Assembly (NCBI GenBank): GCA_965250285.1
Contig: OZ252299.1
Coordinates: forward strand, 192,001 to 256,000
Direction of reading: 5' to 3'
Length of the DNA: 64,000 bases
From: Myxococcota bacterium
GTDB lineage: Bacteria > Myxococcota_A > UBA9160 > UBA4427
Positions within the stretch are counted from its first letter, which is position 1. Every line of letters starts with the position of its first letter. The notes beneath the pieces were generated by a model. It saw only the letters and a program-made list of their open reading frames with translations, was not told where the DNA came from and made no database searches. This document shows, piece after piece, positions 1-64,000 of the stretch. The translations under genes and the position numbers were made by a program.

Positions 1-1
1 T

Positions 2-541
2 GTGCCGCGCAACGTCGCACCGGGTGTCGACGACGTCGATGGGGTCTACCTGTACGACATGGACGATCTGCAGGAGGTCTCGGCCGCCAACGTCGAGCGT
101 CGGGAGCGCGAGTCGATGTATGGCGAGCGCATCGTGGCCGAAGAGGAAGAGCACTTCGACGGCTGGCTCGCAGCGCTGCGCGCAGTGCCGACGATCCGCC
201 ATCTGCGCGCGCGCGCCGAGGCGGTGCGGCGGGGTGAGATCGAACGGCTGACCGGCCGGCTGGGCCTCGACGACGTGCAGCGCGAGGGCGTCGAGGCGCT
301 CACGCGTGCGATCGTGAACAAGCTGCTTCATCCGCCGCTCAACCGGCTCGGCACGCTCGCCGACCGCGAGTCGGGGCTCGCCGTGCTGCAGGAGGCGCGT
401 GCGCTGTTCGCCCTCGATGACGCCGCCGCGCCCGGCGCCTCGGCCGATGCCGAGATCCTCGCCGAGATCGATGCGCTGCATCCCGGCACGGAGCTCGATG
501 TCGAGGACGACGCGGATGACCAGGGCGGGTCTTCGGCTTGA
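2..541 (+). CDS. hemA: Glutamyl-tRNA reductase, C-terminal part (truncated by window edge)
   Basis: PRNV..V...DGVYLYDMDDL motif followed by a dimerisation domain (AVPTIRHLR...LTRAIVNKLLHPP); directly upstream of hemC. Confidence 0.93.
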   Translation: MPRNVAPGVDDVDGVYLYDMDDLQEVSAANVERRERESMYGERIVAEEEEHFDGWLAALRAVPTIRHLRARAEAVRRGEIERLTGRLGLDDVQREGVEALTRAIVNKLLHPPLNRLGTLADRESGLAVLQEARALFALDDAAAPGASADAEILAEIDALHPGTELDVEDDADDQGGSSA

Positions 542-1488
542 GCAGCGTGCGCATCGCCACGCGAGGCAGCGACCTCGCGCTCACGCAGGCCCGCTACGTC
601 GCGGGTCGCGTCGAACGCGAGCTCGGGCGCGAGGCCGAGCTCGTGGTGCTCAAGACCACGGGAGACCGGATCCAGAACGTCTCGCTCGCGAAGATCGGCG
701 GCAAGGGCCTCTTCGTGAAGGAGATCGAAGAGGCGCTGCTCGACGGTCGTGCCGATGTCGCGGTGCACAGTGCGAAGGATCTGCCGGCGGTGCTCGCCGA
801 CGGGCTCGAGCTCGCTTCGTTTCCCGAGCGCGCCGATGCGCGCGACGCCTGGGTGGCCCGCGATGGCCGAACGGGGCTCGCCGATCTGCGTGCGGGGGCG
901 CGCGTCGGCACCGGCAGCACGCGCCGCACGGCGCAGCTGCTCGCGCTGCGACCCGACATCGAAGTCGTCCCGCTGCGTGGCAACGTGCCCACGCGGCTGG
1001 GCAAGATCGAGAGCGATGATCTCGACGGCGTGATCCTCGCCTGTGCTGGGCTCGACCGGCTCGGTCTCTCGGATCGCATCACCGAGCGCATCGCGCCGAC
1101 GCTGATGCTGCCGGCCGTGTGCCAGGGAATGCTCGCGCTCGAGACCCGAGCGGGCGATCCGCTGGGTGCGGCGCTGGCCGCGCTCGATGTGCCGGGGCAC
1201 GGCGCGATCGTCGCCGCCGAGCGCGGGTTCCTGGCGCGCCTCGAAGGCGACTGCACGGTGCCGGTTGCGGCGCACGCGACCCTCGAGCAGGCCGGTGCCT
1301 GGATCTCGCTCGAAGTGCTGCTGTGCAGCCCCGATGGCCAGCAGCGCGTGCACGCGCGCGAGGATGGACCCGTCGAGACGGCCCCCGAGCTCGGGCGCAG
1401 GCTCGCTGCCGACGTGCTCGGGCGCGGCGGGCGCGAGATTCTCGACGCCCTGCGTGAGGCCGGCGATGGGCCGGGCGACGTCCCGTGA
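538..1488 (+). CDS. hemC: Hydroxymethylbilane synthase (porphobilinogen deaminase)
   Basis: RIATRGSDLALTQA, GGKGLFVKEIEEALL, AVHSAKD, LRGNVPTRL, LEGDCTVPV (cofactor Cys). Confidence 0.97.
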   Translation: MSSVRIATRGSDLALTQARYVAGRVERELGREAELVVLKTTGDRIQNVSLAKIGGKGLFVKEIEEALLDGRADVAVHSAKDLPAVLADGLELASFPERADARDAWVARDGRTGLADLRAGARVGTGSTRRTAQLLALRPDIEVVPLRGNVPTRLGKIESDDLDGVILACAGLDRLGLSDRITERIAPTLMLPAVCQGMLALETRAGDPLGAALAALDVPGHGAIVAAERGFLARLEGDCTVPVAAHATLEQAGAWISLEVLLCSPDGQQRVHAREDGPVETAPELGRRLAADVLGRGGREILDALREAGDGPGDVP

Positions 1489-3053
1489 CACGCGACGTCG
1501 AGAAGCCGCCGGGGCGCCTCGTTCTGGTGGGGGCCGGACCGGGCGACCCCGATCTGATCACGGTGCGCGGCGCAGCGGCGCTCGCCCGGGCCGACGTCGT
1601 TCTCTACGACGAGCTTGCATCGTTCGAGCTTCTCTCACTCGCGCCGCCCGCGGCCGAGCGCATCAACGTCGGCAAGCGGGGACACGACGCTCCGACGAAG
1701 ACGCAAGCCGAGATCAATGCGCTCATCGTCGATCGCGTGGGCGCCGGCCACGTCGTCGTGAGACTGAAGGGAGGCGATCCCTTCGTATTCGGCCGCGGCG
1801 GCGAAGAGGCCTCGGCCGTGGTCGAAGCGGGGCTCGACTACGAAGTCGTCCCCGGCGTGACCTCCGCGGTGTCAGCGCTCGCGTACGCCGGCATCCCCAT
1901 CACCGATCGTCGACACTCGGCGTCTTTCGCCGTCGTGACCGGCCACAAGGATCCGACCCGCGTCTCGGAAGCGACGCGCTGGCGCGAGCTCGGCAGCGCG
2001 GTCGACACCCTCGTGATCCTGATGGGCATGCGCAATCTGCCCGACATCGTCGATCGGATCCTCGAGGGCGGGCGCGATCCGGCGACCCCGGCGGCGGTCG
2101 TCATGTCGGGCACGCTCGCGGGTCAGCGCGTCGTCGAGGCGCCGCTGGCCGAGCTGCCGAAGGTCGTGCGGGCCGAGGGGCTCGGCGCACCCGCCGCCGT
2201 CGTCGTGGGCGACGTGGTGACGTTGCGTGAGCGGCTGGCCTGGTGGGAGAAGGTGCCGCTCTTCGGCCGGCGCGTGCTGGTGACCCGGGCTCCGCATCAG
2301 GCCCTCGAGCTGGCACGAGAGATCCGCGCGTTCGGGGCGGAGCCCGTGCTGCACCCGATGATCGAGCTCGTCGAGCAGACCGATCCGGCGCACGTCGCCG
2401 AGATCGACGCGTGCCTCGCGCGCTGGTCGACCATCAACGCGCTGGTGCTTTCGAGCTCGAACGCGGTCGACTTTCTCTCGCGCGCGCTCGACCGACGCGG
2501 TACGTCGACGCGCGATTTCGAGGGGCAGGTGATGTGTGTCGGTCAGAAGACGGCCGAGGCCGCCGTGGGCGTGGGGCTTCCGGTGCATCGGGTGGCGTCG
2601 GGCCGCAACGACGCCGAGGGTCTGCTCGCCGAGTTCCTCCACCATCTCGATCCGGATGGCCTGCGTGTGCTGATTCCGCGTTCGGACATCGGCCGCACCG
2701 TGATCGCCGATGGGCTCCGGGCGGCTGGAGCCGACGTGCACTCGATCCCCTTCTACGTGAATCGGCGACCCGAGATCGATGCCGCCGAGCTGCGCCGCGC
2801 GCTCGCGGCCGGCGAGCTCGACGTCCTCACGTTCACGAGCCCATCGACCGTCGATCACTTCGTCGAGGTGCTCGACGAGGCGAGTCGCAAGGCCGCCGAG
2901 CGCGCGATCGTCGCCGCCGTGGGGCGAACGACGGCGGCCGCGCTCGAACGCCACGGCTTCATGCCCGACGTTGTGCCGGCGCGCCCCGACGTGCGATCGC
3001 TCGTGCAGGGGGTGGTCGAACGCGTCGCCGGCGAAGCCGTCGCCGTGCCCTGA
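1485..3053 (+). CDS. cobA: Fused uroporphyrinogen-III C-methyltransferase / uroporphyrinogen-III synthase (CobA-HemD)
   Basis: N-terminal LVGAGPGDPDLIT and RLKGGDPFVFGRGGEE; C-terminal HemD half (PLFGRRVLVTR, FTSPSTV); hem operon context. Confidence 0.95.
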   Translation: MTRDVEKPPGRLVLVGAGPGDPDLITVRGAAALARADVVLYDELASFELLSLAPPAAERINVGKRGHDAPTKTQAEINALIVDRVGAGHVVVRLKGGDPFVFGRGGEEASAVVEAGLDYEVVPGVTSAVSALAYAGIPITDRRHSASFAVVTGHKDPTRVSEATRWRELGSAVDTLVILMGMRNLPDIVDRILEGGRDPATPAAVVMSGTLAGQRVVEAPLAELPKVVRAEGLGAPAAVVVGDVVTLRERLAWWEKVPLFGRRVLVTRAPHQALELAREIRAFGAEPVLHPMIELVEQTDPAHVAEIDACLARWSTINALVLSSSNAVDFLSRALDRRGTSTRDFEGQVMCVGQKTAEAAVGVGLPVHRVASGRNDAEGLLAEFLHHLDPDGLRVLIPRSDIGRTVIADGLRAAGADVHSIPFYVNRRPEIDAAELRRALAAGELDVLTFTSPSTVDHFVEVLDEASRKAAERAIVAAVGRTTAAALERHGFMPDVVPARPDVRSLVQGVVERVAGEAVAVP

Positions 3054-3161
3054 GACTGCGGTCTTTTGTCAAAGCCCGGGGTGCGCGATGCTCCCCGCGC
3101 ATGCGCGGCGCGCAGCTCGGCCTTGGGGCGGGGCCGCTCGGCGGAGTGACCGGAGGTCGTC

Positions 3162-3347
3162 TTGGGGATCACCTACAAGGTTGTCGAGCTCTCGAGCGTG
3201 AGCGACGTCGAGATCGAGAACGTGCTCAATGAGGTCACGGCCGACGGCTGGACCTTCGACACGATGCAGTTCGCGATGCGCGACTCGTCGAAGCGACCTT
3301 CGATGGCCTTCATCACCTTCACGCGGGCCACCGAAGACGGAAGCTAG
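3162..3347 (+). CDS. Small DUF4177-like protein
   Basis: 61 aa with YKVVE...IENVLNE...DGW pattern; GGAGG upstream of a TTG start. Confidence 0.7.
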   Translation: MGITYKVVELSSVSDVEIENVLNEVTADGWTFDTMQFAMRDSSKRPSMAFITFTRATEDGS

Positions 3348-3395
3348 GCGCAGCGTTCTCGCCGACTGGGTTCGCGCCGGCGCCGGCGACCGAGC

Positions 3396-4409
3396 CTAGG
3401 CGCGGTGGCGCAGCGCGGGCGCGACGTCTTCGACGATGCGATCGAACGAGCGTCGTCGTGCGGCCTCGTCGACGCCCACGACCTGGGGTCGCACGATCAA
3501 CAGGTCGAGTCCGATCGCCTCGCGTTGCCCGGCCAGACGGTCGATCACCTCTGCGAGCTCACCGATCACCACCCGCTCCTCGGGCGGCGCTGCGGCTGCG
3601 CGCGCGAGCGCCGGCGGCAGCTTTCGGCCCGCCGGCATCCGGTTCTCCCGTGCATGGGCTGCGAGGGCCCGACCGGCCTCGTCGCGCGTCTCTGCGACGA
3701 AGACGGTGCGCATGACCGGCACCGGCAGCGTCGCGGCCTCGACCTCGCTCGGCAGCATCGAGCGGTGGTGCGCATGGTTCTCGGCGATCAGGTCGAAGGG
3801 CTCCATCGGCGATGCGAGGTAGGGCAGGCCGCGGCGGGCCGCCTGGGCGAGCCCCTTCTTGCCGAACGCGGCGACGCCGAGGGGCGGCGACGCGCCGACG
3901 GACGCATCGAGCCGGTTCGGCGCGAGGGGCCCGGCGTCGAACGGCCCACCGTGCAGCTCCGCCGCTTCGCCGCTGAACACCCGCAGCATCGCGTCGAGTG
4001 ATTCGTCGAAGCGATCGCGCTTGTCGGCCGGGTCGATGCCGAACGCCGAGAAGAGGGGCGGCGAGAACCCGCGCCCGAGCCCCAGGATCAGCCGCCCTCC
4101 CGAGAGCCGGTCGACGGCGACGACCTCGGCGGCGAGGCGCACCGGGTGATGGATCGGCAGCAGCACCGAGGTCGTTCCGATGCGCAGGCGCTTCGTGCGC
4201 GCCGCCACCGCGGCCAATGAGAGGAGAGGCGCGGCGTTGCCCGTCGGTGTGAAGTGCATCTCGGGCACCCACACCGAGTGCAGGTCGGCGTCTTCGGCGA
4301 GGTCGACCCACTCGAGGCCGCGCCGCCACTCGACGTCGTGGATGGGGCCCGCCATCGCGATCCCGATCTCGAAGCCCGAGATGCCCCAGTCTTCGACGGT
4401 GCTCGTCAC
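3396..4409 (-). CDS. LLM-class flavin-dependent oxidoreductase
   Basis: WVPEMHF, AARTKRLRIGT, HPVRLAAE, DRLSGGRLILGLGRG. Confidence 0.9.
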   Translation of the reverse strand: MTSTVEDWGISGFEIGIAMAGPIHDVEWRRGLEWVDLAEDADLHSVWVPEMHFTPTGNAAPLLSLAAVAARTKRLRIGTTSVLLPIHHPVRLAAEVVAVDRLSGGRLILGLGRGFSPPLFSAFGIDPADKRDRFDESLDAMLRVFSGEAAELHGGPFDAGPLAPNRLDASVGASPPLGVAAFGKKGLAQAARRGLPYLASPMEPFDLIAENHAHHRSMLPSEVEAATLPVPVMRTVFVAETRDEAGRALAAHARENRMPAGRKLPPALARAAAAPPEERVVIGELAEVIDRLAGQREAIGLDLLIVRPQVVGVDEAARRRSFDRIVEDVAPALRHRA

Positions 4410-5761
4410 GAGGCTGCGTCGCCCCGCACGCCCATCACGTAGGGCAGGACGGTCGGAATCATGTCGACGCGTGCCTGCAGGCTGTGCCCGAGCCCGGCGA
4501 GCAGCGCGACGACCCGACCCGCGAGCACGAGGTGTCCCGGCACCGTCACGATCGGGTTCTCGCGAATCATGCGCGGCAGCTCGCCCGCGGCTTCTTCCAT
4601 CGCGGCGCGATCGACGAACGCCTGGTGACGCAGGCGCGTGGCGGTGCGGAGCACGAGGGTCGTGATCTCTTCGAGCGCTTCGACGCCCCCGTGGCGCGTC
4701 TCGAAGCCCATCCCTTCGAGCGACTCGGCCATCGCACGCGCGTCGCCGCCGAGCAGCGCCGCGGCGAACGCGGCGGTCGCTTCGCGAAAGCGCTTCGGTA
4801 GGGTCTTCGTGAGGCCGAAATCGAGAAACACGAGACAGAAGCGGCGCGAGCCGTCGGGGCGATCCCCTTCGAGCGGTTCGACGACGAGATTGCCCGGATG
4901 CGGGTCGGCGTGGAACACGCCGTGCACGAAGACCTGCTCGCAGTACGCCTCGACGAGTGTCTTCATGACGGCGTCGACGTCGATGCCCGCCGCCCGCAAC
5001 GCGTCGGCATCGTCGATCTTGATGCCTTCGATACGCTCCATCACGAGCACGCGTCGCGACGAGAGGTCTCGCCGCAGGCTCGGCACGCGAACGTCTTCGC
5101 GACCCTCGAAGAAACCGCCGACACGCTCGGCCGCATCTGCTTCACGCGTGAAGTCGAGCTCGCGCGGGACGTTCTGCTGCAGCTCGCGAAAGACCGGCAT
5201 GACGTCGAGGTCGCGTTCGACGAAGCCCACCGCCCGAAACAGCACGTGCAGGTTCGCGAGGTCGTGACGCACCAGGCTCGCGATCTCGGGGTACTGAATC
5301 TTGACGGCGACACGCTCGCCGCCGTGCAGCTCCCCGACATGCACCTGCGCCAGCGAGGCCGCCGCGAGCGGCTCGGCGTCGAGCGAAGCGAACACGCGAT
5401 CGATCGGTGCGCCAATCGATCGCTCGACGTCGCGGCGCAGCTTCTCGAAGTCGTGAGCGGGCACCCGATCCTGCAGCCGGCCGAGCACGTCGATGTACTC
5501 GGGGGGCAGCACGTCGGGGCGCGCCGACATGAACTGGCAGGCCTTGAGGATCATGCCGCGCAGATCGACCGCGAGGTCATGGATGCGCCACGCGGTGTTG
5601 TCGTGAAACTCCGACCAGCGCCGGTCCATGTCGGGGGGCGCGAGGCGTCGCTCGATCCACTGGTTCGACTTGGCGCCGAGGTACACGCGCCCGAACGTGG
5701 TCGAGATGCGGCGGGCGCGCTGGGCGCGCTCGGCGATCGGCAAGGGATCGGTCGAAGGCAT
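4406..5761 (-). CDS. ABC1/UbiB (AarF) atypical kinase family protein
   Basis: LQDRVP, PLAAASLAQVH, VAVKIQYP, ELDF, FHADPHPGN, LDFG. Confidence 0.93.
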   Translation of the reverse strand: MPSTDPLPIAERAQRARRISTTFGRVYLGAKSNQWIERRLAPPDMDRRWSEFHDNTAWRIHDLAVDLRGMILKACQFMSARPDVLPPEYIDVLGRLQDRVPAHDFEKLRRDVERSIGAPIDRVFASLDAEPLAAASLAQVHVGELHGGERVAVKIQYPEIASLVRHDLANLHVLFRAVGFVERDLDVMPVFRELQQNVPRELDFTREADAAERVGGFFEGREDVRVPSLRRDLSSRRVLVMERIEGIKIDDADALRAAGIDVDAVMKTLVEAYCEQVFVHGVFHADPHPGNLVVEPLEGDRPDGSRRFCLVFLDFGLTKTLPKRFREATAAFAAALLGGDARAMAESLEGMGFETRHGGVEALEEITTLVLRTATRLRHQAFVDRAAMEEAAGELPRMIRENPIVTVPGHLVLAGRVVALLAGLGHSLQARVDMIPTVLPYVMGVRGDAAS

Positions 5762-5858
5762 GCGGAGGGTCGACCTCGTGTTGCGTGGCGTCGGCCGATT
5801 CTACGCCAACGCACGCGAGCGTGGGGGCCGTACGCGCTTCGAACCCCGGCACGGGCGA

Positions 5859-7331
5859 CTACCAGAGTTCGGGTCGAGAATCGGGACAGGCCCACGCTTC
5901 GCCGCCCGCGTCCGCTGCGTCGGCCTCGGCCATTGCGCGCCGCTCGCTGCGCTCGGCCTCGCACGCATCGGTACAGAAGGCATCGCAATCGGTTCTGCGT
6001 CCGTCGCAGGAGGTGTGACAGACGCCCATGCAGTCTTCGAAAGCCAGCTCGAGGTCGTGATCGTCGAACGCGTCGAAGTCGGCCTCGCCGGCTTCATCGG
6101 CGAGCTCGTCCTCCCAGGGTGGGTTGTAAGAGCACATCACCCACTCGGTCGCGACGAACTCGAGCACGTAGCTGCTGCCGAGGTTGCGGTAGTCGAACGC
6201 GTGCGGCTCGGTCAGGCCGACGCCGTGCCAGAAGCCGCTCCCCACACGTGGGGTCGGCACGCGGTCGATGAAGCCGAACTCGACCAGCTCGTCGAGTCGT
6301 TCGGGGTACAGCCCCTCGACGTCGTAGTAGTCTGCGAGGGCTTCGATGATCTCTCTCGCACGCACGTGCTTCGAGACGGTGAAGTCGCCTTCGGCCACGG
6401 CCCGGCCGGCGACCAGGGGCAGGGCGACCAGGGCCGCTGCGAGCCCGAGCGTGACCGCGCGCTCGGCCGCCCCGCGTCGCCCGCCGGTCGCCCCGAGCGC
6501 GACGAGCACGACCGATCCGCCCAGGCCGATCGCGAGCAGCCCGGCGCCCGTGTGCGGGAAGGCGATGGCGAACCACGCGACCGGGAACACGCATCCGACC
6601 GCGACACCGGCAGCCCGCGCCGGAGCGGCTTCGACGAACGCGAGGCTCGCGGCCGCGATCGTCATGCCTGCGAGCACGCCGACCCACGACCAGACGCCGA
6701 TCTCGAGCGCGAGCACCGGGATCGCGGGCCAGGGCGAGATGTTGAACGCGAGCGCGGGATCCCAACCCGAGGCGTTGCGGATCACGGCGCTCACGACGAA
6801 GAGCACGGCGCCGTAGAGCACGCCCGCGGCGAGCGGGTGAAGGCGGCCGAGCGCGCGGACGAGGTCGGGTGCGGTGACCGCGCAGCCGAGCAGCGCGCCG
6901 CTCGTCAGCATGACGACCGATCCGCGCCAGTCGAAGAAGCCCCACACCGATCGCGCCGATCCGAACAGGCCGTAGAAGGCGAGGATCGCCGAGCATGCGA
7001 AGGCGGTGGCGGCGGCGGTGCGCGCGAGGGCGGGTGCCGGCCGCACGGAGAGTAGGGCGAACGCGAGCCCGGGCGGTGTCGCGAGCAGCACGATGCCCGC
7101 GACCGGCGCCTGCGCGAGCCGCTCGATGAAGGCGAAGTCGAACAGGAAGCCGGTCGGTTCGAACCAGGCCGAGGCGAGACCGTTCGGGGGTGGACCGAGG
7201 CCTTGATGCAGCAGACCGGCCCAGGCCAGGCCGGCCGCGGCGAGCGCGCTCGCGCTGGCGGTCGACCAACGAGAGCGGTGCGCCTCCCCCTCGACGCCGT
7301 CGACGTCGGCCCGGTCGCCGTGCTCGCGCAA
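5859..7331 (-). CDS. Multi-pass membrane protein with a pseudopilin(GspG)-like segment and Cys-rich C-terminus
   Basis: Many hydrophobic helices, then [24 protein letters not shown], an acidic linker and [10 protein letters not shown]...C...C. Start is uncertain: in-frame TTG at 7331 chosen; the ORF track starts at 7382, overlapping the upstream gene. Confidence 0.7.
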
Positions 7332-7338
7332 CTGCGTG

Positions 7339-7761
7339 CTACTCGAGCTTGAAACGGGTGCGCACGCTCGGCCCGTCGCCATCCTCTTCGTCGTCGGCCT
7401 CGCGTGGCTTCACGCGCACCTTCGCTTCGATCTCGATGGTGTGGCCGGCGAGAAAAGAAGAGAGCAGCTCGGCCGGGTCGGTCTCGGCGAGCTGACGCCC
7501 CATCTCATTCGCGATGCGCTCGATCACCTCCGTGCGGGTGCGGTCGCTCTGCTCGGTGGCGAAGTCGACCCACTCCCTCGGGACGGTGTCGCCGAACGCC
7601 CGGCGAATCGCGCTCTCGGTCATGAAGAAGCCCGAGAGGCCGAGCGTCGCCATTCGGCGGATCATGTCCGGCACGGCGCCCGACGCGGTCTCGTCGTCGG
7701 GCTCGGCATCGTCTCGAGCTTCGGCGTCGGCGCCGAAGGGGCTGGCGGGCTTGCGACTCAT
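7339..7761 (-). CDS. Hypothetical protein, phasin/PhaI-like helical pattern
   Basis: 140 aa with normal codon usage; [14 protein letters not shown] resembles the GLG..F motif of phasin-like proteins. Confidence 0.6.
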
Positions 7762-8200
7762 CGGAGGTCCTGTCTTTCCACCTTCCTCGCCCTTCCCACG
7801 CCTCTCCCGCTCTCACTGCCGGTTTTCACGTCGGATTCAGGTCCCACTCTCTCGCCGGGCGGGGCGGCTGTGGTGGCCCCGATTCGGCGATGGGACGCGC
7901 GGGAGAGCGCGGCGAGCGAAGATATCACGCCGGGGCGCCGTGGATCGCGGGGCGGCGCCGAGCCCGGGGCCTGCGCCCCCTGCCAGCGAACGACGCCCGC
8001 CGGGTGTCGCCGTCGCTCGCCATCCACGGATCGGGGGTCGGTTTGCGATTCCCTCCGGGGTCGAGTAATTTTCCCCTGTCGCCCTTTGGGTCGGATCCGA
8101 CCGCGGGGGGCATCACCGACACGGTCCACCGGCGGGGCGCCACGCGCTCAGCCGGCGCGGCGCGGGCCCAGCCGGGCCCATTGGAACGGGTGGAACGGTC

Positions 8201-9022
8201 ATGGTCGAATCGATCCTGGTAGCAACCGATGGCTCCGACGACGGCGGCGCGGCCGAGCGCACCGGCATCGCGCTCGCCGCACGTCTGAAGGCACGTCTCT
8301 CGGGCGTGACCGTGATCGAGGACGATCGGATCAAACCGCCGACGGCCGCGGGACTCGAGCTGCCCGCTTTCCCCGAGGCCGAGCTCTCGGCGTTCTACCG
8401 CGCTCGAGCGGACGCCGTCTCTCGGCGCTTCGCCGAACGGGCCCGGGCCGAAGGCGTCGAGGCGAGCTGCGAAGTCGTGTCGGGGACCGCCGACGATCAG
8501 ATCGTCGAACGCGCCGGCGGAGCCGATCTGCTCGTGATCGGCCGCGACGGCGGGGCCGGCGGCGCACCCAACGCCTTGATCGGCTCGACGACCGACGGCG
8601 TGATCCGCAAGACCACCCGCTCCACGGTCATCGTGCCCTCGGGTGCTCCGCTTTCCGGCCCGCTCGTGCTCGGCTTCGACGGCTCACCGGGCTCGCGCAT
8701 CGCCGCGAAGATGGCGGTGGCGCTCGCCAACGGCTTGAACGAAGGCGTGCACGTCTTCGTCGACAGCAAGGACAAGGGGCGCGCCGTGGCTCGCTTCGAA
8801 GAGGTGCGCCAGCTCGTGGGCGGTCTCCAGGTGCCCGTTCGCGAGACCTCGTCGACCCTCGGGCGACCCGACGTGAAGATCGTCGACTCCGCCCGCGAAG
8901 CGCGCGCGAGCCTGATCGTGATGGGCGCCTACGGTCGAAATCGCATCACCGACTACTTCCTCGGCAGCAACGCAGCGGCGGTGGCCCGCACCTCGCCGGT
9001 CGCGGTTCTGCTCGCCCGGTAG
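8201..9022 (+). CDS. Universal stress protein (tandem USP domains)
   Basis: ILVATDGS...ADLLVIG...IGST and LVLGFDGS...LIVMGAYG...FLGSNA. Confidence 0.93.
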
Positions 9023-9030
9023 CTCGTTCG

Positions 9031-10104
9031 GTGCCTCGGGCCACCCGGCCCGCACCCCTCGACGCCCTCGCTGCCGAGCTCGGTCGTGAGGTGGGCCGCA
9101 GCGTCGACGTCGACGGCGATGCGCGCGTGCGAATCGAAGGCGTTGCGAGCCTCGAGCGCGCCGGCGCCGGCGACCTCGCCCACTGCCGCACCGCGCGACA
9201 CCTCGAAGCCGCACGCAGCTCGGGTGCCGCGGCGTTCGTCGCGCCGCCCGGTCTCGACATCGACGAGCGGCCGACGCTGCGCAGCGCGCGCCCCGATCTC
9301 GACTTTGCGCGGCTCGTGCGTTGGCTGACGCAGGCAGCGGACACCGTGGCCTTCCCCGACTCGAATCGCCCCGTCGCAGCAGACGCGCGCATCGATCCGA
9401 CCGCCCGGCTCGGGCCCGGCTGCGCCGTCGGCGCGCGCTCGAAGGTGGGGCCGCGCAGCGTGCTGCACGCGGGTGTCGTGCTGTACGCCGACGTCGAGGT
9501 CGGGGCGGACTGCGAGATCCACTCCGGCGTCGTCGTGCGCGAGGGCACTCGCATCGGGGACCGCGTCGTGCTTCATCCCGGCGCCGTGCTCGGCGCAGAC
9601 GGCTTCGGGTACACGGGTGACGAAGCCGGGCAGCTCTTCAAGATTCCGCAGGTCGGCATCGTGGTCGTCGAAGACGACGTCGAGATCGGGGCGTCGAGCA
9701 CGGTCGACCGGGCGACGCTCGACGAGACGCGGATCCGCCGCGGAGCGCGGATCGACAACCTCGTTCAGATCGCACACAACTGCGACATCGGCGAGGGCGC
9801 CATCCTCGCCGGTCAGGTCGGCCTGTCGGGCAGCGTGCGCGTGGGCGCGGGCGCTGCGCTGATGGGGCAGGTCGGTGTCGCGGACCACGTCGAGATCGGC
9901 GCCGGCGCATTCGTCGCGGCGAGATCGGGCGTCGCGCGCGACGTGGCGCCGGGGGCACGGGTGTTCGGTGCGCCGGCTGCCGAGGAGCGCGCGTGGCACC
10001 GGATGGTGGCCGCGCTGCCGCGGCTGCCCGAGGCGCTGCGCCGCCTGCGACGCATCGAACGGCTGCTCGCCGATCGCGACTCGCACGACGGACCGGTCCG
10101 CTAG
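9031..10104 (+). CDS. lpxD: UDP-3-O-acylglucosamine N-acyltransferase
   Basis: Hexapeptide repeats, [40 protein letters not shown] start inferred inside the long ORF 7336..10104. Confidence 0.93.
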
Positions 10105-10115
10105 CTTGCACGGCG

Positions 10116-10922
10116 ATGGATTCGTCCGATCACTCGATTTCGGCGCTGCGCGAGATGCTCGAATCCGCCCCCGATGACGCCGCGGCCGAGCGCTTGTGCG
10201 ATCAGCTCGACGGCGATCGTCGCTCGGGGGCGCGCGCGCTCGCCGTGCGTTGGCGCAAACGACGCGAAGCGCGCCGCGTCGAGCACGCCCGCCTCGAGGG
10301 GCTCTTCGCGCTCCGCCGCTCGCTTCGCGAAGCCGGGGCGACGCATGTCGCGGGCGTCGACGAGGTCGGCGTCGGGCCCCTTGCGGGGCCGGTCGTGGCG
10401 GCCGCGGTCGTGCTGCCCGAACCCGTCGATCTACCGGGTCTCGACGACTCGAAGAAGCTCTCGGCCCCGCGGCGCGAGGCGCTGGCCGAACGCATTCGCA
10501 GCCAGGCGATCGCGATCGGTATCGGCGAGGTCGAGCCGAACGAGATCGACCGGCTGAACATCCACCGCGCCTCGCTCGAGGCGATGCGAAGAGCCGTCGA
10601 GGCCGTCGACGCGAAGTGTCCGGTCGACCACCTGCTCGTCGACGCGCGCATCGTACCGGGCGTTCGACTCGGCGCCGACCAGCAGACCTCGCTCGTGCGC
10701 GGCGACGCCCGCGACGGTTCGATCGCTGCAGCCTCGATCGTCGCCAAGGTGCACCGCGACGCCATCATGCAGCGACTCGAGCGCACCCATCCGGGCTACG
10801 GCTTCGGGCGCCACATGGGCTACGGCACGGCCGAGCATCTCGACGCCTTGCAGCGCCTCGGCGCGACCGCGCAGCATCGTCGTTCGTTCGCACCCGTCGC
10901 CGCCGTCGTGACGGGTCGCTGA
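10116..10922 (+). CDS. rnhB: Ribonuclease HII
   Basis: AGVDEVGVGPLAGPVVAAAV, LDDSKKL, SIAAASIVAKV.RD, HRRSF. Confidence 0.96.
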   Translation: MDSSDHSISALREMLESAPDDAAAERLCDQLDGDRRSGARALAVRWRKRREARRVEHARLEGLFALRRSLREAGATHVAGVDEVGVGPLAGPVVAAAVVLPEPVDLPGLDDSKKLSAPRREALAERIRSQAIAIGIGEVEPNEIDRLNIHRASLEAMRRAVEAVDAKCPVDHLLVDARIVPGVRLGADQQTSLVRGDARDGSIAAASIVAKVHRDAIMQRLERTHPGYGFGRHMGYGTAEHLDALQRLGATAQHRRSFAPVAAVVTGR

Positions 10923-10934
10923 GGCGGGCCCGTC

Positions 10935-12023
10935 TTGGCCGAGCAACCGCGCAAGAACGCGCCGCACGCGGGTTCGCCGGGCGAGGCCTCGCTGGCCGGG
11001 CCGCGCCCGATCCTGCGTGCGCGGCCCGAGGACTTTCGCGTCGACGAAGAGCTCGCCTATGCGCCCTCGGGCGAGGGGGGGCACACGTACGTGCGCGTCG
11101 AGAAGCGTCTGCTCGAGACCGAGCAGGTCGCGCGCCTGCTCGCCAAAGCGGCGGGCGTGCGCGCTTCGGAGGTCGGCTACGCCGGCCGAAAGGATCGGCG
11201 CGCCGTCGCGACGCAATGGCTGTCGGTGCCGGATCTCGCGCCGGCCGATGCCCTCGCCCTCGAGGCCGACGGGCTGCGTGTGCTCGAAGCGATCCCGCAT
11301 GCGCACAAGCTGCGGGTCGGACGCGTGCGCGCCAATCGCTTCGACGTCTGGATCCGGGGCGTCGATGCCGAACGGCGCAGCGCGATGGCGGCTGCGACCG
11401 AGCGGCTGCGCGCGCGGGGGCTGCCGAACCGGTTCGGTTCGCAGCGCTTCGGTCGCGGTGGGCGCAACGTCGAGCGGGCGCTCGCCCTCGCGCGGGGTGA
11501 GTTTCGCGAACGCGACCGACGCAAGGCGCGCTTCCTCTTCTCGGCTCTGCAAGCGCACGTCTTCAACGCCGTGCTCGATGCGCGGGAGCGGTCGATCGAC
11601 GAGGTCGAGGTCGGCGACGTCGCACAGGTCGTCGCGTCGGGAGGGCTCTTCGTCGTCGAAGACCTCGAGCGCGAACAGCCGCGTGCAGCGGCGTTCGAGA
11701 TCAGCGCGACCGGGCCGATCTTCGGCCCGAAGGCCAAAGCGCCCGCCTCGCCGGTCGCCGAACGCGAGCACGCCGTGCTGGTCGCGCTCGGTCTCGACGG
11801 CGTCTCGCCACCGCCCGGCGTGCGCGCGCGCGGCGACCGGCGAGCGATTCGGGTGCCGGTGCCCGATCTGGCCGCCGACGCCGAAGGAGACGATGTCCGG
11901 CTGCGCTTCACGCTGCCGTCGGGCAGCTACGCCACCGTGCTCGTCGAGCACCTCGTCGGTGCGTTCCAAGAGGTCGACGTATCGACCGCCGAGGTCACGC
12001 AGACGTCGCCGACGACCGAGTGA
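10935..12023 (+). CDS. truD: tRNA pseudouridine(13) synthase
   Basis: PEDFRVDE, GYAGRKDRRAVATQW, PNRFGSQRFG, FTLPSGSYAT. Confidence 0.95.
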   Translation: MAEQPRKNAPHAGSPGEASLAGPRPILRARPEDFRVDEELAYAPSGEGGHTYVRVEKRLLETEQVARLLAKAAGVRASEVGYAGRKDRRAVATQWLSVPDLAPADALALEADGLRVLEAIPHAHKLRVGRVRANRFDVWIRGVDAERRSAMAAATERLRARGLPNRFGSQRFGRGGRNVERALALARGEFRERDRRKARFLFSALQAHVFNAVLDARERSIDEVEVGDVAQVVASGGLFVVEDLEREQPRAAAFEISATGPIFGPKAKAPASPVAEREHAVLVALGLDGVSPPPGVRARGDRRAIRVPVPDLAADAEGDDVRLRFTLPSGSYATVLVEHLVGAFQEVDVSTAEVTQTSPTTE

Positions 12024-12098
12024 AAGGGCCCAGGGGCCCGTGTATCCTCGCGCCAGCGCGCGGGAAGCGGGCCATCGCGTGCCTGCCGAGGAGGAAAC

Positions 12099-13058
<960 letters not shown>

Positions 13059-13092
13059 ATCGCGGCCCGGCCATCGCGCCCCGGGACTGCGC

Positions 13093-13686
13093 GTGAACGC
13101 CGACCAGACCGCCCCCCTCGTCGGGGCGCATCTCGGCCGCGTGCCGCGGCTCGCCGACGACTGCTGGGTCGCCCCGGGCTGCCATCTGATCGGCGACGTC
13201 GAGGTCGGCCCCGACGCGAGCATCTGGTACGGCAGCGTGCTGCGCGGCGACGTCGAGCGCATCGTGATCGGCGCGCGATCGAATGTCCAGGACAACTCGA
13301 CGCTGCACGTGACGCGCGATCTGCATCCCTGCCTCATCGGCGAGGCGGTGACCATCGGGCACCGCGCGGTCGTGCACGGGTGCCGGGTGGGCGACGGCGC
13401 GCTGATCGGGATCGGCGCCATCGTGCTCGACGGCGCCGAGATCGGCGACGAGGCCTGGGTCGGGGCCGGCGCGACGGTGACGCCCGGCGCGGTGATCGAA
13501 AGTGGTATGCTGGCACTCGGCACGCCGGCGCGGGCCGTGCGGCGTCTCGAGCCCGACGAGATCCGCACACAGCGAGCGCGTACGCTCCACTACGTCGAGC
13601 TCTCGCGTGAGCATCTCGCAGCCGGTCTCGGGCGGCGTGGAGCCGACCTGTCTTCGGGTCGCGCTTCGGGGGCAGCTTCGAGCTGA
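13093..13686 (+). CDS. Gamma-carbonic anhydrase family (YrdA/PaaY-like) protein
   Basis: LIGDV, SIWYGSVLRGD, NVQDNSTLH, TIGHRAVVHGC; GTG start inferred. Confidence 0.92.
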   Translation: MNADQTAPLVGAHLGRVPRLADDCWVAPGCHLIGDVEVGPDASIWYGSVLRGDVERIVIGARSNVQDNSTLHVTRDLHPCLIGEAVTIGHRAVVHGCRVGDGALIGIGAIVLDGAEIGDEAWVGAGATVTPGAVIESGMLALGTPARAVRRLEPDEIRTQRARTLHYVELSREHLAAGLGRRGADLSSGRASGAASS

Positions 13687-13759
13687 CGTTCGCGTCGAGC
13701 CGAGACGTGCGGAGCGCGGACGGACCGCGTAGGCAACGAAGGGACCGAGGGAACCGCCG

Positions 13760-14458
13760 GTGACGACCGAGAGCCCCGAACAGGCCGAGCAAGAGGACTC
13801 GCGCGCGAACCGGGCCGAGCGCAAGGCACAGTCGCGGCGCCGCATCCTCGACAGCGCCCGCGACGTGTTCTTTCGAGACGGCTTCATGGCCGCGAATCTC
13901 GACGAGGTCGCGGAGCGTGCCGGCGTCGCGAAGGGCACGCTCTACCGCTACTTCGAAAGCAAGGCCGATCTCTACGTGGCCGTTCTGGCCGACAACGGCA
14001 ACCGATTCACTGAGCTCATGCGCGAGTGCGTCTCCGAAGGCACGTCGCCGATGGAGCAGCTCGAGCGCATCAGCGACTTCTACTACGACTACTGGACGCG
14101 CCACCCCGAGCTCTTTCAGATCTTCTGGGCCATCGACAATCAGCCCGTCATCGGTGATCTGCCCGACTCGGTGATCGATGAGGTCTCGCGTCTGTGGGAA
14201 GAGAGCCTGCGGGTGCTCGAGAGCGTGATCGTGCGCGCGGTCGAGCGCGGCGACTTCGTCGACTGCGATACGTGGGAGGTCGCTCACATCCTGTGGACGA
14301 CGGCGACCGCCCTGATCCAGTCCGAAACGACGTCGGCGCGCCGCAGTCTGCGCCGCGCGCCGCTCGAACGCGTCTTCAAGGACGCGATCCATCTGATTCT
14401 GAAGGGTCTCTCGAACGGGGGCGCGGTCGGCGGTTCGGGTGGATCGACCGCCGTTTGA
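13760..14458 (+). CDS. TetR/AcrR family transcriptional regulator
   Basis: N-terminal HTH: ILDSARDVF..DGF....LDEVAERAGVAKGTLYRYFESK. Confidence 0.93.
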   Translation: MTTESPEQAEQEDSRANRAERKAQSRRRILDSARDVFFRDGFMAANLDEVAERAGVAKGTLYRYFESKADLYVAVLADNGNRFTELMRECVSEGTSPMEQLERISDFYYDYWTRHPELFQIFWAIDNQPVIGDLPDSVIDEVSRLWEESLRVLESVIVRAVERGDFVDCDTWEVAHILWTTATALIQSETTSARRSLRRAPLERVFKDAIHLILKGLSNGGAVGGSGGSTAV

Positions 14459-14681
14459 CCGCAGCGCACCGCGGTCTGCTTGACACCGGCCTCAGGATGG
14501 GAAATTCTCGGCGTCCCAGGGTGTGACTCGGGGTCATTTTCGGGTGGCATCGTCCGTCGCGGCGACGCGAAGCGGATCGATCGGGTCGCCCGAAGACATT
14601 TTGGATGGAACGGCCGAGGCTGCGATCATCCCCCACGCGCGCGCGAAGCGCCGTCGGGAGCAGTTCGGTGAGGGGGACGCG

Positions 14682-14924
14682 ATGAGCGATGCGATGACGG
14701 GCAAGATTCGGGATCTGGTGGCGGAGCAGCTGGGCGTCGACGTCGGCACGCTCTCGTCGGAAGCCAACATCCTCGAGGATCTAGGCGCCGACTCGCTCGA
14801 CGTCGTCGAGCTCGTCATGGCCATCGAGGAAGAGTTCGACATCGAGATCCCCGACGAGGATGCGGAGTCGATGCGGACCCTGGGCGATGTCGAGAAGTAC
14901 GTGAGCGATCGCGTCGCGGCCTGA
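14682..14924 (+). CDS. acpP: Acyl carrier protein
   Basis: 80 aa, acidic; [30 protein letters not shown] (phosphopantetheine Ser motif). Confidence 0.95.
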
Positions 14925-14965
14925 GTACCGCCCGAGATCGGGGGCCGCCGGTCCCCGACCGAGCC

Positions 14966-15256
14966 TCAGCCTTCTCGCAGGCCCGGCAGCACCTCGTAGT
15001 ACGCCCCCAGTCCCGTGACCAGCAGCGACAGCGCGAGCGCGGCGTAGGGCCGCGCGTTCGCCCGCGTGACTTCGGCCGCCCGCAGCGTCAGGGTCTCTTC
15101 GTCGCCGCCCGCCTCGAGCACCTCGAGCAGGCCGGGCAGCGACATCAGCACCATGAACACGGCGGCGAACAAGACCAGGTAGAGGATGCCGATCGTGAAC
15201 CGCGGTCGAAACGCAGGAGCCCGGCGCGGCGGAGAGGGCGGTCGAGGGGACGACAT
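14966..15256 (-). CDS. Small two-TM hypothetical membrane protein
   Basis: Two hydrophobic stretches; fills the gap between acpP and polA. Confidence 0.6.
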   Translation of the reverse strand: MSSPRPPSPPRRAPAFRPRFTIGILYLVLFAAVFMVLMSLPGLLEVLEAGGDEETLTLRAAEVTRANARPYAALALSLLVTGLGAYYEVLPGLREG

Positions 15257-15359
15257 GCTGCGAGGCTACCGCGATCGCTGCGGCTCGGCCCGGCGCGGTT
15301 GCTCTCGACGCAGCTCGACGCGCGTTCCGCGCCGCCACCGACCCGGCTAACCTCCCGCC

Positions 15360-18068
15360 GTGGCCCCCAAGGACGACTCCTCGAAACAGCCCGCGCGTCG
15401 CCGTCTCGTCGTCATCGACGGCGCGAACACGGTCTACCGCGCATTCTTCGCCATCCCGCACCTGCGCGCGCCGGACGGCTTCCCGACCAACGCGCTGCAT
15501 GGGTTCGCGAACATGCTCGGGAAGGTGATCCGCGAGGAGTCGCCCGACTTCGTCGCTGTCGCGTTCGATCCGAAGGGCGGCAGCTTTCGCAACGACGTCT
15601 ATCCCGAGTACAAGGCGGGCCGCGACAAGCAGCCCGAAGACCTCTCGAAGCAGCTGCCCGTGCTGCGCGAGCTCGTCGACGCCTACGGGATCCAGCTGAT
15701 CGAGGTGCCGGGTTTCGAAGCCGACGACGTGGTCGCCACGCTCGTGGCGCAGGCCCCCGACGACGTCGATGTCTCGATCGTCAGCACCGACAAGGATCTG
15801 ATGCAGCTGGTGAGCGACCGCGTCGAGCTGCTCGACACGGTGAAGGATCGGCGCGTCGGCCCGAAGGAGGTCGAAGAGAAGTTCGGGGTGGGCCCCGATC
15901 GGCTTCTCGACGTCCGCGCCCTCGTCGGCGACTCGAGCGACAACATTCCCGGCGTGAAGGGGATCGGCGAGAAGGGCGCCGCCAAATTGATCGCGGAGTG
16001 GGGCAGCCTCGAGAAGCTGCTCGATCACGCGTCGGACGTGAAGGCGAAGCGCGCGCGTGAGGCGTTGATCGAACATCGCGACGCGGCCGTGTTGTCGAAG
16101 CAGCTCTCGACCCTGCGAGACGATGTCGCGCTGCCGTGCAGCCTCGAAGATCTTGCGCTGCCCGCGCCGGACGCCGACAAGCTGCGCCCGCTGTACGAGC
16201 GGCTGGGCTTCACCCGCCTGCTCGCCGCGCTCGAAGAGGGCGATGGCGGGTCTGCGCCGCAGAACGAAGCCGCCGAGGTCGAGATTCAGCGCTGCGTCCA
16301 GGCCGACGACATCCGGTCGAGCCTCGAGCGAGCCGCCGCGACGGGCGCGATCACGATGTGCTTGCTCGAGACCGGCGGCAGCGTCTGCGCGACCGTGCCC
16401 GTCGGTCTCGCACTCGCGCTCGGAGACGGCCGCGCGGCCTACGTGCCGCTCGACGCGAAGGCTTCGAACGAAGCGCCCGGGCTCGAAGCGGTGACCGAGG
16501 CATTGACTGCGGCATTCGCGAGCGAGACCACGGCCTGGGCGGCCCACGATGCGAAGCGCTGCGCGGCCTGGCTTCAATCGCTCGGTCTTGAGCCCGCCTC
16601 GCCCCGGGGCGACCTCTCGGTCGCCGCGTTCCTCGTCGACCCGGCCGGCTCGCACGCGGTCGATGCCCTCGCGTCGTCGCTGCTCGGCCGCAAGGTGCCG
16701 AGCCTCGAGGACGTCGCCGGGCGGGGCGCGAAGGCGACCCCGGTCGACGAGCTCGAGCTCGCCGTGGCCGAGCGCTTCGCCTGCGAGCAGGCGTGCGCCG
16801 TGGCCGAGCTGATCGAGCGGATGCACCCGCGCCTCGAGGAGCACGGCCTGGCCGATCTCTACCGCGACGTCGAGCTGCCGCTCACGACGGTGCTCGCGCG
16901 CGTCGAGCGAAACGGCGTGCGCATCGACGAAGAGAAGCTGGCCGCGCTCGGCCAGGAGTACGGCGATCTGCTCTCGAAGATCGAACAGGAGATCTACGAG
17001 CTGGCCGGCGAGGAGTTCTTGATCAGCTCGCCCAAGCAGCTGCAGGTGATCCTCTTCGAGAAGCTCAATCTGACGCCGCTCAAGAAGACGAAGACGGGCT
17101 ACTCGACGGCCGAGAGCGTGCTCGAGCAGCTGAAGCTCGATCATCCGCTGCCCGGTCGCATCCTCGACTATCGCAAGCTGTCGAAGCTGATGAGCACCTA
17201 CATCGACGCGCTGCCGCCGCTGGTCGACGAGCGCACCGGGCGAGTGCATCCGCAGTTCAACCAGAACGGGGCGGCCACCGGACGCATGAGCGCGACGCAC
17301 CCCAACGTGCAGAACATTCCGATCCGCGGCGAAGCGGGCGCCCGGATCCGCGAGGCGTTCGTCCCTGCGGTCGGTCGCGAGCTGATCTCGGCCGACTACT
17401 CGCAGGTCGAGCTGCGCATCCTGGCGCACTACTCGGGCGACGAGAGCCTGCGCGAAGCCTTCCGATCGGGGGAGGACATCCATGCGCGAACCGCCGCCGA
17501 GGTGGCGGGCATCTCGATCGATGAAGTCGACGCGGAGCGGCGCGCCCGTGCCAAGGCGGTCAACTTCGGGATCATCTACGGCTCTTCAGCGTTCGGTCTC
17601 GCGAACCAGCTCGGCATCGCGACCGGCGAGGCGCAGGAGACGATCGACGCCTACTTCGCGCGCTACGAGGGGGTGCGTCGATTCATCGACGAGACGATCG
17701 AAGACGCGCGCGACCGCGGCTACGTCACGACGTTGCTCGGACGTCGTCGCTACCTGCCCGATCTGCAGAGCCGCAATCGCGTGCTCAAGCAGGCCGCTGA
17801 ACGCATGGCCGTGAACACGGTCATCCAGGGCACGGCGGCCGATCTGATCAAGGCGGCGATGGTGCAGATCGACGGGATCGCGCGGGCCCAGTCGCTCGAT
17901 CTGACGATGATCTTGCAGGTGCACGACGAGCTGGTCTTCGAGATCGAACCGAGCGCGTTCGAAGCCCACAGCGAGCTGCTGCAGCACGAGATGACCCATG
18001 CGATGACTCTCTCGGTGCCCCTGGTGGTCGATGTCGGTCGGGGCGCGAACTGGCGTGAGGCGCACTGA
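15360..18068 (+). CDS. polA: DNA polymerase I
   Basis: 5'-3' exonuclease (VIDG...YRAFFA, EADDV, DKDL, GDSSDNIPGV) and polymerase motifs (SADYSQVELR, AKAVNFGIIYG, LQVHDEL). Confidence 0.98.
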   Translation: MAPKDDSSKQPARRRLVVIDGANTVYRAFFAIPHLRAPDGFPTNALHGFANMLGKVIREESPDFVAVAFDPKGGSFRNDVYPEYKAGRDKQPEDLSKQLPVLRELVDAYGIQLIEVPGFEADDVVATLVAQAPDDVDVSIVSTDKDLMQLVSDRVELLDTVKDRRVGPKEVEEKFGVGPDRLLDVRALVGDSSDNIPGVKGIGEKGAAKLIAEWGSLEKLLDHASDVKAKRAREALIEHRDAAVLSKQLSTLRDDVALPCSLEDLALPAPDADKLRPLYERLGFTRLLAALEEGDGGSAPQNEAAEVEIQRCVQADDIRSSLERAAATGAITMCLLETGGSVCATVPVGLALALGDGRAAYVPLDAKASNEAPGLEAVTEALTAAFASETTAWAAHDAKRCAAWLQSLGLEPASPRGDLSVAAFLVDPAGSHAVDALASSLLGRKVPSLEDVAGRGAKATPVDELELAVAERFACEQACAVAELIERMHPRLEEHGLADLYRDVELPLTTVLARVERNGVRIDEEKLAALGQEYGDLLSKIEQEIYELAGEEFLISSPKQLQVILFEKLNLTPLKKTKTGYSTAESVLEQLKLDHPLPGRILDYRKLSKLMSTYIDALPPLVDERTGRVHPQFNQNGAATGRMSATHPNVQNIPIRGEAGARIREAFVPAVGRELISADYSQVELRILAHYSGDESLREAFRSGEDIHARTAAEVAGISIDEVDAERRARAKAVNFGIIYGSSAFGLANQLGIATGEAQETIDAYFARYEGVRRFIDETIEDARDRGYVTTLLGRRRYLPDLQSRNRVLKQAAERMAVNTVIQGTAADLIKAAMVQIDGIARAQSLDLTMILQVHDELVFEIEPSAFEAHSELLQHEMTHAMTLSVPLVVDVGRGANWREAH

Positions 18069-18494
18069 AGCGGCTCGTGCGAGGCGCTCTGAAGCGCCCG
18101 CCTGGGGCTGCCCCTCGGGTGTGCGAGTTTTTTTCGAGACCGGGTGAAATTCCCTGCCACGGATCCGGTCGGGCGCCCACTTCCCCAGTACACATCAGAA
18201 TATCCCCTTCCCAGGGTGCCCGGGCTGACCGCATGGTTGACCCGGGTTTCTGCTTTCTGGGGCCGGATTCGGCCGAATGGGTGGATCGAACGCACGCGCG
18301 GGGCGCGCGGCCATTCGACGTCGGGCCCCGGCCTTCGCGTGGGCTGCCTGCGCAAGAAACTGCGCAGATGCGCTCTTCGAGGGCAGCCGACTTCCCTCTT
18401 GCGCACCGCGCGGGTCTCGGCACGACGTGCGTTGCGCGCGCAAGAGTCGGTGCAAGGTATTCGCGTTGGTGGGCTTCTCGAACCCGCGCGGGTT

Positions 18495-18510
18495 TGGCAA
18501 GCGCCTTGCT
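18495..18510 (+). promoter_or_regulatory. Putative sigma54 (-24/-12) promoter
   Basis: TGGCAAGCGCCTTGCT has GG-N10-GC spacing and matches TGGCA...TTGCW; 13 nt before ATG 18524. Confidence 0.6.
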
Positions 18511-18523
18511 CTTCAGCCGGGGT

Positions 18524-18859
18524 ATGGAAGCGCCCCGCCGCCCCCTCCGTATCCGCCGCCTGGCCACGCTCGCCGTCGCCGGGGGCAGCCTCGCGCTCAC
18601 GATGAGCGCGCCGGCAGAGGCATCGACACCGCCGTCGCCGGGGCTGCGGGTGGTGTGGGAGCGCGATCACTCGATCGACCCAGGCCTCGCGACGAGCCCG
18701 GCGCCGCGGCTGCCCGGGGAGCCCGGCCTCTGGCCGCGCATCGACCGAGGAGCGATGAGGCGAGTGCGCGAGGTGCCGTCCCCGGACGCCGCAGCGGGCG
18801 TCGACGTGCGCGGGCGCGCGCTGCCGGCGCGTCAATCGGCACTGGATGCACGCCGATGA
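18524..18859 (+). CDS. Small hypothetical, probably secreted, Pro/Arg-rich protein
   Basis: Signal-peptide-like N-terminus (RIRRLATLAVAGGSLALTMSAPAEA); downstream of a sigma54-like motif. Confidence 0.45.
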   Translation: MEAPRRPLRIRRLATLAVAGGSLALTMSAPAEASTPPSPGLRVVWERDHSIDPGLATSPAPRLPGEPGLWPRIDRGAMRRVREVPSPDAAAGVDVRGRALPARQSALDARR

Positions 18860-18920
18860 GGCACCTCGGCCTGACCGAAACGTCGCGTGTGCCGTGATCG
18901 GACGGCCGAGCTCGTTCGAC

Positions 18921-19481
18921 TCAGTCGAGCAGCTTGGCCTTGGCCACGGCGAACTCCTCCTCGGAGATGATGCCGTCGTCGGCCAACCTTCGAAGCTTGG
19001 CGATCTGATCCGCGAGCGATGACTGGTGCTGGATCTCGAGGGGGAACGACACGTCGGTCGTGACGACGAAGTCGGCCTCCTGATCGTCGATCTCGACGGC
19101 CGCACCGGGCGCGTCACCCTGATCGACTTCGTAGAGCACGAGTTCGTCGGTCTGGACCTGATCGGCTGCGATGCCCTGGGCCGCGACGCGACCCTCCCTC
19201 GAATCGAGGGCGTCGAGCGTCGTGCCGTCGACGTCGGCCTGGCGCTGTGCGGCTCGCTCCGCCGAAACGTTCTTGATCTCGGGGTTCAGGCGCTGGAGCG
19301 TGCGCTTTTCCGACGCTTCGAGGGCGACGTGGTTCGCCTTCATGAAGACGAACAGGCCGAGAACGCAGATGATCAAGCCGGGAAAGAAGGCAATGGCCGG
19401 GAGCAACCCGTTGGTCGTGCCCAGGAACGTGAGCGCGCCCACGACGAGCAGAAGCAATCCGGTCGGCCGGGACGGTTTCAT
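18921..19481 (-). CDS. SHOCT-domain membrane protein
   Basis: Two N-terminal TM helices; C-terminal LADQIAKLRRLADDGIISEEEFAVAKAKLL (SHOCT); ATG 19481 with GGAG upstream. Confidence 0.85.
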   Translation of the reverse strand: MKPSRPTGLLLLVVGALTFLGTTNGLLPAIAFFPGLIICVLGLFVFMKANHVALEASEKRTLQRLNPEIKNVSAERAAQRQADVDGTTLDALDSREGRVAAQGIAADQVQTDELVLYEVDQGDAPGAAVEIDDQEADFVVTTDVSFPLEIQHQSSLADQIAKLRRLADDGIISEEEFAVAKAKLLD

Positions 19482-19542
19482 GGCGGACTCCGCAAGAGAC
19501 GGTCGACGGCCGCGGCGCGCGACCGGCGAATCGTGTGACTCG

Positions 19543-19569
19543 ATCGGCGAAACGCCCCGCGAGACTTGA
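19543..19569 (-). promoter_or_regulatory. Putative sigma28 (FliA/WhiG-type) promoter
   Basis: Minus strand TCAAG-N16-GCCGAT upstream of the SHOCT gene. Confidence 0.45.
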
Positions 19570-19584
19570 GATCGTTCGCAGCCG

Positions 19585-19617
19585 CCCCCCCCCCCCCCCC
19601 CCCCCCCCCGGGGGGGG
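19585..19617. repeat. Homopolymer tract: C25 immediately followed by G8
   Basis: Read directly: C at 19585-19609, G at 19610-19617; intergenic. Confidence 0.9.
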
Positions 19618-19833
19618 ATGAGGTCAAGGCGCTGGGCCGAGCGTGGGTGGGCGAGCAGCGCCGGGTCCGGGCCCAGGTCGAGGGGTTCGAGGCCGCTGCG
19701 GGCCATCGCAGGGCGTGCGGGGCGCCGCCTTCGGGTTCCAGAAAAAATGGCCCATCTCTTTGCCCGATCGGCGGCGGGCTCTCGCTTACGGGGATGAGGC
19801 CCATGACGGGCCCGAACATCGAGGAGCCCGCCG

Positions 19834-20484
19834 ATGAACCCCGTGCCGTGCGACCCCGCCGCCCGACCCAACCCGATCCAGCCGGCCGAAACGCCCCAGC
19901 GCCCGACATTCGCCGGGCTTCGCCCCAGGGAGCGCCAGCTCGTGCTGGGGCTGCTCGACCGCAGCCCCGATGCCTTCGATGCCTTCGATCGCGAGTACCG
20001 CGAGCGCATCCGCCGCTTCGCGCTCAAGCGGCTGCGCGACCCCGTCGAGGCCGAGGACGTCTGCCAGGATGTCTTCCTCGACGTACACCGCAGCATCGCG
20101 ACGTTCGAGGGGCGGTCGAGCTTCACGACCTGGATCTTCGGCATCGCGCACCATCAGGTGCATCGTCGGTTTCGCCGGCGAGGCCGCGACCACATCTCGC
20201 TCGAGAGCCAGACCGTAGAGGACCTCGCGGTCGAGCGGCCGCGCATCGAGGCCCGTGTCGATGCGGCGCGCACGCTCGCCGTGCTCGACCGCGCGCTCGA
20301 AGAGGACGTCTCGCCGCGACATCGCCAGATCTTTCATCGCCGCTACCGCGATGGGCTGGCGACGCGAGAGATCGCGAGCGAGATCGGCCGCTCGAATCAG
20401 TCGGTGAAGATCAGCCTGTTCCGCACCCGACGCACGCTCGAGGCGCGTGCCCATGGGCTCGGAGAGCTGCTCGAGGCGTGCTGA
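19834..20484 (+). CDS. ECF RNA polymerase sigma factor
   Basis: Region 2 (EAEDVCQDVFL...FEGRSSFTTWIFGIA) and region 4 (REIASEIG.S..SVKISLFR.R). Confidence 0.92.
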   Translation: MNPVPCDPAARPNPIQPAETPQRPTFAGLRPRERQLVLGLLDRSPDAFDAFDREYRERIRRFALKRLRDPVEAEDVCQDVFLDVHRSIATFEGRSSFTTWIFGIAHHQVHRRFRRRGRDHISLESQTVEDLAVERPRIEARVDAARTLAVLDRALEEDVSPRHRQIFHRRYRDGLATREIASEIGRSNQSVKISLFRTRRTLEARAHGLGELLEAC

Positions 20485-20524
20485 GGCGCTGCCACGTGTG
20501 CGAACCGCGCGACCGGCGACTGCG

Positions 20525-21106
20525 TCAGTCTGCGAGATGCTTCGCGAGCTGCTCGCGCGCAAGGCTCCAGTCGTTCTTCGCCGTTCGCTCCGACACACCG
20601 ATCTCGCGCGCGATCTCGGGGAAGGCGAGGCCACCAAAGACGCGCAGCGTGACGACGGTCGCCGCTCGATCGTTGCGCAGGGCGAGGGCCTCGAGCGCTT
20701 CGCGCGCGGCGTCGAAACCGGCCTCGTCGTTCTCGAGCGCGGGAAAGATCGACTCATCGAGGCTCTGGCGCACTGCACCGCCGCCGCGTTTGTCGGCCAC
20801 CCGGGCCCGGGCGTGGTCGATCAGCACATGGCGCATGATGGCCGAAGCGGTGGCGTAGAAGTGCGAACGATCCCGCCAGGCGTCGGCCGAGCGCGTCGCG
20901 AGCCGCACGTACGTCTCGTTCACGACGGCAGTCGCACCGAGGGTATGGTCGGGGCGCTCGCCCCGACACAGGGCGCCCGCCCGCGCCCGCAGCTCGGGGT
21001 AGACCAACGCCCAGAGCCGATCGGCGGCCGGCCCCTCACCCGATGTGCGCAGCAGCTCGGTGATCTCACCGGGGCGCCCCTCTGCGTCGCGCGCGTCATC
21101 GACCAT
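20525..21106 (-). CDS. ECF-type sigma factor of the Ser/Thr-kinase-associated (TIGR02999-like) type
   Basis: ITELL...LWALVYPELR..A.....ERPDHTLGATAVVNETYVRL, HFYATASAIMRHVLIDHAR...KRGG, SERTAKNDW..AR. Confidence 0.9.
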   Translation of the reverse strand: MVDDARDAEGRPGEITELLRTSGEGPAADRLWALVYPELRARAGALCRGERPDHTLGATAVVNETYVRLATRSADAWRDRSHFYATASAIMRHVLIDHARARVADKRGGGAVRQSLDESIFPALENDEAGFDAAREALEALALRNDRAATVVTLRVFGGLAFPEIAREIGVSERTAKNDWSLAREQLAKHLAD

Positions 21107-21255
21107 GTTCGCTCCTCGAACTGCACCCCGAGGCTAGCAGGCGCGCCCGGTCCTCCAGCGCACGACGAGGTAGACTGCGCTCCCTTCGCGGCCGCCCATG
21201 CGCCGCGCAGAGACCACGACGTCGCGTACGCAGCGCGACTCAAGGGAGCGAATCG

Positions 21256-22026
21256 ATGCAGGATCTCTTCGACGTCTCGAGCAAGACCGTGCTCGTCACC
21301 GGCGGCACGAGCGGCATCGGTGAGATGATCGCGCGGGGCTTCGTCGAGAACGGCGCGAGAACGTACGTCGCCTCGCGCAAGGCCGATCAGTGCGCCGAGA
21401 CCGAGAAGGTGCTCGGTGAGTTGGGAACCTGCATCGGGATCCCCGCCGATCTCTCGACCGAAGCCGGCTGTAATGCGCTGGCCGATGAGATCGTGTCGCG
21501 CGAGGGCAAGCTCGACGTGCTCGTGAACAACGCCGGCGCGAACTGGGGCGAGCCGCTCGACAGCTTCCCGGATGCGGCCTGGGACAAGGTGCTCGCGCTC
21601 AACGTCAAGGCGGTCTTCCACCTCACGCGACGTCTCGTACCGGCGCTCGAGAAGGCGGCCAGCGATGACGATCCCGCCCGCGTGATCAACATCGGGTCGA
21701 TCGACGGTCTCAAGCCGCCCCTGCTCGACACGTTCTCGTACTCGGCGAGCAAGGCGGCCGTGCATCACATGAGCCGTGTGCTCGCCAAGAAGCTGGCCCC
21801 GCAACGCATCACGGTGAACGCCGTGGCGCCGGGTCCGTTCCAGAGCAAGATGATGAAGGCGACGCTCGAACGGTTCGGCGATTCGATCCGCGATACCAAC
21901 CCGCTCGGCCGAATCGGTCAGGACGAGGACATGGCGGGGATCGCGATCTTCCTCGCCTCGCGTGCCGGCGCCTACATCACGGGCGCCGTGATCCCCGTCG
22001 ATGGCGGCATCTCGACGACCAGCTGA
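21256..22026 (+). CDS. SDR family oxidoreductase
   Basis: TGGTSGIG, LVNNAG, YSASK, NAVAPG, IPVDGG. Confidence 0.95.
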   Translation: MQDLFDVSSKTVLVTGGTSGIGEMIARGFVENGARTYVASRKADQCAETEKVLGELGTCIGIPADLSTEAGCNALADEIVSREGKLDVLVNNAGANWGEPLDSFPDAAWDKVLALNVKAVFHLTRRLVPALEKAASDDDPARVINIGSIDGLKPPLLDTFSYSASKAAVHHMSRVLAKKLAPQRITVNAVAPGPFQSKMMKATLERFGDSIRDTNPLGRIGQDEDMAGIAIFLASRAGAYITGAVIPVDGGISTTS

Positions 22027-22175
22027 GCGGCCCCCGGGATCCCCCGGGTGCACTATGCTCCGGGCGCGTCGCGGTCTCGCGACGCCGTGTGCGCGCGGTC
22101 CTGCGCGCGACTGGGGCCCTTGACGCGAGCCGAATCGCGCCGCATCCGCTCGAGGATGCGCTGCCCGGAGAATCC

Positions 22176-23093
22176 ATGTCCGAAGAACCCCTGATCGCCG
22201 TCTTCGTCGACTTCGAGAACCTCGCGCTCGGCGTGCGGGACATGAAGTGGGGACAGTTCCGCGTCGATCTCGTGCTCAAGCGTCTGCTCGAGAAGGGGCG
22301 CATCGTCTACAAGCGCGCGTATTGCGACTGGAGTCAGTATCGCGACGACGTCCGTGAGTTCCACGCGCGCGGCATCGAGCTGATCGATATTCCGCGCAGT
22401 CGCGTTTCGGGAAAGAACAGCGCCGACATCCACATGGTCGTGGACGCGCTCGATCTCTGTTACGGCAAGTCGCATATCGACTCGTTCGCGCTGCTCACGG
22501 GCGATAGCGACTTCTCGCCGCTCGTGTCGAAGCTGAAGGAGAACGACAAGCGCGTGATCGGCTGCGGCGTGAAGCGCTCGACGTCGAATCTGCTCATCGC
22601 GAACTGCGACGAGTTCATCTACTACGATGATCTCGTGCGTGCGGCCGAGAAGAGCGGCCCGCAGCGGAGCCGCAAGCGAGGTGCGTCGGCCGACGAGCAG
22701 GGCGGCAAAGCCGACAAGGCGGAGAAGGCTGCGCGCGGTCGCAACGGCAAGTCGGACAAGACCGAGAAGACCGAGAAGACCGAGAAGGCGGAGAAGGTCG
22801 AGAAGGCCGAGCGCTCCGACAAGGCCGATGGCGGCGGCAAGGCCGGCGACCGCAACCCCGAAGCGCTCGATCAGCTCCTCGAGATCATCGAGTCGCTGTC
22901 GCTCGACTACGACGCGATCTGGGGCTCGATGATCAAGCAAACGATGCGGCGCGTGTATCCCGGCTTCAACGAGGCCTACATGGGCTACCGCAACTTCGCC
23001 GACCTGCTGCAGCAGGCCGAGAGCGACGGCTACATCGAGCTCGAGTTCGACCGCGATCGCGGCAACTACAAGGTGCGGCTCCTCGACGACTGA
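22176..23093 (+). CDS. NYN (LabA/PIN-like) domain protein with C-terminal OST-HTH/LOTUS domain
   Basis: AVFVDFEN, GKNSADIHMVVDA, TGDSDFSPL, CDEFIYYD; C-terminal IKQTMRRVYPGFNEAYMGYRNFADLL. Confidence 0.92.
   Translation: MSEEPLIAVFVDFENLALGVRDMKWGQFRVDLVLKRLLEKGRIVYKRAYCDWSQYRDDVREFHARGIELIDIPRSRVSGKNSADIHMVVDALDLCYGKSHIDSFALLTGDSDFSPLVSKLKENDKRVIGCGVKRSTSNLLIANCDEFIYYDDLVRAAEKSGPQRSRKRGASADEQGGKADKAEKAARGRNGKSDKTEKTEKTEKAEKVEKAERSDKADGGGKAGDRNPEALDQLLEIIESLSLDYDAIWGSMIKQTMRRVYPGFNEAYMGYRNFADLLQQAESDGYIELEFDRDRGNYKVRLLDD
22761..22805 (+). repeat. In-frame 9-bp tandem repeat (ACCGAGAAG x3 plus 2 degenerate copies)
   Basis: Encodes TEK-TEK-TEK-AEK-VEK in the NYN protein linker. Confidence 0.85.
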
Positions 23094-23114
23094 TTCGCGC
23101 GCTGGCGACGGCGA

Positions 23115-24509
23115 TCAGCGCCCGCTCTGCAGCGCGCGGCGGTGGCCGACCCAGCCCACGATCGCCACGAGCGCGCTCGTACCGAGGCCCATCGAGACGG
23201 GAACGGGCGGCGGCCCCTCGCTCGGCGCGCGCGGGTCTGCACCGCATCCGGGATCCTGGGCGTGGTCGATGAGGCCATCGCCCTCGTTGTCGACGCCGTC
23301 ATCGCAGATCAAGTTCTCGGCCTGCTCCGAGTCGTCGATCGAATCGGTACAGCCGGGATCGGCAGGCCAGTCGACGAGTCCGTCGCCGTCCTGGTCGACG
23401 CCATCGTCGCAAACGAGCTTCGGGTCGCGTTCATCGGAGTCGCTGACCGAATCACAGCCCGGGTCGGCCGGGTAGTCGACGAGTCCGTCGCCGTCTTCAT
23501 CGAGACCGTCGTTGCAGGTCGGCTGGCTGATGATCGAGAGGATCTCGGAGCGATACACCGAGAGATCGGCCGCTAGCGTCAGGTTGCCGAAGAGCACGAA
23601 ATTGTCGGGCTGCTCGACGGCATTCTTGCCCACCGCGAACATGATCCCGGTCAGCTCCCAGCTGCCCGCGCGCTCGTAGAACACGGCGCCGCCCGAATCG
23701 CCGATGATGGCCTGGGCCTCGTCGGCGCCGACCCCCGGGCCGCTCTCGTCGAACGCCGTGAAGAACATCCGGGTGTCGACGGCCGTCTGGTCGACGGCGG
23801 CGACGCGGTTCGTGCCCCAGCGCAGCGTATGGCCGGTGCCCCACTGCCAGCCGTCTTCCCCGCCCGGGTCGGGCCACGTGACGGCATCACCGCGATTGCG
23901 CCCGTGCCCGAACAGCACGACCGAGGCGTTCACGCCGACCGGGAGCGTGGCGATGTCGATCGCCGGCAAGCCCGGGTCGCCGTCGATCTTGAAGAGTGCG
24001 AGGTCGGCGGGGCCGACACCGGGCGTCGTGAGCCGCGTTCTCGACCCCGGCACGTCCGGGTAGGTCTGTCCGCCGAGCACGAAGGGACCGATCTCGATGT
24101 GGTTCGCGGTGATCACCCAGCCGTTGCCGAGATAGACGCCGGTCTGAAAGAGGACCGAACCGACGTGATCCATCCCGGTGACGTCGGCACGTGGGTTCGT
24201 GTTGCCGGTCCCGTCACCGAGCTTGATCAGCACCGCATGCGCGGTGGGCGCGACGACGATGCCCGCTGCGACCGAGACGGCGAGGGCGTGCGCGAGGGCG
24301 CGCGCGAGGGCGCGCGCGAAGGCGCGCGTGCCGGAGGGGGCGAACGGGGTGCCCGACGGGCGGCTGGTTTCGATCGGGGTGCGCGCGGACCGACGCGTGC
24401 GGCACCCCGAACGCCCCTTGGCGTTCGCGGCACCGTCGTGACCCATCATCTGGAGCTGCCTCCCCCACGCGGCGATGCTGCTGGTGATCCCATCGACGCC
24501 CGTCGGCAC
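23115..24509 (-). CDS. Secreted trypsin-like serine protease with Asp/Cys-rich Ca-binding-type repeats and a C-terminal membrane sorting tail
   Basis: Triad motifs VITANH, ADLALF, GDSGG; three CxDGxDxxGDGLxD....DPGC repeats; VPVSMGLG-hydrophobic-HRR tail. True start probably later than 24509. Confidence 0.8.
   Translation of the reverse strand: MPTGVDGITSSIAAWGRQLQMMGHDGAANAKGRSGCRTRRSARTPIETSRPSGTPFAPSGTRAFARALARALAHALAVSVAAGIVVAPTAHAVLIKLGDGTGNTNPRADVTGMDHVGSVLFQTGVYLGNGWVITANHIEIGPFVLGGQTYPDVPGSRTRLTTPGVGPADLALFKIDGDPGLPAIDIATLPVGVNASVVLFGHGRNRGDAVTWPDPGGEDGWQWGTGHTLRWGTNRVAAVDQTAVDTRMFFTAFDESGPGVGADEAQAIIGDSGGAVFYERAGSWELTGIMFAVGKNAVEQPDNFVLFGNLTLAADLSVYRSEILSIISQPTCNDGLDEDGDGLVDYPADPGCDSVSDSDERDPKLVCDDGVDQDGDGLVDWPADPGCTDSIDDSEQAENLICDDGVDNEGDGLIDHAQDPGCGADPRAPSEGPPPVPVSMGLGTSALVAIVGWVGHRRALQSGR
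24280..24327 (-). repeat. Four imperfect 12-bp tandem repeats in the protease N-terminal region
   Basis: GCGAGGGCGCGC-type units encoding ARAL/AHAL-like repeats. Confidence 0.7.
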
Positions 24510-24569
24510 CGGAGCCTTCCCATCATACTGGAACCGAGCGGATCCCTATCCCCGATTCTCCGCGGAGCC

Positions 24570-24836
24570 TCAGCAGCCGAGGACGATGCGCGAGATCGCG
24601 AGGAGCCCTTGAGCGGCGTCTTGCAGCCGAGGGTGCTCGCTCCAGGCGTCTTCGTCCGCGAGGGGACTGTCGAGAACGGCACGGGCGCGCACCTCGAGGC
24701 TCAGCTTCGTGTTCGTCGCGCGCGCCCGCAGCGCGCTCGCCCATTCGGGCTCGCCCGGCGACTCGAGCTCGCGCAGCGCCGTGAGCGTTTCGTCCAGATA
24801 TCGCTCGAATTCTCCATGCACCGACACGTTTCGCAC
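24570..24836 (-). CDS. Small hypothetical protein
   Basis: 88-aa helical-looking ORF filling the intergenic space; start uncertain. Confidence 0.5.
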   Translation of the reverse strand: MRNVSVHGEFERYLDETLTALRELESPGEPEWASALRARATNTKLSLEVRARAVLDSPLADEDAWSEHPRLQDAAQGLLAISRIVLGC

Positions 24837-24901
24837 ACTCCCCTGTCACGACCGATCCATCGATTCTTGTTGATTCTGGCGTGGTGACGTGTACCGTCGA
24901 A

Positions 24902-25545
24902 ATGATGCAAGAGGTGATCGGAACACGCGAAGCGACCAAACGCGAGACGCGTCGCGCACTCATCGAAGCGGCGCTCGCCGAGTTCGGTGAGCGGGGTTTT
25001 GATGCGCCGAGTCTCGACGCGATCTGTGCGCGTGCGGGCTTCACGCGCGGTGCCTTCTACGTCCACTTCTCGAATCGGGACGAGCTGGTGTCTGCCGCCA
25101 TGGAGCACGCCATCAACGAGTTCGTCGCACAGATCATTTCATTCCAGAAGGCGAGTCGGCGGACGACGTCGAGACGACGATCGCCGTGTTCGCCAACGAC
25201 ATCGTGCCCCAGCTGCTCGGCGCGCACCGACGCGAGCCCAGTCTGAAGGGCGACGGGCCGGTGTTCGAAGGCACGCCGTACCACAAGTTTCTCGAAGCCT
25301 GTGCGCGCAGCGAGGTCGTGCGCGACGGCATGCAGCAGGCGCTCGCGCGCGTGATCGACCGACTTCAGAAGGCGGGCGAAGCCGGTCAGGGCCAGGGGCT
25401 CGTTCGCAACGACATCGGTGCGCACGAGCTCGCGGGGCTGCTCCTACTGATGGCGCTCGGCGTCTTCTCCGCCGGCGACATCGGTCTGCAGCTCGACGTC
25501 GCCGCCCTGCGCGACACTGCCCTCAAGCTCATTCGCGGCAGCTGA
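24902..25545 (+). pseudogene. TetR family regulator split by a 5-bp tandem duplication frameshift
   Basis: HTH (LIEAALAEFGERGF...AGFTRGAFYVHF) in one frame and ligand-binding half in another; TCATT-TCATT at 25134-25143; removing one copy gives QIIPEGESADDVETTIAVF, continuous to TGA 25545. Confidence 0.85.
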
Positions 25546-26004
25546 CGGAGCCGGAGCCGGCGTCGGCGCCGCCACCGGGGCGGGTGCAGCCGCCTGGGCG
25601 GCGGCATCGGCCGCGTCGAACTTCCGCTTCCAATGCGTGCGCGCGCGCTCGAGCTCCTTCGCGCGCTTCTCGCTGCGGGCGAGGCGCCGCTCGAGCTCCT
25701 TGATGGTCTTGTCGGTGGTGGCCAGCTCTTCCTGCATCAGCTTGAAGGCCTCGGCTTCGGGGCGCAGCGACACATCGGCTTCGAGGGCGCCGACCTTGGT
25801 CTCGAGCTGCACCAGCTGCTCGTCCTTGGCCTGGAGGCGCTCTTCGAGGTAGCCGATCTCCCAGTTCTTGGCGTTGTGCAGGGGCACGTAGGAGTAGACG
25901 AACGACAGGCTCGCGCCCGCGACGAAGAGCCCCACCGCGAGGCCGAAGCGCTTCGCGAGCTTGACCCAGATGCTGTCTTCGTGATGCGCCGACTGATCGT
26001 GCAT
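25444..26004 (-). CDS. Membrane-anchored coiled-coil protein
   Basis: One TM helix (FGLAVGLFVAGASLSFVYSY), long heptad region, Ala/Pro tail; GGGGGA RBS before ATG 26004. Confidence 0.7.
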   Translation of the reverse strand: MHDQSAHHEDSIWVKLAKRFGLAVGLFVAGASLSFVYSYVPLHNAKNWEIGYLEERLQAKDEQLVQLETKVGALEADVSLRPEAEAFKLMQEELATTDKTIKELERRLARSEKRAKELERARTHWKRKFDAADAAAQAAAPAPVAAPTPAPAPSAAANELEGSVAQGGDVELQTDVAGGEDAERHQ

Positions 26005-26059
26005 GTGTCCCCCCGAGAGCTCGAGCCTGGTCGAGCCGGCGTGCGCCGGCTCCACAGAC

Positions 26060-26085
26060 ATCGGCAACGGGGGGCGGGTTCTTTA
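26060..26085 (-). promoter_or_regulatory. Putative sigma28 promoter
   Basis: Minus strand TAAAG-N15-GCCGAT upstream of the coiled-coil gene. Confidence 0.55.
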
Positions 26086-29000
26086 GGCGGCGCGGGCGGC
26101 TGCGGGGACGACTGCGTGCTCCAGATCACGCTTCGAAGCCGTGTCGCGCGCGAGGGCCCGGCGTCGGGCCCTGAGGCGCAGCCAGACGAAGCACGTCGGC
26201 ACGAGGTAGAGCGAGAGCAGGGCGGCGCCGCCGACGCCCCCGGCGATGGCCGTGGCCATCGGGGGCCAGAAGCGGCCGCCCCAGATGATCAGCGGGAGGA
26301 AGCCACCGATCGTCGTCAGCGTCGTGCTCACGATGTGGCGCGTCGCGCCGACCACGACCTCGATACTCGGTTCGAGCTCGCCGGCCATCGCCGCCTCGTC
26401 GTCTCGGAGCGCCGAGAGCACGATGATGCCGCCGTTGATCGCGAGGCCGACCAGCCCCATCGTGCCGACGACGGCGAGGAAGCCCATCGGATACCCGAAG
26501 GCCCACACGCCGACGAAGGCGAGGCCGCAGCTGGCGATGGCCACGATGCCGATGATGCCGGCGAAGCGGAACGAGTTGAACGACAGGATGATCGTCCCCG
26601 CCATCATGAGCAGCAGCGGCACGGCGAAGAGCATGAGGTTGCCGACCGCCTCGCCGCGTTGCTCCGATTCACCGCCGAGCTCGAGCTCGTAGCCCGGCGG
26701 CAGCTCGAAGCCCGAGTCGGCGAGGCGGCGCTCGAAGTCGGCCAGCGCGACCGCAATCAGCGTATAGGGCTCGAGGTAGGCCCGGGCCGTGTTGACCCGG
26801 CGCCCGTCGCGGCGCGGGATCGACGAGACCTCGGGCGTGAGGTCGAGTGCACCGATGGCCGAGAGCGGGACACCGGCGACGTCATCGGGGCTCGTCGGGC
26901 GCGCCGCGCCGACGATGCGCTGGTCGGCGATGCGGCCGAGGTCGCTTCGGACGTCGTCGGGCGCGCGCACCCGAACGGGGATCTCCTCGGTGGCCTCGGT
27001 GATCGTCGCGAGCGCGGCGCCATCGAGCTGCGCGCCGATCTCGCGCGCGACGGCGCCCAGGCTCAGGCCGGCCATCCGCGCTTCGTCCTCGTCTGCGCGC
27101 AGCAGGAGCTTCGGCTGCGCCGCACCGAGCTCGGCTTCGCTGTAGGTCACGCCGCTGGTCGCGGCCATCAGTCGCCGCAGCTCTTCGCCGAGCTCGTCGA
27201 GCACCTCGAGTTCGGGGCCCGACACGCGCACTTCGATGGGCGCGGTGAACGGCGGGCCCTGCTCGAAGGGCAGAGCGAGCACGGTGGCCTCGGGCAGGGC
27301 CGCCATCAGCTCGCGCTGCAGGCCGGGGAGGAGGGCTTCGGTCTTGGCGGCCGATTGCGTGGTCACGACGCCCCCTGCGTAGCCCGCCACGCCCTCGCGG
27401 ATCGCAATCATGTTGTAGTAGACGCGCGGCGCGCTCTCACCGATGAACCAGTGGCTGTCGACGACCTCGTCGTGCGCGTTCACGAGGGCCCGCGCCCGGT
27501 CGACCAGCGCGCGGGTCTGCGTGACCGAGGCCTGGGCCGGCAACGAGATCTGGATCTGAAACTGGTTGCGGTCGTTCGGCGGAAAGAACTGCTCGGGCAG
27601 CGTGGTGACCACGTAGAAGCCGATCGCCGGGAGCACCAGCGCCAGGCCGATGCCCGCCCAGGGGCGCGCGAGCGCAAAGCGCAGGCTGCGGCGGTACGCC
27701 TCGGTGAGTCGCTCGTTCGAGAAGCCCGACCGCCACCAGCGCGGGTCTGCGTCGGCTCGGTCTTCGCGGATCACCCATGACGTCACGGCGGGGATCAGCG
27801 TCATGGCGACCACGAACGAGCTCGACACCGCGAGCGCGACGCTGATCGCGATCGGACCGACGAACTCGCCTCCACCGCCCGGCATGAGCGCGATCGGCAG
27901 GAAGGAGAGCACGGTGGTCGTCGTCGACGCGAGCAGCGGAACGAAGAGGCGACGGATCGCATGAGACACCGCCTCGCGCGGCGCGCGCCCCGCGCGCAGC
28001 TCCGCGCGGTAGTCGTCCACGACGACGATCGCGTTGTCGATCAGCAGGCCGAGGGCGATGATCAGGCCGATGATCGACATCTGGTGCAGCGGTACGCCCA
28101 TCACCATCAGCTCGGTGAGGACGAGGGCCACGGTGATCGGGAGTGTGAGGCCGACGCAGAACGCCGAGCGCGCGCCCATCGTCACGAACAGGATCAGGAT
28201 CACGAGGGCTCCGCCGAGGAGCAGATTGAGCGCGAACGTCGACAGCCTCGCTTCGGTGTAGGTGCTCTGATCGAAGATGAGTTCGAGGTCGATCCGAGCC
28301 GGCAGCCCGCCCTCGAAATCGTCGATCTCGGCGCGTGCCATCCGGGCCCAGCGATCGACGCGGTCCCCGTCCTCCATCGTCGCGGCGACGACGACGCCCC
28401 GTTCGCCCGAGATGAGCGCGAGGGTCGCCGGCGGATCGGCGACGGTCTTGGCGATGCGCGCGACATCGGCGACGCGCACGATGCGACCGTCGGCGCCCTG
28501 CACGATCGGGATCGCTCCGACCCGCTCGACCGAGTCGAGGGTGCCGGCGACCTCGAGGAGCAGGTCGTTGCGCTCATGGCGCAGTCGGCCCGACGGCAGC
28601 CGCGTGTCGGCGTCGCGGATCGCGGTCGCGACGGCGCCCGGGCTGAGTCCGAGGGCCGCGATGCGGTCGGCGTCGAGCGTCACGCGGATCTCCGGATCGG
28701 CCTCGCCGAAGATCTCGGTCTCTTTGGTGCCCGGGAGGTTCGCGAGCCGCTGCTCGAGGTCGTCCGCGAGTCGGCTCAGCAGGTCGAGCTGCGGCTCGCC
28801 CTGACCGCGCCAGCGCAGCGACGCCATGACGGTCACGGCCTTGCTCGTCTGGTCTTCGACGGTGGGGAGCGGGACCTCGGCGGGCATCCGGGCGTGGGCG
28901 TCGCCGACGCGGTCACGCACCTTCGACCAGATCTCGTCCACGTCGGCGTCGGTGTACCGATCCTTCAGATCGACGCGGACGACCGAGATGCCGGCGCGCG

Positions 29001-29262
29001 ACGTCGACTCGAGGTGATCGATCTCATGCAGATCCTGAAGCTCGTCTTCGAGCTTCTCGGTGACCTGACTCTCGACGCGCAGCGCGCTGGCGCCGGGGTA
29101 GTACGCCGTGATCGTCCCCATGCGCCGACTGAGCGAAGGGTCTTCTTGCCGCGGCAGGCCGGTCAGCGCGGCGAGGCCGGCGACTGCGACGAGGCCGATC
29201 GTCAGCGCCGTGAGGCGGGGGTTTCGCTGGAAGAGGCTCGCGAGATCGAAGTCGTTCTTCAT
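26083..29262 (-). CDS. RND efflux permease (AcrB/AcrD/AcrF family)
   Basis: 1059 aa; LPRQEDP, GLLIDNAIVVVD, PLLASTTTTVLSFLP, GLAINGGI, TRHIVSTTLTTIGGFLP. Confidence 0.95.
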   Translation of the reverse strand: MKNDFDLASLFQRNPRLTALTIGLVAVAGLAALTGLPRQEDPSLSRRMGTITAYYPGASALRVESQVTEKLEDELQDLHEIDHLESTSRAGISVVRVDLKDRYTDADVDEIWSKVRDRVGDAHARMPAEVPLPTVEDQTSKAVTVMASLRWRGQGEPQLDLLSRLADDLEQRLANLPGTKETEIFGEADPEIRVTLDADRIAALGLSPGAVATAIRDADTRLPSGRLRHERNDLLLEVAGTLDSVERVGAIPIVQGADGRIVRVADVARIAKTVADPPATLALISGERGVVVAATMEDGDRVDRWARMARAEIDDFEGGLPARIDLELIFDQSTYTEARLSTFALNLLLGGALVILILFVTMGARSAFCVGLTLPITVALVLTELMVMGVPLHQMSIIGLIIALGLLIDNAIVVVDDYRAELRAGRAPREAVSHAIRRLFVPLLASTTTTVLSFLPIALMPGGGGEFVGPIAISVALAVSSSFVVAMTLIPAVTSWVIREDRADADPRWWRSGFSNERLTEAYRRSLRFALARPWAGIGLALVLPAIGFYVVTTLPEQFFPPNDRNQFQIQISLPAQASVTQTRALVDRARALVNAHDEVVDSHWFIGESAPRVYYNMIAIREGVAGYAGGVVTTQSAAKTEALLPGLQRELMAALPEATVLALPFEQGPPFTAPIEVRVSGPELEVLDELGEELRRLMAATSGVTYSEAELGAAQPKLLLRADEDEARMAGLSLGAVAREIGAQLDGAALATITEATEEIPVRVRAPDDVRSDLGRIADQRIVGAARPTSPDDVAGVPLSAIGALDLTPEVSSIPRRDGRRVNTARAYLEPYTLIAVALADFERRLADSGFELPPGYELELGGESEQRGEAVGNLMLFAVPLLLMMAGTIILSFNSFRFAGIIGIVAIASCGLAFVGVWAFGYPMGFLAVVGTMGLVGLAINGGIIVLSALRDDEAAMAGELEPSIEVVVGATRHIVSTTLTTIGGFLPLIIWGGRFWPPMATAIAGGVGGAALLSLYLVPTCFVWLRLRARRRALARDTASKRDLEHAVVPAAARAA

Positions 29263-30416
29263 CGCTGGGCGCTCCTCGTGCTCGTGCGCCGCACGCGCTG
29301 GCCCGGCGTGACGCGTTGCAGCCCGCTGACCACGACCTCGTCCCCGTCGACCAGGGTGCCGCGCACGAAGGCGCGGTCGCTCTCGACGTGCACCATCATG
29401 AGCTCCTGTCGAGCGAGGACGAACTCGTCGGGGACGTCTGCGGGAGCCAGGACGAAGGCGCCCCAGAGACCGCGTCGACTCTCGGTGAGGGCTTCGATGG
29501 GGAGCCAGAAGCCCGGCTCCTCACGCCGTTCGATGATCTGAAGCCGGGCCAGCGCGCCGTGGCGCGCGCCCCGCGCGTCGGCCTCGAGCGGAAGCACGAC
29601 GGTGACGGTGCGCGTGTCGGCACTCACGTCTTCGCGAATCGCACCGATCGCGGCTTCGACCTCGACGCCCCCGATCTCGACGCGTTGGCGATCGCCGACG
29701 GCGAGACGCGCTGCAACGGTCGGCGGCACACCGACACGCACCTCCATGGCATCACTCTCGATGAGCGACACGACGGGCGCACCGGCGGCGAGGATCGCGC
29801 CTTCGTCGGCGAGGCGTTGCGTGATGGCACCTTCGAAGGGCGCGGTGAGGGCAGACTGATCGATGTCGATCTCGACGCGCTCGAGACCGGCCTGGATGCT
29901 GGCGAGACGCGCTTCGAGGGCCAGCGCTTCGAATCGCGCTTCGTCGTAGCGCTGGGCCGAGATGCTGTCTTTACCGGCGAGCTCCTTGCGTCGGTCGAGG
30001 GTCAGGCGCGCGAGCGCGAGCCTCGCATCGACCTCGCGGGCTTGGGCGCGCCACTCGTTGCGTTGGGCCTCGAGGCGGCTCGTGTCGAGGCGCGCGAGCA
30101 CGTCGCCTTCGGCGACCTGGGCGCCTTCGTCGACGAGCACTTCGACGAGGCGGTCTGAGCGGGTGAAACCGAGGTCGGCCTGACGTCGCGCGACGACGCG
30201 GCCGACGTGACGGCTGCCGACCGTGTAGTGATCGGTCGACTGAACGCGGAGGGTCTCGACGGGGAGCACGGTGGCCGGTGAGGCCTCAGTGTCCGATTTG
30301 GCGCCGCCGCAGCCGAGCCAGAGTGCGGCCGAGGTCGCGGCGACCAGGAGGGCGGAGCGACGGCGAAGACGCGCGACCGTGTGATTCGGCGGGGTGATCC
30401 CGGGGGGATTCGGCAT
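29259..30416 (-). CDS. RND efflux periplasmic adaptor (membrane fusion protein), probable lipoprotein
   Basis: WLGC lipobox-like motif, VDEGAQVAEGDVLARLD, LTAPFEGAI, GLQRVTPGQRV; overlaps the permease start. Confidence 0.93.
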   Translation of the reverse strand: MPNPPGITPPNHTVARLRRRSALLVAATSAALWLGCGGAKSDTEASPATVLPVETLRVQSTDHYTVGSRHVGRVVARRQADLGFTRSDRLVEVLVDEGAQVAEGDVLARLDTSRLEAQRNEWRAQAREVDARLALARLTLDRRKELAGKDSISAQRYDEARFEALALEARLASIQAGLERVEIDIDQSALTAPFEGAITQRLADEGAILAAGAPVVSLIESDAMEVRVGVPPTVAARLAVGDRQRVEIGGVEVEAAIGAIREDVSADTRTVTVVLPLEADARGARHGALARLQIIERREEPGFWLPIEALTESRRGLWGAFVLAPADVPDEFVLARQELMMVHVESDRAFVRGTLVDGDEVVVSGLQRVTPGQRVRRTSTRSAQR

Positions 30417-30463
30417 GGTTGGACCTCGAAATCGGCGGGCGCGTCGGCGAAACGAGAGCTGAT

Positions 30464-30496
30464 ATGTTAACAGTGTCAAGATGACGGTGTCAAGAT
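30464..30496 (-). promoter_or_regulatory. Sigma70 promoter of the efflux operon overlapped by tandem TetR-type operator half-sites
   Basis: Minus strand TTGACA-N18-TAACAT with an extended TG; imperfect palindrome ATGTTAACAGTGTCAAGAT and a second GTGTCAAGAT copy. Confidence 0.7.
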
Positions 30497-30739
30497 GGGA
30501 CTCTCGTGGGATTCCGGGGCTCTCGTCGGGTTTCAGCGCGGGCCTCGGGCCCCGCCGGGAGCGACGCTGTGCGACGCTTGGGCGAGGCTCGAAATCGGCC
30601 CGATTGGGCCGACGATCGAGAGCGTGTGGCCGTCGTGGGCCGGGCCTCGAGCACTCCGGCAGTCGGCCCAGCGCGGGCAGGCTCGAGGCGCGCCCTGCGC
30701 GACCGCGCGGCGACGCGATGAGAAGAGAGGCGAGGCCAG

Positions 30740-31390
30740 ATGGGCTCCGCGAGCGAAGGCAACGCATACCACCACGGGAATCTGCGCGAGGCGCTGGTGG
30801 CGGCGGCGGTCGAGATCCTCGAGCGCGACGGGGTCGCCGGGCTCGGCCTGCGCGGCGCCGCGCGCGCGGCCGGCGTTTCGCAGACGGCCCCCTACCACCA
30901 CTTCGGCAGCAAGGAGGGGCTGCTGGCCGCGGTGGCCGCGCTCGGCTTTCGCGAGCTCAAGACCGATCAGGAGCGCATCGAGGCCGAGTCGATCGCGAGC
31001 GGGCTCGATGCCGAGGCCGCCATGTGTGAGCTCGGCATCGGCTACGTACGGATGGCGCGGCTCCACCCCGAGCTCTTCAAGCTGATGTTCGGCCAGGTCC
31101 TGCCCGATCGAGACACCTACCCCGAGCTGGTCGAGGCGTACACCGGCGCGCGTTCGTTCATCGAGCGAGCGATCCGCAACATGCTCGTCGAGCTGAAGGG
31201 GACGGCCGAGCCGGCCGAGGTCGCCCTCGCGGTGGCCGGCGCCTGGTCGAATGTTCACGGGCTCGCGATCCTGTTGATCGACGGACGCATCGTCCCCGGC
31301 GAAGAAGACATGCCGGCCGAACCCGAGCTGGTGCGCACGATCGTCGGGCGCTTCGCCCGCACCATCGACCGCGACCCCCTCGACCCCTGA
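30740..31390 (+). CDS. TetR family regulator with WHG-type C-terminal domain
   Basis: YHHGNLREAL, AGVSQTAPYHHF, AWSNVHG; divergent from the RND operon. Confidence 0.93.
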   Translation: MGSASEGNAYHHGNLREALVAAAVEILERDGVAGLGLRGAARAAGVSQTAPYHHFGSKEGLLAAVAALGFRELKTDQERIEAESIASGLDAEAAMCELGIGYVRMARLHPELFKLMFGQVLPDRDTYPELVEAYTGARSFIERAIRNMLVELKGTAEPAEVALAVAGAWSNVHGLAILLIDGRIVPGEEDMPAEPELVRTIVGRFARTIDRDPLDP

Positions 31391-31467
31391 TTCGGCGACG
31401 CTCTGCGTTCGCTCGAACGAAACGACACGCCGCACTCGCGCCGGGTGCGATCCGGAGGTTCCGAGCC

Positions 31468-32337
31468 TTGAAGTTCGTCACGTCGTTGGCCTTTGCCGAC
31501 GCCGCCCACCTCGGCCCCATCGCCTGCGCCGCCGACGAGGCGGGCTTCGACTACGTATCGCTCTCCGATCATGTCGTGCACCCCGAGACGCTGCGCACGC
31601 CGTATCCCTACACCGAGGACGGTGAGCGCCGCTGGCCCGCGTTCACCGCGTGGCCCGACCCTTGGGTCGCCATCGCGCACATGGCGGCGCAGACCGAACG
31701 GCTTCGCTTCTACACGAGCGTCTACGTGCCGGCGATCCGCTCGCCCTTCCAGGTGGCGAAGACCGTCGGGACCGCCGCCGTGCTCTCGGAAGATCGCGTG
31801 GCGCTCGGCATCGGGGCCGGCTGGAGCCGCGACGAGTTCGAGCTGATGGGGCAGCCCTTCGATGGCCGAGGCAAGCGCCTCGACGAGATGCTCGACGTGC
31901 TGCGCAAGCTCTGGGCCGGCGGCTGGGTCCAACACCACGGCGAACACTACGACTTCGATCGGCTCGAGATGAGCCCGGCGCCGAGCGAGCCGATCCCGAT
32001 CTTCGTCGGCGGCTTCGCGAAGCCGGCGCTGCGTCGCGCGGCGACGCGGGGCGACGGCTGGATCTCCGACCTGCACACGAAGGCCGAGCTCGAAGAGCTG
32101 ATCCCAGAGGTGCTGCGCCAGCGCGCCGAATCGGATCGCGCGGACGATCCGTTCACGGTGCTCGTCTCGTGCAGCGACGTGTGGGATCTCGACGGCTACC
32201 GCGCCCTCGAGGATCTCGGTGCGACGCACCTCGTGACGTTTCCCTGGGTGTTCTACGGCGCAGCCGACGACGACATCCAGGCAAAGGCCGACGGCATCCG
32301 GCGCTTCGCCGACGACGTCGTGTCGAAGATGAGCTGA
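31468..32337 (+). CDS. LLM-class (probably F420-dependent) oxidoreductase
   Basis: SDHVVHP...YPY, WPDPWVAIA, ALGIGAGW..EF, RGDGWI. Confidence 0.9.
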   Translation: MKFVTSLAFADAAHLGPIACAADEAGFDYVSLSDHVVHPETLRTPYPYTEDGERRWPAFTAWPDPWVAIAHMAAQTERLRFYTSVYVPAIRSPFQVAKTVGTAAVLSEDRVALGIGAGWSRDEFELMGQPFDGRGKRLDEMLDVLRKLWAGGWVQHHGEHYDFDRLEMSPAPSEPIPIFVGGFAKPALRRAATRGDGWISDLHTKAELEELIPEVLRQRAESDRADDPFTVLVSCSDVWDLDGYRALEDLGATHLVTFPWVFYGAADDDIQAKADGIRRFADDVVSKMS

Positions 32338-32355
32338 ACCCGAGGGCGGCGTACG

Positions 32356-33264
32356 TCAGCTGCGCAACAGCTCGGGGTTGCGCGCTTCGACCATCCGGCG
32401 GATGCCGTCCTTCCACGTCACGGTCGCCGGACCGACGAGGGACTCGAGCCGGCGCGGGTCCGCCACGGCGCTCGGGATCGCCGCCTCGCTCTGCACGAGC
32501 TTCGGCTCGAGGCCGGTCAGCTCCCCGAGATAGGCGCACCACGCTTCGATGCTCACCGCCTCGCTGCCCGTCCAGTTGACCGTCGTCGCGGGCAGCGACG
32601 CGTGGTCGAGCAGGTCGGGGATCATCCGCAGATAGTCGTCCTCGTGGATCGGGCTGTAGACGCTGGCGGGCTCGGCGCTCACCGGGATCGGCGCACCCGA
32701 CTTCATCATCATCAGGTGGAACCAGGGCCAGCCGCCGTTGTCGCCGTACGGAACGCCCAGCCGCGCGATGATCGTCGGCACCTCGAACTCGCGCGCGGCG
32801 AAGCGGGCGACGCTCTCGGCGGCGATCTTGGCGATGCTGTACGTGGGCATCATGGGGCGATGGTGGTCGCCGAGTGCATCGTCCTCGGCGCGCGGCGCGT
32901 CGCCGGCCGGTGCGTACACCGCGGTCGACGAGCAGTGCAGAAACGCCTTTGCTTCGCGGCAGCGCGCGAAGATGCGACCGACCCCCTCGGCGTTCGCGCG
33001 CAGGTCGTAGGCGAAGTCGCCGGTCTTCACGACCGCGAAGTGCAGCACGACGTCGACGTCGTCGGGGATCGCGCCGAGGTCGTCCTCGCCCATGTCGGCT
33101 GCGACCGGCGTCGCTCCGAGCGACTCGATCTGAGCGCGATCGGCCTCCTTCGAGAAGCGGGCGAGCCCGTATACACGATTCTCGCCCGCGAGATGGGCGA
33201 CGACCGGCAGCCCGACCTGACTGGTCGGGCCGGTGACCAGGATCGTGCGATCGACGAGCTTCAT
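32356..33264 (-). CDS. NAD-dependent epimerase/dehydratase family protein
   Basis: ILVTGPTSQVG, HCSSTAVY, YSIAK. Confidence 0.88.
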   Translation of the reverse strand: MKLVDRTILVTGPTSQVGLPVVAHLAGENRVYGLARFSKEADRAQIESLGATPVAADMGEDDLGAIPDDVDVVLHFAVVKTGDFAYDLRANAEGVGRIFARCREAKAFLHCSSTAVYAPAGDAPRAEDDALGDHHRPMMPTYSIAKIAAESVARFAAREFEVPTIIARLGVPYGDNGGWPWFHLMMMKSGAPIPVSAEPASVYSPIHEDDYLRMIPDLLDHASLPATTVNWTGSEAVSIEAWCAYLGELTGLEPKLVQSEAAIPSAVADPRRLESLVGPATVTWKDGIRRMVEARNPELLRS

Positions 33265-33297
33265 GGGAGACCTCGGGTTGGGGTCGCGAACGCGACG

Positions 33298-34056
33298 CTA
33301 CGAGAGCGCGCCGCCATCCATGCGGACCAGCTCGCCGTTGATGTGGACACCGTCGTCCGACGCCAGCATCGCGATGACGCCCGCGACCGACTCGGGGCCG
33401 CGCGGCTTGTCGAGCGCGACCGTGCGCAGGATCAGCGAGGTATCGACGTCCTCGGGCAGCCGGGTCGCCTTCGTCATCGGCGTGATGATGTTGCCCGGAC
33501 ACACCGCGTTCGCTCGCACCCCTTGCTTGCCGTACTCGACGGCGAGGGTGTAGGTCAGCGCGAGGACGCCGCCCTTCGACGCCGCGTACGCGGCCGACCA
33601 GGGCAGGCCGCGCAGGGCCGACGTCGACGACGTGTTGACGATGTTGCCGCCCGTCTCGAGCAGGTGCGGCAGCGCGGCCTGGCAGGCGAGGAAGGTGCCG
33701 GTCAGGTTGACGTCGAGCGAGCGCTGCCACTGGGCGAGGTCGACCTCGGCCGTTGGCTGCATGGTCGGCAGGACGCCGGCCACGTTGCACAGCACGTCGA
33801 GGCGACCGAAGCCATCGACGCAGGCGGCGATCGCGGCCTGCACCTGTGCGGTGTCGGATACGTCGCACGCGACGGCGGCGGCTTCGCCGCCGGCCTTCTG
33901 GATGGTCTCGGCCGTCTCTCTGGCCGCGTCGGCCTGGAGGTCGGCGCAAAAGACGCGCCCGCCTTCGGCACCGATGCGCTCGGCCGTCGCGCGGCCGATC
34001 CCCGAAGCCGCGCCCGTCACGAGCACGACACGATCGTCGAAGCGTCGAAGCGTCAC
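33298..34056 (-). CDS. SDR family oxidoreductase
   Basis: TGAASGIG, LCNVAG, YAASK, NAVCPG, MDGG. Confidence 0.95.
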   Translation of the reverse strand: MTLRRFDDRVVLVTGAASGIGRATAERIGAEGGRVFCADLQADAARETAETIQKAGGEAAAVACDVSDTAQVQAAIAACVDGFGRLDVLCNVAGVLPTMQPTAEVDLAQWQRSLDVNLTGTFLACQAALPHLLETGGNIVNTSSTSALRGLPWSAAYAASKGGVLALTYTLAVEYGKQGVRANAVCPGNIITPMTKATRLPEDVDTSLILRTVALDKPRGPESVAGVIAMLASDDGVHINGELVRMDGGALS

Positions 34057-34065
34057 GAAACGACC

Positions 34066-34566
34066 TCAGTGGCCCTTCGGCGCTTCGGGGGCGTGCTGCA
34101 TCTTTACCTGCTCGCGCGTGGCGAAGCTGCCTCCTGCGTCGATCCATGCCTTGATCGTCGCGCTCGCCTGGAACGCCGGGTTGTAGACGTCCTCTTCGCT
34201 CTTCCACAGTCCGTCGCCGCCGTAGACCAGGCGCGTGAAGTTCGGGAACTGGAAGGGCGGGCCGTCGGGATCGGTCGGATGGGGCAGCCGGTTCTGACAC
34301 TGAAAGACGACGGCGCCGTTCTCTTCGTCGAACACGACCCAGTCCTGGGGAAAGGTCATGTCGGGAAACGGCGCCATCACCTTGCAGATCCAGTCGGCGA
34401 TCGCGGCCCGGCCGTGCATCTCGCCGTAGGCGTGCTCGATGTAGTGGGCGTCCTCGGTGAAGCGGTTCGCCCAGATGTTCCAGTCGTTCGTGTTCTGACT
34501 TTCGATGCGCGCCTCGTTGTACTTGGCGAACGCTTCTTCGAGCTCCTGACGGGAAACCTTGGCCAT
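34066..34566 (-). CDS. SnoaL-like / NTF2-family protein
   Basis: WANRFTEDAHYIEH.YG...GRAAI, LW.SEEDVYN; AGGAG RBS before ATG 34566. Confidence 0.85.
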   Translation of the reverse strand: MAKVSRQELEEAFAKYNEARIESQNTNDWNIWANRFTEDAHYIEHAYGEMHGRAAIADWICKVMAPFPDMTFPQDWVVFDEENGAVVFQCQNRLPHPTDPDGPPFQFPNFTRLVYGGDGLWKSEEDVYNPAFQASATIKAWIDAGGSFATREQVKMQHAPEAPKGH

Positions 34567-34738
34567 GGGTGCTCCTGGGGTCGGGGGTGATGGTGCGGCG
34601 GCGTCGGGCCAGGTGGGGCCGAGTCGCGCGCAGCGGCTGATCACGCTAGCAGGGCGCCTCAGGGCCCGCTGCCAGGCTGCCGGACGCGATCGGCCACGTG
34701 GTTGAATCCGGAGATCACAGGTCCCATCCTCTCGGGCG

Positions 34739-36160
34739 ATGAGCCGCTCGATCCTGATCATCGAGGACGAGGATCTGCTGCGCAGCGAGCTCGCCCGGCA
34801 CTACGAGACCGAAGGCTGGGCGGTCGAGCAAGCAGCGAACCTCGTCGAAGCGCGGGCGGCCCTGGCCGCCGACGCGGGCACCGGTCTCGTCGTCGTGAGC
34901 GACATGAACCTCCCCGACGGCAACGCCCTCGATCTGCTCGACGAAGTGCGCGCGCGACCGAGCGGCGCCAGCGAATGGATCTTCCTGACTGGCTACGGAA
35001 CGATTCCCGACTCGGTGCGCGCGCTGCGCCTCGGGGCGTTCGACTTCCTCGAGAAGCCGTGTCCACTCGACCGACTCGACCTCGTCGTCGCCGGCGCTCA
35101 CCGAAGCGTGCGCGCACACCAACGGCTCGAAGACCAGCAGGCCCTGCAGTCGCGCCGCTTCGGCGCCAGCGCGTTCATGGGCACGAGCGAGGCGGCAGAG
35201 CGTGTCCGTGACATGCTCGAGAAGCTCGCCGGTGTCCCGTTCTCTTCGCTGGTCATCGGGGGCGAGACGGGCACCGGCAAAGGTCTCGTCGCGCGCATCC
35301 TGCACTCGACGGGCAGCCGCAGCGCCGGCCCGCTGGTCGAGATCAACTGTGCGGCGCTGCCCGCCGAGCTGCTCGAGTCGGAGCTCTTCGGCCACGAGGC
35401 AGGGGCATTCACGGGCGCGAAGGGGCGCCACCGCGGACTGCTCGAGCAGGCCCACCAGGGCACGGTCTTCCTCGACGAGATCGGTGAGATGGAGGCCCCG
35501 CTCCAGGCCAAGCTCCTGACGGCCATCGAAGACCGGGTGTTTCGCCGGCTCGGAGGCGACAAGACGATCCAGGTCGACATCCAGGTCATCGCGGCGAGCA
35601 ATCAGGATCTGTACCAGGCGGTCGCCGACGGTGGCTTCCGGGAGGATCTGTATCACCGGCTCTCGGTCGTGCAGGTCGAGCTGCCCCCGCTGCGCGACCG
35701 AATCGAAGACCTCGAGGTGCTGGTGCCGGCGTGCCTCGCCGAGTTCAACGCGAAGTCGGGCAAGCGGGTCACCAAGGTGCCCGACGAGGCCTGGCAGCGC
35801 ATGCGCAGTCATCGCTGGCCGGGCAACGTGCGCGAGCTTCGCAACGTGATCGAGCGCTGCGTGCTCTTTGCCGAGGACGAACTGCTGCCGGCCGAGTGGC
35901 TGCAGCTGGGGGACGCCCGGCCGAGCCCGGCCGATGCCGCTGCGGGCGCCGACGGGGATGCGCTGCACCTGCCCCTCGACGGCTCGATGGCCCTCGACGA
36001 CATGGAGAAGTTCATCCTCGAGACGGCGCTCGAGCGGGCGGGGCAGAACGTGGCGCAGGCAGCGCGCTCACTCGGCATGACCCGACAGACGCTGCGCTAT
36101 CGCATCCAGAAGTACGGTCTGCGCGAAGTAGTCGAGGATGGCGAGGCCGAGGCCGACTGA
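34739..36160 (+). CDS. Sigma54-dependent response regulator (NtrC/AtoC family)
   Basis: REC (IIEDE, SDMNLP), AAA+ (GETGTGK, GAFTGA, FLDEIG, FREDLYHRL, WPGNVREL) and Fis-type HTH. Confidence 0.96.
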   Translation: MSRSILIIEDEDLLRSELARHYETEGWAVEQAANLVEARAALAADAGTGLVVVSDMNLPDGNALDLLDEVRARPSGASEWIFLTGYGTIPDSVRALRLGAFDFLEKPCPLDRLDLVVAGAHRSVRAHQRLEDQQALQSRRFGASAFMGTSEAAERVRDMLEKLAGVPFSSLVIGGETGTGKGLVARILHSTGSRSAGPLVEINCAALPAELLESELFGHEAGAFTGAKGRHRGLLEQAHQGTVFLDEIGEMEAPLQAKLLTAIEDRVFRRLGGDKTIQVDIQVIAASNQDLYQAVADGGFREDLYHRLSVVQVELPPLRDRIEDLEVLVPACLAEFNAKSGKRVTKVPDEAWQRMRSHRWPGNVRELRNVIERCVLFAEDELLPAEWLQLGDARPSPADAAAGADGDALHLPLDGSMALDDMEKFILETALERAGQNVAQAARSLGMTRQTLRYRIQKYGLREVVEDGEAEAD

Positions 36161-36207
36161 CGCGTCGGCGCGCACCGCGCTCGCGGCGCGGCGGTGCGAA
36201 CCAGGAG

Positions 36208-37647
36208 ATGCCCCTCTCGATGCTGGCCGAGCGATATCCCTACTGGCTCGGAAACCGCCCAGAGCAGCCGAACGCCGATCTCGAGGTGCTCGACAAGTTC
36301 ACCGGCGAGGTGGCCACGCGGGTCGCCATGGCCGACGCCGATGCGATCGATCGCGCGATCGGACTGGCCACCGAGGCGGCCCGTCCGATGGCCGCCCTCG
36401 CTGCATACGAGCGGCAGGCCGTGCTGCAGCACTGCGTCGATCGATTCACCGAGCGCAGCGAAGAGCTGGCCGAAGCCCTCTGCATCGAGGCGGGCAAGCC
36501 GATCCGCGACAGCCGCGGTGAAGTGTCGCGTCTCGTCGACACGTTTCGCGTCGCCGCCGAAGAGGCGGTGCGGATCGGCGGCGAGGTGATGCCCCTCGAC
36601 ATCGCGGCTCGCGCGAAGGCGTACCGGGGGATGTGGAAGCGCGTTCCGATCGGTCCCTGCTCGTTCATTGCGCCGTTCAACTTTCCCCTGAACCTGGCTG
36701 CGCACAAGGTCGCGCCCGCCATCGCGGCGGGGTGCCCTTTCGTGTTGAAGCCGGCGAGCCTCACGCCGATCGGTGCACTCGTGATCGGCGAGGTGCTCGC
36801 CGAGACCGACCTGCCGGCGGGCGCTTTTTCGATTCTGCCTTGCCGTCGCGACGGCGCGGCGCTCTTCACCGAAGACGAACGTTTGAAGCTGCTCTCGTTC
36901 ACGGGCTCGCCCGAAGTCGGCTGGGATCTCAAGGCCCGGGCCGGGCGCAAGCCCGTCGTCCTCGAGCTGGGCGGCAACGCCGCCTGCGTCGTCGACGCCG
37001 ATGCCGACCTCGACGATGCCGTCGAGCGCATCTGCTTCGGCGCCTTCTACCAGAGCGGCCAGAGCTGCATCGGCGTGCAGCGCATCCTCGTGCACGCCGA
37101 CGTCTACGACGCATTCAGGGCGAAGCTGGTCGAGGCCACGAAGCAGTTGCCCATGGGCGATCCGCGCGACGAAGCGACGTTCATCGGCCCGATGATCAGC
37201 GTCGGCGAAGCCGAGCGCCTCAAGGCGTGGATCGACTCGGCGATCGCCGCCGGCGCGAAGCTGCTCTGCGGAGGCGGACGCGAGGGCACGATGCTCGAAG
37301 CGACGCTGCTCGAAGGGGTCCCGCGCAGCGAGGCCGTCTACTGCGAAGAAGCCTTCGGGCCGGTGGCGGTGCTCGCGCGCTTCGACGACTTCGACGCCGC
37401 CCTCGACGAGATCAACGACTCGAAGTTCGGGCTGCAGGCCGGGCTGTTCACGCGCGATCTCTACAAAGCCCACCGGGCCTGGGACACCCTCGAGGTCGGC
37501 GGGGTCGTGATCGGCGACGTGCCGAGCTGGCGCGTCGACAACATGCCCTACGGCGGTGTGAAGGAGAGCGGCCTCGGCCGCGAGGGCATCCGCTTCGCGA
37601 TCGAAGACATGACCGAGCTGCGACTTTTGGTGGTGCGTACACCATGA
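36208..37647 (+). CDS. Aldehyde dehydrogenase family protein
   Basis: PFNFPLNL, SFTGS, LELGGN, SGQSCI, EEAFGP, PYGGVKESG; start could be 36220. Confidence 0.95.
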   Translation: MPLSMLAERYPYWLGNRPEQPNADLEVLDKFTGEVATRVAMADADAIDRAIGLATEAARPMAALAAYERQAVLQHCVDRFTERSEELAEALCIEAGKPIRDSRGEVSRLVDTFRVAAEEAVRIGGEVMPLDIAARAKAYRGMWKRVPIGPCSFIAPFNFPLNLAAHKVAPAIAAGCPFVLKPASLTPIGALVIGEVLAETDLPAGAFSILPCRRDGAALFTEDERLKLLSFTGSPEVGWDLKARAGRKPVVLELGGNAACVVDADADLDDAVERICFGAFYQSGQSCIGVQRILVHADVYDAFRAKLVEATKQLPMGDPRDEATFIGPMISVGEAERLKAWIDSAIAAGAKLLCGGGREGTMLEATLLEGVPRSEAVYCEEAFGPVAVLARFDDFDAALDEINDSKFGLQAGLFTRDLYKAHRAWDTLEVGGVVIGDVPSWRVDNMPYGGVKESGLGREGIRFAIEDMTELRLLVVRTP

Positions 37648-38498
37648 GCCTCGACTTCTCGAAGCTCGAAGCGGCTGGCAATGCGTACCTCGTGATCGAC
37701 GGTCGCCGAGCGCCCCGCGACTGGTCGAAGCTCGCGGTTGCGATGGGCGACCCGCACTTCGGCGTCGGCAGCGACGGTCTCGCAATCGCCGAAGCGTCGG
37801 ACGTGGCCGACGTGCGCATGCGCATCTTCAATACCGACGGCAGCGAAGCCGAGATGAGCGGCAACGGCATCCGGCTCTTCGCCAAGTCGGTGCTCGATCG
37901 AGGAATTGCGCGCGTGCGGGACGGGCTGCTGCGCATCGAAACGGGGGGCGGCGTGCGCGATCTCGCGCCGCTGCGCGAGGGGGGCGAGATCGTCGGGGCG
38001 CGCGTCGCCATGGGTCAGCCGATCTTCGAGGCCGCGCGGATCCCGGTGCGGGCCCCCGACGTCGAGCCCCAGGGCATCGTGTTCGATCACCCGCTCGATC
38101 TGGGCGGAGAGGCGCTCGATGTGACGTGCCTGTCGGTCGGCAACCCCCACGCGGTTGCGTGCGTCGATGGGCCGGTCGCCTCGTTCGATCTCGCGCGGCT
38201 CGGCCCGCTCGTGCAGAACCATCCCGCGTTTCCGAACCGCATCAACTTCGAGATCATCGAGGCCGTCGATCGCGGCGCGATCCGCGCGCGCGTCTTCGAG
38301 CGAGGCGAGGGCGAGACCCTCGCCTCGGGCACGGGCAGCACGGCGTCGGTCGTCGCTGCCCGTCTGCACGGCTGGGTCGACGATCGCGTCGAAGTGCGCT
38401 TGCCCGGCGGCTCGCTCGTCGTCGAATGGGACGGCGAAGGCGAAGCCTGGCTCGAAGGCCCGGCGACGCATGTCTTCGACGGGATCTGGCCTGACTGA
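37644..38498 (+). CDS. dapF: Diaminopimelate epimerase-family protein (both active-site Cys replaced by Ser)
   Basis: K..AGN.Y, GVGSDGL, FNTDGSEAEMSGNG, VGNPHAV, FPNRINFE, ERGEGETLASGTG. Confidence 0.88.
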   Translation: MSLDFSKLEAAGNAYLVIDGRRAPRDWSKLAVAMGDPHFGVGSDGLAIAEASDVADVRMRIFNTDGSEAEMSGNGIRLFAKSVLDRGIARVRDGLLRIETGGGVRDLAPLREGGEIVGARVAMGQPIFEAARIPVRAPDVEPQGIVFDHPLDLGGEALDVTCLSVGNPHAVACVDGPVASFDLARLGPLVQNHPAFPNRINFEIIEAVDRGAIRARVFERGEGETLASGTGSTASVVAARLHGWVDDRVEVRLPGGSLVVEWDGEGEAWLEGPATHVFDGIWPD

Positions 38499-38527
38499 TT
38501 CGGGCGCGGGGCCAGGCCCCGCTCGGG

Positions 38528-39097
38528 TCACGCGCGGCAGCGAACGAACACGATCCGGTCGGCCGACTCGATGCGTGCGGCGACGTGGGTGGTGCCCCGG
38601 CGACCGCTCGCGGTCGCGCAGGTGAGCAGGCCGCTGATCCAGCCGACCAGCGACGGCGAACAAGGTCGGTGCGCCTCGAGTTCGAGCAGGTCACCGGGCA
38701 GCGCCAGGCGAGGGCGTCGCCAATGCCCGAGCCGAATCAGGCGATCGAGTCGCAGGGCGAGGCGCGTCGTGGGCGCCTCTACGAGGGCCGTGATCCGCGG
38801 CACGCTGCGGCGACCGAGCTCACGCAACACGACGGGCATGCGGCCGCCGTGGACGTCGACGATCGCTTCGATGACCCGTTCGGCGACCGCGACCGGGATC
38901 CACTGATCTTCGGTCGGTGGCTCGAAGAGCAGGGCGCGCTCCTTCCCCCGCAGCAGCGCATCGAGCGACACGATGGGCCGCCCGCGTTCGGCGACGAGCT
39001 GGCCGAGCCAGTCGACCGCCGGTGCAACGAGGTCACCGCGCACGTGGTCGCAGGGTGCGGAATGAAGCGAAACCGGGTCGCGGGACGTCGCGCGCAT
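38528..39097 (-). CDS. Hypothetical protein (possible V4R/HNOB-like ligand-binding fold)
   Basis: W.PV....R..E, LRELGR and GWISGLL patterns; ATG 39097 lies 10 nt after a sigma28-like motif. Confidence 0.5.
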   Translation of the reverse strand: MRATSRDPVSLHSAPCDHVRGDLVAPAVDWLGQLVAERGRPIVSLDALLRGKERALLFEPPTEDQWIPVAVAERVIEAIVDVHGGRMPVVLRELGRRSVPRITALVEAPTTRLALRLDRLIRLGHWRRPRLALPGDLLELEAHRPCSPSLVGWISGLLTCATASGRRGTTHVAARIESADRIVFVRCRA

Positions 39098-39107
39098 ACC
39101 CTCGTGC

Positions 39108-39133
39108 ATCGGCGCGGGCAGCGTGGGGCTTGA
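39108..39133 (-). promoter_or_regulatory. Putative sigma28 promoter
   Basis: Minus strand TCAAG-N15-GCCGAT. Confidence 0.55.
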
Positions 39134-39180
39134 CGGCCGGCTTTGCGGCGCGCGGCCCGAAGGGGGCCGAAGCGGGGCGC

Positions 39181-41517
39181 TCAGTCACTCTGCGCCGCAC
39201 CGCCCGAGCCGAAGCGGGGCGGCGGTTCGGGCAGGCGCAGCAGGAGCGCCGCGAGGAGCGTCACGTCGGCGAGCAGGCAGAGCACCATCACGCTGCCGGT
39301 CAGCCAGCCGAGGTTGCGCGTGATCGCGAACTCTGAGAATGCGAAGAGCCCGAAGGCCGCGGTGAGCATGAGCGTGCTCGCGGTCACCGGCGGCAGCACC
39401 TCGCCCAGACAGCGACGCAGGGCGTCGACGGGGGCGAGGCCCGCGCTTCGCGCGACGACGAACGTGGTCGTCACGTGGATCGTGTCGTCGACCGCGATGC
39501 CGAGGGCGAGGCTCCCCATGACGACGGTGCCGGCGTCGATGGGAATGCCGAGCAGGCCCATGAACCCGAAGATGATCACGAGCGGGATCGCGTTTGGGAC
39601 GAGCGCGACCGCCGCGAGGCGCGGCCAGCGGAAAATCGCGAACAGGATCAGAGAGATCACGGCGAACGCGACCGCGAGGCCGCTCAGCTGGCCGTAGGCG
39701 ATGGCCTCCTGCGCGCGGGCGAACTCGTACATGATGCCGGTGGGCGTCGCGGTCGTGCCCGCGACGCCGTGCTCGCTCCACCAGGTGCGCGCATGGCCCG
39801 CCAGCTCGACGAGCTGTGCCGAGGCGTTGTCGTCGACGCGGAGAATCACGTTCGCCGTCTCTCGACCGGGCGTGATCACGTCGTGGATCATCTCGACCGA
39901 CTCGAGCATCAGCATGTACTGCGCTGCGAGCATGCGGCTGTCGGGCAAGGGCTGACTCGCGTCGTCCAGAAAGCCGCCGTGGATCTGTCGCAGCGGGTCG
40001 GCGACCGAGATCGCCTTGCCGACCTCGATGCGCTGATCGAGGTGCGCCGTCAAGCCGTCGATGGCACGCAGCACGTCGGGCTCGAGCACGGAGCCGCCTG
40101 GCTCGGCCTCGATCACCACGTTCATCGGGCTGATGCCGGAAAGCTCGGCGCGGATGGACTCGTACGCGTCGCGCACGGGATGCCCGATCGGGAGCCAGCG
40201 TGTCGCGTCGGTCTCGACGTCGACCGAGCCGAGCCCGAGCGCGACGAGCCCGGCCACGAGGGCCCAGACCCCGCCCACCCAGGCGGCGCGTCGATCGGCG
40301 AGGCGCGCGAGCGTCGCGGCGACCGGACCGCGCAGGCCGCCGACGAGTCGCGGCGGACGATCGGGCAGCGGGCGCAGGCAGAGCGCGGCCGGGACGAGGG
40401 TGAGCGTCGCGAACGTCACCGTCAGCACGCCGAGCGCGCCGAAAACGCCCGTGGCCCAGACCACCTCGATGCGAACCAGCGTCAGCGCAAGAAAACCGAC
40501 GACGGTCGTGAGGCCCGAGAGGGCGATCGGCAGCGTCACCGGGTCGAGCGCGTCGGCGAGCCCCGCCCGGGCGCGCACGCCACTGGCCGCCGTGAGGACG
40601 TGCATCGCATAAGCGCATCCGAGCGCGAGAATCGTCGACGGCAGCACCATCGTCGAGATCGACAGCGAGGATCCGACCCACCCCATGGCCGAGACGCTCA
40701 CCCACACGCCGGCCAGGCCGGGCAACAGACAGAGCAGCACGGCCAGGGCCGAGCGGAACATCCACAGCAGGAAGCCCCCGATCACGAGGGCGGTCAGCGG
40801 CGCGAACGTGAGGATCTCGCCCCCGGTTCGCTGATTCGCTTCGACCCGAAAGACGGGCACGCCCGACACCCGCGCGCCGATCGGGTCGGCGAGCGCATAG
40901 ACCTGCTCGAGGAGCCGGGCCTGTCGATCGGCCGCATCGGCTTCGAGGATCAGGTTGAGCGCGAAGGTGCGACCGTCGGCCGAGACCAGGCTGTCGGGCA
41001 GGATGCGGTCGCGGCCGGCGAGTCGGCGCGCACGCTCGGTCGCGGTCAGAAGATCGTGGCCGCCCGGATCGAACGCGGGATCGAGATGCAGCGTGCCTTC
41101 GACGTCGACGTCGATGACGGGCAGGCTCGCCACGCTGTCGACGCGGGCGACGCCTTCGAGGGTCTCGAAGCGCTCGCTCAGGTGCGCGACCCGGTCGAGT
41201 GTCTCGGGTGCCCAGGCTGGCTCGGCGGTGAGCGCGACGACGATCAGCTCGTCGCCGCCGAACAGGGTCTGGCTCTCCTGATAGACCGCCCACTCGGCGC
41301 CGCGATGATCGAGCACGCTGTCGGTCGAGGTGTCGACGCGCAGCCAGAGGAGCCCGGGCGAGAGGGCGATCAGAGCGAGCAGCCAGCCGACGATCGTGAC
41401 GGCCGGCCGGCGCATGGCGGCGCGGGTCAGGCCGCGCGGCAGCCGCGAGCGCGCAGCGAGCCAGGGCGGCGCGGCGCCGGGCCGCTCGCCTTCGGCTTCC
41501 GAATGCGCGTCGCTCAC
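39181..41517 (-). CDS. MMPL/RND-superfamily lipid transporter
   Basis: Two repeats of TM, periplasmic loop and 5 TM; FGGDE, SGLTTVVGF, LGIAVDDTIH; GTG start inferred (ORF track starts at 41550). Confidence 0.92.
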   Translation of the reverse strand: MSDAHSEAEGERPGAAPPWLAARSRLPRGLTRAAMRRPAVTIVGWLLALIALSPGLLWLRVDTSTDSVLDHRGAEWAVYQESQTLFGGDELIVVALTAEPAWAPETLDRVAHLSERFETLEGVARVDSVASLPVIDVDVEGTLHLDPAFDPGGHDLLTATERARRLAGRDRILPDSLVSADGRTFALNLILEADAADRQARLLEQVYALADPIGARVSGVPVFRVEANQRTGGEILTFAPLTALVIGGFLLWMFRSALAVLLCLLPGLAGVWVSVSAMGWVGSSLSISTMVLPSTILALGCAYAMHVLTAASGVRARAGLADALDPVTLPIALSGLTTVVGFLALTLVRIEVVWATGVFGALGVLTVTFATLTLVPAALCLRPLPDRPPRLVGGLRGPVAATLARLADRRAAWVGGVWALVAGLVALGLGSVDVETDATRWLPIGHPVRDAYESIRAELSGISPMNVVIEAEPGGSVLEPDVLRAIDGLTAHLDQRIEVGKAISVADPLRQIHGGFLDDASQPLPDSRMLAAQYMLMLESVEMIHDVITPGRETANVILRVDDNASAQLVELAGHARTWWSEHGVAGTTATPTGIMYEFARAQEAIAYGQLSGLAVAFAVISLILFAIFRWPRLAAVALVPNAIPLVIIFGFMGLLGIPIDAGTVVMGSLALGIAVDDTIHVTTTFVVARSAGLAPVDALRRCLGEVLPPVTASTLMLTAAFGLFAFSEFAITRNLGWLTGSVMVLCLLADVTLLAALLLRLPEPPPRFGSGGAAQSD

Positions 41518-41694
41518 GAGGCGGCCTCCCGCCGGCTGCGGATGCCGCACCCGTCGAGCCCCACCGCCACTGCGTGGGCGCGACGGCGCAGGGCGTGGGC
41601 GGGATCCGTCGTGTGCGGGGGTTTCGCAGCGATCTGAGGAGGCTCCCGGCGGTGAATTGGACCGCCTCTCGAGCGTGCAAGCGGCGCCAGAAAA

Positions 41695-41741
41695 TGGCGA
41701 TGCCGTTGCGAATTCGCAACTTATGATTCAACACGTTGATT
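41695..41741. promoter_or_regulatory. Regulatory cluster: sigma54-like motif, perfect 16-bp palindrome and IHF consensus site
   Basis: TGGCGATGCCGTTGCG (41695-41710, GG-N10-GC); GTTGCGAATTCGCAAC (41705-41720); minus-strand AATCAACGTGTTG (41729-41741) fits WATCAANNNNTTR. Confidence 0.55.
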
Positions 41742-42082
41742 CCAAACACACTTCTGCCAAAATGGGGGGGTCGAGGCAACCCGTTCTGGGGGGCGCCTGT
41801 CGTCGTCTCGCGATGTCGGCTCGAACTCGGGTTCGAATCGCACCCGCATCGCGAGGAGATACGACCGACGAAACGACCGAGCGGCGGGTCGTTTGAATCG
41901 GTCTGGCAGAGCCGGCGGTGCGCGTCGACACCATAGGAGCAGGGAGCCATGGGCTCCCCGACGGTGGCTCCGCGCGACCGTCGGCCGACTTCGTCTCGCC
42001 CATCGCCCTCGCCCGGGCGATCTCACGGGTAACGAGAGAAGTCGGCGCGCCATACCCCCCGCCGAAGCCCGATCGAGGGGCC

Positions 42083-44608
42083 ATGCTGGACCGGTCCGAC
42101 CGGATCGCTGACGACGCGTTGCGCGGGCTTCACCCCTCGGCGATCCGAGGGGACGAGGCCGTTCGCGGCGTGCTCGAGCGCGCCCGCCTGGCCGGCGCGA
42201 TCTTTCACCGAGGCCTCAACGCCCGGGTCGACCTCGAGACGGCCGAGCTGCTCGGGCTCGCCGGCGATCGACTGGTGCTCCGAACCCACGGCTTCGACCG
42301 GCGCCCGCGCCGTCAGGTCTTTCTGAACTTCGAGCTCGACGGGCGCCCCTACTTCTTCGCGACCGAGCCGCTCGAGTCGGTCGATGCCGGACGACTCGTC
42401 GTCGCGATGCCGAGCGCGATCTATTTCACCGAGCGCCGCGATCGTCACCGCGCTGCGCCGATCCCCGATCGCGGTGATCCGAGCCGGGTCGAGCTGAGTG
42501 CGCATGGGGATGCCTGGGTCGAGGCGCGCGTCGCCGACATCTCCGCCGGTGGACTCGGGCTCGAGGTCGAGAGCGACGGCCCGCTGAACGGCACCGGTGT
42601 GGCGGGCCAGGACGACGTCGCGATTCGCTTCGTCGACGGTCGACGTGCGGGCGAGTGGACCCGCGCGCGTGTCCGCAACCGCGGCGCCGACGAGCATCGG
42701 CCGGGCTGGACGCGCATCGGCCTGACCGAGGGCGCGGCGCGCGCGACACAGCTGATCGCGGTCGATCGACGCAGCGACGTCGTCGGCGGGCTCGAGGCGG
42801 CCGAGCCGGCGCGACACGGCGCCGACGAAGTCACCACGCGCATCGCCAGCCCCGAGATCGAGGTTGCCCGCTTCCTCGAAGCCGGCGGCCGCGAGATCGT
42901 GGCCCTGGTCGATTCGACGGGCCCGCGCGCGGGCGGTACGGCCGTGATCCTGCAGAACGGGTGGGGGCAGACCAAGGAGGCGCTGCTGCCCCTCGCCCGC
43001 ACCCTCGTCACGACCTTCGGCGCCCACGATGAGCCGCTCACGGTGCTGCGATTCGATGGCGTCCAGAAGCGCGGCGAGAGCGAGAAGGATGCGCCGAGTC
43101 GGATCCCCGGCCGCGAGTGCCACCGCTTCGTGTTCTCGCAGGGGGTGGCCGACCTTCAGGCGTGTGTCGACTACCTCCAGGCCGACCCCGATCGACGACC
43201 CGACCGAATCTTCGTCGTGAGCTTCAGCGCCGGTGCGATCGAGGCCCGCAAGGCGGTCGCGCTCGACCGCGGCGCGCGCATCGACGGCTGGATCAGCGTG
43301 GTGGGGGCGCCCGACCTGCAGTCGATGACCCGCAGCATCTCGGGCGGCGTCGACTTCGTCGCGGGCTTCGAGCGCGGCCTGCGCTTCGGCCGCCAGGAGC
43401 TGCTCGGCGTCGAGGTCGACATCGACCTGCTGGCGCCCGACGCCGCCGAGCTCGGCGTGCTCCACATCGAAGATGCCCGGGCCGATCTCGCGTCGATCGG
43501 CGTGCCGATCGTGTGGATCCACGGCCAGCACGACGCATGGATCAGCCTCGACCGGGTCCGCGACGTGCTCTCGTACGGCGACACGTCACGGCGCAAGCTG
43601 ATGCTGTTGCCCATCGCCCATCGCCTCGAGACCAGTCGACAGGCGAGTGAGACCTTCCGGCTGATCGCCCACGAGCTCGCGGCGATGTCGCTCGGGCGCA
43701 GCCTCGAGCCCGTTGCGCCCGAAGCGCGCGACGTGCGCGCGAGACGGCGCGTCGAACGCACGCGTCGTCCGCGCCCGGGCACCGATCTGCGCGCGTTCTG
43801 GAAGGACTATCTGGTCGGGCGAGACGGCTCGGTCGGGATCGAGCTGATGACCGCGTGCAGCGACTATCGCCTGCTGATGGCCGAGCAGATCGATGCGCTC
43901 GAGCTGCAGGGGGGCGAGCGGATCGCCGATCTCGGCTGCGGCACGGGTTCCCTCGTGATGGAGCTGGCGCGTCGGGCCGATCGACCCGAAGGCCTGCACG
44001 TCTTCGGCTTCGACTACGTGCGAGACGCGCTCGCGCGGGGCCGGGCGCGCTTCGATGCGACGGGCCCGCACGGAGATCTGAGGCTGAACCTCACCGAAGC
44101 CAACCTCGACGTCGGCGCGGGGCCGCTCGGCGTGCCGGCCCCGACCGGCGCCTTCGACTGCGTGATGGCGTCGCTGCTGCTCAGCTACGTCGAGCGGCCG
44201 GCCGTGCTGCTCGACGAGATGCTGCGCATCCTGCGCCCGGGCGGCACGCTCGTGCTCTCTTCGCTGCGGCGCGACGCCGACATCTCGCGGCTCTACGTCG
44301 AGAGCCTGGCCGAGATGCAGGTGGGCGATGCCGCCGCCGCGCTGCCCGAGCTCGGTGCGGTCGGGCTCGACCGGGTCGCGCGCAACTTCCTGAACGACGC
44401 CGCCCGGATCCTCGAGTTCGAGGAGCAGGGGGCCTTCGCTTTCTGGGAGCCCGACGAGCTCGTCGACATGCTCGCCCGAGCCGGGTTCCGAGACGTCGAG
44501 ACCCGCCTCGCGTTCGGGACGCCCGCCCAGGCGGTCGTGGTGCGCGCGCAGCGCCCGGCGGCCGTGCTGGTGCGCCCAGCGACGAGCGAGCGCGCCTACG
44601 GCACCTGA
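42083..44608 (+). CDS. PilZ-domain / LuxD-like acyl-ACP thioesterase / class I SAM methyltransferase fusion protein
   Basis: PilZ RxxxR (ERRDRHR) and DxSxxG (DISAGG); alpha/beta-hydrolase VSFSAG, HDAW, AHRL; methyltransferase ADLGCGTG and LRILRPGG. Confidence 0.85.
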   Translation: MLDRSDRIADDALRGLHPSAIRGDEAVRGVLERARLAGAIFHRGLNARVDLETAELLGLAGDRLVLRTHGFDRRPRRQVFLNFELDGRPYFFATEPLESVDAGRLVVAMPSAIYFTERRDRHRAAPIPDRGDPSRVELSAHGDAWVEARVADISAGGLGLEVESDGPLNGTGVAGQDDVAIRFVDGRRAGEWTRARVRNRGADEHRPGWTRIGLTEGAARATQLIAVDRRSDVVGGLEAAEPARHGADEVTTRIASPEIEVARFLEAGGREIVALVDSTGPRAGGTAVILQNGWGQTKEALLPLARTLVTTFGAHDEPLTVLRFDGVQKRGESEKDAPSRIPGRECHRFVFSQGVADLQACVDYLQADPDRRPDRIFVVSFSAGAIEARKAVALDRGARIDGWISVVGAPDLQSMTRSISGGVDFVAGFERGLRFGRQELLGVEVDIDLLAPDAAELGVLHIEDARADLASIGVPIVWIHGQHDAWISLDRVRDVLSYGDTSRRKLMLLPIAHRLETSRQASETFRLIAHELAAMSLGRSLEPVAPEARDVRARRRVERTRRPRPGTDLRAFWKDYLVGRDGSVGIELMTACSDYRLLMAEQIDALELQGGERIADLGCGTGSLVMELARRADRPEGLHVFGFDYVRDALARGRARFDATGPHGDLRLNLTEANLDVGAGPLGVPAPTGAFDCVMASLLLSYVERPAVLLDEMLRILRPGGTLVLSSLRRDADISRLYVESLAEMQVGDAAAALPELGAVGLDRVARNFLNDAARILEFEEQGAFAFWEPDELVDMLARAGFRDVETRLAFGTPAQAVVVRAQRPAAVLVRPATSERAYGT

Positions 44609-44664
44609 GCGGGGCCGACCGCGGCACACGGGCGCGCCTTTGCGGGCCAAGCCCCCGAATTTCA

Positions 44665-44690
44665 TCAAGATTCACTCGTCGAAGGCCGAT
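44665..44690 (+). promoter_or_regulatory. Putative sigma28 promoter
   Basis: TCAAG-N15-GCCGAT, 9 nt before ATG 44700. Confidence 0.55.
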
Positions 44691-44699
44691 GCGCCGGGC

Positions 44700-47435
44700 A
44701 TGCCGGACCGCACCCGCGACGAGGCCACCCAGCGCCGCGCGCTGTATCGCGAATTTCGCGAGATGACCGAGGGCAAGCCCCTCGTCGACTCGCTGCGCAA
44801 CGCCGCCCTGATCTTCGGTGCCCTGCAGACGATCTTCTTCATCCCGGCCGACTGGCTGCTCTTTCCGGATCAGTTCTCGTTCTTCCTCAAGGCGCGCCTC
44901 GCCGAGAATGCGCTGCTCGCGCTCGTCTACTTTCAGATCGCGAAGCGGGCGCCGGTCGCCGGCGCCGCGCTGGTCATGTGGTCGGGCGCGGCGCTCTTCC
45001 TCGCGATGGTGCACGCCACCGGGGGCGTCGAGAGCGGCTACTACGTCGGGCTGATCCTGATCGTCATCGGCATGGGGGTGCTCGCGCCGATCTCGGCGAC
45101 CCAGGCGAGCTGGATCAACGGGCTGATCTTCGCCGGCTACACCGCCGTGCCCTTCATCAGTCACGGCACGAGCGAGCCGATCGCCTGGCCGACCTTCGCG
45201 ATGCACGCGTTCTTTCTCGTCACGGCGTGCTTCGAGTCGATTCTCGCGTGCTTCCACATGGACCGCATGCGTTTTCAGGACTTCCTGCAGAAGCGCGAGA
45301 TCGAGCGTGCGCGGGACGAGCTCGCCGAGCTCGACCGGGCCAAGTCGCGCTTCTCGGCGAACGTGCACCACGAGCTGCGCACGCCGCTCACGCTGATCCT
45401 CGCGCCCCTCGATGCCCTGCGAGGCCGCGAGTTCGGTGAACTCTCCCGGGACGTGCGGCACGTGCTCGACACGATGCACGCGAACGGCCGCCGTCTCTAC
45501 AAGATGATCAACAACCTGCTCGACCTCTCGAAGCTCGAGAGTGACCAGCTCGAGGTCGTTCGGCGGCCGACGCATGTGGGTCGGTTGATTTCCGAGCTGG
45601 TCACCGCCGCGCAACCGCTCGCCGAGCGCAAGGGCGTCACGCTCGAGATCGCTGGCTTCGACGACGCACCCGAGCTGAACGTCGATCCCGAGGCGATCGA
45701 GAAGGTCTTCGTGAACCTCGTCGGCAACTCGCTGAAGTTCACCGAGCCGGGCGACCGCGTGCGCGTCGAAGCCGAGCGCATCGACGATGGCCTCGAGATC
45801 CGCGTGGTCGATACCGGCATCGGGATCCCACACGAGAAGGTCGACTCGATCTTCGACCGATTTGCCCAGGTCGACGGGTCGGTGACGCGCCGACACGAGG
45901 GCACCGGCATCGGTCTGGCCATCGCGCGCGAGATGGTCGAGCTGCACGGCGGTCGCATCGTCGCCGAAAGCGCGGGGCTCGGCGAGGGCACCACCGTGCG
46001 GGTCTGGCTGCCGCCCGGCCAATGCGACGCGAACGCCGAAGACGAGGTGCTGCAGACCGACAGCGGTTCGGTGCTCGGTCTCTCGCACTCGATCGAAGCG
46101 GTCGAAGCCGACCTCATGCTCGAGGCCGATGAAGCCGCCGCACACGGCGACGGCGCCGATCCGCGTCTCGATGACGTGGAGCGCACGGTCGAGCGCTACG
46201 AAGACGCCGAGATGGTGGCCGCACGCGGCGGCGTGAAGGGGCCCTCGGGCGAGGTCGCCGAGGTGTTGATCGCCGAGGACAACCCCGACATGCGGGCGCT
46301 GCTCGCGACGCTGGTGGGGCGGCACTACCGCGTGCGAGCTGCCCGGAACGGGCGCGAGGCGCTCGAGATGGCGCGCGAGCAGGCGCCCGATCTCGTCCTG
46401 TCCGACGTGATGATGCCCGAGATGTCGGGCACCGAGCTGTGCCAGGCGATCAAGTCGGATCCGTCGCTCGAGAATCTGCCCGTCGTGCTCGTGACCTCGA
46501 AGGCCGAAGACGAGATGAAGATCGAGGGGCTCGAGCTCGGTGCAGACGACTACGTCACCAAGCCGTTCCACCCGCGTGAGCTGCTCGCGCGCATCCACTC
46601 GCTCGTCCGCGTCAGCACGCTGCAGCGCGCGCTCGAGGGTCGCAACGATCAGCTCGAACGCACGCTCTCGGAGCTCAAGGAAGCCCAGGTCCAGCTCGTG
46701 AAGAGCGAGCGCCTCGCCGCCGTCGGTGAGCTGGCAGCGGGGATCGCCCACGAGGTCAACAACCCGGTCAACTTTGCCCTCAACGCAGCGCGGGCCATGC
46801 AGCTCTCGGTGGAAGAGCTCGATGACCTGGCCGAGTCGGACGGTGAGACCGCCAAGGAGCTGGCCGAAGCACAGGAGGTCGCCGAGACGATCCGCGAGCT
46901 GTCGGGGATCGTGAGTGAGGGGCTCAACCGCACGTCGGTGCTCGTCGCCGATCTGCGCGACTTCGCGTCGGGCAACCAGGGCAAGGCGCGCTCGACCGTC
47001 TCGCTCGAACGCGGCGTGCAATCGACCCTTCACCTGCTCGGTCGGGCCGCGTCCGATGCGGGCGTCGCGCTGGTGCCCGAGATTCAGGAGGGCGTGGCCT
47101 TCGTCGAGGGCGACGCCGGGGCGCTCAACCAGGTGATGCTGAACCTGGTGAAGAACGCGATCCAGGCGGTCGGCGAGGGCGGGCACATCGAGGTCGCGCT
47201 CTCGGGCGACGACGAGACCGTGCGGTTCACGGTGCGCGACGACGGGCCTGGCATCGACGAAGAGACGAGCCTTCGGCTCTTCGAGCCCTTCTTTACCACC
47301 AAGGCGCCGGGCGAGGGGACGGGTCTCGGTCTCTCGATCAGCCGGCAGATCGCGCGCGATCACGGCGGCGATCTCGACGTCGAGAGCACGCCCGGCGAAG
47401 GCGCGACCTTCACGCTGACCTTGCCGGCCATCTGA
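44700..47435 (+). CDS. Membrane hybrid histidine kinase: multi-TM sensor, HisKA/HATPase, REC, second HisKA/HATPase
   Basis: About 6 TM helices; HHELRTP, N/G boxes (NLVGNSLKF, DTGIG, GTGIGL); REC (IAEDN, SDVMMP, KPF); second AHEVNNP, NLVKNA, DDGPG, FFTTK, GTGLGL. Confidence 0.95.
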   Translation: MPDRTRDEATQRRALYREFREMTEGKPLVDSLRNAALIFGALQTIFFIPADWLLFPDQFSFFLKARLAENALLALVYFQIAKRAPVAGAALVMWSGAALFLAMVHATGGVESGYYVGLILIVIGMGVLAPISATQASWINGLIFAGYTAVPFISHGTSEPIAWPTFAMHAFFLVTACFESILACFHMDRMRFQDFLQKREIERARDELAELDRAKSRFSANVHHELRTPLTLILAPLDALRGREFGELSRDVRHVLDTMHANGRRLYKMINNLLDLSKLESDQLEVVRRPTHVGRLISELVTAAQPLAERKGVTLEIAGFDDAPELNVDPEAIEKVFVNLVGNSLKFTEPGDRVRVEAERIDDGLEIRVVDTGIGIPHEKVDSIFDRFAQVDGSVTRRHEGTGIGLAIAREMVELHGGRIVAESAGLGEGTTVRVWLPPGQCDANAEDEVLQTDSGSVLGLSHSIEAVEADLMLEADEAAAHGDGADPRLDDVERTVERYEDAEMVAARGGVKGPSGEVAEVLIAEDNPDMRALLATLVGRHYRVRAARNGREALEMAREQAPDLVLSDVMMPEMSGTELCQAIKSDPSLENLPVVLVTSKAEDEMKIEGLELGADDYVTKPFHPRELLARIHSLVRVSTLQRALEGRNDQLERTLSELKEAQVQLVKSERLAAVGELAAGIAHEVNNPVNFALNAARAMQLSVEELDDLAESDGETAKELAEAQEVAETIRELSGIVSEGLNRTSVLVADLRDFASGNQGKARSTVSLERGVQSTLHLLGRAASDAGVALVPEIQEGVAFVEGDAGALNQVMLNLVKNAIQAVGEGGHIEVALSGDDETVRFTVRDDGPGIDEETSLRLFEPFFTTKAPGEGTGLGLSISRQIARDHGGDLDVESTPGEGATFTLTLPAI

Positions 47436-47504
47436 CCCGACTGCGACGGACGAGGCGCCGGCGACGCATCGACCGCACGCGGTGTCGCCCGCTACGCTTG
47501 CGGC

Positions 47505-48560
47505 ATGGCAGCGAAGAAGAAGAGCACCAAGAAGGCTTCGAAGAAGAAGGCGGCGAAGAAGAAGGCCGCGCGAAAGAAGACCGCGCGTCAGAAGACGGCG
47601 GCGCGCAAGAAGCTCGCCATCGCCAAGACGAGCAAGGGCCTCGCGCCGGGCGATCTCTCGCTCGGCGTCGAAGCGCCCGAGCTGGCGGGGCTGGTCAGCG
47701 AGATCGTCGGCCACGGCGGCGAGGCGCTGGGCGCGTACCGCGAGCCGCTCTCGGGTCGGCCGATGCTGCTCGCGGCGCTGCCGATCAAGTCGGTCGAGCC
47801 CACGCCGTTTCAGCGCGACCTGTCACCCACCCACACGAAGCGACTCGCGCAGAAGATCGAAGAGAGCGGATCGTTCCTCGACCCGATCATCGTGGTGCGC
47901 GGCGAAGACGGCCGTCTCTGGACGCCCAACGGTCGCCATCGTCTCGCGTCGGCGAAGGTGATCGGCCTGCAGTCGATCACCGCGCTCGTCTCGCCCGACG
48001 AAGACCTCGCCTTTCGCATTCTGGCGCTCAACACCGAGAAGGCGCACAACTTGAAGGACCGCAGCCTCGAGGTGATCCGGATGGCGCAGGAGCTCGCGCG
48101 CCGCCGGCCGCGCTCGCGCGAGACCGACTTTGCCGCCGAGTTCGAGGCGCCCGAGCTGCTGACGCTCGGCCTGATCTATCTCGAGAACGGCCGCTTCGCC
48201 GGCGGCGCCTACAGCCCGTTCCTGAAAAAGGTCGATCGCTTTCACACGAAGACGCTGCCGGCGAGCCTAAAGGAGCGCGAGGGCTACGCCGCGCGGCTGG
48301 TCGAGATCGACGGCGAGGTGAAGCGCATCATCGCCGAGCTGCAGGAGCGCGGGTTCAAATCGCCCTATCTGCGCAACTACGTCGTCGCGCGGATCAACCC
48401 GGTCCGCTTCCACCGGGCCAAGAAGGGCGAGACCGAGCCGCCGATGGCGATGAAGGCGGCGCTGATTCGCATGGCCGCGTCGGCGAAGAAGTTCGACGTC
48501 GCCGGCGTTCGCGAGCGCGATCTCGCGCTCGTGTCGGCCGCCGTGGGCGGGAGCGACTGA
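47505..48560 (+). CDS. ParB/Srx N-terminal-domain protein with histone-H1-like Lys/Ala-rich N-terminus
   Basis: AAKKKSTKKASKKKAAKKKAARKK tail; TPFQRD...DPIIVVR...PNGRHRL ParB-like motif. Confidence 0.8.
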   Translation: MAAKKKSTKKASKKKAAKKKAARKKTARQKTAARKKLAIAKTSKGLAPGDLSLGVEAPELAGLVSEIVGHGGEALGAYREPLSGRPMLLAALPIKSVEPTPFQRDLSPTHTKRLAQKIEESGSFLDPIIVVRGEDGRLWTPNGRHRLASAKVIGLQSITALVSPDEDLAFRILALNTEKAHNLKDRSLEVIRMAQELARRRPRSRETDFAAEFEAPELLTLGLIYLENGRFAGGAYSPFLKKVDRFHTKTLPASLKEREGYAARLVEIDGEVKRIIAELQERGFKSPYLRNYVVARINPVRFHRAKKGETEPPMAMKAALIRMAASAKKFDVAGVRERDLALVSAAVGGSD

Positions 48561-48564
48561 AGGC

Positions 48565-49077
48565 GTGTCGCCGCTGCGACTCAGCGTGATCCGCCACGCG
48601 AAGTCGAGCTGGAGCGACCCCGAGCTCGCCGATCACGATCGTCCGCTCAACAAGCGCGGACGTCGCGATGCACCCCGGATGGGTGAGCGCCTGCACGCTC
48701 GCGGATTCGCGCCCGACATCATCTTCACCAGCACGGCGCTGCGCGCACGGCTCACCGCCGACGCGATCGTTTCGGCCTGCGGGCTCGAATCGCGGGTGCG
48801 GGCACGGCGGGCGCTCTATCACGCCGAACCCGAAGAGATCCTCGACGTCGTCGAGGCGGGCGCAGCCGCGGCGGGGTCGCGACACGTCGCGATCGTCGGG
48901 CACAACCCCGGCTGCACCGAGCTCGTGGTGTGGCTCACGGGTGCCGACCTCGACAACCTGCCGACGTGTGGGGTGGCGACGGTGCGCATCGACGGCGAGC
49001 GCTACGCCGATGCGCGCAGAGGCGCGGGGCACCTCGAATCACTCGAGACGCCGAAGAACGATCCGCAACGCGCCTGA
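48565..49077 (+). CDS. sixA: SixA-like histidine phosphatase
   Basis: IRHAKSSW...DHDRPLNKRG, STALRA, VGHNP. Confidence 0.85.
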   Translation: MSPLRLSVIRHAKSSWSDPELADHDRPLNKRGRRDAPRMGERLHARGFAPDIIFTSTALRARLTADAIVSACGLESRVRARRALYHAEPEEILDVVEAGAAAAGSRHVAIVGHNPGCTELVVWLTGADLDNLPTCGVATVRIDGERYADARRGAGHLESLETPKNDPQRA

Positions 49078-49093
49078 TGCGGGCGCGGTGAGA

Positions 49094-50218
49094 TCAGTCC
49101 TGGATGAAGCCGTAGAGCCGACCCGCGGTCTCGCAGAAGATCTTGCGGCGCTTCTCGGCCGACACGCCCTGGGCCATCGAGTTGATCAGGTAGCGCGAGT
49201 GCGGCCAGTCGGTGATGTGGTGCGGAAAATCGCTGCACCACATCATCGAGTCGACACCGACCGCGTCGCAGTTCTGGATGCCGAACTGGTCGTTCACGAC
49301 GCCGACCTTGCAGTTGCGCTCGTAGTACTCGCTCGGGAGCATGCTGAGGTTGACCTCGCACCAGTACCGGTTGCGCTTGTAGCGGTCGTCGATCTCCTGC
49401 TTGAAGAACGGCACCCAGCCGGCGCCGACCTCGCCGCCCACGACCGTCAAGCCGGGATAGCGCTCGAACACCTCGTTGAAGATCAGCTCGGCGAAGAGCG
49501 TGGGCATGCGGCTCATGGTCGTCGCGAACATCACGAGCTGCGGTGCGCCGCCCTTCTTGGCGGCGACGCGCTTCGTCTGATGCGTGGGGGGCGTGAGGCC
49601 GATGTGCACGTGGATCGGCATCTGCAGCTCTTCGGCGACCGCCCAGAATGCATCGTCTTCGCGCGAGAGCAGCGCTTCGCCCGAGGGCCAGGTGCCGAGG
49701 CCGACGCCGACCGCACCGTTCGCCTTCGCCCGGCGGAGCTCGGTGACGCAGTCTTCGACGCCCGTGGCCGGCATCTGGTAGATCGCGCCGAGCTGCTCGG
49801 GACGGTGGTTCGTCCAGTCGGTGATGAAGTCGTTGTACGCGCGCATGCCGGCGTACGAGAACTCGGTGTCTTCGAGCTTCTGCTGGATGAAGTAGATCAT
49901 CGTGCGCTGGGGCGGGAAGAAGACCGCGGCATCGACGCCGTCCTGGGCCATCAGCTCGAGGCGCGCCTTCGGATCCATGATGCCCGGGTGCATGTCCTCG
50001 TAGCGGACACCCGTCCACTTGAGCGTGCGCGGCGTCTGATTCATTGCGGCCACGAGACCGAGCGACTCGACCGCGCCGCCGAGATTCCACGCGTCGCCGC
50101 CGTCCTCGTCCTTCACGAGCTTCGGCGCCTTCGCCTTGAACTTCGACGGGATGTACTTCTCCCACATGTCCGGGGGTTCGATGACGTGCTGGTCGCAGTC
50201 GATGATCCGGTAGTCCAT
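49094..50218 (-). CDS. Amidohydrolase family protein (amidohydro_2-like)
   Basis: IIDCDQHVIEPP, IHVHIG, VFERYPGL..V..E.GAGW, MWCSDFPH; AGGAG RBS. Confidence 0.92.
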   Translation of the reverse strand: MDYRIIDCDQHVIEPPDMWEKYIPSKFKAKAPKLVKDEDGGDAWNLGGAVESLGLVAAMNQTPRTLKWTGVRYEDMHPGIMDPKARLELMAQDGVDAAVFFPPQRTMIYFIQQKLEDTEFSYAGMRAYNDFITDWTNHRPEQLGAIYQMPATGVEDCVTELRRAKANGAVGVGLGTWPSGEALLSREDDAFWAVAEELQMPIHVHIGLTPPTHQTKRVAAKKGGAPQLVMFATTMSRMPTLFAELIFNEVFERYPGLTVVGGEVGAGWVPFFKQEIDDRYKRNRYWCEVNLSMLPSEYYERNCKVGVVNDQFGIQNCDAVGVDSMMWCSDFPHHITDWPHSRYLINSMAQGVSAEKRRKIFCETAGRLYGFIQD

Positions 50219-50353
50219 GTCGGGTTCTCCTGTGTGGTCGGGCCGACGAGGTGAGCGGCGGCTCGGGCGCAGCCGGGTGAGGAGCGGCGGGGGCGCGTGC
50301 GTGCCGAGCGCTGGATCGCTCTGCGTCCCCCTCGGAGCCCTCCGCAGCGCGAT

Positions 50354-50376
50354 TTGACGATTCGTCAATTCTAGCA
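50354..50376 (-). promoter_or_regulatory. Extended -10 element abutting a 7-1-7 palindromic operator
   Basis: TTGACGA-T-TCGTCAA at 50354-50368; minus strand TGcTAGAAT at 50376-50368. Confidence 0.6.
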
Positions 50377-50475
50377 CGGGCATCGGCGGAACGGGCGCTG
50401 AGCTGCATCTGGATCAGCGGAGGACACTTCAGCGCGTCGCCTGCGGGGCAGATGCCCTGCGGTATGCGGAGCGGA

Positions 50476-52650
50476 TCAAGCGGTCGGCGCGTCACTCGGC
50501 GTGACGCGCACCGGGACGCCGTTGAACACGGCGTTGCCCGTCACCGGCTCGATCTCGGCGTCGTCGGTCAACGCGTTGCAGCTCACCCCGGGTCGCTCGC
50601 TCGCCACCGAGAGCCGCATGCCGGGGCGGTCGTGGCCCCAGCCGTGGGGCACGCTCACGACGCCGGGCGTCAGGTCGTCGCGCAGCTCGAGCGTGGCTTC
50701 GAGGGCGCCGACGCGGCTCTCGACGCGCACGCGGTCGCCCTCGCCGAGGCCGCGCTGGGTGGCGTCGTCGGCGTGCATCCACACCGTGCAGCGGTCGCGC
50801 CCCTTCGCCGACATGCGCGTGTTGTGGAGCCAGCTGTTGTTCGTGCGCACGTCGCGGCGTCCGATGAGCCACAGAGAGTCGCCCGAGAGCCTGGGCGGTG
50901 GCTCTGCGGCGAGGCGGCGCAGCGCCTCGAGCATCGTCGGGTGCGCGAGATCGATCGTGCCCGCCGCTGTGTCGAGCACTTCGCGGCCCCGCGGCGCGAG
51001 CGGGCCGAGGTCGATGCCGTGAGGGGCGGCTTCGAGGTCGGCCAGGCGAAGCCCCTTGCGCCACGGGCGAAAGCCGTCGCCGTAGGGGCCGGCGCGCAGC
51101 GCGAGGTCGAGCACGCGCCGCGGTGTCGGCCAGGTGCGCAGCGCGCCGAGGAGCGGCGTGAGGGCGCGCCTTGGCCCCTGCGCCTTGCGGGCCGCGATGC
51201 GCCAGGCGAGCTCGATCAGGATCTCCCAGTCGTGCTTTGCTCCGGGTTCGGGTTCGATGACCGGCGGCGAGAAGCGCGCCGTGTTGCGCACCGCGAAGCC
51301 GTGAAAGAGCACCTCGTAGTTCTCGTGCTCGAGCGACCACGTCGGCGGCAGGATCAGATCGGCGTGGCGCGTGGTCTCGTTCAGATAGAAGTCGACCGAC
51401 ACCTGGTAGTCGAGCGAGGCGAGCGCGGCGTCGACGGCGTTCGAGTTGGGCGCCGAGAGCGCGGGGTTGCCCGCGATCGTGATGAGACCGCGCACCTGGC
51501 CTTCGCCGGGCGTCGTGATCTCCTCGGCGAAGCACGACATCGGCTGCTCGCCGTTGAACTCGGGGGCGCCTCGCACGCGGGTGCGCCACTCGCCGCGGCT
51601 CCCGAGCGCGCCGCGGGCCCGGGCGAGGCCGGGCAGGTCGACGGCCGGCTGCGGGAAGAGGGCGCCGCCTTCGTGGTCGAGGTTGCCCGTCACGATGTTG
51701 AGCACGTCGACCAGCCAGCTCGCGAGCGTGCCCTCGCGTTGGGTACAGGTGCCGATGCGGCCGTAGCAGACGGCACGTTCGGCCCCGGCGAATCGCCGGG
51801 CGAGGTCGCGGATGCTCGGAGCGTCGAGGTCGAGCGGTTCGGCGACCTGCTCGGGTGCGAACGGTTCGAGATGGCGCGCGAGTGCGTCGAGCCCCTGGGC
51901 GAACGCAGCCGCGCCCCGTGCTCGACCGAGGCCCTCGCTCAGCACCGTGTGGATCAGCGCGCCGAGCAGCAGCGCGTCGTGCCCGGGGGCGATCGCGATG
52001 TGCTGGTCGGCGATCTCGGCGGTCTCGCTGCGGCGCGGATCGACGACCACGAGCGTGCCGCCGCGTTCGCGCAAAGCCCGAGCCCGGCGCTTGAAGCCCG
52101 GCGCCGACATCAAGCTGCCGCCCGAGACCACCGGGTTCGCTCCGAGCATCAGCATGAAGTCGGTGCGATCGACGTCGGGGATCGGAATGCGCAGCCAGTT
52201 GCCGTAGAGGAAGAAGCTCGACGCATGCTTCGGGTTCTGGTCGAGCGAGCTCGCGCTGTAGCGGTTGCGCGTCGAGAGCGCCTGGAAGAGCGGCACCAGG
52301 TACATGACGATCCCGAACACGTGCGCACCCGGGTTGCCGAGATACGAAGCCACGGCGTCGTCACCGTACTCGAGCTGGATCTCGGCGAGCCGTGTCGCGG
52401 CCTCGTCGAGCGCTTCTTCCCAGTCGATCACCTGCCAGCCGCGATCGGTCCGCCGCATGGGGCGGGTCAGGCGGTCGGGGTCTTCCTGGATCTCCTTGAG
52501 CGCGATGGCCTTGGGACAGATGTGGCCCTGCGAGAGCGGATCTCGTTCGTCGGCCTCGATGCGCTCGACCCGGCCATCGCGCACCGTGATCTGCAGCCCG
52601 CACATGGCTTCGCAGAGATTGCAGGTCTTCGGGACGACTCGGGTGGGCAT
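50476..52650 (-). CDS. Molybdopterin (bis-MGD) oxidoreductase with N-terminal 4Fe-4S motif
   Basis: CNLCEAMCG...HICPK, DPDRL..P, VVDPRRSETA, DFYLNETT..ADLILP, NNSWLHN, PHGWG. Confidence 0.93.
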   Translation of the reverse strand: MPTRVVPKTCNLCEAMCGLQITVRDGRVERIEADERDPLSQGHICPKAIALKEIQEDPDRLTRPMRRTDRGWQVIDWEEALDEAATRLAEIQLEYGDDAVASYLGNPGAHVFGIVMYLVPLFQALSTRNRYSASSLDQNPKHASSFFLYGNWLRIPIPDVDRTDFMLMLGANPVVSGGSLMSAPGFKRRARALRERGGTLVVVDPRRSETAEIADQHIAIAPGHDALLLGALIHTVLSEGLGRARGAAAFAQGLDALARHLEPFAPEQVAEPLDLDAPSIRDLARRFAGAERAVCYGRIGTCTQREGTLASWLVDVLNIVTGNLDHEGGALFPQPAVDLPGLARARGALGSRGEWRTRVRGAPEFNGEQPMSCFAEEITTPGEGQVRGLITIAGNPALSAPNSNAVDAALASLDYQVSVDFYLNETTRHADLILPPTWSLEHENYEVLFHGFAVRNTARFSPPVIEPEPGAKHDWEILIELAWRIAARKAQGPRRALTPLLGALRTWPTPRRVLDLALRAGPYGDGFRPWRKGLRLADLEAAPHGIDLGPLAPRGREVLDTAAGTIDLAHPTMLEALRRLAAEPPPRLSGDSLWLIGRRDVRTNNSWLHNTRMSAKGRDRCTVWMHADDATQRGLGEGDRVRVESRVGALEATLELRDDLTPGVVSVPHGWGHDRPGMRLSVASERPGVSCNALTDDAEIEPVTGNAVFNGVPVRVTPSDAPTA

Positions 52651-52822
52651 GCTGGGCCTTCGCGTGCGGCTCTCGAACCGGAGAGGCTAGCCGTAGCCTC
52701 GCGCGGGCGGGGAGGGTGGGGTGGGGGCCCGATGCGGGCCGTGTCGCGCCCGTTCGGCCCTCGGCGGCAACGAGGGCTCGCCTCGATTGCCCGTGGTGGC
52801 CACCGTGCTCAGACGTCGGCGA

Positions 52823-54226
52823 TCAGGAGCGGCGCTGGTTCGAGCTCGAACGCGTGAGGTCGATCGCCTGATCCAGCTTCTGCAGCAGCGGTCCATCCGT
52901 CTCGCCGGCCGCGGAGCCCGATGCGTCGCTGCGATGATCGCCGAGGGTCTCCACCAGATCGGGCTGGATGCGACACGCCTCGTCGAGGTGGCGTGATGCC
53001 TTGGCGGTGTTGCCTTCGAGCGTCGCGATGCGTGCGCCCGTGAGGTGCGCAGGGAAGAAGTTGGGATCGCAGCGCAGCGCCTTCTCGAGTGCGCCCGATG
53101 CCTCGTCGAGCCGGCCGAGCGCGACGTAGCTGTTGGCGAGCACCGTGGCCCAGGGCGCGATGCCCTTGAAGGCCGGGCTCAGGTGGAGTGCATCCTCGAG
53201 GCAAGCCGCGCTCTCTTCGTATCGTCCCAGGCCGGCGAGCCCGGCACCGAGGGCCGCGCGTGCCTGGGCGTTGCTCGGATTGTGTTCGACGGCCCGGTCG
53301 AGGAGCGGGATGCCCTTCTCGTACTGGTGCAGGTCGCAGTACGCACAACCGACGAACCCGAGCACCTCGGACGAGCGATCGTCGAGCTCGATCGCCTTCT
53401 GGCAGATCTCGAACACCTTCTGCTTGAAGGCGTCGGTCCGCTCGAAGAAGCCGAAGACCGATCCGAGCGCGAAGAGCAGCGCCATGAGTCCATAGGCCTC
53501 GGCGAAGTCGGGCGTGCGGGCCGTCGCGCGCTCGAGCATGGCAATGGCCTTCTCGTACGTCGCCTTGTGATGTCCCTCGGCGAACAACAGCCCCTGGGCC
53601 TGCAGGAGCAGGTCGCGCGACTCGCGGCTGCGGGGCCGATTCTTTGCTCGCCCGACCTCGGTGCGGACGATCTCGAGACCGAGGTGGGACGCGACGCGCT
53701 GGGCCACACGCACCGAGAGCTCGTGCTCGTCGGCTGCCGGCACATCGAGCGCCTCGCTCCAGATCAGCCGCTGGCTCTCGGTGTCGATGAGATGAGTCGT
53801 CACCCGATAGCCGTCGTCGTTGCGTCGCACCTCGCCCTCGACCACGTACTGCACGTCGAGCGTCAGGCGGGCATCCTGGGGCGTGCCGCCCCCCAACGCG
53901 TAGCCCTGGGCCGCGTTCGTCGAGATCACTTCGCAGCCGTCGCTGCGCGCGAGCAGCGTGGCCAGCTCGCGTTGCAGCAGCTCTGACTCGGTCCTTGCGT
54001 CGGGTGAGTCGTCGGCCGCGTCGAAGGGGAGGACCGCGATGCGCGGAAGGGCCGAGCGGGGAGGGGGAGCCGTGGACGGAGCGGCGAGACCCGTGCCTGC
54101 ACGGAGCCGTCGCATCGGCCGAAGCAACGCCGGAAAGATGGCCAGGATCGCGAAGAGGGCGGCGAAGCCCGAGAGCAGCGACTCGTTCTCGGTCACCCAG
54201 GTCGTGATCTGACTGATCGTGTCCAA
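52823..54226 (-). CDS. Membrane-anchored TolB-N-like plus TPR-repeat protein
   Basis: N-terminal TM helix; PRIAVLPF...YVVEGEVR...LID...IWSE; several TPRs. Confidence 0.85.
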   Translation of the reverse strand: MDTISQITTWVTENESLLSGFAALFAILAIFPALLRPMRRLRAGTGLAAPSTAPPPRSALPRIAVLPFDAADDSPDARTESELLQRELATLLARSDGCEVISTNAAQGYALGGGTPQDARLTLDVQYVVEGEVRRNDDGYRVTTHLIDTESQRLIWSEALDVPAADEHELSVRVAQRVASHLGLEIVRTEVGRAKNRPRSRESRDLLLQAQGLLFAEGHHKATYEKAIAMLERATARTPDFAEAYGLMALLFALGSVFGFFERTDAFKQKVFEICQKAIELDDRSSEVLGFVGCAYCDLHQYEKGIPLLDRAVEHNPSNAQARAALGAGLAGLGRYEESAACLEDALHLSPAFKGIAPWATVLANSYVALGRLDEASGALEKALRCDPNFFPAHLTGARIATLEGNTAKASRHLDEACRIQPDLVETLGDHRSDASGSAAGETDGPLLQKLDQAIDLTRSSSNQRRS

Positions 54227-54407
54227 CCTTCGACTCTCCGCGTCTCAGGGCCCGAGCATGAATATAAGGGGTCCCAGGGGATGCCGCCGATCACCCGTCG
54301 ATGGCCGGAATGGAGTCGCCGGGGCGTGGCGTGGCTCAGCGCAGCACTCGGACGCGTTTCATGTAGCCGCGCTCTGGGGTGAGCATCCAGTCCTGAACGG
54401 CATAGCC

Positions 54408-55025
54408 CTACGCTGCGGCCGCCACCTGAGCCAATACGCGCGCCTGCTCGGGCTCGCGAACGACGCCGAGGAGTACGATGGTCGAGCCGACGAAATCGAC
54501 CTCGACCCGCGACGCGACGATGTCGCGGTCGGCGAGCAGGCGCGCCTGAATCTCTGCGGAGGCCTCCAGCTGGCTGGTGAGTGATGCACGCTCGTCTGCA
54601 GAGCCCCCCGGCTCGCTTGCGGCGGGGCCCCCCGTCGCGCCCTCGTGCGCCGCGTCTTCTTCGCCGGGATCGGTATTCTTGTCGGCGATGGGCAGGTAGA
54701 AGTCGATCGAGCGCAGACCGACCACGGTCCGAGCTGCTGCCTCGACCGCGTCGCGCTCATGGGCCGAGAGCACGTCACCTACCACGAACCCTCGCTCCAT
54801 GTAGACGTGCGGCCGTACGGCGAAGGTCTTCGATGGGACTCGGGCGAACAGCGCACGGCGCAGTTCGCTGTCGAGCGCGCGGTCGCGGGTCTGCGCAGCC
54901 GCGCTCAGCTCGCTGTGACTCGCACGCACGATTGCGCGCCACGGGCGGGCTCGGCACCCCGCGGTCGCCAGAGCGAGTGCGAGCAACAAGAGCAGGACGA
55001 ATCGACGCCGGACGAAAGACTGCAT
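54408..55025 (-). CDS. Double BON-domain lipoprotein (second BON apparently truncated)
   Basis: RRR-hydrophobic-TAGC lipobox; two BON-like repeats; TAG at 54408-54410. Confidence 0.75.
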   Translation of the reverse strand: MQSFVRRRFVLLLLLALALATAGCRARPWRAIVRASHSELSAAAQTRDRALDSELRRALFARVPSKTFAVRPHVYMERGFVVGDVLSAHERDAVEAAARTVVGLRSIDFYLPIADKNTDPGEEDAAHEGATGGPAASEPGGSADERASLTSQLEASAEIQARLLADRDIVASRVEVDFVGSTIVLLGVVREPEQARVLAQVAAAA

Positions 55026-55241
55026 CTCACCTCGAGAGGTCCACGACGCTCGAGTGCCGTGGCGGCGCGAGTGTAGAGCGCGCGGGGACGCCGGCGATCC
55101 CGAACTCGAGTCGCCGTGCGGCGAACGGGGTGAGCGCATCAGAGGCGCCCGGATCGGCCGCCGCGCCTCGCTCCGCCGGGTAGTGGGCGCGCGCAGCGGC
55201 CGCCCCGGTCGCGTCCCGGCGTCCCGGCTCGGAGGGGTCGC

Positions 55242-55865
55242 TCAGCCGGGGCGCAGCTCGGCGGCGACCCAGTAGCGACCGGCGCCGTACTCGATGGTTG
55301 CGCCGGGCCGCCGCAGCAGCTCCGCGCCGAGTGGCGTCACGTGGAAGGACGCCAGCCAGCGCTCGAGCGCCCGGCGGAGGGTCGGCCAGAGCGTCGCGCC
55401 GTCGCCGAAGTCGCAGACGATGACTGCACCGCCCGGTGCGAGCTGGTCGAGGGCGTGGTCGATGGCCGTATCGGGTCGTTCGACCATCGAGAGGCAATAC
55501 GAGAACAGGACGCGATCGGGGGCGGCACCCAGCAGCGTGCGGTAGTCGGCGTTCTCGGCAAACCCGTCCATCAGCTGCACGCCGGGCAGGCGCTCGGCCG
55601 CGCGCTGCCGCATGACGCTGGACGGTTCGACGCCCCCGAATCGGGCTTCGGGCCGAAGGCCGCGGAGCACGTCGAGGTTGCGGCCCGTGCCGGGTCCGAT
55701 CTCGACGAGCCGCTCCCAGTCGGGATCGTCGGCGAGTCGACGCAGCGTCTCGTCGCGTCCGAGCAGGTAGTAGCGGCGCGTCACGTCGTAGATCGGCGCC
55801 GACCAGCCGTAGTAGCGGTCGAGGAACGCGCGCTGGGCCTCGAAGGCCTCACTCGCTGCGCTCAT
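55242..55865 (-). CDS. btaB: SAM-dependent N-methyltransferase of betaine lipid (DGTS) synthesis
   Basis: YY.W...IYDVTRRYYLLGRD, EIGPGTGRNL, FSYCLSM, CDFG, WLASFHV; overlaps btaA. Confidence 0.85.
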   Translation of the reverse strand: MSAASEAFEAQRAFLDRYYGWSAPIYDVTRRYYLLGRDETLRRLADDPDWERLVEIGPGTGRNLDVLRGLRPEARFGGVEPSSVMRQRAAERLPGVQLMDGFAENADYRTLLGAAPDRVLFSYCLSMVERPDTAIDHALDQLAPGGAVIVCDFGDGATLWPTLRRALERWLASFHVTPLGAELLRRPGATIEYGAGRYWVAAELRPG

Positions 55866-57010
55866 GCGTGGATCCGGTAGAAGTCGACGCGTCGGTACAG
55901 AGCGCTGCGATCGAGGTGGGTTGCCTCATCGCTCTCCGCGTCCATGCGAACGAGGTGGTCGCCGTAGCCGAGCGACTCCACCACGGGTTCCCGGGCGACC
56001 GAGCGCACGAGCATGACGCCGCCCTCGCGTCCGGTGCGCAGCACCTCGTCGAAGAGTCGCTTCTTCGTCGGCCCCGACATCCAGTCGGGGGCATCGCAGA
56101 AGCTGAAGTGACTCCAGGTGTTCGGGCCGGCCTCGCCGAGGACGTCGAACAGATTCCCGAGGTGGAAACGGGTCTCGGTCGGCGACTCGAGGCTGCGTTC
56201 GTGATGCGCTCGGCGGAGGTAGGGTGGTACCGCCTGCGGGTCTTCGTGGTTGAACGCGCCCGTCACGATGTACCAGGCGAACCAGTTGCGCGCGAGGTCG
56301 GTCTCGGCCAGCCGGTACATCGTCTTCTTGAACGCCGCCATCACGCTGTCGCCCGGATCGTCGAGCTCTTCGTCGAGATAGCGATCGCGCTGCTGACTGT
56401 TGACGCCGAGCGAGAAGTACTGGAGCGGCGAGCCCATGAACGCACGGAACCAGGGACGCTCGAGCACCGGCGCAATCCACTCATCGATCGCCTCGATCCG
56501 CTTGGCGAGGGGCAGCTCGACGACGCCACGGAACCACGCCGCGTCGACGCCACACTGGTCGCGGAAGAACGCGAGCATGCGCGCCGTCAGGCCGGTGCGA
56601 TAGAGCGATCGTTCGAAGAGGTCGTGATTGCGCTTCCAATGGCGCTGCATCCAGCGCGGAAGGCCGTCGGCGAGATCGCGCACGATCTTCTCAGGGGTCG
56701 GATGCCAGCCCCGGCCGAACAGATCGTAGAAGTCGCCGTACGAGCGCATTCGCCGGGCTGCGGTGGCCTTGAGCGCAGCCAGCGCGAGGTGGTGGCGATT
56801 GATGTCGACTGCGTCGATGCGTCGCGGGTGCGCGCCCAACATCCCCGCAACGCCGCAACCAGCGGCCGAGATGGCCAGCACGCTCGACTCCGTGTCGAGG
56901 CCCATGTGCCGCTCGTCGAGCTCGGCGTCCTCCCAGAGCATGTTGTAGACGAACACGTGCGCGAAGGTGTGCTGAAAGGCGCGGTCCTTCAGCTGCATGT
57001 CGAAGTTCAC
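55862..57010 (-). CDS. btaA: DUF3419 / SAM:diacylglycerol 3-amino-3-carboxypropyltransferase
   Basis: VYNMLWED...D, ISAAGC, AVDIN..HL.L..LK, NWFAW, PPYL, DAPDWM, DRSALY. Confidence 0.88.
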   Translation of the reverse strand: MNFDMQLKDRAFQHTFAHVFVYNMLWEDAELDERHMGLDTESSVLAISAAGCGVAGMLGAHPRRIDAVDINRHHLALAALKATAARRMRSYGDFYDLFGRGWHPTPEKIVRDLADGLPRWMQRHWKRNHDLFERSLYRTGLTARMLAFFRDQCGVDAAWFRGVVELPLAKRIEAIDEWIAPVLERPWFRAFMGSPLQYFSLGVNSQQRDRYLDEELDDPGDSVMAAFKKTMYRLAETDLARNWFAWYIVTGAFNHEDPQAVPPYLRRAHHERSLESPTETRFHLGNLFDVLGEAGPNTWSHFSFCDAPDWMSGPTKKRLFDEVLRTGREGGVMLVRSVAREPVVESLGYGDHLVRMDAESDEATHLDRSALYRRVDFYRIHA

Positions 57011-57017
57011 CTCGGCC

Positions 57018-57042
57018 GTCGGCGCGGCGGAGCGCCGTTTGA
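57018..57042 (-). promoter_or_regulatory. Possible sigma28 promoter (weaker match)
   Basis: Minus strand TCAAA-N14-GCCGAC just upstream of btaA. Confidence 0.35.
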
Positions 57043-57246
57043 GGTTCGGGCGGGCAGCCTGGGGGAGGCAGCGCGAGGGTACGCGATGGCAGCGGCCCCG
57101 AATCGCTGCGTGGCCGAGCCGCAGCGGACTTCACGCATTGTTGGTCGAGTCGCGACACGACCGCCACGGATCACGGCGTCGACACCGAGGTGTGCACCTT
57201 CGTCACAGGGAGGTCATCGGTTTCGCGCTCGAAGGCGCGCACGCGG

Positions 57247-59109
57247 TCAGCCGCCGTGGGGGATGGGGCGCGATGCGTTCGTCTCGGACGGGCGCGGGCC
57301 GCGCAGCTCCTGGCCCAGGTGCGTCAGGTACAAGGCGATGTGTGCGGGGACGACCCAGGGCCACGCCTCGCGAAATGGGGCATGTGCCTCGAGACCGAGC
57401 AGCCCGATGATCGAGCCGACGATCATCGGGTGCGGGATCGAGCCGTAGGGGAATCGGTCGATGCGCTTCGGCGTGACGCGGCCGAGCTCGGCGCCGAAGT
57501 AGGTGCGCTCGCTGCCGAGCCGCAGCGCCGCGAGGGCCGCGAGCCCGAAACCGAACGTGACCCCGACCACCGAGACCAGGCCGATGGGCGCCGTCTGCAG
57601 ATACAGGCAGGCCAGCGTCGCCATCGAGACGCACTTCCAGAAGATCGCGTTGCGTTTGAAGGCTCCGACCGAGACGCGCTCGGGCGCCTCGCCGATGGCT
57701 GACCACGTCGCGATGTAGAGCGCGTAGTGGATGAAGCTCACCGCCGCGACGAAGAGGGCCACCGAGCCCATGAGCATGCTTGCGGCTGCCGACAGCGCCA
57801 GCCATGTGAGGTTGCCCAGGCCGATATGGCGCGTGAGCCGTTCCCAGAGCCATGTCTGGATCAGAATCATGCGCGCCGTCCACCGCTCGACGAGCCGCGT
57901 CGGCGCGAGCGTCTCGACGAAGAGCTGCCGAGCCCGTCGGTCGTAGCGTGTCGTCCAATTGCCCAACAGCCGCGCCCATGCGTTCAGTGGGCGCCGATAC
58001 ACGAGGTAGTGCAGCTTCAGCGTGATGCGGGGCCCGCCCGTGTCGGATCCACGGTCGGGATCATCGACGATGCGCTCGATGTAGTGGGGGGCGCGATTGA
58101 AGTCGAAGGCGAGCGCTTCTCCCTGCGTCAGCGTGATCCCCGCGTCACGGGTTTCGCTCTCCTCACCGCTTTCGTCCAGCGGAAACCGCGTCCGGACGTT
58201 CCGGTTCGGCGTCAGCCCGACCAGACATCGGTAGACGCTCGCGCCCGGGAAGACCGACCACGGGCCATCGACGTGCGGCATGTAGAAGACCTGGTCGGAG
58301 CTCAGCTCGCCAGGAGGCGCGCTGACGTACACCTCGTTCATGTCGGGTAGCGGCTCGACGGCGGTGCCCGGGCCATGATGCTCGGTGAACATGGCTTCGA
58401 GCCGGGATGAGCGAGCGAGGGCGTCACAGGCTTCGCGGATCTCGTCGGGGAGGTCGTCGCACCACCAGTGCTGGGTGCTGCGGCCGTCACCGGCCCGCTC
58501 GGTCGACCACGCCGCGACGCGCGCAATGCGCGCCGTGTCGTCCACCTCGACGAAGCGGGTCTGGATCGACTGTCGCTTCGGCGCGAGCCAGCCGAGCAGC
58601 GATCCGCGCGTTCGCCCGGCCGCGGCCAGCACGAGCGGCAGCAGGTAGAACGTGTGCAGTGCGTACCGAGCCACCCAGCCGGGCTCGTGGCGGTAGCTCC
58701 GCTCGAACGTCGACTCGCCCGAGAGCGCATGCGCGGCGTCCTGTGCCAGGTACGCCACGACGACGAGTGCGGCTGCGAGCCACGGTGAGATCGGCCAGCT
58801 CGCGGCGATCGCCGTGAGCAAGGCGACGAGATAGAAGCTGCGGCGACCGGTTCGTGGAGGCAGGGTCCGCCGGAGGGCGAGGGCGTACGCACCACCGACG
58901 GCGACGGTCGCAGGCCAGAAGATCGCGCTCGGCAGTGCGAGGGCGCCGTACAGACCGAGCGGCGTGGTCGCGAGGTGGAGCGACACGTTGAGGCCCGTCG
59001 AGTGGAACGGCAGGAAGGCGTCCAGGAGCGCGCTGAAGCGCGCTTCGCGCTGCGCCTGCGCACTCGGTCGACGCGCCTCCGGCTCGGTCTCTACGGTGGT
59101 GCCCTGCAT
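57247..59109 (-). CDS. Membrane fusion protein: Mpo1/DUF962-like, HxD dioxygenase-like and PEMT/ICMT-like methyltransferase domains
   Basis: FH...NVSLHL..P and QDAAH..SGE (Mpo1-like); soluble middle with VFYMPHVDGP, DFNRAPHYI, RITLKLHY; C-terminal RTYFGAELG...FPYG.IPHPMIVG. Confidence 0.7.
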   Translation of the reverse strand: MQGTTVETEPEARRPSAQAQREARFSALLDAFLPFHSTGLNVSLHLATTPLGLYGALALPSAIFWPATVAVGGAYALALRRTLPPRTGRRSFYLVALLTAIAASWPISPWLAAALVVVAYLAQDAAHALSGESTFERSYRHEPGWVARYALHTFYLLPLVLAAAGRTRGSLLGWLAPKRQSIQTRFVEVDDTARIARVAAWSTERAGDGRSTQHWWCDDLPDEIREACDALARSSRLEAMFTEHHGPGTAVEPLPDMNEVYVSAPPGELSSDQVFYMPHVDGPWSVFPGASVYRCLVGLTPNRNVRTRFPLDESGEESETRDAGITLTQGEALAFDFNRAPHYIERIVDDPDRGSDTGGPRITLKLHYLVYRRPLNAWARLLGNWTTRYDRRARQLFVETLAPTRLVERWTARMILIQTWLWERLTRHIGLGNLTWLALSAAASMLMGSVALFVAAVSFIHYALYIATWSAIGEAPERVSVGAFKRNAIFWKCVSMATLACLYLQTAPIGLVSVVGVTFGFGLAALAALRLGSERTYFGAELGRVTPKRIDRFPYGSIPHPMIVGSIIGLLGLEAHAPFREAWPWVVPAHIALYLTHLGQELRGPRPSETNASRPIPHGG

Positions 59110-59359
59110 CGCCGTGCGTCGCCCCCCGCGTTCGCTCTCGACGGAGCGAATGTAGGGTCGGGCGGTTGGAAGTCGGGCCGTTCGAGCCGTGGGCCCGGCA
59201 ATCACACGAGAACGTCACGGGCGCGTGTTCGGGCCGACAACCAGCCTCTGCGGCCGGGGCCCCGATGGACCGCGGCGACCGCAGCGCAGCGTGCGTCACC
59301 GGCCGCGGGCGGCACCGTCGCGGCGGCGGTAGCGTCGAGGTCAATCCACGGGAGGAGTC

Positions 59360-60775
59360 ATGTCGGAGCATCCCTCGAGCGCGTCGATTCGAGCACGGCT
59401 CTCGCATCCGATCATCGATGCCGACGGCCACGTGATCGAGTTCATGCCGGCCGTGCGCGATCACCTGATCGAGGTCGGGGGGCGGGCGCTCGCCGACGAG
59501 TTCGATGCGGTGCTGACGGCGCCGGCCCAACTCGCGGCGCTGCCCGAGGCCGAGCGCCGCGCCATGGGCCTCTTCAAGATGACGTGGTGGGCGTATCCGG
59601 CACGCAATGCCCTCGATCGCGCGACGGGCATGTTGCCGGCGTTGCTGTACGAGCGCCTCGACGAGCTCGCCCTCGACTTCGCGGTGCTGTATCCGACGGT
59701 GGGGCTGGCCGCGCTCAGCTTGACGAGTCAGACCGATCTGCGGCGCGCGGCCGTGCGTGCGTTCAATCGCTCGGCGGCCGAGATGTTCGAGCCGTATGCC
59801 GATCGGCTCACACCGGTCGCGATGATCCCGATGGTCGATCCGGGCGAGGCGATGGACGAGCTCGAGTACGCCGTCTTGGAGCTCGGGCTGAAGGCCGTGC
59901 TGCTGAACGGCCTCGTCTACCGACCGCTGGGGCCCGACCTGCCCGGCGGCGCGCGCTGGATCGACGCGTTCGGCGCCGAGAGCCCCTACGACTACGACCC
60001 GGTCTGGGCGAAATGCGTCGAGCTCGGCGTCGCGCCGACGTTCCACTCGAGCGCCATGGGCTGGGGCAGCCGCGTCTCGCAGCGCAGCTACGTGCAGAAC
60101 CACATCGGCAACTTCGCCCAGGCGGGCGAGGCGACGTGTCGCTCGCTGTTCATGCACGGCGTGCCGACGCGCTTCCCGGCGCTGCGCATGGCCTTTCTCG
60201 AGGGAGGTGCGGGCTGGGCGTGCAATCTGTACTCCGACCTCGTCGGACACCTCGAGAAGCGCGGGCCCGAGGGCGTCCGCGCCTACGACCCCGATGCGCT
60301 CGATCGCGATCTGGTCCGCCGACTGTTCGAGCAACACGGTGCACCGCGCTTCAAGAAGCACCTCGACGAGCTCGAGGCGGGCCTGGCGGTGCTCTCGCAG
60401 TCGGGGGATTACGCCGACGAATTCGCCGCGAGCGGCGTGCGATCGGCGGAGGACGTCCGCACGGTGTTCGAGCGCAACTTCCGGTTTGGCTGCGAGGCCG
60501 ACGACCCGATGAACGCCGTCGCATTCGACTCGCGCATCCAGCCGCTCGGTGCGCGCATTCGCGCGATCTTCAGCTCGGACATCGGTCACTGGGACGTGCC
60601 CGACATGGCGGGTGTGGTCGCCGAGGCGTGGGAACTCGTCGACGACGGGCTGCTCAGCGAAGACGACTTTCGCGCCTTCACGTTCGAGAACGCGGCGACC
60701 ATGTGGGCCGAGGCGAACCCGCGCTTCTTCGAGGGCACGTCGGTCGAAGCGCCGGTGGCCGCGCTCGCAGGTTAA
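59360..60775 (+). CDS. Amidohydrolase family protein
   Basis: [15 protein letters not shown]...ELG...[34 protein letters not shown]. Confidence 0.92.
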
Positions 60776-62697
60776 CCCGAGGGTTGGATCCAGATCGCCG
60801 AAGTCACCGCCCGCTCCTGGATCGACGTGGGCTCGGGTGCCTCGACGCCGAGCGTCTTCGCGTCGTACGTGCTGTATCGCGGCGTCGGGATCTCGATCAC
60901 GCGGGCGTAGTAGAGCGCGTGCTCGCCGGGGTCGTAGGTCGGGTCGATCCAAACCGCACTCAGCTCGGTGGCCCCGATGTCGTTCGTGTAGCTGGCTTCG
61001 GCGACGTCGACGGTGTTGCCGACGGGCGCGAGGGGGCCGTCGCCACTGCGCTCGAGCCGGTCGCCGGAAGCGGCCACGTCGAAGACCCGCTCGTGGCTTG
61101 CGCCGTCGGCGTCGACCCACGCCTTGATGATCTGCACGCGGTCGAGATGGGCGCCGATCGGGTCCTTGAGCGTCGAGACCACGAAGGTTGGCGCACCCGA
61201 GGCGCGGGCTTCGAGTGTCCCGCCCATGGGCACGCCGCTCGCGTAGGCGGCTTCGAGCCACGATCCGTCCTGCACGTCGGTCGGCAAATCCCAGCCCCCG
61301 AAGAAGCGCACCTGAATCCGCGGCCCGGATGTCGCGTACGTCTCCTTGCGGCGCATCGCGTCGAAGATCGAGTCGCGGGTGTTCTGCTCGGCCCACACGG
61401 CGATCAAGCCCGCCGCACCGTAGGCCGGCGTCGGCAGCGAATCCTTCGGCATCCACGTCGCGAGCCCGAGGCGCTGGGACGGCGTGCCGTCGAGTAAGGG
61501 CAGCTTGCCGTGGTGGTCGTCCTCTTCGACCGAGGAGCTCGCGTTGTGGCTGTCGCTGCTGGCGATCACGCCGAAGCGATACGGGTCGAAGCCCTCGCGG
61601 TGCGCCAGCTCGAGGCCCGTGCGCAGGGCGTCGCGCGCATAGCTGCCCTTCGGTTGGCTCGGCGGCGCGTCCTGGGTCATGACCGTGTCCATGAGCTCGA
61701 AGTCGGCGAACGCGTCTTCGGGGGAGAGGCTCGGGTGGGTCTCCGACGTGCCCTTGACCTGGAAGATCTCGACCAGGGGCTCGTTGCGCGTGCGCAGCTC
61801 GGCGTAGTCGGGCGAGAGCGGCTCGCCGGCGAACGTCGTGCCCTCGAACATCCGGCCGTCGCTCACGTTGCTGTTGTGCGGGATCGCGAGCACGCGCATC
61901 CCGGCCTCGCGCTGGGCGTCGAGGGTGCGCCAGAGATCCTCGGGGTTCTCCGAGTCGCGTGATGAGAACGGGCGCCCGGGCACGGCGTTCGAGCCGTAGA
62001 TCACATTGCGATGCAGGTTGCGCTCGTTCGGCATCGACGACCATTCGTAGCCGACGAACGTGGTGAAGCGGCCCGGGTCGTTGTGCCGGGCCGCCGCAGC
62101 GATGATCTCTTCCCACGCAGCCTGCGACACCTCGTCGAGCCCATCGAGCCCGAACGCCGCCTCGCGCGTCTCGCTGCTGCCCATCTGCGAGAGGATCGTG
62201 CTCAAGAAGACCCATGTCGTACGCGTGCGACTGCCCGACCGGATCGCGTCGCGTAGATCGCTCGCCTGGTCGGCGGCGTCGCCGGCGAGGTGGCGCGGCA
62301 CACCGAGGTACTCGGCGTGATCGGTGACGGCGCCGAAGTCGAGCGGTCGCTTGGCTCGAATCGGATAGCCGAGCGCGTGCTCGATCGTGCCGCCCTTCAT
62401 GAACGTATACGCGTCGTCGGGCAGCGCGCGCGTGCCCATCGTGAACGCGTCGTACGAGAAGGCCGTGTGGATGTGCAGGTCGCCCCAGAGCAGGTTGCGC
62501 GTCGGGTCGGTCGGCACGGCGGTGCGTTCGGGCGGCGGTGCGGCGGTGGCGGGATCGAAGGTCTCGTCGACCGTCGGATCCTCGAAGCCACCGCAGGCCA
62601 GCGTGGCGATGACCGCTCCGAGCGCGAGGACACGTCGCGCCCGCCGCGGGTGCGTGCGGGTCGAGCGCCGATGTACGGGGCAGACCGCCTCGCTCAT
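60772..62697 (-). CDS. DUF3604 (PHP-like metallohydrolase) lipoprotein
   Basis: TLAC lipobox, [64 protein letters not shown]. Confidence 0.92.
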
Positions 62698-63587
62698 GCG
62701 TTCAGCTTCGCGACCCGCTCGAGCAGCGGCTGAATCTGATCGGGCTTGCGGCAGAAGACGATCGGGAGCACCTCGACATGGGTGACACCGGCGTCGAGGG
62801 CCGCCTCGAGGCCGCCGAGGGTCGCTTCGAGATCGGGCCCCTTCAATCCCATGACGGGCGGCAGCTGGGCGCGCACCTGCAGCTCGGCCGGGTCGCGCCC
62901 CGCGGCCTCGAACGCCTTGCGCAGCGTCGCCACGCCGTCGGCGAGCTCGGCCGCGCTCTGCGAGATCGGGAGCCAGCCCGCGCCGTACTCGGCGATGCGC
63001 CGGGCGTTCAGCGGCGTCGGCGCGAAGCCGAACCACAGCGGAAGCGGGGTCTGTACGGGCGCCGGTCGCGAGTAGATGCCCTCGAAGCGCACGGTCTCGC
63101 CTTCGTAGCTCGCCGGCGCGTCGCGCCAGAGCGCCAGGCAGGCGCGCACCTGCTCTTCGAGCCGCTTGCCCCTGCGCTCGAAGGGCAGCATCGATGCCTC
63201 GTACTCTTCGCGCTGCCAGCCGGTCCCCAGCCCGAGGTCGAGCCGGCCTCCCGAGATGACGTCGAGTGTGGCCGCCTGCTTCGCGAGGAGCACGGGCGGG
63301 CGCAGCGGCGCGATCAACACGCTGGTCGAGAGACGAATGCGCTGTGTGGCCGCAGCAAAGGCCGAAAGCGCGACGACGGGTTCGTACCAGGGAGCGGGTG
63401 GCGGGAGCGGAAAGTCGCCGTAGGGGTAGCGGTCGGTGCGCTCGCCCATGACGACGTGATCGGTCATCACCATCTGGTCGATGCCGAGGCGGTCGGCCTC
63501 GGCGACGACTTCGATCACTCTCTTGAAGTCGCCGCCATAGAGGTTCTCGATGCCGAAGATGCCGATCGCGGTCTGAAAGGGCTGCAT
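62694..63587 (-). CDS. LLM-class (probably F420-dependent) oxidoreductase
   Basis: TDHVVMG...[33 protein letters not shown]. Confidence 0.92.
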
Positions 63588-63661
63588 GGGTCTCCCGGGT
63601 GGGGGCTGGCGCGCCCCGGTCGGGAGAGGCTATCCCACCTCCTCCGAACTGAGGAGGCGAC

Positions 63662-64000
63662 ATGCCGAGAGACGCCATGCAGGAGACCATCGACTGGGTC
63701 GCGATTCGACGGCTGCACAGCCGCTACGCCGACGTGGTCAACCGGCAAGCGTGGGTCGAGCTGAGCGAGCTCTTTCTCGAAGAGGCCGTCGTGCGCGTCG
63801 AGATGCCGCGACAGGATCCGATCGACGCGGTTGGGCCGGCTGCGCTCGGTGAATTCATCGAGAACGCGGTGGCGCGGTTCGACTGGTTCCAGTTCGTGGT
63901 GCTCGAGGCGCGCATCGAGTGGCCCGAAGGCGGCGCTGAAGACGAGGCGCTGGGTCGCGTCTACATGGTCGAGCTGCGGCAGGATCGAAAGACGGGCCAG
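63662..64000 (+). CDS. SnoaL-like / NTF2-family protein (truncated by window edge; absent from the ORF track)
   Basis: My translation: [42 protein letters not shown]...; GAGGAGG RBS at 63651-63657. Confidence 0.8.

Follow-up and report, generated by a model that had tools for sequence, protein, structure and literature searches.

The question raised by positions 38528..47435 of the 64,000-nucleotide stretch of Myxococcota DNA analysed here (the window; GenBank assembly GCA_965250285.1, contig OZ252299.1) is whether a putative multidomain enzyme, a membrane-bound double kinase and an MMPL transporter encoded side by side together produce, carry and sense a lipid signal, as an earlier note based on the sequence had proposed. 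All open reading frames of the locus were found where that note placed them, its assignments of the three large genes are borne out by domain matches, and the MMPL and enzyme genes are indeed divergently transcribed in the window. Comparative genomics delimits a conserved module of precisely these three large genes, namely fusion, receptor and MMPL. Since this trio is conserved and a homologue of PhcB, the methyltransferase of Phc signalling systems, replaces the fusion in some relatives, the locus likely serves cell-to-cell signalling with a new kind of synthase; put otherwise, the module probably belongs with Phc-type lipid signalling but has a synthase non-homologous to PhcB. A literature search found no published description of it.

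The predicted signal synthase (42083..44608, plus strand) is an 841-residue protein in which a PilZN-PilZ module, a LuxD-like hydrolase and a class I SAM methyltransferase are fused (AlphaFold model with pLDDT 89 and pTM 0.87), the Pfam match to PilZ being weak (E 3.5e-4). Its N-terminus (residues 1-216; 42083..42730, plus strand) nevertheless adopts in the model the two-barrel YcgR-type fold with the RxxxR (119-123) and D/NxSxxG (152-157) motifs, with YcgR (5Y6F, E 6.7e-9), MrkH, PP4397 and MotI as top fold matches, and so resembles YcgR/MrkH-type receptors in both fold and binding motifs. RxxxR is present in all 102 aligned fusions and D/NxSxxG in 99, and both are intact in only 12 of the 24 distant homologues. 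Myxococcus PixB, likewise a PilZ-PilZ-enzyme fusion, binds c-di-GMP, and PlpA is reported as non-binding despite keeping the motifs (PMC8316039), so that PilZ motifs alone are no proof of binding. PixB differs from the fusion in carrying a GNAT acetyltransferase and, in the part of that report available, has no cognate receptor described.

The central domain (residues 259-540; 42857..43702, plus strand) is an alpha/beta hydrolase with a Ser-Asp-His triad (S382, D484, H513) kept in all 102 aligned fusions. Its top PDB match in profile searches is the LuxD myristoyl-ACP thioesterase (1THT, E 2.3e-5 and 1.7e-10), which also ranks first in a Foldseek search (TM 0.82 by target), with nucleophile, acid and histidine aligned in what we take to be the LuxD residue numbering. 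It departs from LuxD in being fused, in its low identity (15-16%) and in falling below the cut-off of Pfam Acyl_transf_2, which the window's domain does not match and which 9 of 55 family members match weakly, under the gathering score (best E 2.3e-5); moreover, lux genes are not among the conserved neighbours of the fusion.

The C-terminal methyltransferase (residues 601-825; 43883..44557, plus strand) has a SAM motif, D616-x-G618-x-G620 and D644, invariant in 102 of 102 sequences. That the synthase architecture is unlike PhcB, as proposed earlier, stands. Compared with the PhcB-like protein of a Paraburkholderia phcBSRQ-like operon, used as reference for PhcB and PhcS and chosen by size, gene order and marker residues rather than being the studied Ralstonia proteins, the domain scores 26 bits, less than unrelated methyltransferases encoded elsewhere in its own genome, the seven best of which reach 36-55 bits; its likeness to PhcB-like proteins is generic, confined to the Rossmann core (132-138 columns), and the KPxGYxGD region common to them is absent. 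The core-only match and the missing region rule out the fusion as a PhcB-family synthase. From its domains, the fusion is predicted to free a fatty acid and methylate it, regulated by a second messenger. The signal might instead be something other than a simple methyl ester, if the LuxD-like domain passed the acyl chain to an amine or alcohol and methylation took place on nitrogen, hydroxyl or carbon, as could fit a methyltransferase outside the PhcB family whose closest counterparts of solved structure include N-, O- and C-methyltransferases, none clearly best, and which in many distant homologues bears an insert of about 100 residues. We regard this alternative as rather unlikely, given that no conserved acceptor-making gene was found at fusion loci and that hydrolysis followed by carboxyl methylation requires no extra enzyme.

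The receptor (44640..47435, plus strand; likely start ATG 44700) comprises a hydrophobic, PhcS-like membrane domain followed by HisKA-HATPase, REC and a second HisKA-HATPase, with residues H244, D589 and H704 (numbered from 44640), the corresponding motifs being present in 86, 84 and 80 of 87 receptors, respectively. Its sensor domain (44715..45335, plus strand), in which hydropathy places four helices over threshold and the aligned PhcS-like domain has six, is homologous to that of the PhcS-like kinase of the Paraburkholderia reference operon (hhalign 98%, E 2.4e-13, 193 columns), in agreement with the PhcS-like receptor first suggested; in sequence comparison (77 bits, E 2.4e-21) it is the sole reciprocal match among the genome's 32,646 open reading frames. 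A JGI-named PhcS appears in the same profile search, and the domain belongs to a broad sensor family with 2301 representatives at E<=0.001. Of the receptor's two kinases, the second is the better match to the PhcS-like kinase core (137 bits, against 53 bits for the first), and the C-terminal half, REC-HisKA-HATPase, forms a putative receiver-plus-kinase relay lacking a DNA-binding domain, as is PhcR in the portions of the sources consulted (PMC9102662, PMC11960443). No DNA-binding output domain and no phcQ-like gene were found in the module, and the best match in the genome to a PhcQ-like query is an unlinked REC-GAF-kinase. A REC-GAF-kinase is the usual downstream neighbour (30 of 61 loci in the class), which the window's genome has at a distance of 1.3 Mb, at C1:1578798-1580861; with this and the missing DNA-binding output, describing the module as self-contained was too strong.

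Across the 225 genomes of the class, the fusion occurs in 82, mostly in single copy, and the receptor in 96; 77 of the 82 fusion genomes have both, and 124 genomes have neither. The receptor gene is within 7.5 kb of the fusion at 58 of the 61 loci in the class and at 22 of the 24 distant loci; an MMPL orthologue adjoins the fusion in the class only (46 of 61, against 0 of 24). Pearson correlation suggests co-evolution of sensor and synthase (0.55, versus 0.24 for the kinase domains), but the excess disappears in a rank-based control where MMPL lies between the genes (0.31 versus 0.32). That such linkage is inherited synteny with no functional coupling is very improbable: the genomes are indeed kin, and class loci also share a dCMP deaminase-like gene (23 of 61) and a winged-helix ATPase regulator (21 of 61), but the trio has relocated jointly to new neighbourhoods and survived an MMPL inversion, is separated in the window's genome from the deaminase/REC-GAF-kinase site, and its fusion-receptor pair is retained in other classes in the absence of any other common neighbour.

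At eight loci, a PhcB-family methyltransferase rather than the fusion precedes the same type of receptor, with MMPL present at seven; both enzymes therefore fill one synthase slot. Nineteen genomes have the receptor only, and in seven of these a PhcB-family gene occupies the slot, in 11 the contig ends before it, and one has a short kinase alone; the eighth PhcB slot is a second module in a genome that also carries the fusion. The class contains few PhcB-like genes (15 matches in 12 of 225 genomes, eight at the slot, using a search model built from the eight slot sequences), with none found in the window's genome. Receptors paired with PhcB nest among those paired with the fusion, and every PhcB locus carries either a cyclopropane synthase (four) or a desaturase (four). 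Four of the eight slot PhcBs lack PilZ; the PilZ-fused PhcB enzymes suggest that c-di-GMP may control both synthase types. The slot also bears on whether the role of the fusion is to clear or alter a signal or an imported lipid through esterase action and methylation, in which case MMPL would import and the kinase would listen in on other species. Carboxylesterases do follow LuxD among the fold matches of the hydrolase, yet the fusion replaces a synthase-family gene instead of accompanying it (seven of eight PhcB-slot genomes have no fusion match) and has no membrane anchor by hydropathy, and we hold this to be highly unlikely. Comparative genomics lends good support to the proposal that a synthase and its receptor are encoded here, through their tight linkage, the PhcS-like sensor domain, the intact LuxD-like triad and the PhcB-family replacement at the same slot.

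The MMPL/HAE3-type RND transporter (39181..41550, minus strand; start uncertain) matches PF03176 over two stretches, as a duplicated repeat (E 8e-28; 97.8 bits against a cut-off of 20.5), scores under the NCBIfam HAE3 cut-off, and shows 11 helices over the hydropathy threshold (about 12 in the family). It is a class-specific member of the module: of the proposed synthase-exporter-receptor set, fusion and receptor stand and MMPL is dispensable in the wider family. It lies between fusion and receptor at 26 of 41 scored loci, and the divergent MMPL/fusion layout belongs to the window's subclade. MMPL distances track those of the synthase (rho 0.68-0.72) more closely than receptor distances do (0.31-0.48), MMPL orthologues outside the module adjoin acyl-CoA-synthetase-type or wax-ester-synthase genes, and a LolA-like gene is found near three of the 61 class loci, all of which would suit a fusion that makes a structural or secreted non-signal lipid exported by MMPL, with the kinase sensing an outside cue and only regulating the cluster. 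We consider this unlikely, though credible: the constant partner of the fusion is the receptor and not MMPL, the gene that alternates with the fusion at the slot belongs to a family in which the member studied produces a signal, and the sensor resembles PhcS.

Two further parts of the original description fared less well. The small open reading frame (193 residues; 38528..39109, minus strand) is probably a real gene, but a homologue turned up at only one of 60 related loci, within the same genus (70% identity), and neither Pfam nor NCBIfam gave a match, so it falls outside the conserved module. The intergenic region, described as low in GC, is so in a 161-nt core (58.4%, 1.5th percentile of tiles) but not over its whole 532 nt (66.9%, against 68.6% for the genome; 28th percentile), and its supposed richness in regulatory motifs amounts to two sites, called with what we take to be the sigma-54 and IHF consensus patterns. 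One is a candidate sigma-54-like -24/-12 site facing the fusion (41695..41709, plus strand; 181 genome-wide, 0.015 expected per 532 nt), kept in a same-genus relative; the other is a candidate IHF-consensus match (41729..41741, minus strand; 14 genome-wide), kept in that relative only and lying, in unusual geometry, downstream of the first. Of 62 upstream regions, two contain the strict sigma-54 pattern and one the IHF pattern. No sigma-70-type site was found.

The module resembles the Phc system (phcBSRQ of Ralstonia, Cupriavidus and Paraburkholderia) in that a SAM methyltransferase gene adjoins one for a membrane kinase whose sensor domain is homologous, the putative relay joins a receiver to a kinase as described for PhcR, and PhcB-family genes occupy the same slot in relatives. 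It differs in that the synthase shares only a Rossmann core with PhcB-like proteins, sensor and relay form one polypeptide with two kinase cores, and MMPL is present while no phcQ-like gene was found in the module. The Phc system is further marked by a density-dependent 3-hydroxy fatty acid methyl ester and by output through phcQ and the LysR-type PhcA. We judge it probable, on the domain content and genomic context above, that the fusion makes a methylated fatty-acyl molecule sensed by the neighbouring PhcS-like kinase. The LuxD-like domain would take an acyl chain from acyl-ACP or acyl-CoA via S382 and free the acid, which the methyltransferase would methylate, the simplest case being carboxyl methylation to a fatty-acid methyl ester, while c-di-GMP binding by the YcgR-type module, as its motifs hint, might tune the rate up or down. 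MMPL may then carry the product across the envelope, in or out, and its binding by the receptor's membrane domain would switch the kinase-receiver-kinase chain. Acyl-modifying genes are found at some fusion loci, and the desaturases, cyclopropane synthases, di-iron oxygenases and P450s at some loci could diversify the signal.

As for output, no GGDEF, EAL or HD-GYP genes were found at the 61 class loci, where the chain would probably pass to the REC-GAF-kinase. Of the 24 distant loci, 15 have EAL or HD-GYP genes no further than 8 kb away (about 0.015 expected from the gene density of the window's genome), and output to these c-di-GMP phosphodiesterases might close a feedback loop. Such loci recall the DSF system of Xanthomonas (RpfF/RpfC/RpfG), in which, in the part of the source consulted, a thioesterase-released fatty-acid signal, a multi-pass hybrid kinase and a c-di-GMP phosphodiesterase output are combined (PMC13220807). 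RpfF, unlike the fusion, belongs to the enoyl-CoA hydratase family and involves no methylation, and the fusion has no Pfam match of that kind. A broader reading, which we advance only tentatively, is of a widespread quorum-sensing family in which PhcS-type receptors work with interchangeable, non-homologous synthases (PhcB-type or LuxD-methyltransferase), with c-di-GMP acting directly on the synthase and being in turn under feedback from the receptor, in Myxococcota and, judging by look-alike clusters, Nitrospirota, Verrucomicrobiota and Omnitrophota. In such a family, a second messenger would gate autoinducer production at the enzyme itself.

The predicted synthase is a single soluble protein testable in Escherichia coli, and the natural swap of fusion and PhcB at one receptor family provides matched synthase-receptor pairs for mapping ligand specificity. 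If the signalling cassette proposed here is real, the fusion would represent a new class of autoinducer synthase, LuxD-family enzymes would gain a role outside bioluminescence, and Phc-type signalling would reach beyond Burkholderiales, into uncultured Myxococcota.

Open reading frames were found at all the gene positions proposed in the earlier note, in a host genome of 6.25 Mb (single contig, 68.6% GC), and Pfam identifies an MMPL transporter at 39181-41550 (−), the PilZ/hydrolase/methyltransferase fusion at 42083-44608 (+) and a HisKA-HATPase-REC-HisKA-HATPase receptor at 44640-47435 (+). A homologue search with the fusion scored 8000 candidates, of which 137 reached E≤0.001; the close ones carry Myxococcota or Deltaproteobacteria as source labels. 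Among the matches listed (120), 102 near-full-length proteins were aligned, and all of these keep RxxxR, the catalytic triad (S382, D484, H513) and the SAM motif (D616, G618, G620, D644), with D/NxSxxG conserved in 99/102. LuxD (1THT) is the top PDB match of the hydrolase profile (E 2.3e-5, triad aligned; 1.7e-10 with distant members added) and ranks first in a Foldseek search (TM 0.82 by target) with the structure model of the fusion (pLDDT 89, pTM 0.87), in which residues 1-225 have the fold of a YcgR-type PilZN-PilZ pair. A close solved relative of the methyltransferase was looked for and none was found. The presence of PilZ motifs does not guarantee binding, since PlpA retains them and is reported not to bind (PMC8316039).

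The fusion occurs in 82 and the receptor membrane domain in 96 of the 225 class genomes, which are kin and often incomplete: 77 have both, 5 the fusion alone, 19 the receptor alone and 124 neither. Besides the window's, 81 genomes hold the fusion, and neighbourhoods of about 8.5 kb per side from 60 of them gave, with the window, 61 loci. The co-occurrence anticipated for fusion and receptor held, the receptor lying within 7.5 kb in 58; of the other three loci, one meets a contig end, one has its receptor just beyond the stretch retrieved and one is a split module. The module is real and conserved. The MMPL gene, proposed as its exporter, has an orthologue within the same distance in 46 of the 61 class loci but in none of 24 loci from outside the class, one of which has an unrelated MMPL; its divergent orientation is a trait of the window's subclade, and elsewhere it usually lies between fusion and receptor (26/41). 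Sensor and synthase appeared to co-evolve strongly across 48 loci (Pearson 0.55 versus 0.24), but the signal is weaker by ranks (0.44 versus 0.31) and gone where MMPL separates the genes (0.31 versus 0.32, 26 loci), and MMPL tracks the synthase best (0.68-0.72). A REC-GAF-kinase and a winged-helix ATPase regulator occur within 7.5 kb of the fusion in 30/61 and 21/61 loci; in the window's genome the former (C1:1578798-1580861) adjoins a deaminase-like gene, which in other lineages is a flanking neighbour of the module. Frameshifted or split copies were seen at L145 (genome G126), L088 (G178) and L081/L146/L193 (G035, with pieces at three sites on one contig), and L177:7920-15125 holds a fusion of an MMPL orthologue with a methyltransferase domain, beside another type of double kinase that matches MASE6 weakly.

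The intergenic region, described earlier as of lower GC and rich in motifs, is so in part: a 161-nt core has 58.4% GC (1.5th percentile), the whole region 66.9% (28th percentile), and its motifs amount to one sigma-54-like and one IHF-like site, called with consensus patterns. Both are retained in a same-genus relative, and the patterns are present in 2/62 and 1/62 upstream regions, respectively. A sigma-54-dependent REC-AAA activator lies at 34739-36160 (+), with about 5.5 kb between it and the sigma-54-like site; activators of this type occur within 8 kb in 7/61 loci, against about 2.5 expected. The small gene at 38528-39109 (−), once counted in the module, drops out: its 193-aa product is genus-restricted, lacks any family match and is encoded in 1/60 related loci. 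Downstream of the receptor lie a ParB-N-like gene and one for a SixA-like histidine phosphatase (47505-49077, +), as in about 10 loci of the window's subclade, and the phosphatase could act on the receptor kinase. A DUF3419 and methyltransferase pair (55242-57010, −) resembles the betaine-lipid btaAB genes.

The hydrolase profile matches 51 of 401 genomes of a phylum sample, 24 of them outside the class, where the triad is kept in 24/24 fusions, both PilZ motifs in 12/24 and a 3′ receptor in 22/24, with EAL or HD-GYP genes within 8 kb in 15/24. Many of these distant fusions (L121-L144) have an unannotated insert of ~100 residues inside the methyltransferase, and many an extra N-terminal PilZ; at L121:11017-13731 a receptor variant ends in REC-HD-GYP, like an RpfC/RpfG fusion, and at L142:4615-6036 a fusion without receptor precedes a ketoacyl synthase gene. 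In the ESM Atlas, Acyl_transf_2-methyltransferase clusters occur most often in Verrucomicrobiota and Omnitrophota, and those with PilZ in Nitrospirota; we regard them as leads.

The receptor membrane-domain profile matched 2301 representatives, one of them named PhcS by JGI. Its gene belongs to an operon on a plasmid of Paraburkholderia graminis, encoding a 468-aa methyltransferase, a 445-aa membrane kinase and two receivers. The operon carries Arg22, the position mutated in phcB R22C (PMC6989110), and His233, near PhcS H230 (PMC11960443), and is treated here as phcBSRQ-like, the reference being this operon rather than the studied Ralstonia proteins. Against the family profile its sensor domain reaches 77 bits, and the window's receptor is its only match among the 32,646 ORFs of the window's genome. 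Its methyltransferase has 26 bits against the fusion profile, in a core-only alignment and below unrelated methyltransferases of the window's genome; the receptor is therefore PhcS-like and the fusion, as the earlier note had supposed, is not PhcB. The module would work like Phc, but its fusion falls outside the PhcB family. Primary PhcB chemistry is taken from citations in a review, and the literature basis comprises PMC9102662, PMC6989110, PMC11960443, PMC6580516, PMC8316039, PMC13220807, bioRxiv 10.1101/2021.11.05.467447 and PMC8578825; full-text searches of the openly accessible literature, judged by listings and the openings of abstracts, yielded no description of fusion or module.

The synthase slot was surveyed in each of the 19 receptor-only genomes and in 21 additional stretches. 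In 7/19, MMPL and receptor come after a methyltransferase of the PhcB family, the contig ends before the slot in 11/19 and a lone short kinase accounts for 1/19; an eighth such slot belongs to genome G145, as part of a second module. Compared with the Paraburkholderia enzyme, the slot methyltransferases give E values of 1e-20 to 4e-39. Four of the eight are PilZ-PhcB fusions with both c-di-GMP motifs (L165:11315-12853, L172:8675-10135, L173:3908-5497, L183:9656-11110), each followed by a cyclopropane-synthase-type gene, which the Paraburkholderia operon also has, upstream; the other four are short, lack PilZ, accompany a desaturase and share their flanking genes, in inverted orientation, with fusion loci L079, L084 and L085. 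A model from the eight finds PhcB-like genes in only 12/225 class genomes (15 matches). Receptor trees were built from 96 of 121 receptors, leaving out partial and near-duplicate rows, and from a second set of 29 rows, with the fusion-paired receptors of distant loci as the root. In them, PhcB-paired receptors nest within fusion-paired ones in two groups, a single origin not being rejected (AU p 0.574, 29-row set). This exchange of two non-homologous enzymes in one slot next to one receptor family gives the strongest support for the fusion doing PhcB's job. We infer which acceptor is methylated, what is made, which way it is transported and what the module's final output is, and consider it likely that the module serves lipid signalling of the Phc type through a synthase of new architecture.

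Follow-up and report, generated by a model that had tools for sequence, protein, structure and literature searches.

A PilZ, LuxD-like hydrolase and methyltransferase fusion as the likely lipid-signal synthase of a Phc-type circuit in Myxococcota

The Phc quorum-sensing system of Ralstonia and Cupriavidus is encoded by phcBSRQ and employs methyl 3-hydroxymyristate or methyl 3-hydroxypalmitate. LuxD is the myristoyl-ACP thioesterase of luminous bacteria and can also transfer the acyl group to small acceptors. CqsA, the synthase belonging to the receptor CqsS, is a PLP enzyme. According to the available text of PMC7912708, PhcB forms methyl esters out of the cognate fatty acids, and the secreted ester is sensed by PhcS, as described in the available part of PMC11960443. 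CqsS shares its six-helix sensor design with adenylyl-cyclase anchors (available text of PMC4821796), and PixB of Myxococcus is described as a c-di-GMP-binding protein that carries an acetyltransferase (available text of PMC8316039). In the literature searched, there is no paper combining PilZ, LuxD and a methyltransferase, although subscription papers, figures and bioRxiv supplements (tables of PilZ architectures) could list such a combination, and none on myxobacterial phcB or Phc homologues; the available portions of two PilZ surveys contain no passage on the fusion architecture.

The window analyzed here, a stretch of 64,000 nucleotides from a genome of the Myxococcota, encodes a protein in which a PilZN-PilZ module, a LuxD-like hydrolase and a SAM-dependent methyltransferase are joined, with the gene of a hybrid sensor kinase directly downstream (Table 1). 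On balance, this fusion is likely to make the signal of a Phc-type circuit, in which an acyl chain would be released from ACP and methylated, the product would be sensed by the PhcS-homologous kinase, and the PilZ domain would tie synthesis to c-di-GMP.

Table 1. Features of the fusion locus, in positions of the window
Feature	Position	Strand	Remarks
MMPL/RND membrane protein in divergent orientation, putative exporter of the lipid product	39181..41550	-	Pfam MMPL E 8e-28
Sigma-54-like motif overlapping a perfect 16-bp palindrome (weak evidence)	41695..41720	+	Divergent intergenic region
Fusion gene, predicted lipid-signal synthase	42083..44608	+	841 aa: PilZN-PilZ, LuxD-like hydrolase, SAM methyltransferase
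PilZN/xPilZ-like beta barrel	42137..42427	+	~Residues 19-115; beta strands in model; weak YcgR-type PP4397 profile match
PilZ domain	42431..42730	+	RxxxR (R119/R123), DxSxxG (D152/S154/G157)
LuxD-like alpha/beta hydrolase	42848..43774	+	Triad Ser382/Asp484/His513; LuxD-like C-terminal helix (P546, invariant E558)
Class I SAM methyltransferase	43859..44560	+	Motif I and acidic D644 invariant; generically related to PhcB
Hybrid sensor kinase, predicted cognate receptor	44700..47435	+	PhcS-homologous six-helix (MASE8-like) sensor, ~44700-45290
Kinase cores	His 45369; REC Asp ~46404; His 46749	+	HisKA-HATPase; REC; second HisKA-HATPase

The three-domain architecture is confirmed as real and conserved. 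The reading frame is open and full length across 137 homologues (homologue search at E ≤ 0.001, 7985 scored candidates), which mostly cover more than 90% of the fusion; the 120 of them that were listed are mostly full length and 39-81% identical to it, and the named records are mainly metagenome-assembled genomes of Myxococcota/Deltaproteobacteria. The window genome carries a single full-length copy, and the fusion is present in 51 of the 401 sampled genomes of the phylum. Variants of 900-1200 amino acids, found among 20 proteins scanned, contain extra PilZ domains and, in one case, a receiver domain as well. The AlphaFold model of the fusion has a pLDDT of 88.5 and a pTM of 0.87. Conservation was assessed in 83 near homologues and in 41 phylum-wide loci, the latter being the window locus and those from 40 of 50 further genomes with a match (20/26 of the window's order, 20/24 outside). 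The first-pass annotation had read the protein as a PilZ domain with both c-di-GMP motifs behind a PilZN-like beta region, a LuxD-like hydrolase with an intact triad, and a SAM methyltransferase, and this division holds: the motifs ERRDRHR (42431), DISAGG (42536) and ADLGCGTG (43925) and the codons of Ser382 (43226), Asp484 (43532) and His513 (43619) are found where it had placed them.

Judged by profile and fold, the middle domain is LuxD-related, LuxD ranking above the other alpha/beta hydrolases in both. The LuxD structure 1THT was the top PDB match to a profile of 39 hydrolase sequences (E 7e-9; runner-up E 2e-5), with an alignment that spans most of the LuxD chain at ~18% identity. The profile was needed for this result; the single sequence retrieved 1THT alone, at E 0.77. 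Foldseek with the fusion model also ranked 1THT first, and VIA-align superimposed 275 residues on it with a Z of 27.5 and an rmsd of 2.6 Å (runner-up Z 25.9). This fold alignment extends to residue 564, while those of the other listed hydrolases stop at ~533-541; feruloyl esterases, at Z 25-26, lie ~1.6 Z below LuxD and end near residue 540. Ser382, Asp484 and His513 align to Ser114, Asp211 and His241 of 1THT, the catalytic triad of LuxD; assigned by this alignment, the three residues are invariant in 83/83 near homologues and 41/41 phylum-wide loci. The glycine-poor nucleophile elbow, the cap and the C-terminal helix align with LuxD as well, and the C-terminal P-x4-L-x6-E pattern of 1THT is present in the fusion, with E558 kept in 83/83 and 41/41. 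A Pfam scan of the window protein gave Hydrolase_4 (E 2e-4) and no match to Acyl_transf_2 (PF02273). Single-sequence scans across the 39 hydrolase domains of the family gave Hydrolase_4 in 15 and Acyl_transf_2 in 6, and one homologue passes the PF02273 cut-off at E 1.6e-8 (P0253), as do others. A search of plasmids with the hydrolase returned one weak match. From its kinship with LuxD, acyl-ACP thioesterase function is predicted for the domain.

In the PilZ domain, RxxxR is kept in 83/83 near homologues and in 40/41 phylum-wide loci; [DN]xSxxG is kept in 80/83 near homologues but in 25/41 phylum-wide copies (proximal PilZ). The Pfam scan of the window protein alone assigned PilZ with an E of 3e-4 and 21.4 bits, slightly below the cut-off of 22.5. 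Ahead of this domain the model forms beta strands, and the N-terminal profile weakly matches the YcgR-type protein PP4397 across both barrels (E 0.014). On the strength of the motifs, control of the fusion by c-di-GMP is predicted. The methyltransferase was recognized by Pfam at E 3e-14; its SAM motif I and D644 are kept in 83/83 near homologues, and motif I also in 41/41 phylum-wide loci. Its match to the PhcB family (termed K1 here) at E 6e-9 reflects generic class I likeness, and its Atlas neighbours are generic UbiE-like clusters; by this comparison, the methyltransferase is no PhcB orthologue. Neither full-length profile searches nor Atlas searches identified the methyl acceptor.

The kinases at the fusion loci are one orthologous hybrid kinase with a PhcS-homologous sensor. 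In 41/41 loci the fusion is accompanied, on its own strand, by a kinase that has this membrane sensor, as the next gene in 31, the second in 7 and farther away in 3, and the sensor was detected in 50 of the 51 fusion genomes. The sensor profile matches PhcS of R. pseudosolanacearum with a probability of 98.9 (E 1e-17) and, with a probability of 98.8, a Paraburkholderia kinase that has MASE8-bearing relatives annotated as PhcS. Authentic PhcS was located via the Paraburkholderia operon and a subsequent homologue search; the start of the R. pseudosolanacearum protein used fits the published phcS primer, and its His230 is as given in the available text of PMC11960443. A metagenome scan with that primer gave no match. 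An Asp and an Arg in the membrane sensor, D51 and R66, are invariant in 101 sensors (38 fusion-linked, 33 PhcB-linked, 30 PhcS), and the kinase core of PhcS resembles the second core of the window kinase (36%) more than the first (21%). The REC domain shows a weak, REC-only match to a Paraburkholderia regulator (E 4e-4). In fold, the sensor model matches the membrane anchors of the adenylyl cyclases Rv1625c, AC5 and AC9 and ImcA (Z 15.5, 14.6, 13.7 and 10.5); the runners-up, at Z 10.3 and below, are designed or unrelated helical bundles, and helical folds may reach such values by chance. By profile, ImcA is matched at E 1e-8. Pfam MASE8 matches 9 of 38 sensors (best E 5e-6), and a search of NCBIfam gave no specific family for the sensors.

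The sensor occurs well beyond the fusion, its profile matching 162 of the 401 genomes. In the higher-scoring part of these matches, 40 kinase loci without an adjacent fusion were inspected, comprising 39 of the 112 fusion-less genomes and a second kinase of genome G238. The neighbour of the kinase is a PhcB-family (K1) gene in 33 of the 40; the JGI name of this family is "3-hydroxypalmitic acid methyl ester biosynthesis protein", and it aligns at E 2e-55 with a methyltransferase from Paraburkholderia, encoded on a plasmid in an operon that resembles cfa-phcB-phcS-regulator. As for the other seven, two loci end at contig edges, two show no obvious synthase, two (L170, L175) have a PilZ protein with an uncharacterized C-terminal domain plus a separate methyltransferase in this slot, and one (L184) has a type I PKS. 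Cyclopropane-synthase-family genes stand alongside PhcB in 4/40 loci. K1 was found in 87/401 genomes, with no PhcB-family match anywhere in the window genome. At the cut-offs used, the 162 sensor genomes divide into 49 with the fusion only, 80 with K1 only, 1 with both and 32 with neither; 25 genomes with both would be expected under independence, a statistic that overstates exclusion because the genomes are related. The sole genome with both, G238, has two kinase loci with one synthase at each. A quick tree of 83 receptors forces at least six partner changes on well-supported branches, including swaps inside the window's own family, though with long branches for L058 and L185. Within one family, kinases that are very close to each other stand beside either synthase (G273 and G238 as compared with the window), which suggests similar ligands. 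K1 itself starts with a PilZ-like domain, recognized by Pfam in 14/26 and homologous to the PilZ domain of the fusion with a probability of 95.7. Two things were tested directly here: that the sensor is homologous to authentic PhcS, and that the fusion exchanges with PhcB. As the methyltransferases of fusion and K1 are alike only generically, the exchange would be a non-orthologous displacement, and the best reading of these comparisons is that the fusion replaces PhcB in the kinase-linked slot. Its position in the PhcB slot beside a PhcS relative makes it a likely producer of a lipid signal.

The most likely chemistry of the fusion, already proposed in the first-pass annotation, is cleavage of acyl-ACP followed by methylation of the acid. 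The LuxD-related domain would attack acyl-ACP at Ser382 and release the acyl chain, and the methyltransferase would convert the freed acid to the methyl ester with SAM. Both the acyl-ACP substrate and carboxyl methylation are inferred, a view strengthened by the occupation of the PhcB slot beside a PhcS homologue and by the formation of the PhcB esters from fatty acids. An unlikely alternative is that the same circuit works with other chemistry, namely acyl transfer to an acceptor or methylation at hydroxyl, nitrogen or carbon, yielding a new signal class. The ability of LuxD to acylate small acceptors would fit, as would the relation of the methyltransferase to PhcB in fold only, the PKS or PilZ protein plus methyltransferase in the slot of other loci and the cyclopropane-synthase-family genes next to PhcB. 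Against this, the receptor retains the invariant Asp/Arg pair of PhcS, very close kinases within one family accept either synthase, and no gene for making an acceptor is conserved across the fusion loci.

The methyl ester would leave the cell by diffusion or via the MMPL protein, whose gene is found in 17/41 fusion loci (16 belonging to the window's order), and would bind to the PhcS-like sensor of the adjacent kinase. Patchy occurrence of this putative exporter and the location of the sensor inside the membrane, with short loops, would also suit a cell-internal lipid cue that informs the cell's own kinase of fatty-acid flux and c-di-GMP instead of density. This is improbable, since methyl esters require no exporter, as established for the volatile 3-OH PAME, and since the homologous receptor PhcS senses a secreted ester, as noted above (available part of PMC11960443). 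From the sensor, the signal would run via HK-REC-HK to regulators further down, in many cases an EAL phosphodiesterase. An EAL-family gene follows the kinase in 13/20 distant fusion loci (Pfam-confirmed for 4), and no EAL protein adjoins the window locus. Binding of c-di-GMP at the PilZ domain would set the activity of the synthase, and where an EAL gene follows the kinase, the signal would alter c-di-GMP and feed back on synthesis. Export by the MMPL protein, binding of and allostery by c-di-GMP, and density-dependent signalling are all predicted in this proposed circuit. Of 14 relatives examined, one (L078, 81% identical) shares the sigma-54-like motif with its palindrome upstream of the fusion, and upstream motifs are not conserved past this closest relative.

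Two enzymes of potentially opposite action in one chain raise the thought of a make-and-break switch, in which the methyltransferase forms an ester, the hydrolase removes it and c-di-GMP sets the direction, in the manner of BioC/BioH or as built-in quenching. Carboxylesterases stand directly beneath LuxD in the fold ranking, and a hydrolase next to an ester-forming domain could be futile if unregulated. Nevertheless, such a switch is decidedly improbable, given the first place of LuxD by both profile and fold, including cap region and C-terminal helix, and PhcB loci without such a hydrolase. Very improbable is a CheR/CheB-like switch that would methylate and demethylate the adjacent kinase protein, with PilZ acting as in MapZ. 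It could draw on the strict kinase linkage and on MapZ-CheR1 as known PilZ control of a methyltransferase (10.1101/2020.02.11.943704, available text). However, the fusion has no CheR or CheB family match, its hydrolase is LuxD-like, and the genes found in the slot in its stead belong to a family of small-molecule ester synthases. A role like that of LuxD in luminous bacteria, providing a LuxC/LuxE reductase with free fatty acid, is barely credible for the LuxD-like domain. The genome does contain a luxE/luxC-like pair and LuxE matches (E ≤ 1e-10) occur in 23/27 fusion genomes of the window's order, but the pair lies ~4.87 Mb from the fusion, and the distribution of LuxE makes this role unlikely, with matches in 0/24 fusion genomes outside that order and in 93 genomes that lack the fusion. 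As the earlier remark had it, the locus is no part of a lux operon, and the remote pair does not track the fusion; the fusion is LuxD-related, yet no lux component.

Summarizing, the preferred reading of the fusion as synthase of a Phc-type circuit puts forward, for the myxobacterial lineages, a diffusible lipid signal together with a receptor as a candidate pair open to testing, and Phc-type signalling would reach far past the Burkholderiales. On this reading, a single gene would lead from acyl-ACP to the methyl ester and could be assayed in E. coli, LuxD relatives may have a role besides bioluminescence, and c-di-GMP would act directly on an autoinducer synthase. A wider and more tentative generalization may be drawn. 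PhcS-type receptors could constitute a large, unrecognized lipid quorum-sensing family across the Myxococcota, present in the 162 genomes mentioned, in which the synthase slot is swapped among PhcB, the fusion, PKS and others. All PhcB-like and fusion synthases would carry PilZ-type modules, so that c-di-GMP would gate synthesis directly; the otherwise unexplained N-terminal region of Ralstonia-type PhcB could then be read as a degenerate PilZ-like domain. In the fusion, a LuxD relative would for the first time serve signalling, not light, and the protein would be a self-contained acyl-ACP-to-ester autoinducer synthase.

Compared with known systems, the fusion resembles the PilZ-enzyme proteins, such as PixB of Myxococcus, BcsA and Alg44 as well as the YcgR-type PilZN-PilZ proteins, in joining PilZ to an enzyme; those have other catalytic domains, and none is reported, in the available texts, as a signal synthase beside its cognate receptor. 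The sensor fold is that of the six-helix adenylyl cyclase anchors (Rv1625c, AC5, AC9) and ImcA, and probably also that of CqsS/LqsS. With the DSF systems (RpfF/RpfC/RpfG and RpfF/RpfR) the locus would share an acyl-ACP thioesterase-type synthase, a membrane hybrid kinase and a c-di-GMP phosphodiesterase output (available text of PMC7912708). In contrast, RpfF is an enoyl-CoA hydratase and thioesterase without methylation, while the fusion combines an alpha/beta hydrolase with a methyltransferase; the output here is EAL, not HD-GYP, and PilZ is located on the synthase itself. LuxD (1THT, PF02273) is the nearest match in profile and fold, down to triad, elbow, cap and C-terminal helix; unlike LuxD, the domain is a distant relative in sequence, lies between PilZ and a methyltransferase in one protein and occurs without a lux operon, its co-occurrence with LuxE being confined to one order. 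As in Phc, the synthase gene is immediately upstream of a homologous six-helix MASE8-type kinase, the synthase includes a SAM methyltransferase, and PhcB-family genes occupy the same slot in sister loci. Unlike in Phc, the synthase adds a LuxD-like hydrolase and a PilZN-PilZ module with intact motifs, the kinase is double (HK-REC-HK) with a PhcS-like second core, and the output is often an EAL protein. Since the fusion is not PhcB, the system stands outside Phc proper, albeit Phc-like in its presumed working.

Operons that combine a PilZ-PhcB gene with a PhcS-like double kinase gene are widespread in Myxococcota. They are found at 33 of the 40 compared kinase loci, chosen among the higher-scoring ones, which have no adjacent fusion gene (L148-L187), often together with a REC-kinase gene, and the PhcB-like family K1, which fills the synthase slot of the fusion beside orthologous kinases, is present in 87 of the 401 Myxococcota genomes sampled. 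No literature on these myxobacterial operons was found, and they have apparently not been reported before.

The slot has further occupants. The third is a multi-PilZ protein accompanied by a methyltransferase, the C-terminal domain of the former being uncharacterised and acyltransferase-like by eye; at another locus, a type I PKS gene is found (see table). PKS-like genes also flank the fusion loci L059 and L060. In L148, L154, L183, L187, and the Paraburkholderia plasmid operon L188, a gene of the cyclopropane-fatty-acid-synthase family adjoins the PhcB-like gene, which suggests a modified acyl chain in the signals of these five loci.

Features in the window, the host genome, and the compared loci
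Feature	Position	Strand	Context
ParB-like and SixA-like histidine phosphatase genes	window 47505-49077		downstream of kinase
Sigma-54-like motif overlapping perfect 16-bp palindrome	window 41695-41720		
193-aa ORF	window 38528-39109	-	downstream of MMPL gene
Aminotransferase, luxE-like, luxC-like genes, consecutive	G000:C1:5102897-5106836		upstream of suf operon
Multi-PilZ protein (810-820 aa) and 265-aa methyltransferase	L170:9195-12600, L175:8962-12186		synthase slot
Type I PKS (2242 aa)	L184:8931-15659		directly upstream of PhcS-like kinase

Around the fusion, the SixA-like phosphatase family recurs downstream of the kinase in 6 near loci and could serve in phosphorelay reset. The sigma-54-like motif with its palindrome is retained in the closest relative only, and the 193-aa ORF had no match in a Pfam scan. 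LuxE-like genes are near-universal in the class of the window organism, where they occur without LuxD partners.

The N-terminus of the PhcB-like protein of Paraburkholderia graminis (L188:7022-7400, plasmid NZ_CP024936.1) aligns with the PilZ-like domain of the myxobacterial K1 homologues; the RxxxR motif is absent from it in this alignment, and position 22 is an arginine. The R22C mutation of Ralstonia phcB is reported to be located outside any known domain, at a site conserved in Paraburkholderia (PMC6989110). Judged from the P. graminis sequence, the N-terminus of PhcB may be a degenerate PilZ domain.

What the first reader, a model, noticed from the sequence alone, without database searches (positions are those of the whole stretch)
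44700..47435. Hybrid kinase resembling PhcS fused to PhcR (sensor-HK-REC-HK)
Seen: a membrane-embedded sensor with no large periplasmic loop (DWLLFP...FL.ARL, GG.ESGYYVGL.L, FFL...RMRFQDF), then two complete transmitter modules (His at about 45369 and 46749) flanking one receiver (Asp at about 46404). Established: PhcR is a receiver plus kinase-like output protein encoded after PhcS, and intramembrane sensors typically detect hydrophobic ligands. Inference: the sensor motifs resemble my recollection of PhcS-family sensors, so this may be the cognate receptor for the upstream enzyme's product. No output regulator is adjacent.
Basis: partly seen in the sequence, partly recalled or inferred. Interest (0 to 1): 0.7.

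Follow-up and report, generated by a model that had tools for sequence, protein, structure and literature searches.

The report
Double kinase sensing homemade lipid signal
A membrane sensor related to the Ralstonia cell-density receptor PhcS is joined to two intact kinase units around one switch domain and is encoded right after a three-part enzyme predicted to release a fatty acid and methylate it, so this uncultured bacterium likely makes and senses its own, still unidentified, lipid signal.

Summary
The 911-aa protein is six-helix sensor, HK1 (His224), receiver (Asp569), HK2 (His684), with catalytic boxes conserved.

The sensor is a true PhcS relative: reciprocal sole hits between this genome and five Burkholderiaceae genomes, HHalign 99.1%.

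It is not PhcS fused to PhcR. HK2, not HK1, is the PhcS-class kinase, and the receiver is unlike PhcR's. The HK-REC-HK layout is that of Leptospira LvrA.

A REC-GAF-HK with a PhcR-class receiver lies directly downstream in 49 of 91 relatives, but 1.3 Mb away here.

The upstream gene (PilZ, LuxD-like thioesterase, SAM methyltransferase) precedes the kinase within 5.5 kb in 68 of 76 genomes carrying both. It is not PhcB, yet true PhcB-family enzymes fill the same slot elsewhere.

Best reading: a Phc-like lipid-autoinducer module with a swapped, probably c-di-GMP-gated synthase. No chemistry has been tested. The scan noted this module before on other DNA (e1-9895621). New variant of a known kind.

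The parts
44700..47435 (+). Hybrid kinase, 911 aa: PhcS-type sensor, HK1, REC, HK2
44745..45308 (+). Six-helix membrane sensor homologous to the PhcS sensor; D51, R66, S112 and Y114 are conserved across the family; fold like the 6TM anchors of ImcA and adenylyl cyclases
45339..46016 (+). HK1: HisKA (His224 at 45369, HELRTP box) and ATP-binding domain (end approximate); not PhcS-class
46263..46595 (+). Receiver: Asp569 at 46404, Lys621; followed by a linker to His684 whose length varies in steps of seven
46680..47432 (+). HK2: His684 at 46749 (HEVNNPVNF, the same box as Cupriavidus and Paraburkholderia PhcS) and ATP-binding domain 804-910
42083..44608 (+). Candidate signal synthase, 841 aa. PilZ domain: R119, R123 and G157 in 68 of 68 rows, D152 in 67. 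LuxD-like alpha/beta hydrolase: S382 at 43226, D484 at 43532, H513 at 43619, each in 68 of 68. Class I SAM methyltransferase: D616-x-G618-x-G620-x-G622 in 68 of 68. It ends 91 bp before the kinase start.
39181..41550 (-). MMPL/RND-family transporter, divergent here; candidate lipid exporter; present in 27 of 41 compared loci

Best explanation
The protein is a PhcS-related membrane sensor carrying two intact kinase units around one receiver, and it likely detects a lipid autoinducer, probably a fatty-acid methyl ester, predicted to be made by the enzyme encoded just upstream. Step 1 (inferred from fold and triad): the LuxD-like domain releases an acyl chain from acyl-ACP and the SAM domain methylates it, under likely c-di-GMP control through the PilZ domain. 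Step 2 (inferred from linkage): the MMPL protein may move the lipid out. Step 3 (homology shown, binding inferred): the ligand binds inside the six-helix bundle and changes HK1 autophosphorylation at His224. Step 4 (inferred from LvrA and LvrB): HK1 phosphorylates Asp569, which allosterically switches on HK2, and HK2 autophosphorylates His684 from its own ATP site. Step 5 (inferred from linkage in relatives): phosphate passes to the PhcR-class receiver of the REC-GAF-HK at G000:C1:1578798-1580861. The final transcriptional output is unknown.
For: Sensor: a profile from 79 PhcS sensors hits only this ORF among 41,598 six-frame ORFs of the genome (E 3.3e-9); HHalign 99.1%, E 1.2e-18 over 180 columns. 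The reverse profile finds only PhcS as a significant hit in 5 of 5 Burkholderiaceae genomes (E 3.5e-20 to 8.1e-19). The reference operons match published residue anchors: PhcB R22 in 8 of 8 Ralstonia loci, PhcS L161 in 4 of 7 (M in 3), PhcQ R154 in 6 of 7. The sensor fold matches 6TM anchors: ImcA Z 15.9, rmsd 2.5 over 182; adenylyl cyclases Z 14.6 and 14.4, which act as lipid receptors (PMC11606603 abstract). Enzyme: top fold match is LuxD 1THT, Z 29.6, rmsd 2.6 over 276, next 25.7; the top Atlas cluster is Acyl_transf_2. Linkage: 76 of 79 enzyme-bearing genomes carry the sensor, and 68 of 76 have the enzyme upstream on the same strand within 5.5 kb. Slot exchange: of 32 distant sensor-HK1-REC loci, 11 have this enzyme and 16 a PhcB-family enzyme upstream; of 20 further full-layout loci, 17 have PhcB and 1 this enzyme. 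Background: 2 of 38 kinase ORFs of the own genome have an upstream methyltransferase, one being this kinase. Receiver-to-His2 spacing is 63 (48 rows) or 70 (19) in the class set and 42 (16) or 63 (3) in distant loci, multiples of seven apart, as reported for receiver-controlled kinases (PMC13269768).
Against: No ligand, product or phosphotransfer has been measured. The enzyme is not a PhcB orthologue: the PhcB profile misses it in the genome scan, and HHalign joins only the SAM core (89.9%, 121 columns). Identity to LuxD is 17%, and feruloyl esterases and lipases score Z about 25, so esterase or acyltransferase chemistry remains open. The methyl acceptor is unknown; PDB hits include N-, O- and C-methyltransferases. 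The same sensor family also sits on cyclases, a GGDEF protein and other kinases, several with no synthase detected nearby (2,267 representatives at E up to 0.001). Of 32 distant loci 2 have no recognisable synthase (L255, L259); of 20 further loci 2 have none detected (L282, L285). The REC-GAF-HK occurs in 36 genomes where the sensor query found nothing. Loci were picked by score and contig length, and kin are not independent.
Confidence: 0.6

Rival explanations
1. Cell-internal lipid or envelope control. The enzyme edits or recycles acyl chains, MMPL traffics them, and the kinase monitors the cell's own membrane lipid rather than a shared cell-density signal.
For: Desaturase, cyclopropane-synthase, AurF-like and P450 genes occur beside some loci. 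MMPL is in 27 of 41 loci. 6TM anchors can sense ordinary fatty acids.
Against: The known autoinducer synthase family PhcB fills the same slot in 16 of 32 and 17 of 20 distant loci, often in the order synthase, kinase, PhcR-like. The accessory lipid genes are not conserved.
Confidence: 0.18
2. The pair is a signalling system, but the product is not a methyl ester. The hydrolase acts as an acyltransferase or as an esterase that clears signal, and the SAM domain methylates N, C or a hydroxyl.
For: Only the SAM core resembles PhcB. Ester hydrolases follow LuxD closely. Other enzymes can occupy the slot: a multi-PilZ protein with a small methyltransferase (L239, L253) and a type I polyketide synthase (L257).
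Against: LuxD stands about 4 Z units above the esterases. The two domains are fused in nearly all homologues long enough to show it, which fits release followed by methylation. Exchange with PhcB suggests a similar product.
Confidence: 0.13
3. One reading: a PhcS-PhcR gene fusion running a His1-Asp-His2 phosphorelay.
For: The layout equals a sensor kinase plus a receiver-kinase. HK2 is also the top own-genome hit of the PhcR kinase profile, though weakly (57.6 vs 56.8 bits).
Against: HK1 is not PhcS-class and the receiver is not PhcR-class. PhcR cores form a separate long branch in both trees. Separate PhcR-class REC-HK genes sit beside the kinase in 21 of 32 distant loci. HK2 keeps a complete ATP site.
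Confidence: 0.04
4. The sensor is controlled by a partner protein or a non-lipid cue, and the linkage reflects co-regulation. From memory, the structural neighbour ImcA is controlled by an iron-binding partner; this is recalled and comes from no call.
For: ImcA is the closest solved structure.
Against: The full-length sequence relative is PhcS; ImcA matches by sequence only over profile positions 3-68. The conserved upstream neighbours are enzymes.
Confidence: 0.05

Closest known systems
Phc quorum sensing (phcB-phcS-phcR-phcQ, PhcA) of Ralstonia, with homologues in Cupriavidus and Paraburkholderia
   Same: Homologous sensor; PhcS-class kinase core (HK2); a SAM-dependent enzyme directly upstream; a PhcR-class REC-HK linked in relatives.
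   Different: An extra HK1-REC unit lies inside the receptor. The synthase here is PilZ-thioesterase-methyltransferase, not PhcB. An MMPL transporter is linked. The partner has a GAF domain and is unlinked in this genome. PhcQ and PhcA equivalents were not searched for.
LvrA-LvrB of pathogenic Leptospira (PMC5863495, PMC13269768)
   Same: HK-REC-HK protein followed by a REC-HK. NF047465 (LvrA) is the best NCBIfam match. Receiver-controlled kinase mechanism with heptad-length linker.
   Different: LvrA is cytoplasmic with a PAS input. The score of 295 bits is far below the cut-off of 1200. No synthase is described with it in the passages read.
LuxD, myristoyl-ACP thioesterase of Vibrio harveyi (PDB 1THT)
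   Same: Best fold match of the enzyme's middle domain; a Ser-Asp-His triad is invariant in the homologues.
   Different: 17% identity; fused to PilZ and methyltransferase domains; none of the recurring neighbour families scanned was a lux gene.
6TM receptors CqsS and LqsS, and adenylyl-cyclase anchors (PMC4821796, PMC11606603); ImcA (PDB 8WCN)
   Same: Six short helices, no large outer loop; lipophilic ligands for CqsS, LqsS and the mammalian cyclases.
   Different: No direct sequence test against CqsS or LqsS was possible. From memory their synthases are PLP enzymes (recalled).
Myxococcus xanthus MXAN_2606 and PixB (MXAN_2604)
   Same: MXAN_2606 is described as an uncharacterised orphan HK-RR-HK whose insertion mutants aggregate poorly yet are enriched in spores, like asgA. 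Two locus tags away lies PixB, a c-di-GMP-binding PilZ-PilZ-acetyltransferase.
   Different: Its sequence could not be fetched, so any PhcS-type sensor is untested. This is a lead only.

Membership tests
Phc quorum sensing | PhcS-type membrane sensor | tested here: met
Phc quorum sensing | PhcS-class kinase core directly behind the sensor | tested here: not met
   HK1 is another class; the PhcS-class core is HK2, behind HK1-REC
Phc quorum sensing | PhcB-family methyltransferase as synthase | tested here: not met
   No hit on this enzyme and none significant in the genome (best E 0.026). Met in relatives L086, L098, L096, L097 and in 33 distant loci
Phc quorum sensing | PhcR-type REC-HK partner | tested here: inconclusive
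   A REC-GAF-HK with a PhcR-class receiver (72-92 bits in 15 rows) exists, but its kinase core does not group with PhcR and it is unlinked here
Phc quorum sensing | PhcQ and the LysR regulator PhcA | not tested
   no search made
Phc quorum sensing | Methyl 3-hydroxy fatty-acid ester signal, density dependent | not testable with these tools
   needs chemistry
LvrA (NF047465) | HK-REC-HK with both histidines and the aspartate | tested here: met
LvrA (NF047465) | PAS input, no transmembrane helices, score above 1200 | tested here: not met
   six helices; 295 bits
Receiver-controlled histidine kinase (LvrB, PhcR) | Receiver joined to DHp by a heptad-length helix; intact ATP site | tested here: met
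   spacings 42, 63 and 70; boxes conserved
LuxD / Acyl_transf_2 | LuxD-like fold with Ser-Asp-His triad | tested here: met
LuxD / Acyl_transf_2 | Sequence match to Pfam PF02273 | tested here: not met
   only weak Hydrolase_4 and DLH hits; Atlas lead only
MASE8 (PF20968) | Score above the curated cut-off | tested here: inconclusive
   no hit for this sensor in the scans; weak hits in 8 of 38 relatives; a precomputed hit from a later Pfam version is listed
CqsS / LqsS / VsrA / PhcK sensors | Sequence similarity of the sensor | tested here: inconclusive
   No kinase model of NCBIfam matched any of 38 sensors at E up to 0.1, and no second sensor rang in the Ralstonia genomes. It was not checked that those models or genes are present.

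The most novel reading that the evidence does not exclude
A widespread family of lipid-autoinducer systems in Myxococcota-type bacteria is built on one double-kinase receptor with interchangeable, PilZ-bearing (c-di-GMP-gated) synthases: thioesterase-methyltransferase, PhcB-type, a multi-PilZ enzyme, perhaps a polyketide synthase. Ralstonia PhcS would be a short form lacking HK1-REC. The cheater-like Myxococcus xanthus kinase MXAN_2606 near pixB could be the model-organism member.
Probability: 0.3. Interest if true: 0.82.

Novelty: new variant of a known kind. Interest (0 to 1): 0.6.

Why it matters
In the papers found, fatty-acid-methyl-ester quorum sensing is described only for Ralstonia and close relatives. 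Here a PhcS-type sensor appears in 133 of 401 genomes sampled from another phylum, usually wired as a two-stage kinase in the loci examined. It is paired with a synthase for which no paper was found. A self-contained thioesterase-methyltransferase is easy to test in E. coli. It would give a new signal molecule, a direct c-di-GMP-to-autoinducer link, and possibly a one-protein route to fatty-acid methyl esters. The receptor offers a natural single-chain test of the receiver-controlled kinase mechanism just solved for LvrB.

Tried and rejected
PhcS-PhcR fusion: rejected.

HK2 as a direct PhcS orthologue: unresolved. FastTree joined PhcS to this class's HK2 (support 99, long branch). IQ-TREE with more rows joined PhcS to HK2 of five other sensor-HK1-REC-HK2 proteins (SH-aLRT 99) and left this protein's HK2 unplaced. 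The direction, insertion or loss, is unknown.

A sigma-54-like site at 41695: seen in 0 of 33 related upstream regions (4 of 440 in background), so not conserved. No sigma-70 match.

Single-sequence PDB searches with the sensor and hydrolase: nothing significant. MASE8 genome scan: rang nowhere, controls included.

Attempts to reach a Myxococcus-like genome to test MXAN_2606 failed: the EspC marker found 0 of 201, and family, order, class and phylum scans showed no such group that I could recognise. The PixB paper's supplement named no neighbours; bioRxiv supplements are closed and may hold more on MXAN_2606.

No RNA holder was listed; this is no evidence either way. No complex prediction was sent.

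The careful sensor tree did not finish. The quick tree needs 8 changes for the thioesterase label and 5 for PhcB, at least 3 forced by starred branches; this suggests repeated synthase swaps but no test of co-evolution was run.

Literature searches that found no description of this system, judged from listings. The library lacks most subscription papers.

Full report
OBSERVATION. The ORF at 44700-47435 encodes 911 aa. His224, Asp569 and His684 sit at 45369, 46404 and 46749. Pfam finds two HisKA, two HATPase_c and one receiver. The first 203 residues fold into six long helices with short loops (pLDDT 94.5). Catalytic residues of both kinases and the receiver are kept in 68-73 of 73 aligned homologues (T599 in 64, S in 6); misses include truncated or frameshifted rows. 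Homologues carry the source names Myxococcota, Myxococcales or Deltaproteobacteria bacterium, so the host is taken as an uncultured Myxococcota-type bacterium. The tools give no class name.

REFERENCE SET. Two independent plasmid searches met at one Paraburkholderia operon: a PilZ-methyltransferase from a related locus and the sensor itself, E 0.3, hit adjacent genes. That methyltransferase retrieved 80 loci, the best of 329, mostly Paraburkholderia, Cupriavidus and Ralstonia, with the order methyltransferase, kinase, REC-HK, REC in those printed. They match published anchors: PhcB R22 in 8 of 8 Ralstonia loci, PhcQ R154 in 6 of 7 (one row mis-started), PhcS L161 in 4 of 7 (PMC6989110 passages). 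They are environmental relatives, not the characterised strains.

SENSOR. The PhcS sensor profile hits one ORF among 41,598 in the own genome, this one (E 3.3e-9). HHalign gives 99.1% over 180 columns. The reverse profile finds only PhcS in 5 of 5 genomes. Across 35 diverse sensors, including three PhcS, one Arg is invariant and an Asp, a Ser and a Tyr are nearly so. The fold matches ImcA (Z 15.9, rmsd 2.5, 182 aligned) and adenylyl-cyclase anchors (Z 14.6, 14.4); these are helical bundles, so the margin over chance is modest. Such anchors bind lipids (PMC11606603, abstract only) and can be swapped with CqsS (PMC4821796, passages).

KINASE WIRING. HK2 is the PhcS-like core (rank 1, 135.6 bits, narrowly; 37% identity) and HK1 is not (rank 30). 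The receiver is not PhcR-like (rank 31 of 46 rows). One tree joined PhcS with this class's HK2. A second joined it with HK2 of five other proteins of the same layout and left this HK2 unplaced. Both keep PhcR apart. The layout is that of LvrA, the best NCBIfam match but far below cut-off. LvrA is proposed to autophosphorylate its first His and pass phosphate to its own Asp or to LvrB (PMC5863495, passages). Receiver phosphorylation switches on LvrB through a coiled coil whose length favours multiples of seven (PMC13269768, passages). Here the receiver-to-His2 spacing is 63 or 70 in the class set and 42 or 63 in distant loci. I infer an allosteric two-stage kinase rather than a His-Asp-His relay.

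PARTNER. A REC-GAF-HK whose receiver scores 72-92 bits on the PhcR profile, against 18-31 for the kinase's own receiver, overlaps the kinase stop codon in several relatives. It is found in 127 of 225 class genomes and lies directly downstream in 49 of the 91 that have both. In this genome it is at C1:1578798-1580861, together with other usual neighbours, so the cluster was split. It also occurs in 36 genomes without a sensor hit.

UPSTREAM ENZYME. 42083-44608 encodes PilZ, hydrolase and methyltransferase domains. The model (pLDDT 87.3) matches LuxD best by Foldseek and VIA-align (Z 29.6). The triad S382-D484-H513, the SAM motif and the PilZ RxxxR are invariant in 68 of 68 rows, and DxSxxG nearly so. 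The triad also holds in 11 distant copies. That these PilZ motifs bind c-di-GMP is established knowledge, not tested here. The enzyme is not PhcB. Its PilZ resembles the N-terminal domain of the phylum's PhcB-family proteins (HHalign 93%), which resembles that of Burkholderiaceae PhcB (74%); the direct comparison is not significant.

LINKAGE. In 225 class genomes the sensor is found in 97 and the hydrolase in 79; 76 have both. Of these, 35 are adjacent, 33 have about one gene between, 3 are otherwise arranged on one contig and 5 are on different contigs. The gene between is the MMPL transporter in the fetched loci where it was called; MMPL is in 27 of 41 loci. Four class loci without this enzyme carry PhcB-family methyltransferases instead (E 4e-38 to 8e-20), with a cyclopropane synthase or desaturase nearby.

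In the phylum the sensor profile hits 133 of 401 genomes. Of 40 distant loci picked by score and contig length, 32 are sensor-HK1-REC, 31 of them with HK2. Upstream lie this enzyme (11), PhcB (16), a multi-PilZ protein plus small methyltransferase (2), a polyketide synthase (1) or nothing recognisable (2); 21 have a PhcR-class REC-HK. The other 8 carry the sensor on cyclases, a GGDEF protein or other kinases. In 30 more loci, 20 have the full layout (one split by frameshifts): 17 with PhcB, 1 with this enzyme, 2 with none detected. Five loci lacking HK2 had no adjacent synthase hit. In the own genome 2 of 38 kinase ORFs have an upstream methyltransferase. Kin are not independent, so these are counts, not a statistical test. 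The tally 67 of 151 includes unpublished genome G694; no claim here rests on it.

VERDICT. It works like Phc, at about 0.6. It is not a member, because the synthase and the receptor layout fail the defining tests. The protein layout is known (LvrA; MXAN_2606 is called an orphan HK-RR-HK in bioRxiv 10.64898/2026.08.28.747804, passages). Its pairing with a LuxD-like thioesterase-methyltransferase was not found in print. Also read as passages: PMC7694676, PMC8316039 with its supplement search, PMC13320629. Earlier notes of this scan reached a similar reading on other genomes; I saw them after my own tests and do not count them as support.

Noticed in passing
window 48565-49077 (+) and 47505-48560 (+): A SixA-like phosphohistidine phosphatase (TIGR00249, 47 bits, below the cut-off 74.5) and a lysine-rich ParB_N-weak protein follow the kinase. 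They are seen in 6 and 4 of 41 loci, all close relatives. The phosphatase could tune the two phospho-His sites.
   Followed up: partly
window 41695-41720: A sigma-54-like -24/-12 motif overlaps a 16-bp palindrome in an AT-richer patch between the divergent MMPL and enzyme genes; the motif was not found in 33 relatives.
   Followed up: yes
L223:6315-9191 (-), L244:4066-8860 (-): A PhcS-type sensor on an adenylate/guanylate cyclase with a cNMP-binding domain, fused (L223) or adjacent (L244) to a PhcB-family methyltransferase: receptor, second messenger and candidate synthase in one unit.
   Followed up: partly
L257:8934-15659 (-): A 2,242-aa type I polyketide synthase lies directly upstream of a sensor-HK1-REC kinase, in the synthase slot.
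   Followed up: no
L239:9766-12186 (-), L253:9198-11654 (-): PilZ proteins of 807 and 819 aa with an unassigned C-terminal domain (GNAT-like by eye only; no Pfam or NCBIfam hit), with a 265-aa methyltransferase, next to the kinase; reminiscent of PixB. Found in 7 of 301 genomes.
   Followed up: partly
G000:C1:1575870-1588839 (L190): The other half of the cluster seen in relatives: PrmA, epimerase, kinase-dCMP deaminase fusion, REC-GAF-HK, a 216-aa unknown and an acyl-CoA ligase.
   Followed up: partly
L070:3753-6710 (+) and 18 other loci: A winged-helix AAA regulator of about 1,000 aa lies near the module in 19 of 41 loci; a candidate transcriptional output.
   Followed up: no
L249 and L283: Several tandem PhcS-type sensor kinases lie beside one synthase, which suggests receptor arrays for related signals.
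   Followed up: no
window 55242-57010 (-): A methyltransferase plus DUF3419 pair; from memory the betaine-lipid BtaB/BtaA genes (recalled label).
   Followed up: no
L063, L295, G126, G178: Frameshifts or stops in the kinase or enzyme of some relatives; decay or assembly errors.
   Followed up: no

Follow-up and report, generated by a model that had tools for sequence, protein, structure and literature searches.

Upstream of a btaA-btaB gene pair in a Myxococcota bacterium lies a gene for a three-domain membrane protein, here called X, which we propose as a candidate enzyme for the formation of the betaine lipid DGTA. Judged from sequence, X would turn the phosphorus-free lipid DGTS, or partly methylated precursors of it, into the isomeric DGTA, with the new carbon likely derived from SAM rather than from CO2, and we put the probability of this reading at about one half. 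X can be linked strongly to betaine-lipid synthesis; DGTA as its product, and not some other derivative, is what we infer. The DNA analyzed (the window) is a stretch of 64,000 nucleotides from contig OZ252299.1, and the features discussed are collected in Table 1.

Among the lipids outside the plastid, DGTA is a major one in diatoms, brown algae and Ostreococcus, where it replaces phospholipid under phosphate shortage. In PMC10685587 it is assumed to form from DGTS by decarboxylation and recarboxylation, by an enzyme and mechanism described as unknown, which agrees with the first-pass annotation of this DNA, where the enzymes that turn DGTS into other betaine lipids such as DGTA were called not well defined. 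The literature covered assigns no gene to the conversion of DGTS to DGTA; a 2025 review by Salomon et al., outside that coverage, could name a candidate.

Table 1. Features of the X-btaA-btaB locus, with positions counted from the first letter of the window
Feature	Position	Strand	Basis or remark
Three-domain membrane protein X, 620 aa	57247..59109	-	candidate DGTS-converting enzyme; AlphaFold2 model
Mpo1/DUF962-like membrane domain of X, about aa 25-165	58615..59037	-	alignment and profile match
Fe(II)/2-oxoglutarate oxygenase-fold domain of X, about aa 170-393	57931..58602	-	fold and invariant residues
Membrane helices and PEMT-like methyltransferase domain of X, about aa 395-605	57295..57927	-	profile and motifs
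Pho-box-like direct repeat GTCAY-N6-GTCAY	57202..57217	+	gap upstream of btaA; putative function
btaA-type gene (DUF3419)	55862..57010	-	aminocarboxypropyl transfer to diacylglycerol by homology
btaB-type SAM-dependent N-methyltransferase	55242..55865	-	translationally coupled to btaA

All three genes share the minus strand and one orientation, with X preceding btaA, so the gene calls bear out the first-pass annotation, which had placed btaA-btaB co-oriented downstream of a fusion protein of roughly 620 residues; the reading frame, with its ATG at 59109 and its stop at 57247, encodes exactly 620. The start of btaA is GTG 57010 or ATG 56998, and the btaB start overlaps the btaA stop (ATGA). The identities suggested for the pair also fit the profile matches: the btaA product matches DUF3419 (PF11899) over profile positions 3-380 of 385 (193.2 bits against a cut-off of 28.2, E 1e-56), and the btaB product matches class I methyltransferases (Methyltransf_23, E 7.6e-13) and shares 29-34% identity with the gene that follows btaA at Planctomycete loci. 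BtaA moves the aminocarboxypropyl group of SAM onto diacylglycerol, as stated in PMC10685587. In its DUF3419 protein and class I methyltransferase, coupled here by an overlapping stop and start, the pair is like BtaA/BtaB of bacteria and the fused BTA1 of algae and fungi, whereas X is an additional three-domain enzyme, an optional add-on, and Planctomycete X loci also carry a PlcP-like metallophosphoesterase gene upstream.

X was modeled with AlphaFold2 at a mean pLDDT of 89.8 and a pTM of 0.87. No NCBIfam family matched it, and a sequence search of solved structures gave no meaningful match for the whole X family or for either membrane domain. A search of a plasmid collection returned no match, no RNA holders of the X locus were listed, and a profile search started from 40 diverse sequences returned 12 proteins, none of them new to the set.

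The N-terminal domain resembles yeast Mpo1/DUF962, a 2-hydroxy fatty acid alpha-oxidation dioxygenase, as the first reading of the sequence had proposed. The likeness lies in a weak but consistent match to the Mpo1-like profile (PF06127), found at E ≤ 1 in 47 of the 49 aligned N-terminal domains (best 1.4e-6), and in the His, Asn, Gln and Glu residues among those near-invariant in the alignment (F32, H36, N41, H45, Q123, H127, E132 and H152); H36, H45, H127 and H152 may be the counterparts of the catalytic Fe(II)-binding histidines of Mpo1. Unlike yeast Mpo1, X itself scores below the Pfam cut-off (E 0.0062, 17.1 bits against 24), its domain is fused to others, and it is proposed to act on a lipid head group instead of a free 2-hydroxy fatty acid. 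A search of the genome with the Mpo1-like profile gave no match at E ≤ 0.001.

For the middle domain, to which no Pfam or NCBIfam family matched, the predicted structure supports a double-stranded beta-helix 2-oxoglutarate (2OG) oxygenase fold with an HxD...H triad, in line with the Fe(II)/2OG-like domain noted at first pass. A fold search with residues 170-393 returned 2OG-type oxygenases as the listed Foldseek matches and as nearly all of the 50 VIA matches (best structural match with a Z score of 12.2, rmsd 4.7 and 190 aligned residues; Foldseek E 3e-4). The nearest folds, at Z 10-12, are a mixture of hydroxylases, epimerases and cyclases, and no single one stands out. The triad residues H279, D281 and H342 are present in 49/49 bacterial, 80/80 viral and 80/80 metagenomic rows and in all other aligned rows, and R361 and K365, which follow the distal His, are near-invariant candidates for the basic residue that binds the C5 carboxylate of 2OG. 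PhyH-like 2OG oxygenases (SnoN, AviO1, PrhA, OkaE and ColD) share the fold, the triad and the downstream Arg, but X is only 7-16% identical to them, has no solved relative by sequence, and carries the domain embedded between two membrane domains.

The C-terminal region, where a PEMT/ICMT-like motif had been remarked on, matches the PEMT profile (PF04191) in 32 of 33 full-length rows and contains the conserved motifs G532-x2-TYFGxELG, FPY-x2-PHPM-x2-G and a terminal QE; after human PEMT, the glycine-rich motif, PHPM and the terminal Glu presumably bind SAM. The profile match is shared with the PEMT/Opi3 and ICMT methyltransferases, but the score of X straddles the cut-off of 25 (22.6 bits in one search and 27.1 in another, with many relatives passing), and the domain is fused to two oxygenase-type domains. 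VIA analysis of the C-terminal model placed ICMT first (PDB ID: 5vg9, Z 6.7, rmsd 3.9, 115 aligned residues), tied with unrelated rows, and did not separate a methyltransferase from an ICMT-fold reductase; Foldseek gave no match for this model at E ≤ 0.001. For the brown-algal relative, one Atlas structural row is a PEMT cluster.

Gene neighborhoods tie X to betaine-lipid synthesis. Neighboring genes were tested by direct tblastn and HMM searches, the gene caller having missed genes in high-GC loci. Pooling bacterial genomes with X and counting each once gave 32, in which btaA and btaB are adjacent (20), present as adjacent remnants (2), represented by btaA elsewhere (8) or absent (2); a btaA match accompanies X in 29. 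Within the genome collection, btaA and btaB adjoin X at 13 of 23 loci and decayed remnants do so at 2 more, and 8 of the 10 genomes without adjacent btaA and btaB contain btaA (one a remnant); G006 and G068 contain X and gave no btaA match. The background frequency of btaA was 6/60 in relatives, 53/301 in a phylum sample and 153/201 in a Pirellulaceae sample; all four X holders in the phylum sample have btaA, and the 201 Pirellulaceae genomes hold 10 canonical X copies compared with the 153 that have btaA. Cultured bacteria with X include Stieleria bergensis and S. tagensis, in which the cluster is present, and Plesiocystis pacifica. Gene order varies (plcP-like/btaA/btaB/X, X/btaA/btaB, btaA/btaB/X, convergent, and convergent with a fused btaB-btaA in locus L147), and the X-linked btaA sequences fall in two clades that are about 25-30% identical. 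One protein of 1231 residues (P0117, two cluster members) joins X to DUF3419 (E 1.8e-52) and to a methyltransferase, all five domains in one chain. Homologs of X do co-occur with btaA, against the condition for refutation set at first pass, and this co-occurrence and the P0117 fusion support the earlier suggestion that X is a candidate betaine-lipid tailoring enzyme.

Eukaryotic relatives of X are present in algae (a brown alga, diatoms, prasinophytes and a pelagophyte, with Tetraselmis and Pyramimonas among those named), in choanoflagellates and in a chytrid, and Atlas clusters of the family are commonest in Bacillariophyta and Chlorophyta. No orthologue could be confirmed under the species names Ostreococcus tauri and Phaeodactylum tricornutum. 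Residues of all three domains are kept in bacteria and eukaryotes alike, and 93 of 182 classified sequences keep them together, most of the others being permuted, fragmentary or matches to a single domain. The X of giant viruses is shortened and at 75 of 80 viral loci consists of the oxygenase and membrane helices only, with no btaA or btaB near any of the 80; in another subfamily PEMT and oxygenase come without the Mpo1-like part, and at 4 of 4 loci it was not beside btaA. Together these forms suggest that the domains of X can work in other combinations.

In the route we favor for DGTA formation, BtaA and BtaB would make DGTS, and the Fe/2OG domain would oxidize its head group, linking one N-methyl carbon to C3 of the homoserine unit. 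An alpha-oxidation by the Mpo1-like domain would release the old carboxyl (C1) as CO2, and the PEMT-like domain would restore the trimethylammonium group with SAM. The moved carbon would end as CH2-N or as the new carboxyl, and the order of steps is not fixed. Because an N-methyl carbon would be moved and the PEMT-like domain would re-methylate, the new carbon of DGTA would come from SAM and not from CO2 fixation. Labeling work by Vogel and Eichenberger in 1992 reportedly found that DGTA formation removes C1 but retains C3/C4. Methylation of an enamine carbon followed by reduction and a triple oxidation was also considered and ranked lower, since it needs a reductase and none was seen in the loci.

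The DGTA reading is supported by the btaAB linkage and the P0117 fusion, by the occurrence of algal relatives in groups with DGTA records, by the residues kept in all three domains, and by the PhoD or PstS-like neighbors of three X loci that lack adjacent btaA. It is weakened by the choanoflagellate and chytrid holders, for which we know of no DGTA record, by the two genomes with X and no btaA match, and by the viral and PEMT-plus-oxygenase forms in other combinations. DGTA is on record for Phaeodactylum, Ostreococcus and brown algae, and PMC10685587 describes it as seen solely in marine organisms; the literature listing contains no report from Planctomycetes or Myxococcota, which also counts against the reading, and no searchable lipid data were found for bacteria with X. 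PMC7074452 gives DGTS for Pyramimonas and Mamiellales with isomers assigned by phylogeny, and was therefore weighed neither for nor against. For the chemistry there is a precedent in the 2OG oxygenase BBOX, which, according to PMC13257696, uses a trimethylammonium methyl of THP to form a C-C bond; this supports the DGTA reading, and is weakened by the substrate being an N-N drug and no natural amino-acid betaine.

More tentatively, the X family may be the missing DGTA synthase as a whole, a single membrane enzyme that remodels a lipid head group by decarboxylating it oxidatively, making a C-C bond with an N-methyl carbon and re-methylating, with the consequences that follow. If so, a question open since the 1992 labeling work would be closed, an unusual head-group rearrangement would be added to lipid enzymology, and the carbon of the textbook 'recarboxylation' would really be SAM-derived. 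In ocean metagenomes X would mark DGTA as a gene, DGTA would be no eukaryote-only biomarker, some Planctomycetes and Myxococcota making it, and the oxygenase half in giant viruses would serve to modify the betaine lipids of their hosts. The bacterial three-gene cluster is the simplest possible setting for testing DGTA formation.

It is also conceivable, if rather unlikely, that X tailors DGTS or a precursor to another product, such as DGCC, a betaine lipid with an added hydroxyl or a shortened chain, or a lipid not described so far. The btaAB linkage speaks equally for every reaction on betaine lipids, 2OG oxygenases most often hydroxylate, and both the mixed nearest folds and the lineages without a known DGTA record would suit such an activity. 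However, a simple hydroxylation needs one domain, whereas three are kept together in the 93 sequences above, and a methyltransferase beyond BtaB fits a reaction that uses up a methyl carbon; DGCC would need a choline unit, which the proposed chemistry does not obviously supply.

We regard as improbable that X is a phosphate-starvation gene acting on another lipid, through phosphatidylethanolamine N-methylation or ornithine lipid modification, and lies near btaAB via shared regulation only. UniRef automatically names X members phosphatidyl-N-methylethanolamine N-methyltransferase, but this name applies to no more than the final sixth of X, and we rejected it as a full description. At three X loci where btaA is not adjacent, the neighbor is PhoD (L008 and L010) or a PstS-like gene (L056), and at the locus described here a gap with a Pho-box-like site parts X from btaA; yet X is accompanied by a btaA match in 29 of the 32 genomes, among them 4 of 4 from the phylum sample, where the background is 53/301, and the P0117 fusion points to a shared substrate. 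A little less probable again is breakdown of DGTS by oxidative ether cleavage to diacylglycerol and alpha-oxidation of the freed head, as recycling when phosphate returns: hydroxylation beside the ether oxygen would cleave the ether, Mpo1, an Fe(II) dioxygenase, is catabolic (PMC9624242) and viruses retain the oxygenase part only, which would suit host-lipid breakdown, but the conserved PEMT-like domain would be superfluous for degradation, and the fact that in Planctomycetes X immediately follows a co-oriented plcP-like/btaA/btaB set, with the fusion to the synthase in P0117, implies activity concurrent with synthesis.

The gap between X and btaA measures 236 bp and, given its Pho-box-like repeat, btaA-btaB may be driven by a promoter of their own, apart from X. 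In its strict form the repeat occurs 20 times in the genome, this copy included, and is not enriched genome-wide (20 at spacing 6 compared with 23, 19, 66 and 74 at spacings 5, 8, 4 and 7). None lies upstream of X in this window, even with one mismatch allowed, or in the 13 other loci examined. Five motif regions were annotated: three have no phosphate-related gene, one has unannotated genes, and one is the gap between divergent phoU and pstS-family genes. When this genome was searched by tblastn with PhoD, PstS-like and PlcP-like sequences taken from other genomes, there was no match, although a profile search of it identified two PstS-like genes.

X, the 620-aa three-domain membrane protein, lies next to genes of the btaA and btaB type on the minus strand of the window (table below). 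The first-pass annotation had described btaA and btaB beside a fusion of about this size, and the arrangement is real, with DUF3419 and class I methyltransferase matches to the two neighbors. The btaB start overlaps the btaA stop. The flanking genes are unrelated, encoding a BON-domain protein and a TPR protein downstream and a divergent amidohydrolase upstream. The three-gene region is level in G+C with the remainder of the window, the genome is a single 6.25-Mb contig (95% complete), and the window's X clusters with Myxococcota-type sequences in the tree. The region is best described as a betaine-lipid locus that includes a three-domain enzyme not yet characterised.

Coordinates of the genes, repeats and related loci discussed in the text
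Feature	Coordinates	Strand	Remarks
X	57247-59109	minus	620 aa
btaA-type gene	55862-57010	minus	DUF3419 (BtaA family) match, 193 bits, cut-off 28
btaB-type gene	55242-55865	minus	class I methyltransferase match
GTCAY-N6-GTCAY	57202-57217		window copy
GTCAY-N6-GTCAY	G000:C1:1118170-1118224 (L239)		phoU/pstS gap
Amidohydro_2 genes, two	49094-50383, 59360-60775		look unrelated to betaine-lipid locus
Molybdopterin oxidoreductase	50476-52650		looks unrelated to betaine-lipid locus
Luciferase-like monooxygenase	62694-63587		looks unrelated to betaine-lipid locus
Decaying clusters	L021:6676-7935, L023:6895-9287		Planctomycete genomes
btaB-btaA single ORF	L147:1783-3654		metagenome
X beside PKS/PUFA-synthase-like cluster	L238:3093-19735		genome G002
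Permuted form	L137:4905-6611
Shortened viral relative	L066:4944-6140		example
PEMT-like/oxygenase subfamily	L050:6897-8282, L051:6394-7770, L235:7487-8876, L236:2279-3935

Across 185,579 scanned genomes, X turned up at 23 loci, and btaA and btaB adjoin it in 13. The order btaA, btaB, X in one direction is found in 11 of these, with a PlcP-like metallophosphoesterase in front of btaA in 10 of the 11; the remaining two loci have X in convergent orientation to the btaB/btaA pair. Ten loci have no intact btaA/btaB neighbors, and eight of those genomes contain DUF3419, one of them as the remnant in L021. Broken btaA/btaB or plcP/btaB remnants lie beside X in L021 and L023, two Planctomycete genomes in which the plcP/btaA/btaB/X cluster shows decay; the damage extends to X in L023, whereas L021 retains X at full length. 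Three loci without btaA neighbors adjoin a PhoD or PstS-like gene (31 neighbors at 9 loci scanned).

Among 60 relatives, full-length X was present in two and btaA in six, with one overlap (adjacent); the X genome without a btaA match is 81% complete. In a phylum sample of 301 genomes, btaA is present in 53, among them all four with an X-family match; the centre genome is one of these four, and another has a split form. Within 201 Pirellulaceae genomes there are 12 with X-family matches (10 canonical), each also with a btaA match, and intact btaA is next door to 8 of the 10 canonical copies. An Alphaproteobacteria-class sample (301 genomes) gave a match only in the centre genome plus one split form. 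btaA itself is very common in Pirellulaceae (153/201), suggesting that DGTS may be a widespread lipid there.

Pooled, 32 genomes carry the three-domain gene, 20 beside btaA and btaB, two beside remnants, eight with btaA elsewhere and two with none, each genome being counted once. Related genomes are not independent observations, and a single event may account for the Pirellulaceae cases, but the link recurs across at least five gene arrangements and two btaA clades only about 25-30% identical. A further protein, P0117 (1231 aa, two cluster members), is a single chain in which X is fused to DUF3419 (E 1.8e-52) and to a methyltransferase. This co-occurrence and fusion favor the first-pass proposal of a betaine-lipid tailoring enzyme, and we consider it very probable that the substrate of X is a betaine lipid. 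Among metagenome loci, btaA and/or btaB lie beside X in 4/80, and many of the remainder look eukaryotic. L147, one of these four, is on a 60% G+C contig; there one ORF encodes a btaB domain followed by a btaA domain, the order of BTA1, and is convergent with X. X of genome G002 has a large PKS/PUFA-synthase-like cluster as its neighbor and shares its contig with btaA, at a distance of about 16 kb. Two loci titled Enterobacteriaceae (L011, L017) have X and btaA that group with Myxococcota-type sequences, and the labels may be wrong.

A GTCAY-N6-GTCAY repeat lies inside the 236-bp gap between X and btaA, and a second copy occurs where phoU and a pstS-family gene diverge, in the short stretch separating them; that copy is on the strand opposite to pstS, as the window copy is to btaA. 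The repeat has 20 copies genome-wide, not enriched over control spacings, and no site of this type was found upstream of X in the window. The window copy likely marks phosphate control of btaA-btaB, and the repeat is possibly a Pho box form for this lineage.

The AlphaFold2 model of X, built on a 33-row alignment, is confident (pLDDT 89.8, pTM 0.87) and is helical at both ends, with a middle rich in beta structure. Residues 170-393 match Fe(II)/2-oxoglutarate (2OG) oxygenases in two structure searches, as the first-pass annotation had suspected: SnoN is the best of the listed Foldseek rows (E 3e-4), and nearly all of 50 VIA rows are 2OG oxygenases (best Z 12.2, rmsd 4.7, 190 aligned). No single enzyme stands out, so the fold tells the class of chemistry and not the substrate. 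His279, Asp281 and His342 are invariant across the aligned rows of all groups; Arg361 is kept in all 49 bacterial, all 80 metagenomic and all 80 viral rows and in 184 of the 187 others, the rows being redundant. The N-terminal part matches the Mpo1-like profile weakly but consistently (47/49 rows at E≤1, best 1.4e-6), with the window's own X below the cut-off, and keeps Phe32, His36, Asn41, His45, Gln123, His127, Glu132 and His152. The C-terminal part matches the PEMT profile in 32/33 rows, and ICMT ranks first in the structure search with its model (Z 6.7), tied with unrelated rows. X thus works like three enzyme types yet cleanly passes no family cut-off.

DGTS and DGTA are isomers, and the old carboxyl is reportedly lost in the conversion of DGTS to DGTA (Vogel and Eichenberger, 1992); if so, a new carbon must attach at C3, an unactivated position. 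X is a candidate to supply all three activities needed: the Mpo1-like domain would remove C1 by an alpha-oxidation-type reaction, the 2OG oxygenase domain would perform C-H activation and C-C bond formation, and the PEMT-like membrane methyltransferase would replace the methyl consumed, the new carbon coming from SAM, not CO2. We hold this specific chemistry to be less likely than not. We put the probability that DGTA is the product at about 0.5, so there is a reasonable chance that X is the DGTA synthase that has long been missing. Counting against DGTA, X holders include lineages for which we know of no DGTA record, no record of DGTA in these bacteria was found among the papers listed, X occurs without btaA in two genomes, and the domains can act in other combinations, as the viral and split forms demonstrate. 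DGTS and DGTA are hard to distinguish by mass and sometimes assigned by phylogeny (PMC7074452, PMC7407893), which weakens presence and absence records alike. Published work states that BtaA and BtaB suffice for DGTS (PMC10685587), that DGTA is assumed to form from it through loss and re-addition of a carboxyl group, by an enzyme and a mechanism yet to be identified (PMC10685587, PMC10057378), that Mpo1 is an Fe(II) dioxygenase (PMC9624242), and that BBOX, acting on the drug THP, makes a C-C bond with the carbon of a trimethylammonium methyl (PMC13257696), a precedent for the proposed oxygenase step. The only Phaeodactylum candidate found is a betaine-lipid-synthase-like gene (PMC5825098), and the literature found, mostly outside subscription journals, assigns no gene to the DGTS-to-DGTA step and describes no such architecture. 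The bacterial three-gene cluster is the easiest form of the candidate to test.

An exhaustive search for relatives found 655 representatives with a threshold of E≤0.001, falling to 144 with 1e-30. The order Mpo1-oxygenase-PEMT accounts for 93 of 182 classified sequences and the circular permutation oxygenase-PEMT-Mpo1 for seven (P0060, P0093, P0098, P0113, P0120, P0128, P0129). The permuted forms, to which L137 also belongs, make up a clade of their own and largely keep all three residue sets; one copy lies on a viral contig. Among 30 proteins looked up, the ones carrying an organism name came from Discosporangium mesarthrocarpum, Monosiga brevicollis, Salpingoeca urceolata, Pelagomonas calceolata and Globomyces pollinis-pini; further holders are Thalassiosira oceanica, Pyramimonas, Tetraselmis, Prorocentrum minimum and Convolutriloba macropyga, the last perhaps through its algal symbiont. 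No sequence was linked by name to Ostreococcus tauri or Phaeodactylum tricornutum. Bacillariophyta and Chlorophyta account for the most Atlas clusters, and Nucleocytoviricota contribute others. Giant-virus-type contigs widely carry a shortened relative without Mpo1-like or PEMT motifs. From 103 confirmed viral stretches 80 were kept (L064-L141); 75/80 loci are reduced to the oxygenase plus some membrane helices, the metal triad is intact in 80/80 rows, and btaA/btaB were not found in the contig DNA around any of the 80. The shortened form is possibly a lipid-modifying gene. A more distant subfamily (four loci, away from btaA) lacks the Mpo1-like part and combines a PEMT-like part with an oxygenase part bearing the motif HY/HDGNLRF, the two being encoded by neighboring genes or by one fused gene with the order reversed.
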